64,000 nt of DNA from Synergistales bacterium (GTDB taxonomy: Bacteria; Synergistota; Synergistia; Synergistales; JAFGMB01), in NCBI GenBank assembly GCA_963666205.1, contig OY762654.1, positions 1,504,001 through 1,568,000 of the forward strand, written 5' to 3'. Position numbers and translations under genes: made by a program. Under the pieces are notes generated by a model. The model did no database searches, was not told the origin of the DNA, and was given only the letters and a program-made list of their open reading frames with translations. Positions 1 to 64,000 of the stretch are shown piece by piece; position 1 is the stretch's first letter; every line of letters begins with the position of its first letter.

Positions 1-258
1 ATGCTCATACAGCCCTTCATAAACTACAATCTGCCAAAAGGCTGGTATTACTCCTTCTCCCCCGTCATCACCGCGAACTGGGAGGCCGACTCAGGCAACC
101 AGTGGACGGTACCCCTGGGATTGGGCGTTGGACGTGTCATGACCCTGGGAAAACAGCCCGTCAACATATCCGCTGCAGCCTATTACAACGTCGAGAAACC
201 GGAATATGTGGATGATTGGCAGATAAGGCTGCAATTTACACTGCTCTACCCAAAATAG
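1..258 (+). CDS. C-terminal part of a probable outer-membrane beta-barrel protein (so-called neuromedin-U / transporter-like family); 5' truncated by the window
   Basis: Alternating aromatic beta-strands (QPFINYNL..GWY..SPVITANW..WTVPLGLGVGR..W.IRLQFTLLYPK); the ORF is open at the window start. Confidence 0.6.
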   Translation: MLIQPFINYNLPKGWYYSFSPVITANWEADSGNQWTVPLGLGVGRVMTLGKQPVNISAAAYYNVEKPEYVDDWQIRLQFTLLYPK

Positions 259-290
259 GTTTTGGATTCAGAAAAAAGGAGGACGGGAAA

Positions 291-995
291 ATGAAAAATT
301 TTAACAGAATGTTTCTTCTTTTAATGGTCGTAATGACCGCTTCTCTCATGATGCTCCAGGCATTTCCTGTATATGGAAGCACGCCCGAAGAAAGGATCGA
401 CTCTTCCATCAAGATGCTGGAAGAGATGTCGAAACAGACCGATGCAGGGTCCATGGCACGCTATATAAAAGAAGGAATAGGTGTAGCCCTCTACCCTTCG
501 GTGTTAAAGACTGGAATGGGTTTCGGGACCAAACGGGGAAAAGGATTGATCCTGCAGCGGGACCCGGCCACAGGAAAATGGTATGGCCCCAGCTTCACCG
601 ATATCCTTGGTGCTTCATGGGGGATACAGATCGGTGTCCAGGTCATATCCCTTGTTCTTGTCATCAACAACGAACGGGGTATGGAACCCTTTACAAAGGG
701 TGACAATGTAACCATAGGAAGTGATGTGGGTGTTGCTGCGGGGCCTGTGGGAAGAACGGCTGGAGCAGCCACAGATATTCAGGCGAAGGCGGCCATGTAC
801 AGCTACTCCATGTCGAAGGGACTTTTTGCAGGACTGTCGCTGGAAGGGGCAACTCTGCGGATCGACCAGAACGCCAACACAGCTTACTGGGGGAAAGCAA
901 CTCCTCCAAAGGAAGCCCTGTCAAAGGAAGCCACAGATGAAAGGGTGAAGCCCCTCATTGACAAGCTGGAGGAGCTTATGAAAAAAGCAGAATGA
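291..995 (+). CDS. Lipid-binding SYLF (Ysc84-like) domain protein with signal peptide
   Basis: G.S.G.QIG, VAAGPVGR and YSYSMSKGLFAGLSLEG motifs; AAGGAGG RBS places the start at ATG 291 rather than 216. Confidence 0.85.
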   Translation: MKNFNRMFLLLMVVMTASLMMLQAFPVYGSTPEERIDSSIKMLEEMSKQTDAGSMARYIKEGIGVALYPSVLKTGMGFGTKRGKGLILQRDPATGKWYGPSFTDILGASWGIQIGVQVISLVLVINNERGMEPFTKGDNVTIGSDVGVAAGPVGRTAGAATDIQAKAAMYSYSMSKGLFAGLSLEGATLRIDQNANTAYWGKATPPKEALSKEATDERVKPLIDKLEELMKKAE

Positions 996-1047
996 CCCCG
1001 GTTTCTGAGACACCGGATCGGAGGGCGTTGCGCTGACAATGGAGGTA

Positions 1048-1524
1048 ATGAAAATGTGGAAAAGAGGAATATTTTCAATCTCGGGTTGTATTTTAATACT
1101 GCTTTCTTTCTCCATTGCACTGGCATTCCCCGTTATTGAGCCTCAGAGGATACTTTCAGAGGAAGGCTGGCAGGAAGAATATGATTCATTTCTTGTAGAA
1201 GATAACCTGTTAAATGATCTGAAATCCGAGATGAAAAGTGAGGATGCCATTGAAGTATATTTCGCTTTCTGGTGCCCCGATTGCAAAAGGGAACTTCCCC
1301 ATTTTCTCAAGATCATGGACATGGCAGAAATGGATCTTGAGAATGTAACTTTCTACGAAGTGGAAAGAAAAAGCTCGGGTGACCAGAAATACTATTTTGA
1401 GGAAAAGAAGGTAACGAAAATACCTGCATTCATCCTTTTCAGAAATGGAAAGGAAGCGGGAAGGATAGTGGAATCCCCTAGGAAAAGCCTGGCCGAGGAC
1501 CTTGTTGAAATATTGAAGGAATAG
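1048..1524 (+). CDS. Exported thioredoxin-family protein
   Basis: WCPDC active site, cis-Pro region KIPAFI, N-terminal hydrophobic signal; GGAGG before ATG 1048. Confidence 0.8.
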   Translation: MKMWKRGIFSISGCILILLSFSIALAFPVIEPQRILSEEGWQEEYDSFLVEDNLLNDLKSEMKSEDAIEVYFAFWCPDCKRELPHFLKIMDMAEMDLENVTFYEVERKSSGDQKYYFEEKKVTKIPAFILFRNGKEAGRIVESPRKSLAEDLVEILKE

Positions 1525-1531
1525 GGAGGAT

Positions 1532-2593
1532 GTGTCCGAATTGTCCAGGGATAAACCCAGGGATGGAGCCCTTTTACTATTCAGATCAATGTTCCTGATA
1601 CTGCTGGCCTTCTTTTCGATAACCCTTTGTAACCCGGGCCATGCTTTCTACTACAGATCCCGTCCTGAAAGTGAAAAGGGCCCTACAGATGTGAACATAG
1701 GTATCTATGTTATCGATATATCCAGAGTGGATGATGCAAACCAGAGATTTTCCACAGATTTTATTCTTCGCCTTACCTGGAAGGATCCAAGGCTTGCCAT
1801 TGAATCGGATGAAGACACATCCTTAACCAGGTTCCTGTCCCTTGATGAAATATGGCATCCGGCTATTGGAATAATCCAGCAGGAGAATCTGACCAGGCAT
1901 TACCGGGATAATGTTGAGATCAGCCCTTCAGGAGATGTGAAATACTCCCAGAGATATTCAGGTAATGTTCATTTTGTCATGGACCTTAAGGACTTTCCCT
2001 TTGACGATCATATAATCACGTTGAGTGCTTCGTCATATCCCCACGACATTCATGAAGTGCAACTGATCCCTGACCCCGAAATAACAGGGATCGATCCGGC
2101 ATTAACCCTGACCGGGTGGAAGATCCTTTCATCCCGATACAATTCAGATACTTCATATATGGCTCCTCAGAACAAGTACAGAAGCAGGTTCAACCTTGAA
2201 ATTGAGGTCAAAAGAGAGCCCGGTTTTTTCCTCATGCGGATAGTTTTCCCTTTATCCATAATAGTGTTCATGTCCTGGATGGTCTTCTGGATCAACCCTA
2301 TCCATCTTGAAGCACAGATAGGAGTTTCGGCCACTGCCCTTCTCAGCCTTTTCGCATTTCACTTTTCCATGGGCGAACTCCTGCCCAGGATCTCCTACCT
2401 TACAAGAATGGATATTTTTGTTACAGGATCGACACTGCTGATATTCCTGGCCATTGTTGAGACCGTACGCACAAGCCTTCTGGCCGACAATGGACAGGAA
2501 AAAAGGGCATTGGATATCGATAGTTTCTGCAGGGTCTTTTTCCCGTTATTGTATATTTCCATCGCCGTCTATTCCATGCTCGTGATCTTCTAG
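1532..2593 (+). CDS. Prokaryotic pentameric ligand-gated ion channel (GLIC/ELIC-like)
   Basis: W.DPRL, IWHP, Pro-loop DLKDFPFD, then four TM helices (PLSIIVFMSW.VFWI; LPRISYLT..D; CRVFFP). Confidence 0.85.
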   Translation: MSELSRDKPRDGALLLFRSMFLILLAFFSITLCNPGHAFYYRSRPESEKGPTDVNIGIYVIDISRVDDANQRFSTDFILRLTWKDPRLAIESDEDTSLTRFLSLDEIWHPAIGIIQQENLTRHYRDNVEISPSGDVKYSQRYSGNVHFVMDLKDFPFDDHIITLSASSYPHDIHEVQLIPDPEITGIDPALTLTGWKILSSRYNSDTSYMAPQNKYRSRFNLEIEVKREPGFFLMRIVFPLSIIVFMSWMVFWINPIHLEAQIGVSATALLSLFAFHFSMGELLPRISYLTRMDIFVTGSTLLIFLAIVETVRTSLLADNGQEKRALDIDSFCRVFFPLLYISIAVYSMLVIF

Positions 2594-2644
2594 CAAGAAA
2601 ATGAAAATGGAAATATACCTGACAGATTTATTGTTCCATCCCCT

Positions 2645-2672
2645 GAGACCCCGGAAATTGCGGGTCTTTTTT
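2645..2672 (+). terminator. Rho-independent terminator
   Basis: GAGACCC..GGGTCT stem followed by a T-run. Confidence 0.6.
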
Positions 2673-2688
2673 CTTTGGATCTATCTTC

Positions 2689-2748
2689 TTGACAAAATCG
2701 CATATGGGACTAAAATCAAATAATCGTTTAAATCAAACGTTTGTTTGG
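2689..2748 (+). promoter_or_regulatory. Sigma70 promoter with probable TetR operator
   Basis: TTGACA(2689)-16 nt-TAAAAT(2711), followed by tandem imperfect palindromes CAAATAATCGTTTA and CAAACGTTTGTTTG upstream of tetR. Confidence 0.6.
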
Positions 2749-2774
2749 TAGTAATTTCAGGGAGATGAATATAC

Positions 2775-3377
2775 ATGTCGATGGAAGAAATGAATACACG
2801 GGAAAGAATACTGGAAACTGCAAAGAGACTTTTCGCTGATAGAAGCTTTGAGGGGGTTTCCATAAGGGATATAACAGGTGCTGCAGGAGTGAACACTTCC
2901 ATGATCTCCTATTACTTCGGGGGCAAGGATGGTCTCTACGAGGCCATCTTTGATAGTGAATTCATGTCCATGATCCGTTTCCTCAGTGACAGTGAGACCC
3001 TCAAAAAAATGCCTCCCCGTGAAAGGATAATCCACCTGGTCGACATGATCGTGGAAATGCACACGGAACATCCGGACCTGGCCAGGCTGCTCCACCATGA
3101 AATGCTCCACCCCACCAGAATGTACTCCGAAAAGATAGTGAAGGGAGTCTCCCTTCTGGCCGAAACTTTCAGAATGACCTTTCAGGAAGGAATTGAAAAG
3201 GGGATATTCCGTTCTGACCTGAAAAGTTTTGAAATGTCCTATGCCCTGGCCTCCATGGTGAACTACCAGTTCATCTTCTCCGGGCTCCTTTCAACGATAA
3301 TGGATAACCTTAATGTTTCAAAGGTCAGAACGGAAAGCCTTATTTCAATACTCATGGAAGGAATAGAGAATAGATGA
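2775..3377 (+). CDS. TetR/AcrR-family regulator (CecR/YbiH-like)
   Basis: N-terminal HTH: TRERILETAKRLFA..SIRDI..AAGVN.SMISYYFGGK. Confidence 0.9.
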   Translation: MSMEEMNTRERILETAKRLFADRSFEGVSIRDITGAAGVNTSMISYYFGGKDGLYEAIFDSEFMSMIRFLSDSETLKKMPPRERIIHLVDMIVEMHTEHPDLARLLHHEMLHPTRMYSEKIVKGVSLLAETFRMTFQEGIEKGIFRSDLKSFEMSYALASMVNYQFIFSGLLSTIMDNLNVSKVRTESLISILMEGIENR

Positions 3378-4390
3378 AGAAGCCAGGGGTCATTTTTTTC
3401 ACTATATTAATCGCTTCAGCAATTGTGGCGGGATACTTCTACAGGAACAGACTTCTGGAATTTCTGCCCCTGAACAGAAAAGATAACACCGTTCTGCGTG
3501 CTACCGGAACAATAGAAATACAGGAAGTTGATATTTCATCAAAAATGACAGGATATATTGAAAATATCCTTGTCGAGGAAAGCGACCTGGTGAAAGAAGA
3601 CCAACTGCTGGCAGTCATCAAGAGGCCCGATCTTATATCAAGGCTGGCCCTGGACAGAGCTTCTCTGGAAAAGGCAAGGGCATTACTTGCGGATATACAG
3701 AAAGGTGCCAGGAAAGAGGAGATCGCAGAAATAGACGCCAGGATCAAGGCGGCTTTATCACGTTACGGCCAGGCAGAAAAGGACTATGAACGTTATCGCA
3801 GACTTTACGAGGATAACGTGGTCAGTTCAAAACAGATGGAGGAATTCCGTCTCAGCAGGAATGTTGCTCTTGAAGAAGTCAAAGCCCTGAAGGAAAAGAG
3901 AGACCTTCTTCTCCTTGGCGCAAGGGATGATCAGGTAAAGGCCCAGGAAGAGGAAATAAAAAAACTTGAAGCAAACATAGGAATAACCGAAACAGAAATA
4001 GAAGATACCCGGATAACAAGTCCCCTTTCCGGAGTTGTTCTTTTAAAGAATTACGAGAGGGGCGAGCTTGCCTCAGCAGGTTCCATTCTTCTGACCATCG
4101 GCGATTACACAGATTGCTGGATCAACATATACGTTCCCTCAAGCCTGCTGGGTTATGTATATCCAGGACAGGAGGCTTCCATCAGGATAGATTCCTGGCC
4201 AGAAACCGCTTTTACCGGAAATGTTTCGGAGATCGCGGAAAGAGCCGAATATACTCCCAGGGCGAGCATTACTCCCGAGGAAAGAGCCAATCTGGTTTTC
4301 AGGGTCAGGATCTCCCTGGATAATCAAGAGGGTATCTTCAAACCCGGAATGCCCGCTGACGTGATCATAATGAAGAAGGAACTGAAATGA
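3374..4390 (+). CDS. HlyD-family membrane fusion protein (YbhG-like)
   Basis: N-terminal TM, lipoyl halves, coiled coil, AEYTP and KPGMPADV. Confidence 0.9.
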   Translation: MKKPGVIFFTILIASAIVAGYFYRNRLLEFLPLNRKDNTVLRATGTIEIQEVDISSKMTGYIENILVEESDLVKEDQLLAVIKRPDLISRLALDRASLEKARALLADIQKGARKEEIAEIDARIKAALSRYGQAEKDYERYRRLYEDNVVSSKQMEEFRLSRNVALEEVKALKEKRDLLLLGARDDQVKAQEEEIKKLEANIGITETEIEDTRITSPLSGVVLLKNYERGELASAGSILLTIGDYTDCWINIYVPSSLLGYVYPGQEASIRIDSWPETAFTGNVSEIAERAEYTPRASITPEERANLVFRVRISLDNQEGIFKPGMPADVIIMKKELK

Positions 4391-5280
4391 TCGAGGCAAG
4401 GGAACTGAAAAAGGATTTTGGCAAGGTGAAGGCTGTGAGAAGCATCTCCTTCACAGTCCATAAGGGGGAAATTTATGGGATAGTCGGGCCCGACGGCGCC
4501 GGCAAGACGACAACTCTCAGGATGATAGCCGGAGTAATGAAACCTTCTGGTGGAGAGATCTTTCTGTCGGACCAGAAAAATGGTAAGGCAGTTCCCGGGA
4601 GAATGGGTTACATGCCACAGAACTTCAGTCTGTACGAGGAATTCTCCGTATGGGAAAACGTAAATTTCGTAGGATCCATGTACGGGGTAGAGAACATGAA
4701 GATCAGGAAAAAAGGAGAGGAAGTTCTCTCCCTTATGGGGCTTATCGATTTCGGAGACCGCCTGGCTGGAAGGCTTTCGGGGGGAATGAAGCAGAAACTG
4801 GCCCTGGCCTGTGCCCTTCTCCACGAACCGGAATTTCTTATCCTGGACGAACCTTCGAGAGGAGTGGACCCTGTATCCAGAAGGGAATTCTGGGAGATCC
4901 TCTACAGATTGAACAGCGAAGGAATAACAGTACTGGTTTCAACCCCCTACATGGACGAGGCGGAACTATGTTCTCAACTTGCCTTTATGCATCATGGAAG
5001 GATACTCCTTTCCGGATCACCAGAAGAAATATGCCGGAAATATCCCTGGAAAGTTCTGGAGGTTCATTCTCCTGAAAAAAGATTCCGGAAAGAACTCGAG
5101 GATTTACCCTGTCATGATATCAACTCATTCGGAGACACCATTCATGTAGCAGTTGAGGATGTTTTTCAAAAAACCCGCGAAATAGAACATATTTTTGCCC
5201 ATTCCGGGATTGGGGATTATTCCATAAGGGAAATATCCCCTTCCATAGAAGATGTTTTTGTTGAGTTTTCAAAGGATTGA
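4387..5280 (+). CDS. ABC transporter ATP-binding protein
   Basis: GPDGAGKTT, LSGGMKQK, LDEP. Confidence 0.95.
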   Translation: MIEARELKKDFGKVKAVRSISFTVHKGEIYGIVGPDGAGKTTTLRMIAGVMKPSGGEIFLSDQKNGKAVPGRMGYMPQNFSLYEEFSVWENVNFVGSMYGVENMKIRKKGEEVLSLMGLIDFGDRLAGRLSGGMKQKLALACALLHEPEFLILDEPSRGVDPVSRREFWEILYRLNSEGITVLVSTPYMDEAELCSQLAFMHHGRILLSGSPEEICRKYPWKVLEVHSPEKRFRKELEDLPCHDINSFGDTIHVAVEDVFQKTREIEHIFAHSGIGDYSIREISPSIEDVFVEFSKD

Positions 5281-6203
5281 TCATTATGAAAGAAACTGTT
5301 GTTAAAACTCGAGGACTCACGAAAAGGTTCGGCACTTTCAGAGCTGTTGACAGGGTGGATCTTGAAATATCCAGGGGTCAGATCTTCGGTTTTCTGGGTC
5401 CTAACGGTTCAGGAAAGACCACCACCATCAGGATGCTCTGTGGGCTTCTCTCTCCTTCCGAGGGAGAGGGCTCCATACTTGGAATGGATATTTCAGTGGA
5501 AGGTAAGAAAATACGGGAAAATATTGGTTACATGTCACAGAAATTCAGCCTCTACTCCGATCTCACTGTTATGGAGAATCTGAAATTTTATTCGGGCATG
5601 TACAGTCTTGGACGGAAGATGTCTTCGTTAAGGATAGAGGAACTGATTAAATTATCCCATCTTGAAGAGATGGGAAATGAATTGGCATCAAACCTTTCAT
5701 CCGGGGTAAGACAGCGATTGGCCCTCTGCTGTTCTATTCTTCATGAGCCTTCCATTCTATTTCTGGACGAACCCACAAGCGGAGTCGACCCGGCAGGCAG
5801 GAGGAATTTCTGGAAGATCATCTATTCCCTTGCAGAAAAAGGCACCACTATCATGGTTACCACCCATTTCATGGATGAAGCAGAACACTGTGACCGGCTG
5901 GGACTTATGTACTCCGGACAGCTTCTGGCCTGTGATACGCCTGAAGATCTGAAAAAAGAACTCCCTGGCCATCTCTTCTGCATAAGTACCAAGAATCCTG
6001 TAACCCTCCTTGAACACATAAAGAATAGCAATGAGGAGATCATTGACGCCTATCTCTACGGCAGGTCATTAAGAATACTTTCAAGGAGCGAAAAACTTGT
6101 GATTCCAGGAGAAATGCCGTCGGAAAGGATCGAGCCCTCCCTTGAGGATATTTTCGTTCACTATGTCAGGGAAGGCATAAAAATCGAAAGAAATGCAGCC
6201 TGA
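5277..6203 (+). CDS. ABC transporter ATP-binding protein
   Basis: GPNGSGKTT, LSSG, FLDEPTSGVDP, TTH. Confidence 0.95.
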   Translation: MIIMKETVVKTRGLTKRFGTFRAVDRVDLEISRGQIFGFLGPNGSGKTTTIRMLCGLLSPSEGEGSILGMDISVEGKKIRENIGYMSQKFSLYSDLTVMENLKFYSGMYSLGRKMSSLRIEELIKLSHLEEMGNELASNLSSGVRQRLALCCSILHEPSILFLDEPTSGVDPAGRRNFWKIIYSLAEKGTTIMVTTHFMDEAEHCDRLGLMYSGQLLACDTPEDLKKELPGHLFCISTKNPVTLLEHIKNSNEEIIDAYLYGRSLRILSRSEKLVIPGEMPSERIEPSLEDIFVHYVREGIKIERNAA

Positions 6204-6217
6204 GGAAGAGGGTAAAG

Positions 6218-7330
6218 ATGAGAAGACTTCTGGCCCTTATAAAAAAAGAATTCATTCAGATGAGGCGCGACAGGATAACCCTGGCCCTTATGATGATGCT
6301 TCCGGTGGTACAGCTAATTATTTTCGGCTTCGCCATAAATACTGATGTCAAACACCTTTCAACGGCGGTGTTCGATCAGTCCCAGACCCAGGAAAGCAGG
6401 GAGCTGATAAGATCTTTCAAGGCAACCCAGTATTTTGACATAAAGCACTATGCCCGAAGCTACGAAGGGGTAACCGAACTTATCCAGAAAGGGACCGTAA
6501 AGGTGGGAATAGTGATCCCTCACGATCATGCCCAAAACCTGAAAAAAGGAACTCCGGCCCAGGTACAGGTCCTTGTGGATGCAACGGACTCCATGTCTTC
6601 TGCCTCTGCAATAAATGCGGCGGAACTGGTGGGGTTAAAAAGATCGGAAGAATTAAGGTTCCACGGGTTGAAGGGCACCAGGGATCCTGCCTATGATATC
6701 CGGGTTAGAGCCTGGTATAACAGGGACTTCAGGTCCACATGGTTTATCGTTCCTGGAATCCTTGGCATCATTCTGACCATGACCATGCTCATGATAACTT
6801 CCATGGCCATCGTCCGGGAAAGGGAAAGGGGTACCCTTGAACAGCTTATCGTAACTCCCATGAGATCCTGGGAGCTCATGCTTGGAAAGATCATTCCCTA
6901 CATAACCGTGGGATACGTTCAACTGACTCTGGGACTTCTGGTTGGTAAATTCATTTTCAGGGTCCCCATGAGAGGCAGCATGACCCTTCTCTATGTACTT
7001 ACCCTTCTTTTCATAGTGGCAACCCTTGCCTGGGGAATACTCATATCAACCATGGCCAGGACCCAGACCCAGGCCATGATAATGTCCATATTCGGTCTTC
7101 TGCCCAGCATCCTTCTTTCGGGATTCGTCTTTCCCCGGGAGGGAATGCCCCGGTTCTTCCAGGTCATAAGCAACATTCTCCCGCTGACCTGGTTTCTCCA
7201 GATAACCAGGGGGATCATGTTAAAGGGTGTGGGAATAAATTACCTGTGGCCCCAGTTAGGAGCCCTGGTGATACTTATATCATTTTTCCTGACGGTAAGC
7301 CTCATCAAATTCAGAAAGACTCTTGATTGA
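6218..7330 (+). CDS. ABC-2 type permease (YbhR/S-like)
   Basis: KEF.Q..RD, RERE.GTLEQL..TP, LSGF.FP. Confidence 0.92.
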   Translation: MRRLLALIKKEFIQMRRDRITLALMMMLPVVQLIIFGFAINTDVKHLSTAVFDQSQTQESRELIRSFKATQYFDIKHYARSYEGVTELIQKGTVKVGIVIPHDHAQNLKKGTPAQVQVLVDATDSMSSASAINAAELVGLKRSEELRFHGLKGTRDPAYDIRVRAWYNRDFRSTWFIVPGILGIILTMTMLMITSMAIVRERERGTLEQLIVTPMRSWELMLGKIIPYITVGYVQLTLGLLVGKFIFRVPMRGSMTLLYVLTLLFIVATLAWGILISTMARTQTQAMIMSIFGLLPSILLSGFVFPREGMPRFFQVISNILPLTWFLQITRGIMLKGVGINYLWPQLGALVILISFFLTVSLIKFRKTLD

Positions 7331-7496
7331 AAAACTGAAGGTCTGATCTGCGAAAATGTTTTATGCAGAATACTAACAGTGAGAAGAACTGGCTTGATGA
7401 TCTTAATAATCTGGGGTATCATTCAATCTATCTCCTCAGTCAACTCTTTAACGAGCTAATAAAAATATTTACTTTTTTAAAGAAAGGATATGGATC

Positions 7497-8801
7497 ATGA
7501 AATATTTCAGGGGAGAGAAATTATCAGGATATTTTCTGTTCTTAATTATAATCCTTTTACTCACGGGGCCCCTGGCTGTTTTCTCAGCATCAGAGGAGGT
7601 TTCCGTCGAGAAATTACTGCTCCTTGTTCAGCTTGAAAACAAAACTATTAAATCATCTGCCTCCCGGCTTGAATCGACCTACTATGCAGTGAGATCTGCC
7701 GTATCTTCACAGAGACCGGCTGTGGTCATTCAGGGTACTACAAACAGCATAACCAGCGAAAATGCTGAAAACACTATCTCCGCAGGTATAACTCACCGTC
7801 TGGATATCTCCGGTATCTACTCTACCCAGGAGAAAAGTGCCATCTACGGGTACCTTGTACAGGCTGAAACTCACCGGAACCTGGTCAATGATATTCTCTC
7901 CTCTGCAGAAGCTCTTTACTGGATGGGCGTCATGGCCCTGGAGAACGTAGACCTTTACAGGAACATCCTGAAACAGAGACAGGAAAATCTCCGTATAACT
8001 GAAGAACAGTTTCGTCAGGACCTTATTCCCATGCTTGATGTTATAAGGGCTGAAACAAAGATGGAGGAAGGTATAAGTCTCCTCACACAGGCAGAATCGG
8101 ATTACAGAGACATCCTTGCCCAGCTTTCAACCCTTGTAGCAGGACTCGAAGTATCACCCTTGAAAACCAGTCTCATTCCTCCAGATATGCCAAGGGTCCG
8201 GGATGTTGAAGAAACCTGCTCAGACCGGCCGGACATAAGGTCTCTGGAATATGCCCTGGAAAAGGCAGGCAGGGACCTTGACCTTGCAGCCAAAGGCCTT
8301 TCCCCCACCCTGGATGCATTCCTGGGGTGGACAGCGTGGTCGGACTCAGAGCGTATATCCCCTGCCGAGAACGAGATCCTTCTTTCCCTGACTCTTAATG
8401 TTCCCATCACTGATGGGAATAACACAAAAAACCAGGTAAGAGAAAAAGAGGAAACCATAAAGGGCGCAAAAAGGGAACTTGAGGCACGGAAGGATAAGGC
8501 CAGGGAGGAGATAATCCTCGCACAGAACAGGTGGGAAAAGGCCCTGGCTCTCAGAAAAAGCCGGGAAAAGCAGGCCCAGCTCGCAGAAGAGGAATTGAGA
8601 ATAACCACCCTTCTTTACACTGAGGGACTGGGAAGCCAGCTGGATCTTCTCAATGCCCAGACGGAACATGTCCGGGCCAATACTGAAAGACTTGATACCA
8701 TAAAGGAACTGTACCTGGCCCTGGTGGATATGAAGCGGGCCTGCGGAACCTATGCCAGCGAATATACGGACAGGGATTGGATAAGATATCGGGAGTGGTG
8801 A
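7497..8801 (+). CDS. TolC-family outer membrane efflux protein
   Basis: Signal peptide, two OEP repeats (RPDI..LE; Y..GLGSQLDLLNAQ). Confidence 0.88.
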   Translation: MKYFRGEKLSGYFLFLIIILLLTGPLAVFSASEEVSVEKLLLLVQLENKTIKSSASRLESTYYAVRSAVSSQRPAVVIQGTTNSITSENAENTISAGITHRLDISGIYSTQEKSAIYGYLVQAETHRNLVNDILSSAEALYWMGVMALENVDLYRNILKQRQENLRITEEQFRQDLIPMLDVIRAETKMEEGISLLTQAESDYRDILAQLSTLVAGLEVSPLKTSLIPPDMPRVRDVEETCSDRPDIRSLEYALEKAGRDLDLAAKGLSPTLDAFLGWTAWSDSERISPAENEILLSLTLNVPITDGNNTKNQVREKEETIKGAKRELEARKDKAREEIILAQNRWEKALALRKSREKQAQLAEEELRITTLLYTEGLGSQLDLLNAQTEHVRANTERLDTIKELYLALVDMKRACGTYASEYTDRDWIRYREW

Positions 8802-8806
8802 TCTCC

Positions 8807-9901
8807 ATGAGAAAGAACAAGGGAAAAATCAGGATATTTTATTTTATTGTCGTTTTACTGATCCTCGGTGGACTATTTACAGGATTTCGTTTTATTGCTG
8901 CCAGAAGAGCAAAGGAGGAAGTTCCTCCCAGCGTTGCTGACATACGGGCTGAGAAGGGCATACCTGTCAGGGTCGCTAAAGTAGAAGCCCTGCCATGGCA
9001 GGTCTGGAAAAGGTATTACGGACAGGTCAGGGCATCAAGGACACAGGACGTTACATCCTTCGTGAGAGAGTTCATCGTTGAAGTCCCCGTGGATGTGGGG
9101 GATAAGGTCAGGACCGGAGACGTCCTTCTTGAACTGTCAACTGAAACCCAGGCCTTTGATCTTTCTGCCAGGGTCGCAGACTACCAGGAGGCGAAAAGGG
9201 ACTACGAAAGAAAACTTGCTCTCAGCAAGGCCGGCGGTCTATCAAAACAGGAAGTTGAAAAAGCCTACGTAACCATGGAACAGAAAAGATCCCTTGTGAG
9301 AGATGTCCAGACCAAGGTTTCTCGTACAAAGGTATATGCAAAAATAGATGGGACCGTAACCTATCGTGATGCCGAGGTGGGAGAAATAGCCGAATCGGGC
9401 AAACGGGTAATGGCGGTCGCCGACACGGAACATCTGGAAGTTGAAGTTCTTCTTCCCCCTCTGGAAATAGGACGTATTAAAAAAGGGATTACTGTAAGAA
9501 TAAGTCTCCAGGACAGGACCTGCCCCGAGATGAAGGTCTGCGAGGGAACCGTTCTCAGGCTCGACCCCGAGGCTGATCCCAGCACCGGGTTATATAAATG
9601 CATAGTGGAACTCACCCGTGGAGCGGACTTTCCTCCAGGATCATACGTGGAAACGGAATTTCTCATAGATGACAGGCCTCAAGTTATACAGATACCTTAC
9701 GAGATCATCGACCGGGAAGGCAGCAGAACCTTCGTTTACGTCATTGAGGATGAAAGGGCCTTCAAACGCTACATCCAGACAGGTGAAGGTGTTGACCGGA
9801 TGATGGAAGTTGTTCAGGGACTTTCTGCCGGGGAAACAATCGTTGTTGAAGGTATGGATAACATCTTCGACAGCGCTCAGGTATGGATCCAGGAACCATA
9901 A
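8807..9901 (+). CDS. RND efflux periplasmic adaptor subunit
   Basis: TM anchor, VDVGD.V..GD.L, A.IDG.V, GLSAGETIVVEG; RBS favours ATG 8807. Confidence 0.9.
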   Translation: MRKNKGKIRIFYFIVVLLILGGLFTGFRFIAARRAKEEVPPSVADIRAEKGIPVRVAKVEALPWQVWKRYYGQVRASRTQDVTSFVREFIVEVPVDVGDKVRTGDVLLELSTETQAFDLSARVADYQEAKRDYERKLALSKAGGLSKQEVEKAYVTMEQKRSLVRDVQTKVSRTKVYAKIDGTVTYRDAEVGEIAESGKRVMAVADTEHLEVEVLLPPLEIGRIKKGITVRISLQDRTCPEMKVCEGTVLRLDPEADPSTGLYKCIVELTRGADFPPGSYVETEFLIDDRPQVIQIPYEIIDREGSRTFVYVIEDERAFKRYIQTGEGVDRMMEVVQGLSAGETIVVEGMDNIFDSAQVWIQEP

Positions 9902-9902
9902 C

Positions 9903-9935
9903 AATTTTAGATTTTAGATTTTAGATTTTGGATTA
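9903..9935 (+). repeat. Heptamer tandem array (ATTTT[A/G]G)n, left arm of a 33-bp inverted repeat
   Basis: aattttagattttagattttagattttggatta; its reverse complement matches 10642-10674 at 31/33. Confidence 0.9.
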
Positions 9936-10082
9936 GAAGCAAAACCTGAAAAATTAAAAACAAGAAAAGAGAAATTTGGAATTTTAGAATAAAACCCAAC
10001 AATAAAAGATTGCATTTTAGATTGAAACCCCAAAAAGAACATCAAATCAATTCAAGACTTTACAATTTAGAGGGGATGCAGC

Positions 10083-10451
10083 ATGGACGAAAAAACATTC
10101 AAAAACAGAACAAAGCAAATAGCCCTTGATTTTATTACATTGATCGACAAACTACCCAAAACAAGTTCAGGATCAGTCATAGGAAAGCAGTTACTCCGAT
10201 CATCAACGTCTGTCGGAGCGAATTATAGAGCAGCATGCAGGGGAAAATCTGTTGCAGATGTTATTTCAAAAATGTCCATTGTGGAAGAAGAAGCAGATGA
10301 GACACTTTACTGGTGTGAACTTCTTAGAGAATCTGGATTATTTTCTGAAGAAAACATTATGCCTCTTGAAAAAGAAATGAATGAGATCCTGGCCATGACA
10401 GTGGCTTCGATAAAGACACTTCGATCAAAACAGAAGAGGAAGAAGGATTAG
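10083..10451 (+). CDS. Four-helix-bundle protein (23S rRNA intervening-sequence / Avd-like family)
   Basis: QLLRSSTSVGANYRAA.R.KS..D.ISK..IV.EEADET.YW.ELL signature. Confidence 0.92.
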   Translation: MDEKTFKNRTKQIALDFITLIDKLPKTSSGSVIGKQLLRSSTSVGANYRAACRGKSVADVISKMSIVEEEADETLYWCELLRESGLFSEENIMPLEKEMNEILAMTVASIKTLRSKQKRKKD

Positions 10452-10641
10452 GAGCTTTTTTTAAAATAAGAGCTTGAATTGTTTTTGACTTCGGGATCTA
10501 ATCCAAAATTGTTCTAGCTGTACTGTGTTTCAGGTCTTGGTTTTAAAGGTTTTGGTTTGGGGTCTTAATCCAAAGTCTAAAATCCAAAATGAACTTAATA
10601 CTTCGCGTTAATGGTTTCCCGGGTTTTGGAATTTACGTTTT

Positions 10642-10674
10642 TAATCCAAAATCCAAAATCTAAAATCCAAAATT
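10642..10674 (+). repeat. Heptamer tandem array (AAAATC[C/T])n, right arm of the inverted repeat
   Basis: taatccaaaatccaaaatctaaaatccaaaatt; partial extra copies near 10499 and 10567. Confidence 0.9.
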
Positions 10675-10752
10675 AGAATGATGCTTTCATCAAAAACAAA
10701 GGAAACAGAAATGCACATGGTTTATGAAGCTTTTCTCTAAAAGGAGACAGGG

Positions 10753-13700
10753 ATGGGAATAATTCGGGCTTTTGTAAGAAGGCCGGTCTTAACAAGCGTA
10801 ACGGTCCTCATGGCTGTATTCATAGGAATATATGCATACTTTGAACTGGGGGTGGAACTCCTTCCCCGGGTGGATATTCCCGTGGTGGTAGTCCAGACCT
10901 CTTACAGGGGAGCCGGTCCCAATGAGATAGAGAATCTCATCTCCAAACCGGTAGAAGATGCCGTAGCACAGGTCGAAGGTGTAAAAAAGATCGAAAGCTA
11001 TTCCGTGGAAGGCATTTCCTTCGTTGTAGCCGATTTTGAATATGATATAAATCTTTCCGAAGCAACCCTGGATGTTTCAAACAGGGTGAAGGCCATAGCA
11101 GGTCTCCTGCCCGATGATGCCGATGATCCCATCGTCGAAAAGTTCGATATAAATGCTCAGCCCTTTATGACCCTGGCAGTACTCTCCTCTGCTCCCCAGG
11201 AAGAAGCCTATACCGTTGTGGAAGACAGGATACAGAGACAGATCACCCAGATAAAAGGTCTCGCAAAGGCAGATATCCTTGGAGGCATAAAAAGGGAGAT
11301 CCATATCTATGTAGACCCATCCTATATGGAACAGTTCGGTATCAACCTGCAGGATCTGACCCGCATTCTTGCTGCGAACAACCTTAATGACCCATCAGGA
11401 CACATTTCCAAGGGGGCAAAGGAGCTTTCCATAAGGGTTCTTGGAGAAGTGGAAGACCCAAAAGAGCTGGAGGATATCAGAATTCCCCTTCAGAACGGGT
11501 ATTCCGTCAGGATAGGCGATTCGCGCGGGTGGTAGACACCACTGAAGAGAGAAGGAGTTTTGCCAGATACAGGGGCAGAAGCGCGATCTTTATCGACTGT
11601 ATCGCCAGCCCCAATGCAAACATAGTAGGAATAAGCGAGAAAATACAGGTAGAACTGGACAGAATAAGGCAGTACATGCCTCCCGGATATGAGATCATAA
11701 TTACCAATGATGAATCTACCTTCATTTCAGAGGCCGTAAGGAACGTTTTCCGCGACATGGGCTTCGGTATACTGCTTACCGCCCTGATACTGTATATGTT
11801 TCTGATGAGATTCTCCGTTACCCTTGTGGTGGCCCTGTCCATGCCTACTGCAGTGGTGGCTACCTTTATTCTCCTCTTCACCAGCGGAACCACCCTTAAC
11901 ATAATGAGTACCCTTGGTTTGGCCATCTCCATCGGAGTTCTTGTAAACAACGCTATTCTCGTGATAGAAAACATCTTCCGTTTTCGTGATATGGGCCTTG
12001 ACGCCATGGAAGCAGCGGAAAAGGGGACCGGTGAAATAGGTCTTTCTGTACTCTCCACGACAGTAACCAACCTGGCCGTCTTTATTCCGGTGGTATTTAT
12101 GGGAGGTATTGTTGGACAGTTTTTCAGCGACTTTGCCATCACAGTCGTATTTGCTACGCTCTTCAGCCTGTGGGTGGCCCTGACATTTACACCCATGGTG
12201 GCTGCACGGATACATTACGGAGAACCTTCGAAGATCAGCAGATTCCTGACGGGATGGTTCCAGTGGATCTACTCTCATTTTGACACTCTTCATCATGTCC
12301 TGGTGAAAAGGACCCTGAGGCATCCCTTTCTGACACTAATCCTTTTCCTCCTTCTTTTTACAGGTTCCATAATGCTGGCCGGATATGTGGGAACGGAATT
12401 CCTCCCGAGGGCTGACCAGGGAGTGGTCACTATGGAGATATCCCTTCCATCGGCGGTATCCCTTGAATATACCGAAATGATAACAAGGCAGGTCGAAGAC
12501 TATGTCACGAAACTTCCCGACATCAAGGCTGTAGAAGTCCTTGCAGGAGGAACCGGAGCCGAACAGGGAGTTAATCAGGCAAGAATAAGGATCTTCATGA
12601 ATGAAAAAAAGGGACGGGTCACAACTTTTGAAATATCGGAAATGGTAAGACCCTTCATGGCCTCCCTTCCCGACGTGACCTCTGTGATAAGTGCTTCAAC
12701 AAGCGGAGGCCCTCCTGGCAGAGCTCTCCAGATAGGTGTAATAGGAGACGAGATCGAAGAACTGGACAGGATATCCCAAAAAATGCTGAACATCATGAGA
12801 GCTACTCCGGGTATAGTGGATGCCGATGTAAACTGGGAACTCGGCCGCCCCGAAATTACCCTTCAGGCAAACCGTTGGAGGCTGGCCCAGCTGGACCTGA
12901 GCGTTTCGGAACTTGCAGATACGTCAAGAACCTACGTTACAGGCAAAGATGCCGGTGTCTTCCGTACAGGAGGAAAGGAATACGATATCCTTGTCAGGCT
13001 TGAACCATCCAAAGTAGATAATGTTTTTGACCTTCCAGGCCTCCCTGTTCCTACAAAGAGCGGTTTCGTTCCCCTGGGTGTGGTTGCCAACGTGGGATAC
13101 AGCCTGGGTCCCACCACAATCCTTCGAAAGGACAGGAACCGCTACATGGCCGTTGATGCCGACGTATCTGGAATAACCGTCGGAGAGGCCTTCAACCAGG
13201 TTCTGCCGAAGATCCAACAGATAGAACTTCCTCCCGGCTACAGGTTCGACTTTGCCGGTGAAGTGGAAAGCATTCAGGAGAACTTCAGATTCATGTTCCT
13301 GGCATTTGGAATGGCTGTGGTGCTGACATTCATGGTCATTGCAGCTATCCTGGAATCCTACCTGTTCTCTTTCATAATAATGCTCACCATACCCCTTTCA
13401 GCCATTGGGGTTATCCCTCTCCTTTTCATAACAGACATAGCTGTTTCCGTATATGGACTTCTGGGAGTAATCATGCTTGTGGGACTTGTGGTTAACAATG
13501 CCATAGTCATAATCGACTATGCTGAAAGACAGCGCAGAAATGGACTGAAACCCTACGATGCCATCCTTGAGGCTTGCCAGGTAAGGCTTCGGCCCATCGT
13601 CATGGCAGACATAACCTCCATCATCGCCATGCTGCCACTGGCCCTGGGACTGGGAGCTGGTGGTCCCTTCCGTCAGCCCATGGCCATAGTCGTAATAGGA

Positions 13701-13802
13701 GGTCTGCTTGCCGGCGGGACCCTTGCCCTCTTCGTTATCCCTCCAGTTTACGAAAGGGTCTGGGCCTTCCGTGAATGGCATCAGAACCGCAAGCCACGCT
13801 GA
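10753..13802 (+). pseudogene. RND (AcrB-family) efflux permease split by a single-base frameshift near 11521
   Basis: ORFs 10753-11535 and 11529-13802 are consecutive parts of one AcrB-type protein; restoring one base after GAT(11518-20) gives IGD-x-ARVVDT; could be an assembly error. Confidence 0.8.
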
Positions 13803-13922
13803 TCTCCAGAATTCTCTATTCTTGAAGTCCAGTTTCAGAACTGTTTGCTCAACTTCTGGTTCCTTACTTTTCTGTTAAAAAAGGATATACTCAGTCTGCA
13901 ACCAATGTAAGGAGGGATATAT

Positions 13923-14864
13923 ATGCTTGTTTTCGGACCTGTACCATCAAGAAGGCTGGGGAAGAGCCTTGGGATAAACCATATTCCGCCAAAGACCTGT
14001 CCCTACTCATGCATCTACTGCCAGGTAGGCAGGACCAACTCCATGATCGTAGACCGCAAAGCCTTTTACGATCCGGAAATTGTGGTTGCCGAGGTTAAAA
14101 ATAAAATTACCCTTTCAAGAGAAAAGAATGAACAGATAGATTACCTTACCTTCGTTCCCGACGGGGAGCCAACCCTTGATATAAATCTGGGCCTTATGGC
14201 TGGCATGCTCAAAGATACCGGTATCCCCCTGGCCACCATATCCAACGGTTCTCTCATATGGATGGAAGACGTCCAGGCCGACCTGCAAAAACTGGACTGG
14301 GTTTCACTCAAAACCGATTCGGTGGTAAAGGATGCATGGAAAAGAGTTGACCGTCCCCATGGAAAGCTGGACCTGAGAAAAATACTGGATGGTTACCTTG
14401 AGTTTTCCGAAAAATTCGAAGGGAAACTGAACACAGAGACCATGCTGGTGAAGGGCGTAAACGACTCGGAATATTCCCTTAACGAAACTGCCGCCTTCCT
14501 GGCCGAGTTAAACCCCGACATAGCTTACATCTCCATTCCCACCAGGCCTCCCGCAGAAGAGAAGGTCCTTCCAGCTGATGAAGAGACTTTAAACAGAGCC
14601 TTTCATATCTTCTCTGAGAAATTGAACAAGGTGGAACTGCTCTTCGGTTACGAAGGAAACGAATTCGCCGCCACGGGAAATGCAGCCGAGGATATCCTGA
14701 GCATTACGGCAGTCCACCCAATGAGATCCGATGCGGTTGAGGAACTGCTGAAGAACTCGGGAGAAAACTGGAGTGTTGTAAAACAGCTGGTCTCTGAAGG
14801 AAAACTGCTCGAATTGCCCTACCGGGAAAAAGTCTTTTATTTGAGATCCATGAAGAAGGGCTAA
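13923..14864 (+). CDS. Radical SAM protein (FGPVPSRRLG.SLG family)
   Basis: CPYSCIYC CxxxCxxC motif, DGEPTL. Confidence 0.9.
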   Translation: MLVFGPVPSRRLGKSLGINHIPPKTCPYSCIYCQVGRTNSMIVDRKAFYDPEIVVAEVKNKITLSREKNEQIDYLTFVPDGEPTLDINLGLMAGMLKDTGIPLATISNGSLIWMEDVQADLQKLDWVSLKTDSVVKDAWKRVDRPHGKLDLRKILDGYLEFSEKFEGKLNTETMLVKGVNDSEYSLNETAAFLAELNPDIAYISIPTRPPAEEKVLPADEETLNRAFHIFSEKLNKVELLFGYEGNEFAATGNAAEDILSITAVHPMRSDAVEELLKNSGENWSVVKQLVSEGKLLELPYREKVFYLRSMKKG

Positions 14865-14920
14865 GACAAAGCTAACATTAAATCCCCAAATATCTGCTAC
14901 ATAGTATCTGGAGTAAGCTC

Positions 14921-16117
14921 TTATCTCGACGAGAGATATTCCCTTCTGTACCAGTCGATATACCAGTTAAGGAATTGCCTGTGTTTTTCTCTGCTCTCCG
15001 GTAAAATATTTACAGCCAGTTCATACATTCTATCCCACATATTCCTGCTTGCTATAGGAATAGACAGACTGGAGAGGTTTTCCCTGATCACTTCGATGAA
15101 AGGCTCAGGAACAGGGAAGCCCCAATCTGAAGGATCTTCGCCATGAATCAACAGCGATACGATCCCTCTTAAACATTTTTCACAAAGGGCACAGTTCTTT
15201 ACAGCGTTACCACTCATGCTATCCAGACAGACCCTCATAAAAAGCTTATCCTTTCCCGGGTTGTCCCTGCAAAAATTTATTATGAATTGGACTTTGTCCA
15301 CCCAGAAAGAATTCATTCCTTCCGCAAATACCCTGATACCGCTAACTTTAAGCCTTGGTTCAAGAAAAGGATGGGCTCCCCATGGCACATTATATGACAC
15401 TTTCTTCGCTACAGAAGAGGAGAAAATAACTGTATTCCAACCATTAAAAACAGCAAGAGGAAAAGCCAGTCCTGCTAATCCAAGTCCATGCTGCACCATT
15501 CCATACCATGGTTTGAGAACGGGATATTTTTTATGTATATCTCCACACCGCAGAAGTCCAAAGACATTTGCGCTTACCCTGATCGACCTGAAAGTAAACC
15601 GGGAGGCAAAAGAATCCACCTGGCTACAGACGGTCTCCCATGCCAGGTCATTATTCAGTGCAATGTCGTGACCGCGTACGGTAAGAAGCACAGTTTTGCC
15701 GGGATCGACATTGAGAGCCGAATAGGTGGAATCCACCCCTCCTGAAAAGAAAAGTACCTGGGACAGGTCTGTCGTATTTTCTCTCATGGGGACAGAAGTT
15801 AAAGTTTCAGGAATAAGCCGGCCCTCCCATGGAACATTCGGATAAAGGGTCCGAAATCCTTCCCGGACCAGTTCAAGGCTGGAAAAAAGATCCTTATCCA
15901 TAAAATCCACCTTATATGTTCCGCCAAGAAACCAGAGAAGGGGAATTACATTCAGCAGAAAAGGTGTGATGACTATTGAAGGATGCAGTTCCCGGAGGTC
16001 AATATCTGCATCGTATTCTATGGTTAAAGGCTGTCTCATTCTTTTAATCAGTGGATCCCCCTGAAAGACTGTAGCTTTTTTCTCGCTTATATCAATATGG
16101 GAAATAATATTATCCAT
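14921..16117 (-). CDS. PP-loop (adenine nucleotide alpha-hydrolase-like) ATPase, paralog 1
   Basis: FFSGGVDS PP-loop, WG.HP, C-x10-C-x2-C-EKC Cys cluster. Confidence 0.75.
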   Translation of the reverse strand: MDNIISHIDISEKKATVFQGDPLIKRMRQPLTIEYDADIDLRELHPSIVITPFLLNVIPLLWFLGGTYKVDFMDKDLFSSLELVREGFRTLYPNVPWEGRLIPETLTSVPMRENTTDLSQVLFFSGGVDSTYSALNVDPGKTVLLTVRGHDIALNNDLAWETVCSQVDSFASRFTFRSIRVSANVFGLLRCGDIHKKYPVLKPWYGMVQHGLGLAGLAFPLAVFNGWNTVIFSSSVAKKVSYNVPWGAHPFLEPRLKVSGIRVFAEGMNSFWVDKVQFIINFCRDNPGKDKLFMRVCLDSMSGNAVKNCALCEKCLRGIVSLLIHGEDPSDWGFPVPEPFIEVIRENLSSLSIPIASRNMWDRMYELAVNILPESREKHRQFLNWYIDWYRREYLSSR

Positions 16118-16191
16118 TCTCGATCAAGTTCTCCTATTGTATAACTGCTCTCTGATTCCCAACCTTTCAGGCAAAAGAATTACAGATAATT

Positions 16192-17439
16192 TTAGCTACT
16201 GGCCTTGCTGGATGAACAAGGATAAATTTTCTCCGTCTGAAAAATGTACTTCTTTTCGTACCAGTTCGTAAACCAGTTGATGAATTCTCTATGTTCTCCC
16301 CTGATTTCCGGAAAAGCCGACAAAACCTGTAGGGCCACCTTGTGGATGCGGTCCCAGATATATTTGTTAGATCGTGGAATAGTCATGGTTAAAAGACAGT
16401 TCTTCAGGCTGTTGAATACAGGATCCGGGACAGGAAAGCCCCAGTCAGAAGGATCTTCAAACTTGATCATCAATGAAACTATCCCTCTTAAACATTTCTC
16501 ACAAAGAGTGCAGTTCCCTATTGCATTTCCATTCATGTCATCCAGACATATTCTCAAAAAAGGCCTTGCCACTCCTGGATTACTGCTGAAAAAATCGACA
16601 ATGGCCAGAACTTTATCGACCCAGAATAGCTCTGTTCCCTCTGAAATAACCTTAACTCCATTAACTTTAAGCCTGGGTTCAAGAAAAGGATGGGATCCCC
16701 AGGGAACATGGGTAACCTGCTCTCCGACGGAAGAAGAAAAAATGACATTATCCCAGCTGTTATAAACAGCAAGAGGGAAAGCCAGCCCCGCTAATCCCGA
16801 CCCATGTTGAACCATTCCATACCATGGTTTTAAAACGGGGTATTCTTTATGTATATCTCCACATCGTAAAAGGCGGAACACGTTAGCCCTTACCCTGGCG
16901 GTTCTGAAATTGAAGGCGGAGGCAAAGCTGTTCACATGGGAACATACTGTATCCCATGCCAGGTCATTATTCATGGCAATATCGTGACCACGTACGGTCA
17001 GAAGGACCGTTTTGCCAGGGTCAACATTGAGAGCCGAATAAGTAGAATCTACTCCTCCTGAAAAGAAAAGAACCTGGGACAGGTCTGTGTTATTTTTTCT
17101 CCTGGGAACAGAAGTTAAAGTATCAGGAACAAGCCGGCCTTCCCAGGGAACATTCGGATAAAGGGTCCTGAAGCCTTCCTTGATCTGTTCCAGAGTACTG
17201 AACATGTCTTCATCCATGGAATTTACTGTACAGGTTCCACCAAGAAACCAGAGAAGGGGAATTACATTAAGCAGAAAGGGGGTGATCACTATTGAAGGAT
17301 CCAGTTCCCGGAGGTCAATATCTGCATCGTACTCTATTGTGAAGGGCTGTCTCATCCGCTCAGCAAGAGGAGTTCCCGGAAATACTGTGGCTTTTTTCTC
17401 GCTTACATCAATGTTGGTAATAATGTTATTTATTCTCAA
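16192..17439 (-). CDS. PP-loop ATPase, paralog 2
   Basis: Same motifs as paralog 1; TTG start. Confidence 0.75.
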   Translation of the reverse strand: MRINNIITNIDVSEKKATVFPGTPLAERMRQPFTIEYDADIDLRELDPSIVITPFLLNVIPLLWFLGGTCTVNSMDEDMFSTLEQIKEGFRTLYPNVPWEGRLVPDTLTSVPRRKNNTDLSQVLFFSGGVDSTYSALNVDPGKTVLLTVRGHDIAMNNDLAWDTVCSHVNSFASAFNFRTARVRANVFRLLRCGDIHKEYPVLKPWYGMVQHGSGLAGLAFPLAVYNSWDNVIFSSSVGEQVTHVPWGSHPFLEPRLKVNGVKVISEGTELFWVDKVLAIVDFFSSNPGVARPFLRICLDDMNGNAIGNCTLCEKCLRGIVSLMIKFEDPSDWGFPVPDPVFNSLKNCLLTMTIPRSNKYIWDRIHKVALQVLSAFPEIRGEHREFINWFTNWYEKKYIFQTEKIYPCSSSKASS

Positions 17440-17545
17440 TAAATTTTCCTGCCTGTATCTCAGATATATAGTCTCTATGGTTCACTAATGATGAATAACC
17501 TTCATTACAGTTTCCCTCTTAACAAAACCGATCATGTCTTCGTAC

Positions 17546-18739
17546 TTAAATTATATATTGATTTTCATACCAATTAACAAACCAGTTGAAGAACTGTCTG
17601 TATTCTCCTCTACTTTCCGTTAAAGCTCTTGAAGCCAGAGCATGGATGCGATCCCACTCATATATATTGAACTCGGGAATTGTCATATATAACAGAGAGT
17701 TCTGTACAGCACCAAATAAGGGACTCTCCACAGAAAATCCCCATTCTGAAGGATCCTCAGACCTTACCATAAGGGAAACGATCCCCCTCAGACATTTCTC
17801 ACAAAGGGTGCAATTCTTGACAGGATTGCCGTTCATGTCATCCAGACAGGTTCTAATAAAAGGTTTATTCATCTCCGGATTATTCCTGTAAAAATCGACA
17901 ATGCCTAATACTTTGTCAGCCCATAAAAGTTCATTACCCTCTGATATCACCTTAATACCATTCGCTTTGAGCCTTGGTTCAAGAAAGGGGTGAGATCCCC
18001 AGGAAACATGGGTTGTTTTTTCATCTATAGATGAAGAAAATATTATTCTTTCCCAACCATGATAAACAGACAGGGGAAAGGCCAGACCCGCTAATCCCGA
18101 CCCATGTTGAACCATTCCATACCATGGTTTCAATTCAGGGTGTTCCTTGTGTATATCTCCACATCTTAAAAGTCCAAAAACATTTGCACTGGCCCTCGCA
18201 GTCCTGAAGTTAAAAGTTGAGGCAAAATCGTTCACCTGTGAACATACTGTTTTCCAGGCTTTGTCATTATTCAGTGCTATATCATGACCTCGTATTGTAA
18301 GAAGTACCGTTTTGCCGGGATCGACATTGAGAGCAGAATAGGTGGAATCCACCCCTCCTGAAAAGAAAAGTACCTGGGACAGGTCTGTGTTATTTTTTCT
18401 CCTGGGAACAGAAATTAAAGTTTCCGGAATAAGCTGGCCTTTCCAGGGTATATTCGGATAAAGGATTCGGAATCCATTCCGAACGAGCTCAAGGCTGGAG
18501 AAAAGATCCTCATCCATGGAATCCACCTTATATGTTCCACCCAGAAACCAGAGAAGGGGAATAACATTGAGGAGAAAGGGAGTTATAACAATCGAGAGAT
18601 CCAGTTCCCGGAGGTCAATATCTGCATCGTACTCTATTGTGAAGGGCTGTCTCATCCGCTCAGCAAGAGGAGTTCCCGGAAATACTGTGGCTTTTTTCTC
18701 GCTTACATCAATGTTGGAAATAATGTTAGACAGATTCAA
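17546..18739 (-). CDS. PP-loop ATPase, paralog 3
   Basis: Same motifs; homology to the paralogs begins at TTG 18739 (GGAGAG RBS upstream), so the 19045 start in the ORF track is over-extended. Confidence 0.75.
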   Translation of the reverse strand: MNLSNIISNIDVSEKKATVFPGTPLAERMRQPFTIEYDADIDLRELDLSIVITPFLLNVIPLLWFLGGTYKVDSMDEDLFSSLELVRNGFRILYPNIPWKGQLIPETLISVPRRKNNTDLSQVLFFSGGVDSTYSALNVDPGKTVLLTIRGHDIALNNDKAWKTVCSQVNDFASTFNFRTARASANVFGLLRCGDIHKEHPELKPWYGMVQHGSGLAGLAFPLSVYHGWERIIFSSSIDEKTTHVSWGSHPFLEPRLKANGIKVISEGNELLWADKVLGIVDFYRNNPEMNKPFIRTCLDDMNGNPVKNCTLCEKCLRGIVSLMVRSEDPSEWGFSVESPLFGAVQNSLLYMTIPEFNIYEWDRIHALASRALTESRGEYRQFFNWFVNWYENQYII

Positions 18740-18936
18740 AGAATGTTTCTCTCCATTTCTTGATATCACAGGATGAGACTTTTTTCTGCAGTAAACATGA
18801 ATTATTATTATAATATATGAAATTCCGGCAGTACAAGCTGAGACAAACACCAGGTCCGGAGTAAGAATATCCCTGTAATTGTCCTTGGCAAGTATAAATG
18901 CTTCTGACAATTGAGAAAAGCGAGTGATGGACCATT

Positions 18937-20106
18937 CTGGATATAAAAGATGTTGAAAAGGAACCACGTTCCCCTTCTCCTGAAATCTCCGTTGATAAAG
19001 ATTTTCTTTCCCGTAAGGATTGGGGAAAAATTCTTCTCTCTGCATGGGAAAAAACCTTTTCAGGACGCAGGATCAACATAGCTGATGATTTTTTTGACCT
19101 TGTAGGGACCGATTCTGCAGCCGTTCTCGGGATCAGGATGAGGAAACATATGGAAGAGATCTCAGGAAGGGATTTCTACCTTTCTCTTCTTTTTGAAAAT
19201 CCTACAATTGAAAGTCTTTCTTCGGCACTTGAACAACGGCAACAGGGCCCTGAAAAATGGCCAACCCTCGTGAAGATCAAGGATGGAGATGAAGCCTTTC
19301 CTCTCTTCTGCTGCCATCCCATAGAGGGGAATGCCATCTGGTATATGGAAATGGCAAGGGCACTGCCTTCATGGCAAAAGGTATATGGACTGGAAGCACC
19401 TGGTCTGGATAAAGTGCAGTTTCCCCTTTTCACCATGGAGGATCTGGCTGTATTCCATATTAAGGAAATGAAGAAGGTGCAACCCCATGGCCCATATTTT
19501 CTAACCGGTTATTCCTTTGGGGGCCTTTTAGCATTTGAAGTGGCCCGCCAACTTGAATGCTCAGGAGATAATGTAGGGTTACTGGCTATTATTGACCGGT
19601 CAAAACCTGTGGCCGCCCCTAAAATAGCGGGTGGAGCGATCTGTCCTGCTGAATTAGCCTGCGAAAGGGGAACTTCTTTTTCGGACCGCTTCCATTCTCA
19701 CTGGTACTGGACCAATAAATGGATAAGAATGGAGTTCCGGAAATCTCTGGCTTCCTTTATGCGGATTTTTAATCCCAGGATTCCCTTCATGCGAAAAATA
19801 ATGAGGGATGTTTCATATTTTATGATGATGTTATATCAACCAGCTTCTGTTTATAAGGGTGATATTCTCCTGTTACGCCAGGAACCGGAGAAGAGACCCT
19901 CTAACAGACAGGCAGAACGCTATAATCGGGAAGACTACGGATGGAGCGATCATGTCTGTGGCAAAATACAGATAAGGCATATCCCGGGAGAAGATCATCA
20001 GGGTCTTATGAACAGACCCTATGCTGCCGTTATATCTTCAATGATCGAGGAAGCCCTGGAAGACGCCAGAGACAGATATTGCCAAAAGTCAGATCCAAGA
20101 GAATAA
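18937..20106 (+). CDS. Stand-alone carrier protein (PCP-like) + type I thioesterase didomain
   Basis: The frame is open from 18928: W..TFSGRRINIADDFFDLVGTDS..LFENPTIESL (carrier domain), then GYSFGG nucleophile and C-terminal GEDH His; no ATG/GTG/TTG before 19138, so the start (CTG 18937?) is uncertain. Confidence 0.75.
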   Translation: MDIKDVEKEPRSPSPEISVDKDFLSRKDWGKILLSAWEKTFSGRRINIADDFFDLVGTDSAAVLGIRMRKHMEEISGRDFYLSLLFENPTIESLSSALEQRQQGPEKWPTLVKIKDGDEAFPLFCCHPIEGNAIWYMEMARALPSWQKVYGLEAPGLDKVQFPLFTMEDLAVFHIKEMKKVQPHGPYFLTGYSFGGLLAFEVARQLECSGDNVGLLAIIDRSKPVAAPKIAGGAICPAELACERGTSFSDRFHSHWYWTNKWIRMEFRKSLASFMRIFNPRIPFMRKIMRDVSYFMMMLYQPASVYKGDILLLRQEPEKRPSNRQAERYNREDYGWSDHVCGKIQIRHIPGEDHQGLMNRPYAAVISSMIEEALEDARDRYCQKSDPRE

Positions 20107-20179
20107 TTCATTACTCAAAGTGAATAATCAATAATAAAAATAAACAGAAGGGCCGATCTAACCTGGCCTTACTGTAATT

Positions 20180-20470
20180 TTAAGAACATTCCCCACAGGA
20201 GGTACAATCACCCGGACAGCTGGTATGTCCTTCTTCAAGGTCAGCCAGGACAGGAAGATAAAGATCCAGGATCTCCTGGATGTCTCCTGCACATCAGGTC
20301 CCGGAAGGATTCATTACCGGGCAGTTATCTCCGGTACAGGCTCCGGTGATCCTCTTTATATCCTCAAGGGTGCGTGCCCCATCTATGGTTATGGCTGAAA
20401 GGATCTGCATCTTGTTGACATTCTTGCAATAACAGACTGTTGCGGCGCCGCCTTTTTCAAGCCATGACAT
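20180..20470 (-). CDS. BFD-like [2Fe-2S]-binding protein with in-frame UGA at a Cys position (candidate selenoprotein), 96 aa; absent from the ORF track
   Basis: MSWLEKGGAATVCYCKNV...GACTGDNCPVMNPSGT-U-CAGDIQEIL...CPGDCTSCGECS; RBS AGGGGG; SECIS-like hairpin 12 nt after the UGA. Confidence 0.8.
20264..20281 (-). promoter_or_regulatory. Candidate bacterial SECIS hairpin
   Basis: ATCCAGG-AGAT-CCTGGAT perfect 7-bp stem starting 12 nt downstream of the TGA at 20296-20294. Confidence 0.65.
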
Positions 20471-20927
20471 TAATGTTTTCCCCCTGTCTTACAGTTCCGT
20501 GTTCATTTATGAATTGCTCTACGGCTGCCCTTATCTGGTCTCTGACGATCCTGGACCTGGCAACCATTTCATCCCATTTCCCTGTGAAGGCTCCTATATC
20601 CTCAAAAGGCCAGTCGATCTTTTCATGCTGCCCCGGGAATATGGGACACCTGGCGGATTTGGCCTCATCACATACAGCTATTACATAATCGTATGTCCTG
20701 CCCTCTTCGAAGAATTCCATTATACCGTTAACTTTGTTAGCGGAAATGTCGACATCGATCTCCTTCATTACTTCCACGGCAAGGGGGTTTACTCCCGGAC
20801 CCGGCTCAAGGCCGGCACTCTCGGCTTCGAAACACTCTCCGCCCAGCATGTTCATGAAAGCTTCACCTATCTGGCTTCGAGCCGAATTCTGTCCACATAT
20901 GAATAATACACGAATTTTATCACTCAT
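20457..20927 (-). CDS. arsC: Thioredoxin-coupled arsenate reductase (LMW-PTP fold)
   Basis: ICGQNSARSQ P-loop, VCD....RCPIFPG redox Cys pair, WPFED. Confidence 0.85.
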   Translation of the reverse strand: MSDKIRVLFICGQNSARSQIGEAFMNMLGGECFEAESAGLEPGPGVNPLAVEVMKEIDVDISANKVNGIMEFFEEGRTYDYVIAVCDEAKSARCPIFPGQHEKIDWPFEDIGAFTGKWDEMVARSRIVRDQIRAAVEQFINEHGTVRQGENINVMA

Positions 20928-20979
20928 TCTAACAATCCTCCTGAAGTGTATCAGCTTACCCCAATATATAAGCTTTTTC

Positions 20980-23115
20980 TCAAGCTTGTGTAACAATACC
21001 CATTCTGATAGTCCGGGCAGAGTTCAGAACAGCCAGAAGTGCCACACCAACATCGGCGAACACTGCTTCCCAAAGCCCCGATATGCCGGCCAGGCCAAGA
21101 ATAAGGACTAACCCTTTAACTCCAAGGGCAAGGCTTATATTCTGCCAGACTATCCTCCTGGTCTGCCTGGCTATGGATATAGCATCTGCCACTTCTGAAG
21201 GTCTGTCGCTCAGGATAACCAGGTCAGCTGTTTCAACGGCTGCAGCTGAACCCAGTCCACCCATTGCTACTCCGACATCGGCGGCAGCAAGGGAGGGAGC
21301 ATCATTAATGCCATCCCCTGCAAAGAGGACCTTTCCTCCGATTTTGTTTCGGATGTTCTTTACCTGTTCGACCTTTTCGTGGGGAAGGAGTTCCGCCCTG
21401 TAATCGTCTATTTCCAGAGCTGCAGATACGGTTGTTGCAACTCCATACCTGTCGCCTGTAAGCATCTGTATCGTCCTGATCCCCATCTCTTTCAGTTTTC
21501 TTACCGCAAGGGGAGCATCTTCGCGGATCACATCAGAAACGACAAGGTAACCCTGATATCTATCATCCAGGGCAGCATGTACCACCGTACCTCCTTCTTC
21601 GACATGGGGTACCACTATACCCCTGTTTTCAAGAAGGGCTGCTTTCCCAGCGAGTATGAAATGGCCATTTTCTTCTGCTCGAACACCCTCGCCAGGGATC
21701 TCTTCCATCTCAATATTTATTGATGCCGGTTTCTTACCATAGGCTTTCATTACTGAACGGGCAATAGGGTGATTAGAGTTCATCTCAGCCATTGCTACGG
21801 TTGTCAGAAGCTCCTCGGGAGTCACCCCGGCAACCGGCCGCAGTGAAGTCACGTTAAATACCCCTTCTGTTAAAGTTCCCGTCTTGTCAAAGATAACTGA
21901 AGTCACCTCAGTAAGGGCATCCAGAACGTTACCTCCTTTTACAAGGAGACCATGTCTGGATGCAGCGCCTATTCCTCCGAAGTATCCCAGGGGAATACTT
22001 ACCATAAGGGCACAGGGACAGGATATTATCAGCAACACCAGAGCTCGATATATCCAGGAAGAAAATGAACCATACCCCATAAACGGGGGAAGAAGGGCTA
22101 CAAGAACCGCCAGGGTAACAACCGCAGGTGTATAATAACGGGCAAACTTTGTGATAAACCTTTCAGTGGGGGACTTCTGTGCAACTGCAAATTCGACCAG
22201 TTCAAGGATCCGGGCAATGGCGCTCTCCTTATATGGCGATGTAACCCGGATCTTAAGGACTCCCGTGAGGTTGAGACTTCCTCCATAAAGGGAGTGCCCA
22301 ACGCCTGCTGAGACAGGTACAGGTTCTCCCGTCAGGGGGGATGTATCCACATGGGAAGATCCTGTGAGCACCATTCCATCCAGAGGGATCTTCTCTCCCG
22401 GTTTTACTATCAGCATATCTCCGGGATTAACAGTGTCCGGAGAAACATTTATGATCTGATTCCCTTTGAGAAGGTTTGCGAAGGCCGGTTTTGATGCAAG
22501 CAGTGATTTTATGGATTTTCTGGAATTTGAGGCTGCCACATCCTGAAAGAATTCACCGACCCGGTAAAAGAGCATGACCCCCACGGCCTCTCCGAAGAAC
22601 CCAAGGGCAATAGCCGCAAAAGTGGCAAGGGTCATGAGGAAGAACTCGTCAAAAAGATGTCCCCGAATGACGTTCCTGAAAGCAGATTTAATAACACTCA
22701 GGCCACAGATAAGGTAGGCCGAGAGGAACACGGAATAGTAACCCAGGGAATAAGGAGTGGCTTTCAATTTCTCCCCAAAGACTATCCCTCCCATAAAGAG
22801 CAGCCCTGCAAGAAGGAGTTTCTTTATTTCGGGAAGGTTCTCCCTGTTAAAAATCGCTGACATGATACTCCCTTGCCCGGGAACAGCAGGAGTCATATTC
22901 TCTTCAGTAAGGATCTCCTCCACTTCCACATCCGGCTCTATCTTTTGGATAACCTGCAATATGGTTTCGAGGCCTATCTCTTCCCCATACATATTCAGAA
23001 GGGACTCGTCAAAATCTATGGATACCCCGCTGACACCGGGAAGACTCCCGAGAACCTGTTCCATCGTAGCGGCACAGCCTCGACACCCAAGATTGATCAA
23101 TCGATATTGTTTCAT
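20980..23115 (-). CDS. cadA: Heavy-metal P1B-type ATPase (Cd/Zn/Pb, CadA/ZntA-like)
   Basis: N-terminal CxxC HMA, TGEP, CPC, DKTGTLT, HP, GDGINDAP, FADVG. Confidence 0.9.
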   Translation of the reverse strand: MKQYRLINLGCRGCAATMEQVLGSLPGVSGVSIDFDESLLNMYGEEIGLETILQVIQKIEPDVEVEEILTEENMTPAVPGQGSIMSAIFNRENLPEIKKLLLAGLLFMGGIVFGEKLKATPYSLGYYSVFLSAYLICGLSVIKSAFRNVIRGHLFDEFFLMTLATFAAIALGFFGEAVGVMLFYRVGEFFQDVAASNSRKSIKSLLASKPAFANLLKGNQIINVSPDTVNPGDMLIVKPGEKIPLDGMVLTGSSHVDTSPLTGEPVPVSAGVGHSLYGGSLNLTGVLKIRVTSPYKESAIARILELVEFAVAQKSPTERFITKFARYYTPAVVTLAVLVALLPPFMGYGSFSSWIYRALVLLIISCPCALMVSIPLGYFGGIGAASRHGLLVKGGNVLDALTEVTSVIFDKTGTLTEGVFNVTSLRPVAGVTPEELLTTVAMAEMNSNHPIARSVMKAYGKKPASINIEMEEIPGEGVRAEENGHFILAGKAALLENRGIVVPHVEEGGTVVHAALDDRYQGYLVVSDVIREDAPLAVRKLKEMGIRTIQMLTGDRYGVATTVSAALEIDDYRAELLPHEKVEQVKNIRNKIGGKVLFAGDGINDAPSLAAADVGVAMGGLGSAAAVETADLVILSDRPSEVADAISIARQTRRIVWQNISLALGVKGLVLILGLAGISGLWEAVFADVGVALLAVLNSARTIRMGIVTQA

Positions 23116-23161
23116 TTCATTCCTCCGTTACTGAGGATCTTCTGCAATTTCTGTTCAGATA

Positions 23162-24328
23162 TTAACCCGCCATCAGACCGAATATGGTCCCTGCCAGAGT
23201 TGAAAGAACTACCACAAGACTGACATAGACCACGGTTTTTTTCGTTCCGATAACGCTCCTTATGACAAGCATGTTGGGTAGGGAAAGAGCCGGACCGGCC
23301 AGTAGAAGAGCCAATGCCGGCCCTTTACCCATCCCTGCACCAAGAAGACCCTGGAGAATAGGCACCTCCGTAAGAGTTGCAAAATACATGAAAGCACCGG
23401 CAATGGAAGCAAAGAAATTAGAAAAGATCGAATTACCTCCCACAAGGGATGCGACCCACTGGCTTGGGATCAATGCTTCGTGGCCGGGTCTTCCCAGAAG
23501 AAAACCTGCGACCAGAACTCCGCCAAAAAGAAGGGGAAGTACCTGAAGGGCATATCCCCAGGTAGAACTCATCCATTCCTGTCTTTCTTCTTTGGAGAAC
23601 CATATAACTGTTGAAGCCGCTACGGAGACAAGAGCAGCCGCGGCTATATACCACTTAATCGAATAAGCCGCCGCCCAGAAACCCACCGGCACCTTTGGTG
23701 CTGCCCAGTTGGCAAAGACAAGAAAGACAACCATGCTGGCCATGTGCCACACTGTTTTCCAAAGGGGACGGGTATTATCATCTTCTTCGATCCGGGCAAA
23801 ACCTGCCTGACGTTCCCTTTCCTCATGACGGAAGATAAAGGCCATGGATATACCGATGATAACGCTGAAGGCAATAGCCCCCACAGCCCTTGCAATACCC
23901 ATCTCCAGACCGAGGACACGGGCTGTCAGTATTATGGCAAGAACATTTATGGCCGGTCCGGAATAAAGAAAAGCTGAGGCCGGGCCAAGTCCTGCTCCCC
24001 GCATGTAGATACCTGCAAAAAGAGGAAGAACTGTACAGGAGCAGACAGCGAGTATCGTACCTGAGACGGCGGCAACACTGTAGGCGACCATCTTCTTTGC
24101 TCCGGCTCCAAGATACTTCATCACCGACTGTTGACTTACGAATACCGTAATGGCTCCAGCTATGAAAAATGCCGGGACAAGACACAAAAGAACGTGCTGA
24201 CGGGCATACTCGTGAGTCATGGCAAGAGCTTCAAGGGCACCACTGCTTATCCTTGTACTCTCAACGGGAAGAAAATAGAAAAGGGCAAAGAAAAGAAATA
24301 TATACAGGAACTTCTTTCTGTCTTCCAT
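23162..24328 (-). CDS. ArsP/DUF318-family permease
   Basis: CLVPAFFIAGAI, AVCSCTVLP, FLYSGPAIN, MYFATLTEVPI, GPALSLP. Confidence 0.85.
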   Translation of the reverse strand: MEDRKKFLYIFLFFALFYFLPVESTRISSGALEALAMTHEYARQHVLLCLVPAFFIAGAITVFVSQQSVMKYLGAGAKKMVAYSVAAVSGTILAVCSCTVLPLFAGIYMRGAGLGPASAFLYSGPAINVLAIILTARVLGLEMGIARAVGAIAFSVIIGISMAFIFRHEERERQAGFARIEEDDNTRPLWKTVWHMASMVVFLVFANWAAPKVPVGFWAAAYSIKWYIAAAALVSVAASTVIWFSKEERQEWMSSTWGYALQVLPLLFGGVLVAGFLLGRPGHEALIPSQWVASLVGGNSIFSNFFASIAGAFMYFATLTEVPILQGLLGAGMGKGPALALLLAGPALSLPNMLVIRSVIGTKKTVVYVSLVVVLSTLAGTIFGLMAG

Positions 24329-24446
24329 CTTTGAAAAAACCTCCATTAAGTGAAAATTTATTCACATATATTCTTTAAAACTTCCCCGATGATTCAAATC
24401 CACCGGGGTTTTTATTAACCTGTACAGGCCTGCATAAATGGAGGCA

Positions 24447-24680
24447 CTACTTCGACAGCAATTCCTTCATTCTATCTTCAGTCGGGATTTTCCCGGCCAC
24501 TACCACTTTTCCGTCAATTACAAGACCAGGGGTGGACATTACACCGAACTGCATTATATCCACTATCTCCGTAACTTTCTCAAGTTCATAATCTATACCG
24601 AGATCTTTAGCTGCTTTCTCTGCCACCTCGGCCATTTTCTTACACTTTGCACATCCTGTACCAAGAATCTGTATTTTCAT
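24447..24680 (-). CDS. Small thioredoxin-like redox-active disulfide protein
   Basis: MKIQILGTGCAKC...GVMSTPGLVIDG. Confidence 0.88.
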   Translation of the reverse strand: MKIQILGTGCAKCKKMAEVAEKAAKDLGIDYELEKVTEIVDIMQFGVMSTPGLVIDGKVVVAGKIPTEDRMKELLSK

Positions 24681-24796
24681 TTTAAAACCACCTGCCGATT
24701 TTAGATTTGCGATTTTGGATTGAAACCCGGTTAAATTCATAAGATCAAAACAGTTAAAATCCTGTACATTAGAATTTAATATTTAAACTCAAAAAC

Positions 24797-25126
24797 TTAT
24801 TCCTTACTGCTACAGCTGCATGTCAGCAACGAAGTTAGAGGCTCTTCTCCCTGCACCACAAGTTCAACACATTTAAGAAGGGTAGTCAGGCACTTCATTC
24901 TGAGGCTGTAATAAATATGAAGGCCATCCCTTCGGTCATCAAGAATATCAAGATTTTTCATGAGAGTCAGGTGTTTGCTTATGCTGGTCCTGTCAAGGGT
25001 AAACTTCTCGGCTATGTCACAGACACACATTTCGCCGCCTGCAAGAACCTCAACAATTCCAAGACGTACCGGATGGGCCAGTCCCTTAAGTATGGCTGCC
25101 TTTTTTTTCTGTATCTGATCACTCAT
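24797..25126 (-). CDS. arsR: ArsR/SmtB-family metalloregulator
   Basis: LAHPVRL.I..L..GEMCVCDI, ISKHL, C-terminal Cys. Confidence 0.88.
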   Translation of the reverse strand: MSDQIQKKKAAILKGLAHPVRLGIVEVLAGGEMCVCDIAEKFTLDRTSISKHLTLMKNLDILDDRRDGLHIYYSLRMKCLTTLLKCVELVVQGEEPLTSLLTCSCSSKE

Positions 25127-25146
25127 CCTGATGATCTCACCTCCAT

Positions 25147-25184
25147 TATGTGAATATATTACCACATAGCCATTTATCCTGCAA
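25147..25184 (-). promoter_or_regulatory. arsR promoter and operator palindrome
   Basis: TTGCAG-17-TAATAT (TGTG extended) overlapping TATGTG-N10-CACATA; related site at 24348-24368. Confidence 0.6.
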
Positions 25185-25352
25185 GAGTGTTAAAAACATT
25201 TCAAGACCCTGTCTATTTTACTTGCTCCAGACCTGAAGAGTTACCTTTGAATTTAGATGGGGGAAGGATTATGTATGTTTTTAAAGGAAGGAATATTAAT
25301 AAAAATACTATATCAAGACCTGACCCTAACTTGACGAACTTAAAATTGAAAG

Positions 25353-25428
25353 TGGTGGATCATACAGGAATCGAACCTGTAACCCCCTGATTAAGAGTCA
25401 GGTGCTCTGCCAATTGAGCTAATGATCC
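25353..25428 (-). tRNA. tRNA-Lys (anticodon CUU)
   Basis: 76 nt GGATCAT..TAGCTCAATTGGCAGAGC..CTGA-CT-CTT-AA-TCAG..GGTTCGATTCC..ATGATCC-A-CCA. Confidence 0.95.
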
Positions 25429-25567
25429 ACTTTATTCTCTTGAGATGGTTCAATGCAAAGGGAATAATAACAGAAAAAAGGGCTCAGGGAAAGGGGAAAA
25501 CATCTGCAAATCAAAAAAAGACCGAATTTATGATCTCACCCTGAGTCCCTTCTCTTTCCGTTTACAT

Positions 25568-25879
25568 TCAAAGATCCGAAATAAATCTCAGTCGGAGCCT
25601 TCCAGCACCTTCGACGAAAAAAAGGAAATCCCCTTCCTTTCCAGGCCCGATCAGTTCCATATGGGCAGAAACATCCTCATGGATCCAGCATGTGATATTA
25701 TCGGTTGTCTGAAAGGGTTCATAACCCTTGAGTTCTTCAGGTTTTCCCCAGAGGCCCAACGGACCCTTGAAAGCATTTCATCAGCCGGAAATACAGACGC
25801 CCATCCTGATATGAAAATGCCCTCCCTTTGAGGAAACAATACCGAGCCAGTATTTCGAGGTTATCCTTATCTTTTTCAT
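25568..25879 (-). CDS. 103-codon ORF with two adjacent in-frame UGA codons (C-I-S-G-U-U); candidate selenoprotein, possibly HesB/IscA-like fold
   Basis: ATG 25879, TGA TGA at codons 33-34, reading continues in frame into the track ORF 25568-25759; hairpin downstream. Confidence 0.55.
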
Positions 25880-25936
25880 GAAATCAACTTTCCATCAGAA
25901 TTTTATTAGTCCTCATAATGGGTAAACCATGAGGTA

Positions 25937-28297
25937 TCAGAATTCAGCCTGCTCGGACCTGGCAATTATCTCTTCCTGATGATCCCTGTCGAGATCGACG
26001 AAATAGTCACTGTACCCCGCCACCCTCACAAGAAGATCCCTGTAGTCCTGGGGATTTACCTGGGCATCTCTCAAAGTTCCGGCATCAACCACGTTGAATT
26101 GCATATGATGACCGTTGAATTTGAAGTATGTCCTTATGAGGTTCATGAATTTGCGGATACCATCTTCTCCCTTAAGGACAGATGGCAGGAACTTCTGGTT
26201 AAGAAGAGTGCCTCCCGTCTTTATCTGGTCCATCTTCCCGAGAGATTTGACAACTGCCGTTGGGCCGTTCCTGTCTGCTCCATGCTCTGGTGAAGTTCCG
26301 TCAGACTCGGGCATGCCTGCCAGCCTTCCGTTGGCGGAAGCTCCAAGCTTCTTCCCGAAATAGATGTGACAGGTGGTAGAAAGCATGTTCAGGTAATATC
26401 GGGTCCCCTTTGTATTGGGTTTACCCTCTATGAACCTGTTGAGAGAGGCAAAGACCCTCTGCATGATCTCATCGGCATGGTCATCGTCATTCCCGAAGAA
26501 GGGGGTGTGGTTGAAGAGGAATTGCCTGAGGTCCTCCCTGCCTTCAAAATTCGAAAGAAGAACATCATTAAGCTCGGGAAGAGTCATCTTATTATCCTGG
26601 AATACATGTTTTTTTATGGCTGAAAGGCTGTCCGTAATAGTACCTATTCCGCAGCACTGGATGTAGTTGGTGTTGTAGCGGGGACCTCCGTTGTAATAGT
26701 CCCTGCCATTCTTTATGCAGTCCTGTATTACTACTGAGAGGAAGGTGGCAGGAACTTCCTTACCATACATCTTCTCGATAATGTTATTCACCTTTATCTT
26801 AAGATCCACTATATATTCAAGCTGTTTCTCGAAGGCATCGTAAAGATCATCGAAGTTTGTGAAAGATCCAGGCTCCCCGGTCATCAGTCCGATCTGCTCA
26901 CCGGTCATGGGATCGACACCATTGTTCATGGCTAGTTCAAAGATCTTGGGTACATTCAGATAGCCCGTAAGTATATAGGCCTCTTTGCCAAAACATCCTG
27001 TTTCGATGCATCCGCTGCATCCGCCACCCCGTGCATCTTCAAGGGATTTTCCCGCCCTGACCTGCTCGGCCACGACCGCATCGGCATTGAAAACCGAAGG
27101 ATATCCGTAACCCTTCCGGATCACTTCGCTCGCCTTTTTCAAAAAATGATCCTGGGTCACCTGACTTATCTGCACATTGACCTGGGGCTGAAGAAGGTGG
27201 ATCTCGTCAAAGGCTTCAAGGAGTATGAAGGAAACCTCGTTTACCCCTGATCTTCCATCCCTGGTGAGCCCTCCCAGGTTTATATTGGTGAAATCGTTAT
27301 AGGTCCCGCTTTCCTGGGCCGTCACCCCCACCTTGGGAGGGGCCGGCTGATTGTTGAACTTTATAAGGAAACATTCAAGGAGTTCCTTTGCCTGTTCACG
27401 GGTCAGGGAACCATCCTCGATCCCCTTCTCGTAAAAGGGTCCCATGTGCTGATCCAGGTGACCCGGGTTCATGGCATCCCAGCCATTGAGCTCAGAAATG
27501 GTACCCAGGTGGACGAACCAGTACATCTGGAGGGCTTCATGCAGGTCCCTGGGGGCATTGGCCGGCACCCACCGGCACACTTCCGCGATCTTCAGGAGTT
27601 CTACTTTCCTTCCAGGATCCTTTTCTGTTTCTGCCATTTCCTCCGCAAGGTCTGCGTGCCTGTTGGCAAAATGGATTGCCGCATCGCAGGATATGAGCAT
27701 GGCCTTCAGCTCTTCTTCCTTGTCAATGGCCTCGGGATCATTAAGATAATCAAGCTTTAAAAGGGCTTCGCTGATCTCTTCCTTGAAATCCAGCATCCCT
27801 TTCTCATAAATGATCCCGTCAAGGGTGGTGTGGCCGGCTGCCCTCTGTTCCATGAACTCAGTGAACATACCAGCCGAATAGGCCCGTTTCCATTCTTCCG
27901 GAACCACCTGAAATATACGATCCCTCATAGTACGTCCATTCCAGTAGGGCAGGACTTCCTTTTCATAGGTCGCGATATCCTTGGGATCCACATCGTAGGA
28001 GGTCATGGGTCTTGAATTCAATACCCTCAAGTCTTCCACGGTATGGCAGTTGAGTTCGGGAAAAGTGGAAACAGCCTTTGGACGTGGCCCCCTCTCACCA
28101 ACGATCACTTCGCCCTCTCCGATATATATGGTCTGTTTCGCCCACAGATTGCTGAAATTAAGGGCTCTCATCACAGGAGCCGAGTACTTGCCTGCATTTT
28201 CCCGATAGAATTCCGTTACAAGCTGTGCTCTTTCGATCGATACAGACGGCTTTGTGTTAAGGCTTTCAGTTCTAAGTTTTTCAACTCTTGGGGTCAT
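25937..28297 (-). CDS. hypD: Glycyl radical enzyme, trans-4-hydroxy-L-proline dehydratase
   Basis: FTEFMEQRA.GH, ELN.WDA, FNNQPAPPKVG..ESGTYNDF, SGCIETG, TGY.N, STTCH, RVAGYS match the HypD active-site pattern. Confidence 0.88.
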   Translation of the reverse strand: MTPRVEKLRTESLNTKPSVSIERAQLVTEFYRENAGKYSAPVMRALNFSNLWAKQTIYIGEGEVIVGERGPRPKAVSTFPELNCHTVEDLRVLNSRPMTSYDVDPKDIATYEKEVLPYWNGRTMRDRIFQVVPEEWKRAYSAGMFTEFMEQRAAGHTTLDGIIYEKGMLDFKEEISEALLKLDYLNDPEAIDKEEELKAMLISCDAAIHFANRHADLAEEMAETEKDPGRKVELLKIAEVCRWVPANAPRDLHEALQMYWFVHLGTISELNGWDAMNPGHLDQHMGPFYEKGIEDGSLTREQAKELLECFLIKFNNQPAPPKVGVTAQESGTYNDFTNINLGGLTRDGRSGVNEVSFILLEAFDEIHLLQPQVNVQISQVTQDHFLKKASEVIRKGYGYPSVFNADAVVAEQVRAGKSLEDARGGGCSGCIETGCFGKEAYILTGYLNVPKIFELAMNNGVDPMTGEQIGLMTGEPGSFTNFDDLYDAFEKQLEYIVDLKIKVNNIIEKMYGKEVPATFLSVVIQDCIKNGRDYYNGGPRYNTNYIQCCGIGTITDSLSAIKKHVFQDNKMTLPELNDVLLSNFEGREDLRQFLFNHTPFFGNDDDHADEIMQRVFASLNRFIEGKPNTKGTRYYLNMLSTTCHIYFGKKLGASANGRLAGMPESDGTSPEHGADRNGPTAVVKSLGKMDQIKTGGTLLNQKFLPSVLKGEDGIRKFMNLIRTYFKFNGHHMQFNVVDAGTLRDAQVNPQDYRDLLVRVAGYSDYFVDLDRDHQEEIIARSEQAEF

Positions 28298-28301
28298 AAT
28301 T

Positions 28302-29210
28302 TCATCCTCCTATCTGCACTTCAATTCCATGCTTACAGAACAGATCCTGGATATGAAGCATCTTATCTTTCCCTGGGGGTAAGGTCTCTTTCAATTTATA
28401 ATCGCTTTTCAAGTTGGAATACTTGGATTTTCCAAAATCATGGTAGGGCAACAGGTTCACGGAGTAAGAACCTTCAAGGGTCCTGAGAAAGTCTGCGGTG
28501 GCATTCAGATTTTCAAGATCATCGTTTATACCCGGGATAACAGGTATCCGGATAAAAACCCTGGTCCCGCTTGCGGAAAGAACCCTGAGGTTGGAGAGGA
28601 CAAGCTCGTTCCTGACCCCGGTGTATTTAAAATGTTTTTCAGGATCCATCATCTTGAGATCATAAAGGAAGAGATCCGTGAACGGAGTTACTTGTTTTAT
28701 GACCTGTAAAGGAGCGAAACCCGTTGTGTCAACAGTTCGATGAATACCCTCATTGCCGCAGGCCTTCAGAATTTCAATAAGAAATTCATGCTGGGAAAGA
28801 GGTTCTCCTCCCGAAAAAGTCACACCCCCTCCTGAATCATCAAAGAAGGGAATATCCTTTCGTATCTCTTTCATCAGATCCTTGACCGTTATCTCTTTCC
28901 CCATCATCTCCAGTGCCCTTGTGGGACAGCTTTCAGCACAGGTGCCGCAGGAAGTGCAGAATGAACTGTCTATCCGTATACCCCCCTCAGAGGCGAGGTA
29001 CAATGCAGATTCAGGGCACACAGAAACACATGTACCACAGTCAATACACCTTGAGCGGCGATAAACAAGTTCAGGTTCCGGCCTTATTCCTTCAGGGTTA
29101 TGACACCACCAGCAGGACAAGGGGCAACCTTTAAGAAATACGGTGGTCCTTATTCCGGGCCCGTCATGGAGGGAATATTTCTTTATGCTGAATATCACGC
29201 CATTCTTCAA
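28302..29210 (-). CDS. Glycyl-radical enzyme activase with 2x[4Fe-4S] insert (HypD activase)
   Basis: HDGPGIRTTVFLKGCPLSCWWCHNPE, two CxxCxxCxxxCP motifs, SGGEP. Confidence 0.93.
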   Translation of the reverse strand: MKNGVIFSIKKYSLHDGPGIRTTVFLKGCPLSCWWCHNPEGIRPEPELVYRRSRCIDCGTCVSVCPESALYLASEGGIRIDSSFCTSCGTCAESCPTRALEMMGKEITVKDLMKEIRKDIPFFDDSGGGVTFSGGEPLSQHEFLIEILKACGNEGIHRTVDTTGFAPLQVIKQVTPFTDLFLYDLKMMDPEKHFKYTGVRNELVLSNLRVLSASGTRVFIRIPVIPGINDDLENLNATADFLRTLEGSYSVNLLPYHDFGKSKYSNLKSDYKLKETLPPGKDKMLHIQDLFCKHGIEVQIGG

Positions 29211-29905
29211 AGGTTTTTCTCCCCTTCAGGATGATCAAGTTCGTGGGAACTGGCAAAGTAATATTTTTTTATATAACGCTCCTGAACATAATATGACCAA
29301 TGCACATCCCTCACAAATTTCGAGGCACCCTCGAAATCTCCTTTGTCAAAAAGGTTTACAAGTTCACGATGCTCACCCATGGAGTTCATCTCCCACTCCT
29401 TAAGGAAACCCTTTTTCCTGGGAAAATCGTAAAGCCTCTGCTTGTAGATACGGACCATATGGACAAGATCAGAGTTCGTCGAAAGATCTATGTAGATATC
29501 GTGAAAGGCAAGATTTTTTTCATAGAAGTCATCAAAATCGTTTCTGTAAAGAGCATCATCCATTTCCCGGATAAGTCTGTTCATGCTGTCTGTATCCGCT
29601 TTGCGAAATTTGAAAGCATTGTTGATTATGGCCGTGCTTTCCAGAGAACCCAGGATCTCGTAGATATTCGATATTTCCGGAAGGTCCAATACCCGAACCA
29701 TAACGCCCCGCCTTGGAAATATACGAACAAACCCTTCTGCCTCCAATTGAAAAAGAGCATCCCTCAAGGGCGTTTTACTTATTCCAAGTTCGTTGGCCAT
29801 TTCACCAAGCATCAGAAATTCACCAGGCTCAACGGCACCTTCGTTCATCTGGGTGCGAAGAAAGGTATAGACTTGTTCTCTGAGTGATTTTACCGGTGAT
29901 GGCAT
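29207..29905 (-). CDS. GntR-family (FCD) regulator
   Basis: SLREQVY..LR, ELGISKTPLRDAL..LE.EG, FCD N..FH. Confidence 0.9.
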   Translation of the reverse strand: MPSPVKSLREQVYTFLRTQMNEGAVEPGEFLMLGEMANELGISKTPLRDALFQLEAEGFVRIFPRRGVMVRVLDLPEISNIYEILGSLESTAIINNAFKFRKADTDSMNRLIREMDDALYRNDFDDFYEKNLAFHDIYIDLSTNSDLVHMVRIYKQRLYDFPRKKGFLKEWEMNSMGEHRELVNLFDKGDFEGASKFVRDVHWSYYVQERYIKKYYFASSHELDHPEGEKNL

Positions 29906-29942
29906 GGTGTTCCCTCCATCTTATGATGTTTGGATCCCAATG

Positions 29943-29997
29943 TTGTATGTAATATATCAGTGATGTATAAATTACCACAGTTTCTTCTTTCGGTCAA
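29943..29997 (-). promoter_or_regulatory. Promoter and putative GntR operator, copy 1
   Basis: TTGACC-17-TAATTT with TGTG extension, then TATACATCACTGATATATTACATACAA; homologous to 36290-36344. Confidence 0.7.
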
Positions 29998-30054
29998 TTG
30001 TCTACTCTTATAAAGCATTCCTCTAACCTTATATGGGTATCTGGATAATAGTTT

Positions 30055-31017
30055 TTACTGCTCCAGTTCCTGTCCTGCTCCTTTTAAGAGAGCTGATTCG
30101 TAAACATCATTTGCCACGACCAGGTCGAACAGAGCCATCCCTACCGTCTTGACAAGAATGGTCCCCTTTTGAACCCCTTCTTCCCTGGCAATACAGTCGG
30201 ACATGAGAGTAATTTTGTCGGGATCCAGGTAGTGGTTTTCAAGGGGGGTAATAAGATCTCCCGATTCTTCAAGGGCATGTTCACAATCTATAAATATTCT
30301 GTCAGCTATTGTGAAAAAACTGTCAGGAAATTCACGCTGTGTCGGGAGGGCAGAACCCACTCCAACGTAAAAACGATCTTTCAGCAGTCCTGGATCATCG
30401 GGGAGAACCGGTTCTTGAGATGGAGTGGCGGAAATGATTATTTCCGAATTTTCAACTACTTCTCTATTTGATGCACAAGCTTTTACAATAACATCCGGTA
30501 ACCGGGAACAAAGTCTATCTACATATTCAGTAAGCTTGTCAGAGCAGGAGTCAAATACCCGTATTTCTCTAACAGGTCTGGCCTCTGCAGCGAAGAGGGC
30601 CTGGGTAAACCCCTGGGCACCTGCCCCGAATATCCCTAAAGTTGAGGCTTCCCTTGAAGCCAGTCTCCTTATAGCACTTCCTCCGACTGCTCCTGTGCGG
30701 TGTGCAGTAAGTGCTCTTCCATCCATAACTGCAAGGGGTGCTCCCGTTTCATTGTCATATAACTCCACCAGTCCATTTATAAATGGGCGGCCCTTGGCTG
30801 GATTATCTGAATTAAGGGTGAGGATCTTCACTCCCCATACTCTTTCGGTACCGCAAGGCATGAGTAATAATTTGTTACCATTTATTTCAAGAGAGGAGCG
30901 AAGTGGCATGGAAAAGTTCCCGCTGCCATAGATCTTGTAAGCTTTCTCTATGGCATTCATCGTTTCCTGAAGGGGTAAGGCTTTTTCCATCTGAGAACTG
31001 TTGAACCATAACATCAT
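30055..31017 (-). CDS. Ornithine cyclodeaminase / mu-crystallin family protein
   Basis: LLMP, GVK, LTA.RTGA, GAGAQG, ATPS, KTVGMAL.D. Confidence 0.88.
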   Translation of the reverse strand: MMLWFNSSQMEKALPLQETMNAIEKAYKIYGSGNFSMPLRSSLEINGNKLLLMPCGTERVWGVKILTLNSDNPAKGRPFINGLVELYDNETGAPLAVMDGRALTAHRTGAVGGSAIRRLASREASTLGIFGAGAQGFTQALFAAEARPVREIRVFDSCSDKLTEYVDRLCSRLPDVIVKACASNREVVENSEIIISATPSQEPVLPDDPGLLKDRFYVGVGSALPTQREFPDSFFTIADRIFIDCEHALEESGDLITPLENHYLDPDKITLMSDCIAREEGVQKGTILVKTVGMALFDLVVANDVYESALLKGAGQELEQ

Positions 31018-31080
31018 GAATACCTCCCTGGTAATTTAATAAGCTCTTGAAAAGAGATCATTAAAGTTGAAAACAACTCC

Positions 31081-32613
31081 TTATTCCTGGACCGGTATAG
31101 TCAGTGCCGAAGGGCAGATAGCAAGGCCGCCCTTTGCCGTACACCTTAGCTCGGGCGGCATCATTTTACCTACTGAATACATGGCATCGATCGTTTCATC
31201 AAGGGGAACCGGATTCTCATAGCCCCCCATTACAAGATCTGCGCAGAGAAATGCATTTGCCGCAGCTGCTGCATTCCTTGTATGACAGGGAATTTCCACA
31301 AAACCCTGGACAAGGTCGCATACGCTTCCCATGGTGTTCTGAAGAGATATGGCTGCTGCATTCAGAGCTTCTTCGGGGAGTGCCCCTGCAAACTCAGCTA
31401 CACCAGCGGCACCCATGGCACCAGCCACACCTATTTCCACCTGGCAACCGGCTACTTCTGCTGCAAAAGTTGCTCTCTTTGCCACTACAAGACCTACGGC
31501 AGATGCGGCAAAAAGCGCTTTCGCAAGTTCACCACCGCAAAGGCCCATTTCCTGCTTAAGTGTTACAAATACACCTGGCACAGTACCTGCGGAACCGGCA
31601 GTAGGAGCTGCACAGACAAGGCCCTTGGCACCGTTTATGTGCATTACCGCCATTGCCCGGGCAGCCGCTCGAGTATGGATCCCGCCGATAGCAACCCTGT
31701 TATTCTTTTCGGCTTCCATAACATTGCGGGCAGAGGGATAAAGGAGTTTCATAGAAGGGATTTTCTCGGCCAATCCTGCTTCCACAGCTTTTTCCATTAC
31801 TCCGTAACGGCGAAGCATTTCCTCCTTGACATCTTCCAGTGTCAATCCAAGAAGCCTGGCTTCGTATTCCATGGCTGCTTCCCCAAGAGATTTGCCCTCG
31901 TCCCTGCACCATGAAAGCATCTCCTGTGCCGACTCGAACAGGGTTTCTCCTGTTTTAGGAAAAAATACCGGCTCAGCCACAAGGACTGCCTTGACGTTTT
32001 CCAGCTCTGTTATTGAATCCAACAGTTCACAGGACGGCTTAACAAGGAGAGTCAGCTGGTTAAAAAAGCCTTCTTCTGAAGAAACTTCTTCTTTCCATTC
32101 CATCTTCTCAGGGGAAAGAATTTCCCCTCCAAGGCTTTTATCGGAAAAAACCATTATCTCGTATGTGTCACCTGAAAAGTCCGTCTTAAAACCATTTACA
32201 TGGGTGAATTGAACAGCTCCTCCTCCAATGGATCTGGCACAGACGGTTACCTTCTTTCCACTTTCTCCTGTCATGCGCACATCCGCCACGTTGGGGTGGT
32301 CTTTAACGGTCAGATCCTCAACCGGAAAGGAAATATGAATACCTCTTTCTTCCGCTTCTTCAAGAGCTGTATAGAAAAGATCATCCGTTATCTCCAGGCC
32401 CATCATCCCCACAGCAAAGGCCTTGTCACTCCCCTGCTGGCGAAATGTCTGCCCATAAGAGCCGTCTTTATCAAAAGCACAGATCACAAAACGAGGTTTT
32501 TCACCCAATATATAACGGCAGACCCTCCCAATATGGAAGCTTGCGGCCGTATGGGAACTGCTTGGACCATGCATTATGGGTCCGAGCACATGGTTGAAAA
32601 TGGATACTGACAT
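31081..32613 (-). CDS. Fe-S L-serine dehydratase-family protein, fused beta+alpha subunits
   Basis: GPIM.GPSSSHTA, SIGGG, AAPTAGSAG, GCQ.E.G, CDLV.G.VEIPC, ELRCTA.GGLA. Confidence 0.85.
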   Translation of the reverse strand: MSVSIFNHVLGPIMHGPSSSHTAASFHIGRVCRYILGEKPRFVICAFDKDGSYGQTFRQQGSDKAFAVGMMGLEITDDLFYTALEEAEERGIHISFPVEDLTVKDHPNVADVRMTGESGKKVTVCARSIGGGAVQFTHVNGFKTDFSGDTYEIMVFSDKSLGGEILSPEKMEWKEEVSSEEGFFNQLTLLVKPSCELLDSITELENVKAVLVAEPVFFPKTGETLFESAQEMLSWCRDEGKSLGEAAMEYEARLLGLTLEDVKEEMLRRYGVMEKAVEAGLAEKIPSMKLLYPSARNVMEAEKNNRVAIGGIHTRAAARAMAVMHINGAKGLVCAAPTAGSAGTVPGVFVTLKQEMGLCGGELAKALFAASAVGLVVAKRATFAAEVAGCQVEIGVAGAMGAAGVAEFAGALPEEALNAAAISLQNTMGSVCDLVQGFVEIPCHTRNAAAAANAFLCADLVMGGYENPVPLDETIDAMYSVGKMMPPELRCTAKGGLAICPSALTIPVQE

Positions 32614-32776
32614 AAGATCACCCCTTAAAAAAATATCCATTACAGATACCAACAGGATGACGGCAAAGCCGATCCCGGAAAATAGCAGGAAGCAGACTCT
32701 CCTGACAAAACCCTTTCAAGGGCCCTTTCGTCCCTGAAATAATATATCCCTTAAAGTTCACACTAATACAGCTGTA

Positions 32777-32983
32777 TTAATCATCCCGAGATTGTATATT
32801 GAAAACCCTGAACCCTCTAAAAAACCTGGCATAGGGTGGATCATTCCATCCCTTTTTTGTCGCGGTCCTTGAAAAAGCCCCGCAGATCATGGCCCCCCAG
32901 AAGGCATAGGGAGATTTCGTGGTAATGGCTGTAATAAAGAACATAAAACAAAGGGCTGCAAAGAAATTGCGGTAAAATTTCAT
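32777..32983 (-). CDS. Small two-helix membrane protein, unknown function
   Basis: AGGTGA RBS right after the dctM stop, two hydrophobic segments. Confidence 0.55.
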   Translation of the reverse strand: MKFYRNFFAALCFMFFITAITTKSPYAFWGAMICGAFSRTATKKGWNDPPYARFFRGFRVFNIQSRDD

Positions 32984-32992
32984 TTCATCACC

Positions 32993-34309
32993 TTACCAGG
33001 GAACTCCCATAATGACATGGGGCAGGAACAGAACAAGTTTGGGACAATAAGCTGTAAACAGAAGCACAGGACCCCAGCATAGAAGGATAAACCATAGGGT
33101 GGGAGTCATCATCTCATCAATTGGAGCATTGCCCAATCGTCCCCCCAGGTATAATACGGGCGCCGCTGGCGGCGTAATACACCCCAGACCGGTATTCACT
33201 CCAACAATTGCTGCATAGTGGATAGGGCTGAATCCCAGTTCCATTATTATGGGCATAAGGATAGGAGTAGTAAGTACTACCACGCTGATATCATCCATGA
33301 GCATTCCCATGATAACGAGAAAGATATTTATCATGAACATAATGATCCAGCGGTTATCGGAAACCGCGTAGAACAGGGCCAGCATCTTTCCTGGAAGATC
33401 TTCCAGTATATAGAGCCGGCTCAACATCGATACAGAATAGAGCATTACCATTATTACACCTGTGGTTATAGCGGATTCAACCACCACTTCGTAGAGGCTC
33501 TTCAGGTTAAGACCCTTGTATATAAACATTCCCACCGGGATAGCATATAGGACAGCCATTGCCGAAGCTTCTGTGGTTGTCATTATTCCTCCATAGATAC
33601 CCCCAAGCACTATTACGGGCAGCATCAAGGCTGGAATTGCCAGTTTACCCCTCTTTTTAAAGAGGTCCCACTTTTCCGTGGAAGTTCTCTTGTGTGCCAC
33701 CAGAACTGTTTCATTATTGCGAAGGAGCCACATGTTAACCAGGCATATGAGTGTGGTAGTGAGAATCCCAGGTCCGATGGTGGATAGAAAACATGCAAGA
33801 ACCGATTGGCCACTGATCCATGCAAAAATGATAAGTGTTGCATTAGGCGGTATGAGGAGCCCGAGAAGGGAAGCATTGGCCATCAATGCCGCTGCATGCC
33901 CCCTGGGATACCCTTCAGCCCTGAATCTCGGAAACATTATGGAACCTATACAGGATAGAGTGGCACAGGCCGCTCCAGAAATTGAACCGAAAACAGCACA
34001 GGAAATGGTCCCCACAATGCCTAATCCTCCCCTGAGATGCCCCACGAAGACATCCACAAGGTCGATCAGTTTTTCTCCTATCTTACCCCGTTCCATTATG
34101 CCTCCTGCCATGATAAAGAGAGCAATGGCTATGAGAGAGACAGAATTCATCTGTGTGAAACCGTAGGGAAGAAGCTGACTTGGCTGGTACCCCTCGCCAC
34201 CGGGGCCCCCGAAAAAAATAAGCCATGCAGAAGAGGCCATGAAGCTGACCGGAACGGGAACTCCGATCATAAGGGTTACCATAAGGATAACGAGAGCTAC
34301 AAAGATCAT
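32993..34309 (-). CDS. dctM: TRAP transporter large permease
   Basis: AI.LFI.AG.IM, FG.ISG, LIPP, GGIYGG..T.TE, ITPP. Confidence 0.92.
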   Translation of the reverse strand: MIFVALVILMVTLMIGVPVPVSFMASSAWLIFFGGPGGEGYQPSQLLPYGFTQMNSVSLIAIALFIMAGGIMERGKIGEKLIDLVDVFVGHLRGGLGIVGTISCAVFGSISGAACATLSCIGSIMFPRFRAEGYPRGHAAALMANASLLGLLIPPNATLIIFAWISGQSVLACFLSTIGPGILTTTLICLVNMWLLRNNETVLVAHKRTSTEKWDLFKKRGKLAIPALMLPVIVLGGIYGGIMTTTEASAMAVLYAIPVGMFIYKGLNLKSLYEVVVESAITTGVIMVMLYSVSMLSRLYILEDLPGKMLALFYAVSDNRWIIMFMINIFLVIMGMLMDDISVVVLTTPILMPIIMELGFSPIHYAAIVGVNTGLGCITPPAAPVLYLGGRLGNAPIDEMMTPTLWFILLCWGPVLLFTAYCPKLVLFLPHVIMGVPW

Positions 34310-34887
34310 CTGCTTCCCCTCCTGAACAGGGCAACAGTGCTATGCACGAGATCCCTGGTGAAATAATAGGCCATGAAGATCAGTCCTGTGAAAACGGCAA
34401 GATAGGAAGTCCAGAGACTTATCCGCCAGATAGTGGTCTTGGGGATGGCAATTCCAGTTCCCAGTGGACCCATAAAACCGAACATGAAGAATTCGTATCC
34501 ATACCATACAAAAAGCAGGGTAACCCCTACTGTTATCAGGTCTTTCACAAAGAGCATGAATTTTTTTATAAACCCCGGAGGCATATATGAATGGACAAGG
34601 TCCGCGGAAACATGGGTCCTATTGAAAGCACCGATAGCTGCCCCCATAAAGTAGAGCCAGAAGGCCAGAAGTTTGACCACCTCCTCGTAACCGTAAAGGT
34701 CACCCTTCAGTACATAGCGTACAAAGGTTGCAGCACAGATTAGGAGCGTTAACAGTATGGAAGTAATAAAGCAGATGATGGAAAAGACGTTGATATTTAT
34801 ACGGTCGAAAAGGTTCTTCGGAATTGTTACACCGCATACACAGTCAGGCATGGCTGTGCATTCTTTTTCATTAACATTTTCTGACAC
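34306..34887 (-). CDS. dctQ: TRAP transporter small permease
   Basis: Four TMs, RYVL..YEE...W.YF.GA..H. Confidence 0.88.
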   Translation of the reverse strand: MSENVNEKECTAMPDCVCGVTIPKNLFDRININVFSIICFITSILLTLLICAATFVRYVLKGDLYGYEEVVKLLAFWLYFMGAAIGAFNRTHVSADLVHSYMPPGFIKKFMLFVKDLITVGVTLLFVWYGYEFFMFGFMGPLGTGIAIPKTTIWRISLWTSYLAVFTGLIFMAYYFTRDLVHSTVALFRRGSR

Positions 34888-34910
34888 GAAAGTCCCCCCT
34901 TAATCAACAT

Positions 34911-34950
34911 CATGAGATTCCGGGAAAATGTCATTTCCCGGAATCTCATG
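34911..34950. repeat. Perfect 17-bp inverted repeat between dctP and dctQ (mRNA-stabilising or attenuating hairpin)
   Basis: CATGAGATTCCGGGAAA-ATGTCA-TTTCCCGGAATCTCATG. Confidence 0.8.
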
Positions 34951-34981
34951 AATTAATGGAAAGAAAAGTACGGCAGGACTC

Positions 34982-35998
34982 CTATTTAGGTGCCAGCTCT
35001 TTTCTGAATTCATCCATAAGTTCTTTGGTCATGTTCTTTTCGAGTTTAGGCCAGGTGGTAGCACAGGCTTCTGCAATAGGAATAAGCTGTTCCCGGGTAT
35101 AGGTGAAGACCTCAATGCCCTTTTCTTTCATCAGGGACATGTAGTGTTCATCAAGGGACTTGGCGTTGTCAATGCTCAGGAGAGTGGCACGTGTCATTGC
35201 GTCCTGAATGATCTGCTGATCTGCAGGACTGATCTTTTCCCATGTCTGGGCACTGACCATGTAATTCAGGCATTCGATGGAATAATTGGTCATATACCAG
35301 TACTTGAGTACATCTCCAAGAATGGTATAGGCGGCTGCCACGGGGTAACCGTTAACTCCGTTGCATACACCCGTCTGCATGGACTGATAGACATCAGCGT
35401 AGGGTATGGTAACAGTGCGATAACCCATAGCCTCTGCCGCAAGTTTGTAAACATCCATGTTGGGAACACGAATAAGGACTTCCTGATTGACAGTGGGATT
35501 GAGAGGATCCTTTGCCGGTTTGGTGGTACCGGTGCCGATCATACCTTCAATGTAGAAACCGAGCAGCTTTACGCCAAGGCGCTCGTTAAATTCGTTCATT
35601 TTTTTGAAGAGCCATCCATCAGGAGAAAAAACTCTTTTAGCATCTTCGTAATCACTTACATAACCGTTGATATAGACCAGTTCCATCCGGGGATCGAATT
35701 GACTGGGTACGGATATGCTGGACAAGTCTATAGTTCCGCGGATCTGCTCTTCATAGACAAGGGTATAGTCGCCAAGCTGGTTGGCAGGATATACTTTGAC
35801 CTCAATCCGGCCATTGGTTTTTTCAGCCACTTCTTTGGCAATTTCCTGCATCATAAGGGTTGCCGGGTGATCGGCAGGGGACTGTCCCGCAAACTTAAGG
35901 ATCATTTCCGGTGCAGCAACAGCAATACTGCAGAAACAAAATGTCAATACTAAACCGATTACTGCCATCCTCACAAAGAACCTTGCTGACTTATACAT
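34982..35998 (-). CDS. dctP: TRAP transporter substrate-binding protein
   Basis: Signal peptide, GRIEVKVYPANQLG, IRVP, VYQSMQTGV. Confidence 0.92.
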   Translation of the reverse strand: MYKSARFFVRMAVIGLVLTFCFCSIAVAAPEMILKFAGQSPADHPATLMMQEIAKEVAEKTNGRIEVKVYPANQLGDYTLVYEEQIRGTIDLSSISVPSQFDPRMELVYINGYVSDYEDAKRVFSPDGWLFKKMNEFNERLGVKLLGFYIEGMIGTGTTKPAKDPLNPTVNQEVLIRVPNMDVYKLAAEAMGYRTVTIPYADVYQSMQTGVCNGVNGYPVAAAYTILGDVLKYWYMTNYSIECLNYMVSAQTWEKISPADQQIIQDAMTRATLLSIDNAKSLDEHYMSLMKEKGIEVFTYTREQLIPIAEACATTWPKLEKNMTKELMDEFRKELAPK

Positions 35999-36289
35999 AC
36001 ATTTCTCCCCTTTCAAATAGTAAAAACCGGTAGAACTACCAACAACATACAAGAAAAATATCCCACCCCCCTAAGGTAAGGTATTTCTCTATCCCTTCGG
36101 ATAGAGCCCTGTTTACCAGCTTTCAATTGTATGTTCCAACAATTCTGATGAACCTGAAGCGGCTGTAGATGAAAATTGCCAATTCACAGGTCCATTCATA
36201 TTTTTGAATTATTTTAAAGGAAGAAAGGAGTAGGCCAAAATACAAAGGTCCATTTTACGATTGCTGTGATGATGTCTATAATTTCAGTA

Positions 36290-36344
36290 TTGTATGTAAT
36301 GTATCAATATTATATAAACTACCACATTTTATTTCTTCCGTCAA
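36290..36344 (-). promoter_or_regulatory. Promoter and putative GntR operator, copy 2 (TRAP operon)
   Basis: TTGACG-17-TAGTTT with TGTG extension, then TATATAATATTGATACATTACATACAA. Confidence 0.7.
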
Positions 36345-36788
36345 AAATTGAATGCAGGAAAAATTTACAGCGGGCAAAACACCCGGAAAAATTATCCAAA
36401 GATCCCGTAAAATCTTTTATCCGGGTCAAATACTGACACTGAAGATCTGGATCGACATGCTCAGTATGATGGCTTTTTCTGGCATCGATCTTGAAAATCA
36501 GTGAAGAAATAAAGATATGAAATTATGCATAAGGGAATCAAAGAAACGGACTAAGCCATAAAAGAAAGATTATTTGTCTTCCATATCAGCTGGCGGGTGG
36601 AATATGGGATTTTCTCCAGTAAACAGGGGTGCTAATATTAAGTTCTTGAAGGATCCTGTTATCCTTGATCTCCTCTTAGCCGGTTCTTATCAGTGCTACA
36701 GGGTGATCATGGTAACCTGCGGATCCCCCAGGGCAAAAGAAGACACCTGAAAATGATGCTTCTTTCTTTTGAAAGGAGGTAGTCTTGT

Positions 36789-37031
36789 ATGAGGCTCGAA
36801 GTTATTGGAAGGATTTGCCCGGATTGCGACAGGTTTTACCAGATGACCGAAAACATTGTCAGGGATCTGCATATGAACGCCGAAATACAGAGAATAACGG
36901 ATACAAAGGATATCCTGAAGAAGTTCGGAATGATCCACGTACCAGCATTAGCTGCTGATGGAAAGATCCTTTTTGAGGGCAAGATACCCGCACCTGAAAA
37001 ACTGAAAGATAAACTTGCCCACCTTCACTAA
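36789..37031 (+). CDS. Small thioredoxin-like protein
   Basis: CPDC, VPAL..DGK..FEGKIP; AAGGAGG RBS. Confidence 0.8.
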   Translation: MRLEVIGRICPDCDRFYQMTENIVRDLHMNAEIQRITDTKDILKKFGMIHVPALAADGKILFEGKIPAPEKLKDKLAHLH

Positions 37032-37043
37032 TAGATCTTCCTC

Positions 37044-37106
37044 GCTATCTCTTCAGTAAACAGGCCCCCGGACCCCATCCGGGGGCCTGTTTACTGAAGA
37101 GATAGC
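37044..37106. repeat. Perfect 29-bp inverted repeat
   Basis: GCTATCTCTTCAGTAAACAGGCCCCCGGA-CCCCA-TCCGGGGGCCTGTTTACTGAAGAGATAGC. Confidence 0.95.
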
Positions 37107-37201
37107 AAAACCTTGAATATTGATACTTAATACTTTCCTGTACAGAAATCCATCTTTCTGCTGTTCATTTAAGAAATTACCTGGAAATCGGTATTTCCTG
37201 C

Positions 37202-37258
37202 TTGACATAGATACATGACGTATCTATAATTGCCGAGCTTAGATACGTCGTGTATCTA
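37202..37258 (+). promoter_or_regulatory. Consensus sigma70 promoter with two TAGATAC-N5-GTATCTA operators
   Basis: TTGACA(37202)-17-TATAAT(37225); palindromes at 37208-37226 and 37240-37258. Confidence 0.85.
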
Positions 37259-37282
37259 TATTATTGTTTAGAAGGTGACTCC

Positions 37283-38572
37283 ATGACAAAGTACAGACAT
37301 CTTAAAAAACACACTCTGGCCGTTCTTTCGGTTCTGCTTCTCATCACTGTGGCATTCCTGCTTCTGGACAGGGAAAGCAAGACCGCAAACGAGATACCGG
37401 TCGAAGTTCCGAAACTGATAAAGACTGAAGTGCTCGAAAATTCAAGTACAACCATAAGTTATACCTATCCTGGAAAAGTTCAGGCTGCAAGGAAAGTCGA
37501 CCTTGCCTTCAGGGTATCGGGACAGCTTATGGAAGTTCCCATCAAGAGAGGTCAGCATGTCAAAGCGGGAGATCTCCTTGCGAAACTCGATCCCCGGGAT
37601 TTTCAGATAGCTCTCGACAGCATAACGGCAAGGCTCGGCCAGGCACAGGCCCAGATGGCGGCCATGAAGGCAGGTGCAAGGGAAGAAGACCTGAGATCTC
37701 TTGAGGCCAACGTCGCTTCTGCACAGGCGCAGATGAATGAAGCTGAAGCCCAGTATGAACGTTTCAAAAATCTGTGGAAGGAAGAAATGGTCTCCGAGTC
37801 TGAATACGAACGCTATGAAACAATGTGGCAGGTTTCAAGATCCTCTTACCAGGCTGCCATCCAGAACCTGAAAAAAGGCAAGGCAGGTTCCCGGACAGAG
37901 GACATCCAGGCCATGGAATGGTCCATCAAGGCACTTGAGGCTGAACAGCGTTCCGCCCAGGCATCCCTCGACGATACAGAACTGAGGGCTCCCTTTTCCG
38001 GTGTAGTTGCTGACCGGGCAGTTGAAAACTACGAGAATATTTCAGCGGGATACCCTGTACTCTCCCTTCAGGATATGACAGAACTCGAGATCGTGATCAA
38101 TGTTCCCGATAGGGACATAATAATTGCAGACCCTACAAGGGACTGTATCCCCCTTGTCTACTTCGATGCTTTTCCGGAAAGGTCCTTTGAAGCCTATTTC
38201 AAGGAAATAAAAACAAATGCAGACCCCTCAACCCAGACCTATGCCGTAACAGTTGCAATGGATTACCCCACAGGACTGAATGTCCTTCCCGGAATGAGCG
38301 TATCCCTCAAGGCAGATATTCCCTCTGTTGATACTTCCCATGATGGCAATTTTATTGTTCCCTCAAGCGCTATTTTTGCTGATGAAAATGGAGGCAATTA
38401 TCTCTGGGTGGTTGATCAGGAAACAAGATCTGTCGAGAAGAGAAATATCTCCGTGGGCTCCCTCGACGGTGGCAATATAGAAATATCGGGAGATATCCGA
38501 ATTGGTGAACGAATTGCCACAGCAGGAGTACATCTCCTCCGCGAAGGCCAGATCGTAAGATTTACAGACTGA
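37283..38572 (+). CDS. RND efflux periplasmic adaptor subunit
   Basis: DLAFRVSG, LRAPFSGVV, LPGMS, GERIATAGV. Confidence 0.9.
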   Translation: MTKYRHLKKHTLAVLSVLLLITVAFLLLDRESKTANEIPVEVPKLIKTEVLENSSTTISYTYPGKVQAARKVDLAFRVSGQLMEVPIKRGQHVKAGDLLAKLDPRDFQIALDSITARLGQAQAQMAAMKAGAREEDLRSLEANVASAQAQMNEAEAQYERFKNLWKEEMVSESEYERYETMWQVSRSSYQAAIQNLKKGKAGSRTEDIQAMEWSIKALEAEQRSAQASLDDTELRAPFSGVVADRAVENYENISAGYPVLSLQDMTELEIVINVPDRDIIIADPTRDCIPLVYFDAFPERSFEAYFKEIKTNADPSTQTYAVTVAMDYPTGLNVLPGMSVSLKADIPSVDTSHDGNFIVPSSAIFADENGGNYLWVVDQETRSVEKRNISVGSLDGGNIEISGDIRIGERIATAGVHLLREGQIVRFTD

Positions 38573-38609
38573 TATAAATGTATATTTTCAGAATAAAGAG
38601 GATCTTTTA

Positions 38610-41600
38610 ATGAACATAGCCCAGTATTCCATCACAAAACGCACCGTAACCCTTTTCCTGTCCCTTCTCATCCTGATAGGGGGTACAGCAGCATACTTCC
38701 AGATGGGAAAACTGGAAGATCCGGAATACACAATAAAGACCGCAGTGGTGATAACCCGTTACCCCGGAGCAACCCCTTCGGAGGTTGAAGAGGAAGTTAC
38801 AGACGTCATTGAGACTGCTGTACAGCAGCTGGGACAGGTTGATGAAGTAAGATCCCTTTCCAGGGACGGTGTCTCTACAATATATGTGGATATAAAGGAC
38901 ACATATACGGGGAAAGACCTTCCCCAGATATGGGATGAACTTAGAAGGAAAGTAAATGGAGCCAGGTCACTACTTCCTCCCGGAGTTGGTGAACCCTTCG
39001 TTAATGACGATTATGGTGATGTTTACGGAGTCTACTTTGCCCTCTCCGGAGAAGGATACAGCTATAAGGAACTCAAAGAATATGCTGATTTTCTTAAAAG
39101 GGAACTTCTTCTCGTCAAGGATGTGGCAAGGGTTGCGATCCAGGGAGACCAGAGGGAAGTCATCTATGTTGAGATCTCAAGGGCAAAGATGGCCACAATG
39201 GGCATATCTCCCGATGCGATCTACGGGTTTCTTAACCAGCAGAATACCATCTCACAGGTGGCAAAAACCTCAGTTGGAGATGAATACCTGAGAATCGACC
39301 CTACAGGAGGTCTCAGGTCAGTTGAGGATATCGGAGACCTTGTTATAGGAGGCGGCCCTTCCGGAGCCCTTGTACATCTTCGGGATGTGGCCACTGTAAC
39401 CAGGAGTTATATGGATCCTGCCTACAGTCTTATGCGTTTCAACGGAAAAGCTGCCCTTGGAATTGGTATTTCAACCGTCAGCGGCGGAAACGTCGTTGAA
39501 ATGGGACAGGCAGTGAAGGAAAAACTTGCCATGCTCGAAGGACAGGCTCCCCTCGGTATGGCACTGGAACGGATATATCTTCAGTCCGACCGGGTCACCA
39601 TTGCCATAAACGGATTTCTTATCAACCTCGCAGAAGCCCTTGGCATAGTAATTGCCCTTCTGGTTGTATTCATGGGATGGCACAGCGGACTTCTCATAGG
39701 AGGAGTTCTCCTCCTTACAATAGGAGCCACATTCCTGACCATGCAGTTCATGGGAATTTTTCTCCAGAGAATTTCTCTGGCCTCTCTGATAATTGCCCTG
39801 GGAATGCTGGTGGACAATGCCATAGTAATAACTGAAGGTATCATGGTAAAGATCCATACAGGAATGGACCGCTTTAAGGCTTCAGGCCAGACTGCGAAGG
39901 AAACAATGTGGCCTTTGCTTGGCGCGACTATAATAGCCATTCTAGCCTTCTCTGCAATAGGCCTCTCCCCTGACAGCGTGGGAGAATACTGCCGCAGCCT
40001 TTTCCAGGTAGTGGGTATCTCTCTCCTGTGGAGCTGGATCCTTGCCCTGACCCTTACTCCCCTGCTCTGCCACATGCTGATAACAGAAAAAGACGGCGGT
40101 CCCCAGGAAGATCCTTACGGCGGAAAGTTCTTTACCCTGTATAGAAATTTTCTTAAAACAAGGCTAAACCGCAGATGGCAGACCATGATGGTCATGGCAG
40201 GATTTCTTTTTGTAGCAATATGGGGTTTCGGTTTCATAGATAAAACATTTTTCCCGGATTCGGACCTTCCCCTATTAAAGGTCGATTTCCGCAATCCCGA
40301 GAGCGTATCCATAGAAAAAACTTCAAAAGACATGGAGAAGATAGAAGATTATCTTATCCATCAGGGAGAGGTTGAATCGGTATCAACGTTTGTCGGAGGT
40401 GGAGCCCTTCGCTTCATGCTCAGCTATTCCCCTCCCGATGCTTCTTCTAATATGGGACAGATCCTCGTAAGGGTTAAAGACTTTAAAGACCTTGGAAGCA
40501 TTATAGAGAGAACCCGAAATTATCTGACGGAAAATTTCCCGGACTCACTTCCCATGACCGACCTGATGCCACTGGGCCCTCCGGGAGGAGGTGTCGAAGT
40601 ACGCTTCAGAGGCTACGACCCGGCAATTCTCCGCGAACTGAGCAACCAGGCAAAAGCAATCATGGCCGACGACCCTTATGCTATAGACGTCAGGGATACC
40701 TGGAACGAACGTGTCAAGGTTCTAAGACCCCAGATACTGGAAAAACAGGCCCGCCTTGTGGGCCTCACAAGACCAGACATAAACCGGGCCCTTCAGACAG
40801 CCTTCAGCGGATATCCCATAGGTATCTACCGTGAGGGGAACGATCTTCTCCCCATCGTTTCCAGGTACCCCGAAAAGGACCGGGGAGGGATAGAGGACCT
40901 GGACAAGGTTCAGGTATGGAACGCGAACACCAACAGGGTCATACCTTTAGGCTCGGTCATGAGCGGGCTCAAGACCGAATACGAAGACCCGGTGATCTGG
41001 AGAAAGAACAGGGTAAGAACAATAACCGCCCAATGTGATGCAAAAACCGGTACAACCAATGTCATGCTTTTCAACAGGCTTAAGCCTTTGCTGGAGAATA
41101 TAATACTCCCCCAGGGATATACCATGGAATGGGGAGGGGAACATGAAAATTCATCGGATGCTCAAGCAGGATTAAGTAAAATGCTGCCCATAAGTCTTCT
41201 CCTCATGGTGACCATACTGGTGGTGCTTTTCAATGCCCTCCGACAGCCCCTTATAATAATTCTATGCCTTCCCCTTGCCATAATAGGGGTTGCGGCAGGA
41301 CTGCTGCTTACGGGCCAGCCTTTCAGTTTCATGGCTCTGCTGGGATTTCTGAGCCTTACGGGTATGCTGATAAAGAACGCTATTGTTCTGATAGACCAGA
41401 TAGACCTCGAGATAAGGAGTGGTAAAGAAAGTTTCGATGCTGTACTGGACTCGGCAGTCAGCAGGTTGAGACCCGTAATGATGGCTTCCATGACCACTGT
41501 CCTCGGTATGATACCCCTTATCTGGGATATCCTGTTTGCACCCATGGCTGCCACAATAATGTTCGGACTGACCTTTGGAACAGTATTGACTCTGATAGTG

Positions 41601-41669
41601 GTACCTGTTCTTTACGCCCTTTTCTTCAGGATAGATGAACCAGTAAAAGAGGAACCGGAGGCGGTATGA
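38610..41669 (+). CDS. RND efflux permease (AcrB family)
   Basis: LEDP, YPGA, LGMLVDNAIV, GMLIKNAIVL, RLRPVMM. Confidence 0.95.
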   Translation: MNIAQYSITKRTVTLFLSLLILIGGTAAYFQMGKLEDPEYTIKTAVVITRYPGATPSEVEEEVTDVIETAVQQLGQVDEVRSLSRDGVSTIYVDIKDTYTGKDLPQIWDELRRKVNGARSLLPPGVGEPFVNDDYGDVYGVYFALSGEGYSYKELKEYADFLKRELLLVKDVARVAIQGDQREVIYVEISRAKMATMGISPDAIYGFLNQQNTISQVAKTSVGDEYLRIDPTGGLRSVEDIGDLVIGGGPSGALVHLRDVATVTRSYMDPAYSLMRFNGKAALGIGISTVSGGNVVEMGQAVKEKLAMLEGQAPLGMALERIYLQSDRVTIAINGFLINLAEALGIVIALLVVFMGWHSGLLIGGVLLLTIGATFLTMQFMGIFLQRISLASLIIALGMLVDNAIVITEGIMVKIHTGMDRFKASGQTAKETMWPLLGATIIAILAFSAIGLSPDSVGEYCRSLFQVVGISLLWSWILALTLTPLLCHMLITEKDGGPQEDPYGGKFFTLYRNFLKTRLNRRWQTMMVMAGFLFVAIWGFGFIDKTFFPDSDLPLLKVDFRNPESVSIEKTSKDMEKIEDYLIHQGEVESVSTFVGGGALRFMLSYSPPDASSNMGQILVRVKDFKDLGSIIERTRNYLTENFPDSLPMTDLMPLGPPGGGVEVRFRGYDPAILRELSNQAKAIMADDPYAIDVRDTWNERVKVLRPQILEKQARLVGLTRPDINRALQTAFSGYPIGIYREGNDLLPIVSRYPEKDRGGIEDLDKVQVWNANTNRVIPLGSVMSGLKTEYEDPVIWRKNRVRTITAQCDAKTGTTNVMLFNRLKPLLENIILPQGYTMEWGGEHENSSDAQAGLSKMLPISLLLMVTILVVLFNALRQPLIIILCLPLAIIGVAAGLLLTGQPFSFMALLGFLSLTGMLIKNAIVLIDQIDLEIRSGKESFDAVLDSAVSRLRPVMMASMTTVLGMIPLIWDILFAPMAATIMFGLTFGTVLTLIVVPVLYALFFRIDEPVKEEPEAV

Positions 41670-43066
41670 TCATGAATAAATCCGATGAAAACATGAAAGA
41701 GATTATATTATTACAGAGCTTCAAAAAATTATGTATTTTCGTTCTTGCAGTCGGGTTTGTGATCCTACTCATTGGCCGTCAGGCCTGGTCATCAGAAGGG
41801 TTATCCCTTCTGACCATTGAAACAGCCCTTGAGCTGGCCTCACAGAACAACCCGTTACTGTCCGCAGCACGGCAGCAGGTGAAACAGTCGGAGGAACAGC
41901 TGAACCAGGCAAAGTCTTCCCTCTATCCCTCCCTGGGTACGGAACTTATATACCAGAAGAGCGGAGAGGAACCTTTACTTCCGGTCTATGGAACAGACGG
42001 TTCCTACCTGGGCAATGCTGTCAACGGTTTTGAAGATACCTACAGGGCCGCCCTCAACTTCACCTACCTCCTCTATACAGGCGGGGCAGTAAAACACAGC
42101 GTCCAGGCAAAGGACCTGGAGCTGGAAGCTGTCAAAGCCAGGGTGAGGAGGACATACCAGGCAGTTGATAACAATGTTTACACTTCCTACTACAACCTCC
42201 AGCGGGCGAGGGCCCGCCTGTCAGTTGCAGAGGAGGCCCTTAACCTTGCAAAGGAACATCTCAGGGAAGTGACCCTCTTCTTCGAAAATGGAGTGGTGGC
42301 AAAGAACGAGGTGCTGAGGGTCCAGGTGGAGGTTTCCAACTCCGAGCTCAACCGTATCAAAGGGGCCAACAGCGTGGATGTGGCATGGTCGGCCCTGGAG
42401 AGGTCAGTGGGAGTGGATCTGAGGAATCGGTATGTACTGCCCGAAGGAGAAACATCCCCAGGCAGTTTCGAAATACCACAGAACCTTCAGGAAACGGCCT
42501 TTGATAACCGGCCTGAACTTAAGGCCCTCGATAGGTCCCGCCTCTCAGCCCTGGCCCTGTCGAAGGCAGCCGCAGGACAGGGCGGTCCACAGGTGGTGCT
42601 CAGGGGAGAGACTTACGTGGTGGATGATGAGTTCTTCCCGGAACTTCAGGATGACTGGAAGGTTTCCATAGCAGCCAGCTGGAAGTTATATGACGGAGGA
42701 CAGAGCCGGGCCAGGTCAGCGGAGGCGAAGGCTGCAGCGGATGAACTTCTCTACCGGTTAGAGGACCTGAAAAAGCAGATAGGCCTGGAGCTTTCAACGG
42801 CCCTTCTTAATCTCCGGTCGTCGGGTCAGCGGGTATCCGTAGCAAAGGATCAGGTGAAGAGCGCAGAAGAGGATTACCGCATGGCCCTCCGCCGTTACAG
42901 GTCCCAGGTGGGAACCAACCTGGATGTACTCGACTCCAGGGTCGCCCTCATAAACGCCCGCAACCAGCTGGTGGATTCCGTTTACGATGTCTTTCAATCC
43001 AGGGCTGATCTGCTTTTCGCACTCGGTCTGGATTCTTATTCCGTTACACCTCAGGGGGAACTGTAA
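41666..43066 (+). CDS. TolC-family outer membrane protein
   Basis: Two OEP repeats (NNP.L, NRPEL, VGTNLDVLD). Confidence 0.9.
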   Translation: MIMNKSDENMKEIILLQSFKKLCIFVLAVGFVILLIGRQAWSSEGLSLLTIETALELASQNNPLLSAARQQVKQSEEQLNQAKSSLYPSLGTELIYQKSGEEPLLPVYGTDGSYLGNAVNGFEDTYRAALNFTYLLYTGGAVKHSVQAKDLELEAVKARVRRTYQAVDNNVYTSYYNLQRARARLSVAEEALNLAKEHLREVTLFFENGVVAKNEVLRVQVEVSNSELNRIKGANSVDVAWSALERSVGVDLRNRYVLPEGETSPGSFEIPQNLQETAFDNRPELKALDRSRLSALALSKAAAGQGGPQVVLRGETYVVDDEFFPELQDDWKVSIAASWKLYDGGQSRARSAEAKAAADELLYRLEDLKKQIGLELSTALLNLRSSGQRVSVAKDQVKSAEEDYRMALRRYRSQVGTNLDVLDSRVALINARNQLVDSVYDVFQSRADLLFALGLDSYSVTPQGEL

Positions 43067-43686
43067 TGGCAAGAAACAGTCGTGAAGATGCTGAAAAAAC
43101 AAGATGCAAGATCCTTGGTACAGCTCTGGAACTCTTCTATGCAAGGGGTGTTCCAAGGGTGACCCTCACAGAAATAGCTCAAAAGGCTGGATACACCCGG
43201 GGGGCCATATACAGCCATTTTTCAAGTAAAGCGGAAATTCTCAGGGAACTGCTGATCCTTCAATCCGATATTCTTTCGAACCAGATCGATGAAATGATCT
43301 CTCCGGAAAATCCGCCTCTCTACAGTTTATTCCTCATATCAAAGGAAATGCTTCGTATGGTGGAAGAAAACAGGGAATTCGGATTGCTGGTAAGGGTAAT
43401 GTTTTACAGCCTTCATCTCCTTGAGGAACCTGAATTAAAGCAGACTACCCGGGATATCTTTCAAAAAAACATCCATCGGGACATGAGGTTACTTGAAAAG
43501 GCCCGGGAAAGGGGCGATTTGCGGGATGAACTTGATGTAGAGATCATAGCAAACTCTATTTCCTCCCTTATACAGGGTCTGCTTATGGATTGGGTATTCG
43601 ATAAAAATGAGTTTTCACTGAAAAGAGCATCCCATTCCCTGGAAATATTCTTCAGGGGCATACGGAAAGATTGTCTTTCTTCCTGA
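43066..43686 (+). CDS. TetR/AcrR-family regulator
   Basis: MAR.S.EDAEKTR..IL..A..LF...G...TL.EIA..AG.TRGAIY.HF. Confidence 0.9.
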   Translation: MARNSREDAEKTRCKILGTALELFYARGVPRVTLTEIAQKAGYTRGAIYSHFSSKAEILRELLILQSDILSNQIDEMISPENPPLYSLFLISKEMLRMVEENREFGLLVRVMFYSLHLLEEPELKQTTRDIFQKNIHRDMRLLEKARERGDLRDELDVEIIANSISSLIQGLLMDWVFDKNEFSLKRASHSLEIFFRGIRKDCLSS

Positions 43687-43903
43687 TAAGTATTCAGAGT
43701 CATTCTGCACAAGTCCTCTATCCGTGGAGGAATTGTTCTTCTCTTTCACGGATTTTATCCTCTAAATGCACGACCTTTCATCATTTCCAACCTTTAGAAG
43801 GAAGTCCGGCATAGCCGGACTTCCCTTTCCCAAGAGTTTGAAAAACAGGTCTAGCGGCAGTAACCCCTTAAGGTATTCCCTTTGACAACCTCTGTTTACC
43901 TGG

Positions 43904-43984
43904 ATATCCACAGGTTATCCACGAAATTTGTGGATAATTATGCTATTTTATGCAAAATAATCAGAAAATTGATAGAAATCCACA
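43904..43984. promoter_or_regulatory. Cluster of DnaA-box-like 9-mers
   Basis: ATATCCACA 43904, TTATCCACG 43915, TGTGGATAA 43929 (perfect, inverted), AAATCCACA 43976. Confidence 0.5.
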
Positions 43985-44086
43985 TCTGATTATGATAAAT
44001 TAATCCTCAACAGATATAATATGTTTCTGAACCTGGAAATATTGTTTCTTCTATAAAAATGGCATATGTCAAAGGAGGTGCTGCAT

Positions 44087-44239
44087 ATGTGCGGCGGAAA
44101 TCACGATCATCACCATCCCCAGGTAATAAAAGTGTTCAAACCCGAACAGGACGGGGAATGCTGCTGTGAAATAAAAGCTGAAGAAGTTGAGATCAAAGAA
44201 TCCAACTGCGGATGCAATTGCACCTGCGGGAAAAAATAA
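44087..44239 (+). CDS. 50-aa Cys/His-rich metal-binding-like peptide; absent from the ORF track
   Basis: AAAGGAGGTG RBS; MCGGNHDHHHPQVIKVFKPEQDGECCCEIKAEEVEIKESNCGCNCTCGKK; terminator follows. Confidence 0.7.
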   Translation: MCGGNHDHHHPQVIKVFKPEQDGECCCEIKAEEVEIKESNCGCNCTCGKK

Positions 44240-44265
44240 CTCCTTCTTCCAAGTGAATTATCAGC

Positions 44266-44292
44266 AAAGGCCGGGCAAATGCCCGGCCTTTT
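44266..44292. terminator. Bidirectional terminator
   Basis: AAAGGCCGGGCA-AA-TGCCCGGCCTTT between convergent genes. Confidence 0.7.
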
Positions 44293-44294
44293 TC

Positions 44295-44792
44295 CTATTC
44301 CGTTCGATTCCTGGTCTTTGTCCTTATCTTTCCAATCCTGCTGCTGACAGCCTGCTGGGTAATTCCGAGTTTCCGGGCTATCTCCTTCTGCAGATAGCCG
44401 AAGGCAACCATTTTCAGTATATCCTTTTCATCGCCTTCCATTAAATCAAAGATGCTGTCGGCCATCCCTGGAAGCTGCATTTCTGATCCAGGCTCCATTC
44501 CCGCATCTATCAGCTGATCCAGATCTATGGTTTCCCTCTTCCTAAGCCTTCTGGCTGCATTTCGGACCTTGGCGGGAAGCTGGCGCTTCAGGAAAAGGGG
44601 CAAAACTCTGGAAGAAGTACACCTTGGAGCAAGTTTAATAAGGGCAAGATACCCTTCCTGAACCAGATCTTCGTACTCCGCTCCCCTGCCTTCATATCTT
44701 TTAGCAAGGGCCTTGACCAGAGGAGTGAACTGTTCTGTCAATTGCTGCATTTCTTTGTCGCTGTAATTTTTTTTCTTAAGACTCGTATTCAA
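44295..44792 (-). CDS. Small sigma70-family (ECF/TcdR-like) sigma factor
   Basis: Region 2 EYEDLVQEGYLAL and region 4 HTH QKEIARKLGITQQAVS. Confidence 0.8.
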   Translation of the reverse strand: MNTSLKKKNYSDKEMQQLTEQFTPLVKALAKRYEGRGAEYEDLVQEGYLALIKLAPRCTSSRVLPLFLKRQLPAKVRNAARRLRKRETIDLDQLIDAGMEPGSEMQLPGMADSIFDLMEGDEKDILKMVAFGYLQKEIARKLGITQQAVSSRIGKIRTKTRNRTE

Positions 44793-44809
44793 ATTTCCCC
44801 CTCGTTTTA

Positions 44810-45151
44810 TCAGCGAATACCCAGATGAACAAAATTCCGTTTATCGTAAGTTATGACTGAATCAAAACCCACAACTCGAGCGCATTCCTGAAAGACTTTC
44901 TGTTCAGGCCAGAAAACCACTACATCTACTGCAAGACCCTTTCGATGAAGACTGTGAGGAACTCCTCCCACCTCCTGATTGTGTTTTTCACAACGATAAC
45001 CACTTGTAATGAACAATGGCTTTTTCCATATCTCCCGTAAATCTTCGAGTTTATCTACCAGGCGTGTATGGACCCTGGTACAGAGGCAGCATGGACACTG
45101 AAACTCACGCATGTTGAAATGGTCGGAAAGCCTGAAATCATTGATCCCCAG
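44810..45151 (-). CDS. Peptidase M15 family zinc D-Ala-D-Ala peptidase / endolysin-like
   Basis: SGYRC..HN..VGG...S.H..G.A.D ... FVH; the conserved-looking INDFRLSDHF extends upstream to CTG 45151 behind AGGGGG. Confidence 0.8.
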   Translation of the reverse strand: MGINDFRLSDHFNMREFQCPCCLCTRVHTRLVDKLEDLREIWKKPLFITSGYRCEKHNQEVGGVPHSLHRKGLAVDVVVFWPEQKVFQECARVVGFDSVITYDKRNFVHLGIR

Positions 45152-45302
45152 ATTTCAGTACCCCCTGGCCCGCTATGGCGAATCGAAGTTCGGATATAGC
45201 CTGGGTCAGATCTTCCAGGCGCTTTTCCATACGCACCAGCAGATAGGCTGATACTGCTACGGCAAAGCCGCTCTGGATGGCTGATGAGACAAATTCTTCC
45301 AA
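45138..45302 (-). CDS. YvrJ-family small single-TM protein
   Basis: GFAVAVSAYLLVRMEKRLEDL..AI..L; TTG start after GGGGGG RBS. Confidence 0.8.
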   Translation of the reverse strand: MEEFVSSAIQSGFAVAVSAYLLVRMEKRLEDLTQAISELRFAIAGQGVLKSGDQ

Positions 45303-45576
45303 CTTAATACCCCCCATATCAATTTTGGATTTTAGATTAAAAACAAAAGTCAAAACCTGTTTAGATTTGCGATTTGAGATCAAATGCCAAATTCTCGCGC
45401 AGGATGGGTTGTAAATGCGTCTTAAAGTCTTTGCATGATTGCCTACGGTCCGTCCCTCCACGGTTTTGTCAGTGATTTTTGACGGATTTGTGGCGTACTT
45501 CAGCCCATCACCTCTGCCTGAAAGCCGGATGGGCAAGGAATTAACCCTGCCCATCGCAGTTTTATATCAGCGCACC

Positions 45577-45780
45577 TTAGCCGATAAGCTCGGTTACGGT
45601 GTTTTCATTTATTTCGGCACTCAAAATGGAATTGATATCATCCACAAAAATGGAATTGTCGATGATGGACTGCATCGCTGCCTGCACCTCGGCAGGAGTA
45701 AGGCCATCCTTGGGGTACTTTAAGGAAATTGACATGGTGTCATTGTCACTTGTTCCAAATACCATTCTCAGAGTTTTCAA
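45577..45780 (-). CDS. DUF2922-family protein
   Basis: KTL.M.F......SISL..PK..LT..EV..AM..II...IF; GGAGGTG RBS. Confidence 0.8.
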   Translation of the reverse strand: MKTLRMVFGTSDNDTMSISLKYPKDGLTPAEVQAAMQSIIDNSIFVDDINSILSAEINENTVTELIG

Positions 45781-45822
45781 TATCTCACCTCCCCTGCATT
45801 AAAAATGTCACTGCCATGATAC

Positions 45823-46044
45823 TTAAACAGCTATGACCGCGTCGGTGTCGATCTTCTGGGTTGTATAAAGGGGAACGTTGATAACACCGGCAAGGGCTGA
45901 AGCCACTGCCTCCACTGCATCTGCCGTGGCAGCGGAATTAACTCCTCGCAGAGTCTGACTTGAAAGCTGAGGTTTGCCCCACTCGTCGGACCCGACCTGA
46001 AGCTTCAGGACAAGCTTGCTTTCCACTGGCTGAAAATTGGCCAT
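45823..46044 (-). CDS. DUF1659-family protein
   Basis: SKLVLKLQVG.D..GKP...S.T..V...AT...V..VA.AL; GGAGGTG RBS. Confidence 0.8.
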   Translation of the reverse strand: MANFQPVESKLVLKLQVGSDEWGKPQLSSQTLRGVNSAATADAVEAVASALAGVINVPLYTTQKIDTDAVIAV

Positions 46045-46238
46045 CTTTTATCACCTCCAAAAATTTTATTTGACATCTATAAGAGTGCACCTGAAATCAT
46101 ATATATACAAATAGTAAATATAAATTTCTTTCTGTTGTCAATCAGAAATCCATAACCAGCCACTTCCGAATTGACTGGCACCCCATCTTTGGACTAATAT
46201 CAGAGAGTTTGAAATTGATTCTCAGGAGGAAACACACA

Positions 46239-46823
46239 ATGAAATGTCATCTTTGCGAAGAAAAACCCTGCCGGAAGGGAGAACCGTGTATCGAAAAGGA
46301 TAGCCGCCATCTCTATGAAGATCCTCTGGACCGAAAGCTTCTGAAGGTTGCCGCGGAAGTTGAAGCCCTTTATTACGAACAGATATGCAGGGTCGATGAG
46401 ATCATGGAGTTCTCCAGGAGAATGGGTTTTAAAAAAATAGGGATCGCTTTCTGTGTTGGACTTGCAAAGGAAGCACGTATAATAGGTGAAATATTTTCCA
46501 GAGAGTTCGAGGTTCATTCAGTATGCTGCAAGGTGGGAGGCATGGCAAAGGCCGATTTTGATATGCCTGCTCCAACATGGCTTGGCAGCACCACATGCAA
46601 CCCCGCAGAGCAGGCTAATGTTCTCAACGAAGAAGGTACAGACTTCAACGTGGTACTGGGACTATGTGTAGGCCATGATTCTCTCTTTTACAAACACTCC
46701 AAGGCACCGGTCACAACCCTTGTAACAAAGGACCGCAAACTTGGACATAACCCCGTGGCTGCCATCTACTGCCCCTACATCGTCCGCCACCTGGGAGATA
46801 AACCGAAGGAAAGAACTGAATAG
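46239..46823 (+). CDS. DUF1847-family Cys-rich metal-binding protein
   Basis: KIGIAFCVGL, VCCKVG, CNP..QA..LN, GLCVGHD, KDR.LGHNP. Confidence 0.85.
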   Translation: MKCHLCEEKPCRKGEPCIEKDSRHLYEDPLDRKLLKVAAEVEALYYEQICRVDEIMEFSRRMGFKKIGIAFCVGLAKEARIIGEIFSREFEVHSVCCKVGGMAKADFDMPAPTWLGSTTCNPAEQANVLNEEGTDFNVVLGLCVGHDSLFYKHSKAPVTTLVTKDRKLGHNPVAAIYCPYIVRHLGDKPKERTE

Positions 46824-46930
46824 CTGATAATTCAGGATAAAAGAGAGCCCGACTTTTAAAATTGGCCAGGATCTCTTTTATCCTGAGGTTATATCCACTT
46901 TATCCAGGATAGATTTTTTGAGCAGATAGA

Positions 46931-48127
46931 TCATTCTCTGGAAATAGAATCATAAAAGAATTCTTTAATGAAAAAGATACATACCCCCGCACACAGCATT
47001 GTTCCGATCATAAGATAGCTGAATCTTATGGCTGGATCATTGAAAGCTCTTCCCATGAAATCCAGGAAAACAGGAGAAGTAAACTGGCCAAGAAATATCA
47101 TGGCGCTTAAAGTTGCCATGGCCTTAACTGTCTGATCCCCTGGTACGGAGTTGGAAGCCTTGAGAAAAACGTATGGATACAGGGACCTGTTCGCGAAACC
47201 TATGAGAAAACTTCCTCCAAAGACCATCCAGAGGGCAAGTGAAAAATGGAGGGTAAAAAAACCGATGGCCATAAGAGACAGCATGGCTGAAAGGAAGTGT
47301 TTTCCCGATAACCTGTGAGTCGTGTGAAGGAAAAGACCGGCAAAGAATCCTGCAAGGGTAGAACAGGCAACGGCCGTTCCTGCCTCCCTGGAAGTACCAA
47401 GGGCACTCTCCTTCAGAAAAAATGCCATGGTTGGAGGAAGGGCGAAAAAGACTAAATTAAGGCAGAACATACCCACAGCAAGGCAGTATATGGAAAAGGG
47501 AAGCCTGGTTCTATGTGAATCAGGAGAAGGATGTTCTGGAGGTTCGGGAATAAATAACCACGCCATAACCAGGACTGGAAGGGCAAAGAGATATATAAGG
47601 AAAGAATACCTCCAGTGAAAACTGGCCAGATAACCCGAGAGAACCAGAGAGACGAAACCTCCAAGCATGTTGGAAGAACTGGACATACCCATAAGTCTTG
47701 CCCGTTCCCTGTCTTCAAAAAAATCAGAAATTAGAGCGGTGGAAAGGGGCATTACAAGGCCTACTCCTATTCCAAGGATTACCCTGGATAAAAGCAGTGA
47801 CAAGATTCCCGGCGCTACAACGCCTCCAAGACCTCCCGCTATATAAACAAGAAGCCCTGTAAGAAGAATGATTCTTTTGGGGAATTTCCCCACAAGCCAG
47901 CTGGATACAAAGAGAAAGGGGATCATTACCAGGGCGGGGAGAGTCGCCACAAACTGGACGGTAAGTCTCTCTGCCTGAGGGAAAGCTGCGGCTATAACTC
48001 CCAGGGCAGGAGAAACTGCTGCCCCGGCCATTACAGTGAGGAGAGACAGGGAAAGAACTGCCGGCTGAAGGAATCTTCTATATTTTGAATTCAATACTCT
48101 CATACTCCTCTGTCTGTTGGATTTCAC
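46931..48127 (-). CDS. MFS transporter
   Basis: 12 TM pattern, R...GIG.G..MP...ALI.D.F. Confidence 0.88.
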   Translation of the reverse strand: MKSNRQRSMRVLNSKYRRFLQPAVLSLSLLTVMAGAAVSPALGVIAAAFPQAERLTVQFVATLPALVMIPFLFVSSWLVGKFPKRIILLTGLLVYIAGGLGGVVAPGILSLLLSRVILGIGVGLVMPLSTALISDFFEDRERARLMGMSSSSNMLGGFVSLVLSGYLASFHWRYSFLIYLFALPVLVMAWLFIPEPPEHPSPDSHRTRLPFSIYCLAVGMFCLNLVFFALPPTMAFFLKESALGTSREAGTAVACSTLAGFFAGLFLHTTHRLSGKHFLSAMLSLMAIGFFTLHFSLALWMVFGGSFLIGFANRSLYPYVFLKASNSVPGDQTVKAMATLSAMIFLGQFTSPVFLDFMGRAFNDPAIRFSYLMIGTMLCAGVCIFFIKEFFYDSISRE

Positions 48128-48216
48128 AAAGAAAAACCTGCTCTATTGTTTCATATTTAACAGACAGTTATTCTCCCACATATAAATAAAAAAGGACAGA
48201 AAAATGATGATCTTTC

Positions 48217-48996
48217 TCAGACCTTCTCAGCCGGACCCTCTTCCAGAAAGGATCGGAAATCCCTTACGATCTCAGGAAGGGTCTTATCCATCTCTCCCCG
48301 GCATATCTGTTCAAGTGCACGCCGTTTCTGGATAAAAGCATCCTCTATCTGTTCAATAATATAATTACACATTTCATCATCGGTCTGGTTGAAGAAGCGC
48401 TCCTCAAAGGCTATCGCTTCCTTTCTTATGCCAAAATCTATAAGACCCATGGGGAGCATGTCAAAAATGCTGTGAAGAGAAGAATAAACTCTTTTGTGAT
48501 CAACATCATCCCATTGCTGCTGAATTATCTCCCTTGCCCTCTGAGATCTGAGATCATGAAATTCGGGCCTGAGGGCTTCGTATACCTTTTTCTGGAAATC
48601 TTCCCTTATCTGACGGGCCCTGGCAAGGAAATTTGACGCCTCCCTTCTCAGGAGCAGCGCTGCCGGATTATCCTTTCCACCCTTTGCCAGAACACCGGAT
48701 ATTTCAGAGCGTAACCTTACCTCAACGTCCTTGTTGAGTTCAAAGGAATCATCGGGATTTCGAAAGAGGATACCCTGGCAGGAAAGATTTTCCAGAATGT
48801 CCTTGAGACAATTATTATTTTCCTGGCCTGCGGAGTAATCTTCCTTCCCGCAAAGACAGGTTTCACAAAGCCTCTGCTGTATTTTTTCATTTGAGAGGGG
48901 GTGCTCCATACATAAAAGGAAAAGGATCCTTGGCGTGATGTGTTGTGTAAGAAATTCAGGATCCGTTCTGCTTAAGGATCTGATGTGATCTTTCAT
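48217..48996 (-). CDS. Hypothetical protein
   Basis: 259-aa ORF with AGAGGAGG RBS; no recognised motif. Confidence 0.6.
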   Translation of the reverse strand: MKDHIRSLSRTDPEFLTQHITPRILFLLCMEHPLSNEKIQQRLCETCLCGKEDYSAGQENNNCLKDILENLSCQGILFRNPDDSFELNKDVEVRLRSEISGVLAKGGKDNPAALLLRREASNFLARARQIREDFQKKVYEALRPEFHDLRSQRAREIIQQQWDDVDHKRVYSSLHSIFDMLPMGLIDFGIRKEAIAFEERFFNQTDDEMCNYIIEQIEDAFIQKRRALEQICRGEMDKTLPEIVRDFRSFLEEGPAEKV

Positions 48997-49193
48997 TACG
49001 ATCTCCTCCTCTTTGATGTAACAGATCGAACTTCTTCTCTAACAGTATAAACGTATTTATCCTTTATAGAAAAAAATGAATAACGCCTCCAGGGCAAGAA
49101 GAAGCTGTGCTGAGAATAAACCGTTAAAGATATTGAGGAAAAGACAAGGGGAACCCTTCCCTTGGGCTCCCCTTGTTAATTCAGACTCCTTAA

Positions 49194-49997
49194 TTAGAAT
49201 ATTTCCTCAAAAAACAGGTTCATGGCCTCCCATGACCGTCTATCCGCATCAGCATTGTAGGCAGAACCCCTCGAAGGGTCATCCCCGGCTCCAGGGTTTG
49301 TAAAACTGTGAACTGCATTGCCATACATTATCAGTTGCCAGTCTACTTCAGCATCCTCCATCTCCTTACGGAAATCCATTACCTGTTCCATGGGTACATT
49401 GGGATCTGCCGCACCATGTAGAACCAGAATCTTTGCCTTTATATTCCCGGCATCTTTTGGGTCTGGCGTATCAAGGTTGCCGTGAAAACTTACCGCACCA
49501 AGAATGTCAGATCCACTTCTGGCCTGTTCCAGGGCAACTCCTCCACCAAAACAATATCCGATTGTTGCTATCCTGTCAGGGTAAACCTGAGGAAGTTTTT
49601 TAATCTCGGTTAGAGCAGCATTTGCCCTTTCTCTCATAAGGACACGATCCTTTCGGTAAATGCCCGCCTGTCTGGCCGATTCTTCCCTGTTAGAAGGACG
49701 AACACCTTTGCCATAAATATCAGCAGCAAAGGCAAAATAACCAAGTTCCGCAAGCATGCGACATCTTTCGAGGATCTGGGGATTGATCCCGTTCCACTCA
49801 TGAACAACGATTATTCCCGGTCTTTTGCCTTCCATTTCCTCATCCCAGGCGACAAAACCTTCCAGAACCGTTCCTTTGTGGCTGTATTCATGGTACTTCT
49901 CCTTTATCATGGATGATTCACCTCCGGATACTGCGGCAAGGAGCAATATAAATACAATGACAGGTATGTAAACAACAGGAAAAAGTCTCTGATACAT
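49194..49997 (-). CDS. Dienelactone hydrolase family protein
   Basis: HEWNG, GYCFGG, HG..DP, HSFT. Confidence 0.9.
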   Translation of the reverse strand: MYQRLFPVVYIPVIVFILLLAAVSGGESSMIKEKYHEYSHKGTVLEGFVAWDEEMEGKRPGIIVVHEWNGINPQILERCRMLAELGYFAFAADIYGKGVRPSNREESARQAGIYRKDRVLMRERANAALTEIKKLPQVYPDRIATIGYCFGGGVALEQARSGSDILGAVSFHGNLDTPDPKDAGNIKAKILVLHGAADPNVPMEQVMDFRKEMEDAEVDWQLIMYGNAVHSFTNPGAGDDPSRGSAYNADADRRSWEAMNLFFEEIF

Positions 49998-50334
49998 TTC
50001 TCTCATTCCTCCTTTATACAAGCACTCTTCTAACTATCTAATTATACAAGCATATAGGCGGCTTGATAAAGATTCACAAGATAATATTTCAATAAGACAT
50101 CTTATAAGAAGAACAAAAAAAGGGCCGGATTTCTCCGGCCCTTAAAAAGGGGAGGTTGCTCAAATCTTGGCGCTTCATAAGTGTTTATTATTCAATGCAA
50201 TTATTTTGTCTATATAACTTAATGTTAAGTATAACAAACATTTTTAATAACGCAATGACTAGAAATTGCCCTCAATACCCTTGGAGAGTATTTATTGCCG
50301 GTATTTGCACAAATACTTTCATTTTCAGATATTT

Positions 50335-51546
50335 TCAGCTCATATTACTTCCAGAAGTGAGGGTTCTTTTCATCCAGACCTTGAAAGCGTTATAAAGATA
50401 TCCAGGAGCCAGGTCCAGGTAGTTGCTGAACCACCCCGGCTTGAAAGCTGCAGCATCTTCGGTCATCTGAAGGGATATTGCATTTACAGGACAGGCCATT
50501 ACGCAGAGTCCGCAGCCTATACAGCGCATCCTGTCGAAGTTGATCTTTCCGTCAACTAAAGATAACGCCCCCATAGGACAGGCTTTCAAACATTTACCAC
50601 ATTTTATGCAGCTGTTCTCCTCGATTTCGGGTATATATCGGGGTCTGCTTATGAGGCTGGGAGCATTGAACTGATTTATGGTTTTCATTGCATGACAGCA
50701 GCATCCGCAGCACGAACAGCTGGAGTTTCCATTGGGTTTACCCGTAATGTCGTTCATCATCCAGCTAACGCATCCCTGTTCTTCAGCGTAACGCTTGATG
50801 GCAATTATCTCCTCTTTATCGCTTCGGCGCATGAGCCCCCTATCGATGAACCTTACCGCAGTAGGTCCCATAGTGACACAGTTTTCCAGGGGCTTACCAC
50901 AACCTTTCCCTTCAAGCTGAGTTGTCATACGACACTGGCACATGCCCACCGCAAAATCATCGTAGGGTTCAATAGCCTCCTCCAGACGATCCGAAGGCAG
51001 GGCCATGTAGAGGGTCTTTACTACTCCTCCTACAGGCAGATAACGAACGATGGGCTGCACTTTGCCCGTATAATCAGCTATGTAGCCATCATCCCATATA
51101 CTCTCAAAAAGGTTTGCAAAACCCTGATGCCAGCTATTACGGGTTGATATATCTGGAGTCATGAGAGCCATTTCAAAGGTTCCGGGCACAATGGGCATTA
51201 GGGTGTATTTCCGGGGCTCCCCCCAGGCTAGAACAACACGTTTATTGAAGGAAAGGGAATCCAGGATCCGCTCAACTTCCCGAAGAGGACGACCGGAACG
51301 GGCAGCTACCTTTGCAGCCGTCCGGGGGCGAAGGGGCGGAAGGTACTGTACAAGCTCTGCCTCCTCGACGGAGTACATGTGCATGACCATTGCCAGCAGA
51401 TCTTCAGAAGGCTCCGGGCCCAAAAGCAGAGGCGAAGCATAGTATTTCAATATCCTGTGATGGGCAGCCGTGGGGACAGTCGCACTCTCAAAACCCGTCA
51501 TTTTAGCGTTAAGATCTATATTAAGCTTCACTATTTTCGATGTCAT
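50335..51546 (-). CDS. 4Fe-4S dicluster domain protein
   Basis: C.CR..GC..P.ENC, CSCCGCCC, two CxxCxxCxxxCP motifs. Confidence 0.85.
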   Translation of the reverse strand: MTSKIVKLNIDLNAKMTGFESATVPTAAHHRILKYYASPLLLGPEPSEDLLAMVMHMYSVEEAELVQYLPPLRPRTAAKVAARSGRPLREVERILDSLSFNKRVVLAWGEPRKYTLMPIVPGTFEMALMTPDISTRNSWHQGFANLFESIWDDGYIADYTGKVQPIVRYLPVGGVVKTLYMALPSDRLEEAIEPYDDFAVGMCQCRMTTQLEGKGCGKPLENCVTMGPTAVRFIDRGLMRRSDKEEIIAIKRYAEEQGCVSWMMNDITGKPNGNSSCSCCGCCCHAMKTINQFNAPSLISRPRYIPEIEENSCIKCGKCLKACPMGALSLVDGKINFDRMRCIGCGLCVMACPVNAISLQMTEDAAAFKPGWFSNYLDLAPGYLYNAFKVWMKRTLTSGSNMS

Positions 51547-51571
51547 TGCTCTCGCTCACTCCTGAATAACA

Positions 51572-51605
51572 AATGGGGTCAGACCTTGATTTTAACCGTA
51601 TGTAT
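51572..51605 (-). repeat. 34-bp RAYT-associated repeat, copy 1 (inverted)
   Basis: Reverse complement of ATACATACGGTTAAAATCAAGGTCTGACCCCATT. Confidence 0.9.
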
Positions 51606-51680
51606 ACTATTATTTTTTAATGGACAGTTTGTAATGATCGCAAACATTTTCATTCTGAAAGGAGTATTTTTTCTTGCCCG

Positions 51681-52193
51681 TCAGTTCACAAGTCCCTTAT
51701 CATCAGGGCTTCTCTTTAAATAGATACCTTTCGGCCTTTTACTGTCTGCCTTAAGGTCAGAGGGGATAAAGCTGTAACTGGGCAGAAGATAGGGTCCATA
51801 GGGCCCGGCAGCGGTGATATTTCGCAGGTATTCGGTGGCCATTGAATAAAGGAGGGATGATCCCTGAACGTAGATTAAGGGTGCAAATCTTTTTCTGTTT
51901 TCATCCGATGCTTCTTTCATTCCGGGACAAACAAAGAAACCTTCAAGACTCAGGGAAAAATCATAGGGTATTTTCGATCTGTCAACCTTATTAGATAAGC
52001 CTATCAGTAAACTGACTTTCCATCTGGATGGATCTTCCTGATGGTTCATCAGGGTGGCTCTTACCTCGATCTGTCCTTCCTGTTTCTCCCCCTTTTTATA
52101 ACCCGGGGAAGCTGTACATAAGGTACGGGTATAGAAATAACGTTCAAGCCGGAACAGAGGTGTGATTTCTTTTCCTGATCCTTTATCTGCCAA
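51681..52193 (-). CDS. SecB-like chaperone
   Basis: PYDFSL.LEGFF, G.SLLYS...EYL..IT..GPYG...LPS..F; TTG start after GGAGG. Confidence 0.65.
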   Translation of the reverse strand: MADKGSGKEITPLFRLERYFYTRTLCTASPGYKKGEKQEGQIEVRATLMNHQEDPSRWKVSLLIGLSNKVDRSKIPYDFSLSLEGFFVCPGMKEASDENRKRFAPLIYVQGSSLLYSMATEYLRNITAAGPYGPYLLPSYSFIPSDLKADSKRPKGIYLKRSPDDKGLVN

Positions 52194-52290
52194 GGTATAC
52201 CTCCAGAAATCTCTTTTTATCAACTCTTTCAGAAAATAGCAAAGATTCGGAGAGAAAATACCAACTGGTCTCTCCGATGTTTTATCTTAA

Positions 52291-52506
52291 CTAGACATCC
52301 TCAAGGAGTTGTTTAAGTTTTTCCATCTCAATATCAGACAGGGTAACACCCTTACCCATCTTCTGGTGATCAGGTGACCATTCTCTGATATCGTACTTCG
52401 GTTCTCTATCATTCCAGCTTACAAGATTAAGCTCCTTGGTCCATCCTTTGGAAGACTCGGAGATTACACCGAAACTTTGGGTTATCTCAAATTTGAATTC
52501 AGCCAC
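52291..52506 (-). CDS. YdbC/PC4-like ssDNA-binding protein
   Basis: KGWTKELNLVSWN..EPKYDIREWSPDH.KMGKGVTL. Confidence 0.88.
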   Translation of the reverse strand: MAEFKFEITQSFGVISESSKGWTKELNLVSWNDREPKYDIREWSPDHQKMGKGVTLSDIEMEKLKQLLEDV

Positions 52507-52559
52507 TGTATTTCCACCTGCCCTTAAAATGTATCAGGCAATTATTGTAACAGAAGATA

Positions 52560-53411
52560 CTAATTCCTGAATTTTCTTACTGCTTTGCTTACAGTACTGT
52601 AGTGTACTCTGAAATGCCTTGCGATCTCTGCCTGGCTGTAATTACCGGAAAAATATGCCTCTGCCATGGCCTCTTTTCTATTCGAATATTTAGCCTCAAA
52701 ATCTTCCAGTTCCTTCAGCGGTTTACGTTTCTGCTCACGGGCAATATTCGAAAGATCTCCCTCTAACTGGATTTTGTTCTGCATGGCAGATACAAAGTCC
52801 TCATCTCCAAGGTAGATCTGCTGCTGGATACTTTTCATCAGGTCCGTTCCTCCTGTTATCCCATCCAGGACATAAGCCGCGTAAAGGTCCTGTTTCTTTT
52901 TCAAACCCGACCTGCAGTCAGCAACAACACTGAGGATCCACTCAGTGTTCAGCCATTCCGGAGATGGACCCAGCCCTGCTGTCGATCTGTAACTGCTCCA
53001 GAACCAGTCTTCTGGTTTCTCAACCAGTTCAGCCCTCACCGGATTCAGGACAACGTACCTGGCCAGTTCAAGGAGGTAATTTTCTTTATCTACAAGAATG
53101 GATTTGTACCGCCCCTGGAAAAGATGTCCCGTTCGGCCATGGGTGTGGTTGAAAGACTGTGTATATATTCCGTTGAGGAGTCTCATTCCCTCAGAAAGGG
53201 TTGCTTGAGGTGTTTCAATAACAAAATGGTAGTGGTTATCCATAAAACACCATGCATATGTGATCCATTTCAGCCTGTCATTGATATCACTATATATCTG
53301 AAGAAAACGATTCCGATCGTTGTCATTCAGAAATATCTGCTGTTTGTTGTCGCCCCGGGATATGACATGATAGAGAGCTCCGGGAAACTCTATTCGAAGT
53401 GGTCTGGCCAT
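52560..53411 (-). mobile_element. REP-associated tyrosine transposase (RAYT, Y1 HUH) with C-terminal HTH
   Basis: MARPLRIEFPGALYHV.SRG, CFM.NHYH, HLFQGRYKS, YVVLNPVRA, WSSY. Confidence 0.9.
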
Positions 53412-53427
53412 AATTGAGTATAATAGC

Positions 53428-53461
53428 ATACATACGGTTAAAATCAAGGTCTGACCCCATT
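53428..53461 (+). repeat. 34-bp RAYT-associated repeat, copy 2
   Basis: ATACATACGGTTAAAATCAAGGTCTGACCCCATT immediately upstream of the RAYT start. Confidence 0.9.
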
Positions 53462-53578
53462 CTTTTGGGACCTGAGTCCCTTTATTTTGATACACAAGTC
53501 CCGATAAAAAGAGAAAAGATACTGTATAGTGATATTTGTTATTATTTTTATCTGAAAATTATTCAACTTTATTTGAAC

Positions 53579-53683
53579 CAAAGCTACGGGTCTAGAGCCT
53601 TAGAGGCCATGACCGCCAAGCTGCCGACACTCTTTATTTGCCCTTCGATAACTTAACCCCGGGCAGAGAACCCGGGGTTTTTT
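53579..53683 (+). ncRNA. 3' half of a c-di-GMP-I (GEMM)-like riboswitch followed by an intrinsic terminator
   Basis: CAAAGCTACGGGTCTA...ATGACCGCCAAGCTGCCGA resembles GEMM P3/P1-3'; the 5' GGCAAA/GAAA P2 arm is not recognisable; AACCCCGGG..CCCGGGGTTTTTT terminator. Confidence 0.45.
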
Positions 53684-53843
53684 ATTATTTGATCATGAAA
53701 GGAGGAATTTTTGTCTTTTAATTCAAGAGAGAATTGAGTGGAAAGCATGTCTTTTAGAGAGATTCATCCTTAGCAAATCTTAATAATCTTTTGAGAGAAA
53801 TGTTCAAACCTGAAAAACACATCTGACAAAGGAGAGATGATCC

Positions 53844-56180
53844 ATGCGCAGAATATGTTTAGCTTTATTATTGTTGATGTTCTTTGTATTACCCGCTTGT
53901 GCCCTTGAGTTCGTAACAGAAACGGTGGATGAGGGAAGTATGCAGGGTGAAAAGACTTCCCTGGTATTCGATAGTGAGGGTAATCCCCACATTTCCTTCC
54001 TGGGAGATAATCAATATTCACTCAAGTATGCCTGGTTCGACGGAACCGACTGGATAGTCCAGACTATTGATACTTCTAATTACGGAGACAGATTCGCAAA
54101 CGCCACATCTATTGCCCTTGACCAAAGCGGGAATCCTCATATCAGTTACTTCCTCGGGTGTGACTACAGAGACCTTAAATATGCCTGGTTTGACGGTACT
54201 GACTGGCATACAGAAACCGTTGACAGTGAGGGAGATGTTGGGAAACACTCATCCATAGCCATCGATTCCCAGGGTAACCCCCACATCGGATATCACACAG
54301 ATGACGAAACAAATGACCTGAAATATGCTCAAAAACTCAATGGGCATTGGATAATCGAGACAGTGATATCTGGAGAGATAAACTGTGCCCACAGTTCCAT
54401 GGTCCTTGATGGCAACGACAACCCCCATTTCAGCTACAAGTATGGATGTTGGGAAAATAGCAATCTATATTACGTATATTATGACGGAACAGACTGGGTT
54501 GAACCACAAGAGGTGGATTCCGGAGACCATACAGGCTTCGATTCCTCCATTACCCTTGATGGAAATGGAACACCCCATATCAGCTACTTTGACTCTTCAT
54601 ACGATGACCTTAAATTTGCTTTCCTTTCCGGAGATCAGTGGGTCACATCAACCGTTGATTCTGACGGTTATACAGGCGAATCTTCTTCCATAAAGGTCGA
54701 TTCAGATGGTTATGTACATATCAGCTACTTCGACTCTTCATACGATGACCTTAAATATGCTTTCTACGACGGGAATGAGTGGACTTTAACGACTATAGAT
54801 TCGGAAGGTTATGTTGGACAGGATACATCCCTTGCCCTCGATCTTTCAGGAAATCCCTCAATAAGTTACTACGACAGCAGTAACGAGGATCTTAAATATG
54901 CCTCCTTCGACGGACAGGAATGGAATGTCCAGACCGTACCGATGGCAGGAGGACCTCGTGGTTACTATCCCGATATGGTACTTGATTCGGCTGAAAATCC
55001 ACATATGGTCTATACTTCCCGAACCTACTACTACGGTGACGATGATGACGACGATGACAGTCCTGTCTTCTATGCTTATCATGATGGCACCGAGTGGCAA
55101 AAAGAGGTTATTGCCATGGGTGACAGCTATAGCTATGGAGCTTCCCTGGCCATGGATGACAATGATGTTCCTCATGTACTTTTTGGGGACTCTTATTATT
55201 CCCCTGAAACTGGCTCAAATTCCGAGCTGAGATACGGTGTTCTTTCAAACGGTAGCTGGGAATTTGAAACAGTGGCTTTCGGTGACAGTTATACTTCCCT
55301 GGCCGTAGAGGGAAATGGAACTCCCCATATCTCTTTTGTTGGCAGAACCATTATGGATCCAGCAGAACTCGGATCTTCCGCATCATATTCTGATATTCTC
55401 TGTTACGGTGTAAAAAACGAAGATTCCTGGAATATCACATCTGTAGATAATGCTAATGGAGAATTCAGGCAGAATACCATCGCCCTCGACTCTGACAATA
55501 ACCCGCATATATGCTATCTCAACTATGATTATTACGATAGCGAATATCAATTAAAATACGCCGTTGATTTAAGTGGCAGCTGGGATATACAGACCATCGT
55601 ATCGGACATACGGGTTGAAGCAATCGATTTAGCCATAGATGAAACGGGTATACCCCATATCGCTTTGACAAAATCGATTGACTACCTTGAAGATAAGTCT
55701 TTGAAACCATCCGACTCAGGAAATTATGAACTTGCCTACGCTACTCTGATCGATGATGAATGGGTAATGGAATCGGTAGACACCATTGGCTATTTCAGAG
55801 GAGGTAAGATCTCCATAGCTTTAGACTCGGACAACAATCCTCACATAACTTACAGATGGGTTTCAGGAGATTTACGAAAGGGAGACATTGGAGAGACAGG
55901 AGAAACTGAACTCAAATATGCCTATCATGACGGTTCTTCATGGCATACGGCTGTGCTTGAAACTGGAACTATGTCCGAATTTGGCATCTATTCTTCCCTG
56001 GCACTGGATAGCGGAAATGTTCCACACATCGTCTACTTTACAGGAACTGGTGTGGATTACGGCACGGTGGAAGGGACTGGACTCTCCTCCAGCGGAGGAA
56101 ACTGCGGGGTGGCCTTCTTCACTCCATCCCTTTTACTGCTTTTACTTCCTCTAGTAGGGCTAATGAAAAAAAGTAACTAG
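53844..56180 (+). CDS. Secreted acidic beta-propeller-repeat protein with Synergist-CTERM-type tail
   Basis: About 47-aa repeats S.ALD..G.PHISY....DLKYA...W..ETVD; C-terminal SSSGGNCG + TM + KK. Confidence 0.8.
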   Translation: MRRICLALLLLMFFVLPACALEFVTETVDEGSMQGEKTSLVFDSEGNPHISFLGDNQYSLKYAWFDGTDWIVQTIDTSNYGDRFANATSIALDQSGNPHISYFLGCDYRDLKYAWFDGTDWHTETVDSEGDVGKHSSIAIDSQGNPHIGYHTDDETNDLKYAQKLNGHWIIETVISGEINCAHSSMVLDGNDNPHFSYKYGCWENSNLYYVYYDGTDWVEPQEVDSGDHTGFDSSITLDGNGTPHISYFDSSYDDLKFAFLSGDQWVTSTVDSDGYTGESSSIKVDSDGYVHISYFDSSYDDLKYAFYDGNEWTLTTIDSEGYVGQDTSLALDLSGNPSISYYDSSNEDLKYASFDGQEWNVQTVPMAGGPRGYYPDMVLDSAENPHMVYTSRTYYYGDDDDDDDSPVFYAYHDGTEWQKEVIAMGDSYSYGASLAMDDNDVPHVLFGDSYYSPETGSNSELRYGVLSNGSWEFETVAFGDSYTSLAVEGNGTPHISFVGRTIMDPAELGSSASYSDILCYGVKNEDSWNITSVDNANGEFRQNTIALDSDNNPHICYLNYDYYDSEYQLKYAVDLSGSWDIQTIVSDIRVEAIDLAIDETGIPHIALTKSIDYLEDKSLKPSDSGNYELAYATLIDDEWVMESVDTIGYFRGGKISIALDSDNNPHITYRWVSGDLRKGDIGETGETELKYAYHDGSSWHTAVLETGTMSEFGIYSSLALDSGNVPHIVYFTGTGVDYGTVEGTGLSSSGGNCGVAFFTPSLLLLLLPLVGLMKKSN

Positions 56181-56208
56181 CTTCTAATACAATATATTCG
56201 TGTTATAT

Positions 56209-56239
56209 GAGGGCGGGCAACTTCCGCCCTCTTTTTTTT
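56209..56239 (+). terminator. Rho-independent terminator
   Basis: GAGGGCGG-N6-CCGCCCTC + T-run. Confidence 0.75.
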
Positions 56240-56290
56240 ATTTGTCAATGCAGTTTTAAGTGGGAAAAATGATATCGCAACATATATTGC

Positions 56291-56324
56291 ATACATACGG
56301 TTAAAATCAAGGTCTGACCCCATT
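56291..56324 (+). repeat. 34-bp RAYT-associated repeat, copy 3
   Basis: Identical to 53428-53461. Confidence 0.9.
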
Positions 56325-56421
56325 TTTTGTTGACTCATGGAAGTTATTCTTCTATGCTTTCAAATACAACTTAAATTCCAGATCCATATCCATCTTACGT
56401 CGAAGGGAGCTTATACCTTAT

Positions 56422-58500
56422 ATGAACCTTTATCTCAGAAAGAACATTCTTTTTCTTATTTTATGTTCTTCCTTACTCATGTTGTTATCCACATCAGCAG
56501 TGGCAGGAAGCTTTGCCCCCCTTAACCCGGCTTTTATCCAATACCAGGAGGAACAGAAATTCAAACCATCAGGTACTGGATCTCCCTTCTTTGGAAGGAC
56601 TCCCTCTCCCGTAGACCTTTCACATCTCAAGGGGATATCCCTTTCGGCACAGGTTCAGGAATATCCGGCAAGTTACGACCTTAGGGAACTGGGATTTGTT
56701 ACTCCTGTAAGGAACCAGAACCCTTACGGTTCATGCTGGACCTTCGGTGCCCTTGCCTCCCTGGAATCTACATCCCTCAAACTGAGAGGGAAAGAGCTCG
56801 ATCTTTCGGAACGCTACATGATGTACTTTGCCTACATAGATGAGCTGGATCTTCCAGGTTTCGGCAACTGCACTTCTGCAGACTTTCCATGGACTGCTGA
56901 TTTTGGAGGGGACGACTACAGGGCTACGGCCCTTCTTTCGAGATGGACTGGTGCTGTTCTGGAAGAAGATGCACCCTATGATGACCTGGACTGTATCCCC
57001 ACAGGCTTTGAGAATGACGCAATTCATCTTCAACATGTACTCTATCTGCCCATGGATCAGGAGACCCGATATCCAAAGGCAAACATAAACAATATCAAGT
57101 ATGCCCTCACAAATTATGGTGCCGTTTCGGTCGGAGTATGGGCCAATGATGCAATGGGAGGGGGATGGAACACTTCTGATTACTACAACCCTTTCACATA
57201 CGCCGCCTATATTCCGGAAGACAATCCAGATGATCTGACAGTGGGCTGGGCCAATCATGAGGTAAGTATCGTGGGATGGGATGATAATTTTGCATCAGCC
57301 GACTTTGCTACCCAGCCTCCGGGAGATGGGGCCTGGATCGTAAGGAACAGCTGGGGGACCAACTGGGGAGATGAGGGTTATTACTACCTCTCTTATTATG
57401 ACGCTGTCCTGGACACAGGGGCTGCCTATATAGGAGAGGATCCCGACAATTACCGCAATATTTACCAGTATGACCCCCTGGGATGGATCATCAGTTATTC
57501 ACCGGTTGCTCAGGGAAATGAAACAGCCTGGTTCGCAAATGTATTCACTTCACAGCAGACGGAATTTCTCAAGGCTGCAAGTTTCTACGCCGGCGGAGTG
57601 AACAACACTTACGAGATCTACATCTATGACCACATAGGGGGCGAACTGATCTGCGGACCTCAGGCCGGTACTTTGAATGAACCAGGATATCATACAGTTC
57701 TCCTGGACAAGCCCGTTCTTTTTGAAAAGGGGAAAGAACTGGCTATTGCTGTAAAACTCACAACACCAGGATACGCATATCCCATAGCCATAGAATTTAA
57801 TATTTCAGGTTATAGTGACAAAGCATCCGCCCTTCCGGGTCAGAGTTACATAAGCCTGGATGGACAGAACTGGACAGACACCACAACTGTCGATGCCTCA
57901 TTGAATGTCTGCCTTAAAGGATTTACAGGTCATTTGCCCCTGGAAATATCCGGATTGAACAATATCAAGAATAACGACCTGACAAGCACAAGCTCAGCGG
58001 ATCTTGCCTTGGATAATGCAGAGGAAGATCTGGCAGAAGTTGATCCTGCCTTATTCGGATTATCCCTTTCTGAAGACGAATATCTTGCCCTGTCAATGAT
58101 AGATTACCGCATTCTTTCAGGAGATATGGAGACTGAACAGTCAAGCGTGGTTATGGGAAGTTCACTTATTCCCCCGACTGCTGGAAAAGGGAAATACATC
58201 TTCCTGCTGGCATTCAATTATGAAACAGGAAAGTTTGATATCCTCTCTGTAACGGGATCAGACACCATCTCGCCAGGAAGCACTTCTCCATCGATCTCGA
58301 TAACCGATGGCGGCCCTTACGAAGATCCAGGTATTCCAGACGGAAAGTTAAGCAACGCAACAATGATGGAAGTGGTTGCGGAAGCTACACCTGCACCACC
58401 ATCAGCCGGAGGAGGCGGAGGTGGATGTTTAACAGCTTCTTCACCAGCTTCAGCAATATTTATTCTACCTTTCCTCATAATCCTCCTTGGAAAGAGGTAA
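56422..58500 (+). CDS. Papain-family (C1A) cysteine peptidase + lectin-like domain, Synergist-CTERM-type tail
   Basis: QNPYGSCWTF, NHEV.IVGWDD, RNSWG..WG..GY; YQYDPLGW lectin-like region; GGGGGGC + TM + KR. Confidence 0.9.
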   Translation: MNLYLRKNILFLILCSSLLMLLSTSAVAGSFAPLNPAFIQYQEEQKFKPSGTGSPFFGRTPSPVDLSHLKGISLSAQVQEYPASYDLRELGFVTPVRNQNPYGSCWTFGALASLESTSLKLRGKELDLSERYMMYFAYIDELDLPGFGNCTSADFPWTADFGGDDYRATALLSRWTGAVLEEDAPYDDLDCIPTGFENDAIHLQHVLYLPMDQETRYPKANINNIKYALTNYGAVSVGVWANDAMGGGWNTSDYYNPFTYAAYIPEDNPDDLTVGWANHEVSIVGWDDNFASADFATQPPGDGAWIVRNSWGTNWGDEGYYYLSYYDAVLDTGAAYIGEDPDNYRNIYQYDPLGWIISYSPVAQGNETAWFANVFTSQQTEFLKAASFYAGGVNNTYEIYIYDHIGGELICGPQAGTLNEPGYHTVLLDKPVLFEKGKELAIAVKLTTPGYAYPIAIEFNISGYSDKASALPGQSYISLDGQNWTDTTTVDASLNVCLKGFTGHLPLEISGLNNIKNNDLTSTSSADLALDNAEEDLAEVDPALFGLSLSEDEYLALSMIDYRILSGDMETEQSSVVMGSSLIPPTAGKGKYIFLLAFNYETGKFDILSVTGSDTISPGSTSPSISITDGGPYEDPGIPDGKLSNATMMEVVAEATPAPPSAGGGGGGCLTASSPASAIFILPFLIILLGKR

Positions 58501-58535
58501 TAGGATTTTTAATCTTCATGGTCCGATTTATTCAG

Positions 58536-58562
58536 AGGGTGGGAATTCCCACCCTTTTTTTA
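58536..58562 (+). terminator. Rho-independent terminator
   Basis: AGGGTGGG-AATT-CCCACCCT + T-run. Confidence 0.75.
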
Positions 58563-58971
58563 TTAATAAACTTCATAGAATGTTAAAAATATTTTAATCA
58601 TACACATATTATTGATAAGAACAAATTACAGAACCATTTCTCTATTCCAGAATCAGAAACGTAACACTTATGAAATCTTTAGAGGGAGGATATCCGGACT
58701 TTTCAACTTTTTTAATATATCCTGGACTTGCAATAAATAATCTTTATCCATATAATTAAAGCGTTAGTATTGTAACTATCAAACACGTGGAATCGAACAT
58801 TTTTACCTGTTAAACTACAATTTCTTCTTATTACAGTTTCACCTCCTGATATCCAACTCCTGATTACAATACAAGAACCCTTCGTTCCAGAAAGAAAACT
58901 CTAAGTTGTGTATTCCTCTCTTTCTTCACTGTTTTTCCAGGAAAAATTATCATGGAAAGGTTGTGAAAATA

Positions 58972-60867
58972 TTGAAAATGATGCAAAAGGTATGTCTGTT
59001 ACTGTTTTTGTCTGTTTTGTTACTTCTGGGTGGCGTAAGTACTTCATATTCATTTCTTTCCCCATGTGACAGTCCATTAACTCTTCCAGAAACTGTTGAC
59101 ATATCTGTATTTCTTCATTCAACAAGCTACCTGAGAACGGTAATTCATGATAACCCTTCAGGAAATTCTCTCGATGAAGGCTCCAGATGTTACGAGACCT
59201 GGAACATCAACAACAGCAAAACCCTGACATGTGGACAGATCTATTCAGGTTCCATTATCTCTTCAGATTTTTATATCTCATCAGGATGGCCAGATTCTAC
59301 CCCTGTTCCTACAGACCCTGAAGTTGGGACATGGGAACTTATAACATGGCTGCTCAATCATAAAGGATCAGGCAGCCGCGAAGATATCCAGAATGCCATA
59401 TGGTATTTCACTAATAATGACAATCCTGAAGTAAGGAATTATATTCGCGGTGATTCTGAAGCTTTCGGACTTGTCCAGGGTGCTTACGAAGCAGTTTATG
59501 ATACTGTAATTTCTACAGACAACATCAGTGATGATCTTCTTCCAGGATCTTACCTGGGTTACGATCTTTGTGCCGATACGGACTTGGATTCCAAAGGACG
59601 TATTTCCCCATTGATCCTCTGCCCAGGAGGCCTTTCTAGCGGAGAATGCTCAAATCAGATGCTCATCCTTGAATATTCGAATATCTATTTGCCAGAACTT
59701 TTCGTAACAAAGTTTTATGACTCAAACTTTAACTCATGGCATGATTTGCCTGAAGAACCCTGGCTCAACATGATGCCCTGGACATTTCTCCTGAAATGTC
59801 CAGAGGATATCACTCATTTCAACTTCGACAACCTTATAGATCCAGATGCCCCTGACGTTCTTACAAATGATAAATGGTATATCCTTTGCCCTGGAAAATA
59901 TTCCATTGAAGAACCCCTGTATCCACCTTATATTTATCCGGAAATGATGGATAAATGGATGGCAACCACTCCGAATCCTCTTGAAATTGAAATTTATGCC
60001 AACACCTTCTCTCCATCACTACGTTGGGTCTGTTTTGGGAATATATGTGTGGATGATCCCGGCCATACACCTGGATTCTGGTCGAATTACCCCAAGAACT
60101 GGGACAAGGTGGACTTTGGATCCATGTCAGGACCCCAGATCCTTGCAGAACTGGACAAACTGAATCTCAAGTATTTCGACAGGGACACAGATACTCTGAT
60201 GGATTTCCATCCCAATGCCTTTGGAGGAAAGAAAAGATCCGAACCCATAGAGGGCGATACTCATAACCTGATCCCCTGGATGAGGGAAAGTAATGCAAAA
60301 GCTATGGAATATAAGCTTTCCTGCCACCTGGTCGCCATGAAACTGAACCTGCTTGCTCAGGACGATAAGAAACACAATTTTGTGGAATCAGCCAGTCTTA
60401 TCTATGTTCCTGATCTTGAAGGTTACAAAGACTGCATAATAAACTATTTCGGATCACTGGACTACAGCCTTATAGATGGTGAACTGTTTCTGGAGCCAGG
60501 CGTCAGATTCAGTCTGATCATTAAGATCGAGGATCTCATAACGCTCTCAGCAGAAGCCCTGAAAGGAGAACCTTCAGGATGGGATGAAGGCTCATGCGGT
60601 AAATACAGGGACTTTCTCAATGCCCTGCATTTGGCCCTCATGCATGGGAACAAGAATGTATCCAAAGAAGGGGAAACGATTATTTATTTCTGGCCCCTTG
60701 AGGAATGCGGATATGAAAGTCCATTCCTTTCTGCCGCAGCTCTGAACAATAGCGCACCTATAAATTCCGGAGAAGGCGGAGGAGGCGGTGGTGGCTGTAA
60801 CAACGGTTTCTCATCGCTGGGATCCCTAATTCTTCTAATACCCATGATCTTGTTCTTTAAATTCTAA
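58972..60867 (+). CDS. Secreted surface protein with Synergist-CTERM-type tail (start uncertain)
   Basis: Signal peptide, IQNAIWYFT and GHTPGFWSN motifs, GGGGGGGCN + TM. Confidence 0.7.
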   Translation: MKMMQKVCLLLFLSVLLLLGGVSTSYSFLSPCDSPLTLPETVDISVFLHSTSYLRTVIHDNPSGNSLDEGSRCYETWNINNSKTLTCGQIYSGSIISSDFYISSGWPDSTPVPTDPEVGTWELITWLLNHKGSGSREDIQNAIWYFTNNDNPEVRNYIRGDSEAFGLVQGAYEAVYDTVISTDNISDDLLPGSYLGYDLCADTDLDSKGRISPLILCPGGLSSGECSNQMLILEYSNIYLPELFVTKFYDSNFNSWHDLPEEPWLNMMPWTFLLKCPEDITHFNFDNLIDPDAPDVLTNDKWYILCPGKYSIEEPLYPPYIYPEMMDKWMATTPNPLEIEIYANTFSPSLRWVCFGNICVDDPGHTPGFWSNYPKNWDKVDFGSMSGPQILAELDKLNLKYFDRDTDTLMDFHPNAFGGKKRSEPIEGDTHNLIPWMRESNAKAMEYKLSCHLVAMKLNLLAQDDKKHNFVESASLIYVPDLEGYKDCIINYFGSLDYSLIDGELFLEPGVRFSLIIKIEDLITLSAEALKGEPSGWDEGSCGKYRDFLNALHLALMHGNKNVSKEGETIIYFWPLEECGYESPFLSAAALNNSAPINSGEGGGGGGGCNNGFSSLGSLILLIPMILFFKF

Positions 60868-60905
60868 AGAAAGCCCAAGATGATATTGGGACGAGTTTAA
60901 AAAGA

Positions 60906-60935
60906 ATCGGGGGCAGCTTTAAGCTGCTCCCGATT
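60906..60935. terminator. Bidirectional terminator
   Basis: AATCGGGGGCAGC-TTAA-type hairpin with GCTGCTCCCGATT between convergent genes. Confidence 0.6.
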
Positions 60936-60980
60936 GATGATTATAAGGGAAAATCCCGTGCAGCACCTTCATCGATGAAG

Positions 60981-62015
60981 TCAAGGTACCAGATTTTTGA
61001 CAAAATCAAGGAATTTCCATTTCTGAATCCTTGCCATTTCAAGAAAATAATTCCTTTTGACATGAAGAATATCAGCATTCCAGTTTGAAATACAACTTCC
61101 CAGGCCTTCTTCCATTTCGTAAAAGAAGTTTCCCCCAACAGGATCAACTTTAAAACCATGATCCAGAGTCTCAGCAAGTGCATGCATAACACTGCCTGAA
61201 TCCACTATTAGAGGTTTACCGGCTAACAGGGCCTCATAAAATCTGTTAGGCATCGCCACCTGTTGCATTTTAGCTTTACCGTATGTGGCAATAACAAAAT
61301 CAGCATGATCATAGATCCTGGCAATGTCTTTTTCGTAATTATACGATCCATGATAAATGACCCCATCCATGTAGGCATTGGTCGGTAAATTTTCCTGAGG
61401 GCCTCCCCAGATGTGGATCTCCACATCGTATCTTGAGTCACTTTTCCAGTCTATTATCTTTTCCAGGCCCTTAATGTCTCTGATGTAACCTATATAGGAG
61501 AGAATATATTTTTCTGAAAAGGGCCTTGGTTTTAATGAGGCCAGCTGCGAAGCAATTGTTTCTTGAGGATAATTTTCAATGATCACCGTAGGTGCTCTGG
61601 TAGATATGAATTGCAGGTATTCTGCACTGGTCAGAACTATGCCATCTATATCATCCGCTAAATAACGGCTCAGGAGCCAGGTTTTCAATCGCAGAGGAAT
61701 ATGTTTGAATTTACAGTGTGGAAGATCTGCTATTTCCAGCAGATAAAGGGTATGTTTTTTAGGGCTTTTCCATGGAAAGGAGAAAGACAGAAAGGCTTTC
61801 AGGCTGCTGAAGTATATCAGATCGAATTCCTGAATTCTTTTACCCAGATCCTTCAGTTTTATAGAGGGATAATTGTTCTGGAATTCCACATCTGACACCA
61901 GTTTGAAATCATCGCCACAGCAGACATAGATTTCTTTCGCAATATCAGAGAGCCAGACCAGTCTTTTCCTCATGCGGGGGTCAAAAGGACTTGTTGAAAT
62001 AACACATATTCTCAT
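60981..62015 (-). CDS. Glycosyltransferase (GT-B-like), polysaccharide locus
   Basis: DPRM.KR, YIG.IR..KG, Y...D, PNRFYEA..AGKP.I. Confidence 0.75.
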   Translation of the reverse strand: MRICVISTSPFDPRMRKRLVWLSDIAKEIYVCCGDDFKLVSDVEFQNNYPSIKLKDLGKRIQEFDLIYFSSLKAFLSFSFPWKSPKKHTLYLLEIADLPHCKFKHIPLRLKTWLLSRYLADDIDGIVLTSAEYLQFISTRAPTVIIENYPQETIASQLASLKPRPFSEKYILSYIGYIRDIKGLEKIIDWKSDSRYDVEIHIWGGPQENLPTNAYMDGVIYHGSYNYEKDIARIYDHADFVIATYGKAKMQQVAMPNRFYEALLAGKPLIVDSGSVMHALAETLDHGFKVDPVGGNFFYEMEEGLGSCISNWNADILHVKRNYFLEMARIQKWKFLDFVKNLVP

Positions 62016-62044
62016 GAAAATCGCTCCCAGTCCAAATCATGATC

Positions 62045-63277
62045 TTAACTTGTAACATTTTCCTTTCTCTGAATTATTTCCTGAAGTAGATCATAGTATT
62101 TACCGGTACATTTTTTCTGAGAATATTTCTTTCTGAAAGAGTTAGTCGCATTTTCAGATAGAGTTTTGTAATATACAGGATCATTCTTCATCTGCAGTAC
62201 CTGATCTACAAAAATATCTACTGCACCATTGGGACAGACTACTCCAGACCCGTCTTCATTTATGACAAGACCTGTTTCAGAGAATTCGGGAACAATAGCC
62301 AGAATGGGCTTTCCCGCACTTAGATAGTAATAGAGTTTGCTCGGGACAGATAAACCCCTGGAAGTATCTCTCAGAGTGACCACAAAGGCGGAGGCTCTTC
62401 TCAGCAACTCCTGATATTGGTCTTCGGGTAAAAAATCCGAAAAGGTGATATTCCCAAGCCCCTTTCGTTTCACATAGTTTTCCCAGAAAATTCTTTTCCT
62501 CCCATTGCCCACCAGGAGAAAATGTATGGTTTCATCATTTTTTTCAATCTCTTCTGCTGATCTGAAAAGAGTTTCAAGATCAGCAGTTTCACCAAAGTTT
62601 CCGGCATACACAACCAGGAAAGAGTGGTTCATTGAATTAACCGTAATTTGACTTTTTAAGGGTGATTCAGGCAGTTCTCTACCCCAATTGGGAATATAGG
62701 AGATCTTTTCAGGAAGAACCTTGTATTCTTTCACCAGATACTGTTCCACATCCCTCCCAAGAACGACGATCCTGGAGGCATTTCTGAACAGGGATCTATT
62801 CTGCCCTTTTAAGATAACAGCTAAGGGATTATACCTTGAGATCTGCTGACGACGAATGGCAGGATCCGGGTCGAGATCATGGAGTATGAGCACAAAGGGT
62901 CTTGATCGCTTCAAACAGACCTTTAAAACATGAAAAGCAACGAATAAGGGCGGGAAAACCACCATAACGGATCTGGCATTCAACTTTTCCTGAAATTTCC
63001 TGGCTTCCAGGGCAAAACCGAGATAGAGCAGAGATTTCTGCCATGCCTTGTTTTTATCAAATTTGGGAAATTCGGCTCTGAACACATCACATCCTCTTAT
63101 ATGCTCAGAGGATGGATATTTTTCTTCTGGGTCATAGTAAGACCGATTCTGTGTAAAAACAGCCACTTTCAGCCCCTTTTCAGCCATGTCTGTGGCCAGG
63201 TCATACATTAACTTTGATGTTGCAGCTATGTCAGGATAAAAAGTCAGAGTTACAAGACAGACATCGTATTTATCCAT
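62045..63277 (-). CDS. Glycosyltransferase family 4 (WbuB-like)
   Basis: FYPD, PP, HDL.PD, IPNW, YAGN.G, VPSK.Y.YL.AGKP. Confidence 0.88.
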   Translation of the reverse strand: MDKYDVCLVTLTFYPDIAATSKLMYDLATDMAEKGLKVAVFTQNRSYYDPEEKYPSSEHIRGCDVFRAEFPKFDKNKAWQKSLLYLGFALEARKFQEKLNARSVMVVFPPLFVAFHVLKVCLKRSRPFVLILHDLDPDPAIRRQQISRYNPLAVILKGQNRSLFRNASRIVVLGRDVEQYLVKEYKVLPEKISYIPNWGRELPESPLKSQITVNSMNHSFLVVYAGNFGETADLETLFRSAEEIEKNDETIHFLLVGNGRKRIFWENYVKRKGLGNITFSDFLPEDQYQELLRRASAFVVTLRDTSRGLSVPSKLYYYLSAGKPILAIVPEFSETGLVINEDGSGVVCPNGAVDIFVDQVLQMKNDPVYYKTLSENATNSFRKKYSQKKCTGKYYDLLQEIIQRKENVTS

Positions 63278-63334
63278 TAATCTCACCCTGGAATAATCCA
63301 TTATTCTTGGTTCTGCTGATCTTAAATGCCTCCA

Positions 63335-64000
63335 TCATTTCCTTTTGTCCATTTCCTGTTTGTGTTTCATGATACTCTGAATTGAAAAAGTCAGGAAAGG
63401 AAATGGATCATCTATGGCAAAAACCTGATCGTGGGTGTTTTTCATGCTGAACCATGATGGTTCTGATCGAAATCGGTCTGGTGATCGAATGAACCATAGC
63501 AGGTCTGTGTGGATACACCTTAATCTGATCCCCTGATCATATTCAAGAAATTCCGATACTTCTTCTCCCAGTGCCAACTCAATGATCTGCCTGGCAATGT
63601 TGATCCCTGCCATAAACAATATCTTTACACTGGCGGAAGCTCTCGGATTGATTTCCATTACTTTGGCAATACCATCCCTCGGATCATATATCAGATCAAT
63701 GTCTGCACAGCCTCGCCAACCTATCTCCTTCAGCAGTCTGCTGCAATTATCTATGATCTCAGGCTCTTCAACGGTGATATTTAAAGTGCTTGACCCTCCG
63801 TTGACCGGATACCAGCGATTCTTGGAAAAGCATAAAGCAGTTTTTACAGAATTGTTATTGTCCAGGAACATGGCGGCTTCGTATTGTATTTCCGTCTGTG
63901 GGATGTACTCCTGAATAACATAATCAGATATGACTTCCTTAATACTCATTAAATAATCCTTCAGGACTGTTTCCGTATCAAACCTTTTAAAGCCGATGGC
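63335..64000 (-). CDS. ATP-grasp (carboxylate-amine ligase-like) protein, 5' truncated by the window
   Basis: IQEYIP, K.R.YP..GG.S, D.I.DPRDG..K.MEINPR; the frame stays open to 64000. Confidence 0.8.
   Translation of the reverse strand, partial: AIGFKRFDTETVLKDYLMSIKEVISDYVIQEYIPQTEIQYEAAMFLDNNNSVKTALCFSKNRWYPVNGGSSTLNITVEEPEIIDNCSRLLKEIGWRGCADIDLIYDPRDGIAKVMEINPRASASVKILFMAGINIARQIIELALGEEVSEFLEYDQGIRLRCIHTDLLWFIRSPDRFRSEPSWFSMKNTHDQVFAIDDPFPFLTFSIQSIMKHKQEMDKRK

Follow-up and report, generated by a model that had tools for sequence, protein, structure and literature searches.

The tandem-UGA reading frame and its neighbors

The window analyzed here is a 64,000-nucleotide stretch of a Synergistales genome. 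It contains an open reading frame interrupted by two adjacent UGA codons, which we read as selenocysteine (Sec), between hypD and a cluster of metal(loid)-related genes. The features are as follows.

25937..28297, minus strand: hypD, upstream, glycyl-radical trans-4-hydroxy-L-proline dehydratase (NF043068, 1207 bits, cut-off 1100; Pfam PFL-like and Gly_radical)
25568..25879, minus strand: putative Sec-Sec protein gene, 103 codons; ATG at 25879, stop TGA at 25570-25568
25778..25783, minus strand: UGA UGA, codons 33-34, read as Sec-Sec in the motif G-U-U
25746..25772, minus strand: hairpin with weak lower stem (UUUCA/UGGGG), from RNAfold of 66 nt from the first UGA
25752..25766, minus strand: core of the putative SECIS hairpin, GGGUCC-GUU-GGGCCU
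25353..25428, minus strand: tRNA-Lys(CUU), separating the Sec-Sec gene from the metal(loid) cluster (ARAGORN; Rfam tRNA, 74.5 bits)
24797..25165, minus strand: ArsR-family regulator, opening the downstream metal(loid) cluster (Pfam HTH_5, E 3.8e-10)
24447..24740, minus strand: MTH895/ArsE-family thioredoxin-like protein (TIGR00412, 106.8 bits, cut-off 62; Pfam Thioredoxin_3)
23162..24346, minus strand: ArsP_1-type permease (PF03773, E 4.9e-75; likeness to SO_0444/SaoE efflux transporters, NCBIfam 118.6 and 112.3 bits, below the cut-offs)
20980..23115, minus strand: heavy-metal P-type ATPase (Pfam E1-E2_ATPase, Hydrolase, HMA)
20457..20996, minus strand: low-molecular-weight phosphatase/ArsC-like protein (Pfam LMWPc; TIGR02691, 96 bits, below the cut-off of 174)

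The original prediction placed an ATG at 25879, a tandem TGA at 25783-25778 and 69 further codons before the stop, all of which we reproduced from the sequence. Its co-oriented neighbor is indeed hypD, as NF043068 confirms, and the Sec-Sec gene begins 57 nt behind the hypD stop. The proposed motif C-x-x-G-U-U is present in the window, but its Cys (C29) is not conserved across the family. Because TGA also terminates both the Sec-Sec gene and hypD, it has not been reassigned genome-wide. Across the whole genome, 117 in-frame TGATGA sites have 25 or more open codons ahead of them and 40 or more behind, and only the copy in the window is followed by a hairpin (at least 6 bp, a loop starting with G, 14 to 26 nt past the first UGA); the arrangement is thus more than chance.

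Conservation on both sides of the UGA pair

Across 268 genomes of the phylum, searched at E<=1e-8, there were 51 matches in 46 genomes. Two TGA codons are present in 46 of these matches and none in 5, while no match has exactly one. GGN TGA TGA occupies the identical position in 19/19 loci chosen by protein similarity, as well as in 10/10 more divergent loci. An alignment of the 19 sequences (A1) contains 19 invariant residues, distributed on either side of the pair. Over the 27 codons preceding the pair, differences per site are 0.32, 0.28 and 0.59 at codon positions 1, 2 and 3, and synonymous codon differences number 1287, whereas the shifted frames give 383 and 232. The high variability of third positions and the synonymous excess together constitute a coding signature.

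Stop-free paralogs carry Cys-Cys at the UGA columns, apart from one Phe-Cys form that keeps Cys at the second position only. In four genomes the Cys-Cys paralogs lie 3-10 kb away, and P0002 is another protein of this kind. A single metagenomic protein has Trp-Trp at these columns. Homologs spanning the pair with conservation on both sides (A1 and the 46 two-TGA matches), and Cys aligned to both positions, were what the original prediction had proposed to look for. An in-frame UGA flanked by conserved sequence, together with Cys homologs, is also what marks a bacterial selenoprotein.

P0004, a 1510-residue match from a profile search, was discarded as a low-complexity repeat, and L059 (Prevotellaceae) was a chance match to the DNA pattern. 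A single-sequence word search of 5.8 billion proteins gave no candidate, and an ESM Atlas search with the natural Cys-Cys paralog P0002 gave no usable match.

Gene decay and misassembly were also considered as explanations of the reading frame; beyond the two stops themselves, nothing speaks for either. The same TGATGA occurs in 45 genomes of the phylum and in metagenome-assembled genomes labeled as five other groups. A genomic sequencing run yielded an identical contig of 1005 bases, TGATGA included, and RNA-library contigs from a slightly different, near strain retain it as well. Relative to the window, the latter show two differences within the reading frame, both synonymous, and two indels, both outside it. 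Contigs from two runs of one RNA study span the gene and bridge to hypD and the tRNA, although contigs of this kind prove neither a transcript nor its ends; the runs of a second RNA study did not cover the gene. Decay or misassembly is therefore scarcely credible.

A conserved hairpin downstream of the UGA pair

A hairpin had been predicted to start 11 nt past the second UGA and 14 nt past the first, with a weak lower stem UUUCA/UGGGG. Hairpin, spacing and lower stem were all confirmed, and the register of the lower stem varies among homologs. In an alignment of 29 sequences (A4), the helix formed by columns 17-23/27-33 (7 bp) has 95.8% of its 189 cells paired, a value that 0/500 shuffles reach, and a covariation score of 0.264 versus 0.185 in shuffles (0/500), although the sequences are related and these shuffle counts therefore overstate significance. 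Pair 17-33 appears as AU (12), GC (6), CG (1) and UG (1), and pair 19-31 as GC (25) and AU (2); compensatory change is confined to 2/7 pairs. In two divergent members, the joint replacement of Gly39 by Ser and Leu43 by Phe switches pair 19-31 from G-C to A-U. Synonymous sites are frozen, with third codon positions fixed, within the hairpin only.

The hairpin is specific to the UGA form of the gene. The 19 UU genes form 5-8 of 8 pairs, with all 8 in 14 of them, whereas the Cys paralogs, which form 3, 4, 3, 3 and 5 of 8, lack the hairpin. The copy in the window is among the weaker ones, with two G-U pairs and 7/8 pairs formed. Its stability when folded in isolation is unremarkable (z 0.77; 155/200 shuffles at least as stable), so the support for it is comparative. 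The GC-rich helix could be dictated in part by the conserved Gly-Pro-x-Gly-Leu codons, and some of the conservation could accordingly lie at the protein level.

The apical loop is reached 20 nt past the first UGA and 17 nt past the second. These spacings fit the 17-25 nt range of six other Sec genes of the same genome, namely selD (17), two grdB genes (18 and 18), two NF041239-type genes (21 and 21) and grdA (about 25). An apical C-G-N-N-G is common to the hairpin in the window, selD, both grdB genes and one NF041239-type gene. The check for a bacterial SECIS that the original prediction had suggested thus found a conserved, covarying stem-loop just 3' of the UGA, with an apical-loop G at the usual distance. 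At Rfam gathering thresholds, the window gave tRNA only.

Predicted structure and family relationships

AlphaFold2 predicts one compact domain built from both halves of the protein (pLDDT 90.9, pTM 0.82). In this model, strands 21-31 and 35-44 flank U33-U34, which occupy the tip of a beta-hairpin.

The closest family found is NF041239, the "CC/Se motif family (seleno)protein", a hypothetical selenoprotein first predicted in Moorella thermoacetica. The protein in the window scores 19.7 bits against this model, below the cut-off of 40; 2/19 family members reach E<=0.01, and 0/19 exceed the cut-off. A profile-profile comparison with hhalign gave 92% probability and E 6.6e-7 over 65 columns, indicating homology at the superfamily level. 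On these profile comparisons, the Sec-Sec protein is a remote relative of NF041239. Proteins of both families are about 100 residues long and place Sec behind a Gly where a beta-hairpin turns; a G-x-P motif and then a W-[IV] strand come next. The two families coexist in these genomes. Unlike the Sec-Sec family, NF041239 members have one Sec, in G-U-[AGS], and 20/20 matches in 41 genomes (E<=1e-6) contain one TGA. They also have a Cys-rich C-terminal tail in place of the third chalcogen residue of the Sec-Sec protein, Cys64.

A likeness to HesB/IscA proteins had also been suggested. It stands as a weak resemblance in fold: the seven highest-ranking structures matched to the model all belong to the IscA/SufA/HesB class, the best being 1r94_A (Z 4.7, rmsd 3.5 over 78 residues), with Z values in a range that the tool itself calls common, and the best Foldseek match is IscA 1s98_A (E 9e-3, TM 0.35). 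It does not extend to sequence, as PF01521 and TIGR01911 had no match in a six-frame search of the genome (E<=0.01), and a PDB-sequence profile search returned nothing below E 0.2 and no IscA. A Pfam scan of the Sec-Sec protein (E<=0.1) matched 0 families, ArsD included, and no arsenic- or metal-binding family among the Pfam and NCBIfam profiles matches it.

Proposed decoding of the UGA pair

Current annotation does not see this gene, which is broken into two fragments. Databases carry halves only: an N-terminal piece of 31-45 residues that stops at Gly32, or a C-terminal one of about 55-83 residues. Several C-terminal halves bear the name "trimethylamine--corrinoid methyltransferase". As a result of this splitting, selenoproteome counts for Synergistota derived from genomes will be too low.

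One could take the annotation at face value, as gene callers do, and read the locus as two genes: a 32-residue peptide with a tandem stop, followed by a protein of about 70 residues starting just past it. The codon after the pair is ATG in 11/18 distinct sequences, as this reading would have it. In the window and six other distinct sequences, however, that codon is AAT, ACG or ACT, none of them a start, and further members have AGY. The Cys-Cys paralogs are single polypeptides, the AlphaFold2 model needs both halves for one domain, and a conserved tandem stop would leave the hairpin of the UGA form unexplained. We consider two separate genes highly improbable.

A second alternative is that only one UGA encodes Sec, the other being skipped or read by another tRNA (Trp, Cys or Gly). 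The single Sec of the NF041239-type relatives would fit, as would the Phe-Cys paralog with its one retained position and the Trp-Trp of the metagenomic protein, although this last may be a gene call under another code. Yet a UGA combined with a sense codon occurs in 0/51 homologs, the Cys-Cys paralogs place Cys at both positions, and the distances of both UGAs from the SECIS are ones that other genes of this genome use. This alternative is very unlikely, if somewhat less so than two genes.

The genome also encodes the machinery that the prediction calls for, with tRNA-Sec (77 bits), SelA, SelB and SelD; all four of selA, selB, selC and selD are therefore present. Taken together, region 25568-25879 (minus strand) is very probably a real, conserved and unannotated gene in which both UGAs (codons 33 and 34) are decoded as Sec, so that a beta-hairpin would carry a vicinal G-Sec-Sec site at its tip. 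From the sequence, we infer that both UGAs are almost certainly read as Sec.

The textbook view of Sec insertion in bacteria ties a single UGA to a single hairpin at a set distance. Here, the anatomy suggests that the single hairpin directly 3' of the pair would recruit SelB-GTP-Sec-tRNA(Sec). The first UGA would be decoded with the loop at 20 nt and, one translocation later, the second with the loop at 17 nt; a fresh SelB complex would bind between the insertions, and the same hairpin would serve both. Since both distances are already used at single-UGA genes in this genome, one hairpin could serve two successive insertions. We know of no demonstrated case of two successive SelB-dependent insertions at one hairpin. 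A family that needs them would be a natural test of how quickly SelB reloads and of how much spacing the ribosome tolerates.

Genomic neighborhood

Given that 0/35 related loci have a glycyl-radical enzyme homolog within 2.6 kb, the link to hypD is probably accidental, and hypD is probably not part of the system. Among 124 neighboring reading frames at these 35 loci, the recurrent domains are ArsP_1 (10), SBF/ACR3 (9), ArsR-type HTH_5 (9), thioredoxin (6) and LMWPc (5). An ArsP_1 homolog stands beside the Sec-Sec gene in 11/35 loci, and an ars-type gene lies within 2.6 kb in 17/35, although kin among these loci are not independent. Five loci share the same-strand order arsR-acr3-(62-96 nt)-UU gene, with ACR3 identified by TIGR00832 (375 bits). 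A membrane thioredoxin and/or DsbD_TM (CcdA-like) protein adjoins the gene in 8/35 loci, often co-oriented with it and separated by 11-134 nt. In contrast, 15/35 loci have none of the counted metal(loid) or thiol-redox neighbors, and in the window a tRNA gene stands between the Sec-Sec gene and the ars-type cluster. No ArsA partner was found among the 124 neighboring reading frames.

A promoter and terminator scan of 24700-26100 gave counts at shuffle level. It found no terminator-like site between hypD and the gene or after the gene, and the one inside the reading frame (25834-25820) is probably due to chance.

Possible functions of the proposed vicinal selenol pair

The ars-type and thioredoxin neighbors point to a role in binding soft metal(loid)s or in low-potential redox chemistry. 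In the first case, a soft metal(loid) such as As(III) would be bound by both selenols and perhaps also by the conserved Cys64, and the protein might buffer the metal(loid) or chaperone it for the arsenic-type efflux genes that usually adjoin the Sec-Sec gene. We offer this role tentatively, as a possibility somewhat short of even.

The pair could instead be a very low-potential diselenide/diselenol redox center that exchanges electrons with thioredoxin-type partners and does not bind metalloid. It would then be an all-selenium analog of the Gly-Cys-Sec-Gly center of animal thioredoxin reductase. The thioredoxin and/or DsbD_TM neighbors in 8/35 loci would suit such a role, as would the ArsE-type thioredoxin and ArsC-like reductase in the cluster of the window, and most uncharacterized selenoproteins are thought to be redox proteins, according to a 2026 review (PMC13188914). 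Against it, the Sec-Sec protein has neither a thioredoxin fold nor a CxxC/UxxC motif, and efflux genes (ACR3, ArsP_1, CDF) are at least as common nearby as redox genes. We regard a purely redox center as rather unlikely. The metalloid and redox roles are not exclusive, however, because arsenate reduction needs both.

A vicinal diselenol lies at a chemical extreme: its redox potential is very low, and it binds As, Hg and Sb very tightly. Such a pair is therefore of interest both for how anaerobes detoxify metalloids and as a motif for protein engineering. At its fullest, our proposal is that the gene represents the first natural bacterial case of two consecutive SelB-dependent insertions from one in-frame SECIS, with the hairpin re-used within one translocation step and a spacing tolerance of at least 3 nt, and that its product has a Se-Se-S site, completed by Cys64, where As(III) or a similar soft metalloid is captured for efflux of the ACR3/ArsP type, as a selenium counterpart of ArsD. 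That all of this holds at once is doubtful, and we put it forward as speculation.

Comparison with known systems

The arsenic metallochaperone ArsD, encoded in ars operons, binds As(III) through a vicinal Cys pair. It is our working analogy for the proposed role, as the Sec-Sec protein is likewise small and soluble, equipped with a vicinal chalcogen pair and found with ars-type operons. Unlike ArsD, it has no Pfam match, a different predicted fold and no ArsA among its neighbors.

A vicinal chalcogen pair is also found in the Cys-Sec (CU) dipeptide selenoproteins SaoL, SaoC, SaoB, HgcA, MbdU and KCU-star, which are described as thought to bind metals or organometallics (Haft and Gwadz, 10.1101/2022.07.06.499078; PMC13188914). 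Their genes, too, are reported to be cut at the UGA in databases and to lie in metal(loid)-related neighborhoods. They differ in having one Sec beside one Cys and in belonging to unrelated protein families.

In article texts without their supplements, our literature searches found no paper on adjacent Sec residues in bacteria. Of the 119 prokaryotic selenoprotein families tabulated in the 2026 review, none has a U-U motif (PMC13188914). The Sec-Sec arrangement with one hairpin is absent from published bacterial selenoprotein lists. The only published Sec-Sec that the literature search found is in an algal PDI_e selenoprotein. In eukaryotes, SECIS elements generally occupy the 3'UTR, with no set spacing to the UGA. 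The algal protein contains two consecutive Sec residues in a GUGUU motif, in what its authors claim as the first such case (Jiang et al. 2020, PMC7539508). The arrangement had been called highly unusual in the original prediction, which is fair for bacteria, but a Sec-Sec pair as such had been in print since 2020. The algal case also differs in kind, as PDI_e is described as a eukaryotic protein disulfide isomerase family with a predicted SECIS (PMC7539508). The hairpin of the Sec-Sec gene, in contrast, is bacterial, lies inside the reading frame and keeps a fixed spacing to each UGA.

A hidden gene with two consecutive UGA codons lies behind hypD

The Sec-Sec gene reads from ATG 25879 on the minus strand as MKKIRITSKYWLGIVSSKGGHFHIRMGVCISG-UGA-UGA-NAFKGPLGLWGKPEEL...RFISDL-UGA, which amounts to 103 sense or recoded codons. 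Its start is separated by 57 nt from the stop of a glycyl-radical enzyme gene encoding trans-4-hydroxy-L-proline dehydratase (NCBIfam NF043068, 1207 bits against a cut-off of 1100). The original prediction was correct on the ATG, the UGA pair, the stop, the hairpin, and the 57-nt gap behind hypD. These features are as follows:

25937-28297 (-), hypD
25568-25879 (-), Sec-Sec gene
25783-25778 (-), UGA pair, from the sequence reading
25766-25752 (-), hairpin GGGUCC-GUU-GGGCCU, its first base 11 nt past the second UGA, flanked by a weak lower stem
25570-25568 (-), stop codon (TGA) of the Sec-Sec gene

We consider it highly likely that this is a genuine, conserved, and misannotated selenoprotein gene, in which two adjacent Sec codons are accompanied by a single in-frame SECIS. 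TGA also terminates both the Sec-Sec gene itself and hypD, and therefore this codon is not reassigned genome-wide. Across the 2.95-Mb genome, in-frame TGATGA preceded by 25 or more open codons and followed by 40 or more occurs 117 times; the copy in the Sec-Sec gene is the only one to add a hairpin of 6 bp or more whose loop starts with G, 14 to 26 nt past the first UGA. When modeled by AlphaFold2 with Cys in place of Sec, the whole sequence forms one domain (pLDDT 90.9, pTM 0.82), with residues 33-34 as the turn joining strands 21-31 and 35-44. On the opposite strand, a 128-codon ORF (25445-25831 (+)) has no Pfam match and is probably a shadow ORF of the Sec-Sec gene.

A decayed gene or an assembly error is very unlikely. 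A contig from a genomic run is identical to the window across 25396-26400, and metatranscriptome contigs from two runs of one study, which represent a slightly different strain and cover 25396-26198 and 25450-26050, also retain TGATGA. The latter differ from the window ORF at two third positions (25679 and 25799), both synonymous by reading, and carry two single-base insertions (after 25473 and after 25916), both outside the ORF; as contigs of RNA libraries, they are not proof of transcription or of an operon.

The UGA pair and both flanks are conserved

A six-frame search reading through stops recovered full-length relatives with 41 to 55% identity in numerous genomes belonging to the same order. 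A profile built on 19 of them and applied at E<=1e-8 gave 51 matches in 46 of 268 Synergistota genomes; exactly two TGAs are present in 46 of these and none in 5. Not one of the 51 has a single UGA, so the phylum search gives no sign of a CU or UC intermediate. The predicted read-through frame is supported by homologs that span the pair: the GGN-TGA-TGA column is identical in all 19 translated loci, with a start codon 31 to 36 codons upstream and 69 to 80 codons following, and 10 further, more divergent loci show the same layout. Nineteen residues are invariant in the 19-sequence alignment (S8, W11, V15, G19, F22, G32, U33, U34, G39, P40, G42, L43, G45, P47, C64, E82, L86, G93, and R96), and they fall both before and after the pair. 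Over the 27 codons preceding it, differences per site are 0.32, 0.28, and 0.59 at codon positions 1, 2, and 3, and synonymous codon differences number 1287 versus 383 and 232 when the frame is shifted; the shifted frames contain stops.

The base after the second UGA (25777 (-), column 7 of the 29-sequence alignment) is A in all 29 homologs though residue 35 varies (M/T/N/S), and Ser at this residue is always encoded by AGY, a pattern that suggests a constraint at the nucleotide level.

Cysteine forms exist, and most public records are split

In 1.84 billion representative proteins, a profile search matched only 33, one of which is spurious. Most are half-genes, either N-terminal pieces ending at Gly32 or C-terminal pieces starting immediately past the pair. 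Among the few full-length matches are P0002, with Cys-Cys at the two columns ('...ILGCCSVFRGAAAYLG...'), and P0003, with Phe-Cys. In addition, a Cys-Cys paralog that retains Cys64 lies 3 to 10 kb from the Sec-Sec gene in four genomes (loci L080-L083; genomes G019, G028, G054, and G034). Thus, the Sec/Cys pairing used in selenoprotein prediction is found at both UGA positions. A metagenomic relative of 95 aa (P0018, a Logan contig; 29 bits on NF041239) has Trp-Trp at the two Sec columns; these may be genuine Trp residues or a UGA-UGA pair translated under a code in which TGA means Trp.

Public records name the Cys-Cys paralogs "hypothetical protein" and the C-terminal halves either "hypothetical protein" or "trimethylamine--corrinoid methyltransferase". 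The latter name, found in the records behind P0035, P0036, and P0006 (Acetomicrobium and Synergistaceae), has no backing from Pfam or NCBIfam and looks like a propagated misannotation.

A conserved hairpin follows the pair

Folded alone, the window's own hairpin is thermodynamically unremarkable (z 0.77), and the case for it therefore rests on comparison. For this we used the 29-sequence alignment, selected by protein similarity alone, with column numbers counted from the pair's first U. Helix columns 17-23/27-33 are paired in 95.8% of 189 cells, and covariation is 0.264 versus 0.185 +/- 0.013 in shuffles (0 of 500 as high for either measure); these values come from related sequences in which the helix overlaps conserved codons and covariation is confined to two pairs. 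When the partner strand is offset by one to three columns, pairing falls to 28 to 76%, and covariation falls too. Pair 17-33 is A-U in 12 sequences, G-C in 6, C-G in 1, U-G in 1, and unpaired in 7, and pair 19-31 is G-C in 25 and A-U in 2, both in divergent members where two residues that are invariant elsewhere changed together (Gly39->Ser and Leu43->Phe).

Third codon positions are near-fixed within the hairpin (GGC 15/18, CCG 17/18, NNG 18/18, GGC 17/18) but vary freely at the Gly and Pro codons that come next. Where Sec-Sec genes encode GPxGLxG, the Cys paralogs encode GAAAYLG; the latter form 3, 4, 3, 3, and 5 of the 8 hairpin pairs, versus 5 to 8 in 19 Sec-Sec genes (all 8 in 14 of the 19). 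The SECIS-like hairpin proposed from the single sequence is thus conserved and covarying, at SECIS spacing.

Both UGAs fall within the spacing used by the local machinery

The genome has the Sec machinery that such decoding would need, encoding tRNA-Sec (77 bits), SelA, SelB, and a Sec-containing SelD, along with two copies each of grdA and grdB and two NF041239-type Sec genes.

UGA-to-loop spacing (nt between UGA and first loop base) read from hairpins of the window's genome
selD: 17
grdB, two copies: 18, 18
NF041239-type, two genes: 21, 21
grdA: about 25
Sec-Sec gene, first UGA: 20
Sec-Sec gene, second UGA: 17

The apical pentamer follows C-G-N-N-G in selD (CGGCG), both grdB copies (CGGUG), one NF041239-type gene (CGUUG), and the Sec-Sec gene (CGUUG). 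Both UGAs therefore lie within the spacing already used by the local SelB, and the loop conforms to the local pattern. A second SelB complex may reload onto the same hairpin after one translocation.

The two single-Sec NF041239-type genes lie outside the window at 578159-578407 (-) (L013, motif G-S-G-U) and 2421837-2422058 (+) (L014, motif G-F-U) of contig G000:C1. Each has a GUU-loop hairpin 21 nt past the UGA, and L014 has a signal-peptide-like N-terminus.

Neighboring genes point away from hypD

Up to two ORFs per side were collected at 35 loci. Among the 124 ORFs, from kindred genomes and counted without a control set, the commonest Pfam families are ArsP_1 permease (10), SBF/ACR3 (9), and ArsR-type HTH_5 (9), followed by thioredoxin (6), LMW phosphatase/ArsC-like (5), Usp, DsbD_TM, and CMD (4 each), and Aminotran_5, cation-efflux (CDF), and Thioredoxin_3 (3 each). 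An ArsR, ArsC-like, ArsE-like, ArsP_1, or ACR3 gene lies within 2.6 kb in 17 of 35 loci, or 20 once membrane thioredoxin and CcdA-like proteins are included. Five loci share the one-strand order arsR-acr3-(62-96 nt)-Sec-Sec gene (ACR3 by TIGR00832, 375 bits). In four of these, a convergent ArsP_1 permease comes next at a distance of no more than about 75 nt; the contig of the fifth, L070, stops at the Sec-Sec gene and cannot show what lies beyond. In one Synergistaceae subgroup (L044, L054, L069, and L052), a CDF gene rather than acr3 lies 59 to 91 nt ahead, and therefore the partner transporter varies between lineages. Downstream of the Sec-Sec gene in the window, and in its orientation, come genes for tRNA-Lys, ArsR, an ArsE-type thioredoxin, an ArsP_1 permease, a heavy-metal P-type ATPase, and an ArsC-like phosphatase.

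A glycyl-radical enzyme neighbors the gene in none of the 35 related loci; given these counts, we think that the suggested link to hypD is an accident of adjacency. hypD belongs to a cluster (25937-32652 (-)) with a glycyl-radical activase, a GntR/FCD regulator, an ornithine cyclodeaminase-family protein, and a fused-looking L-serine dehydratase alpha-domain protein, which fits hydroxyproline fermentation; two glycine reductase loci lie elsewhere in the genome.

Neighborhood and chemistry tentatively suggest a metal(loid)-related function. In its simplest form, the diselenol plus Cys64 would be a putative site binding As(III) or a similar soft species. The main alternative is a redox role with thioredoxins.

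Comparison with known selenoprotein families

The protein has no Pfam family, and its sole NCBIfam match is NF041239, the CC/Se motif family (19.7 bits against a cut-off of 40), and just 2 of the 19 members of the Sec-Sec family match it at E<=0.01. NF041239-type genes occur in 16 of 41 related genomes, with one TGA in 20 of 20 matches and the motif G-U-[AGS]. Profile-profile comparison relates the two families (92% probability, E 6.6e-7, 65 columns) and places the single Sec of NF041239 on U33, whereas the Phe-Cys paralog keeps the second position, so that either site may be the ancestral one. The proposed HesB/IscA likeness is at most one of fold: the seven top structural matches belong without exception to the IscA/SufA/HesB-like class, at weak scores (best Z 4.7; Foldseek E 9e-3, TM 0.35), and PF01521 and TIGR01911 have no match in the window's genome. 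This makes the family a distant sister of NF041239, with a fold that is IscA-like at most.

A DNA pattern of G-U-U plus hairpin core matched 36 records in 185,579 species genomes, of which 35 are family members. Twenty-nine are labeled Synergistales, Synergistaceae, Thermovirgaceae, Acetomicrobium, or Aminiphilus; the other six are MAGs, whose labels may be wrong (Myxococcaceae, Deltaproteobacteria, Acidobacteriota, Planctomycetota, Eisenbacteria, and "uncultured bacterium"), and four of these form their own subfamily.

A review of the prokaryotic selenoproteome from May 2026 lists 119 families and gives the Sec motif of each; in its Table 1, multi-Sec families show UxxU, UxxxxU, CxU, and the like, but U-U is absent (PMC13188914). 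The Haft and Gwadz preprint describes CU and UC dipeptides, with no U-U in the passages covered (10.1101/2022.07.06.499078). We found no bacterial case in the literature covered; the one published consecutive Sec-Sec found there is that of algal PDI_e (GUGUU), called the first such case by its authors (PMC7539508).
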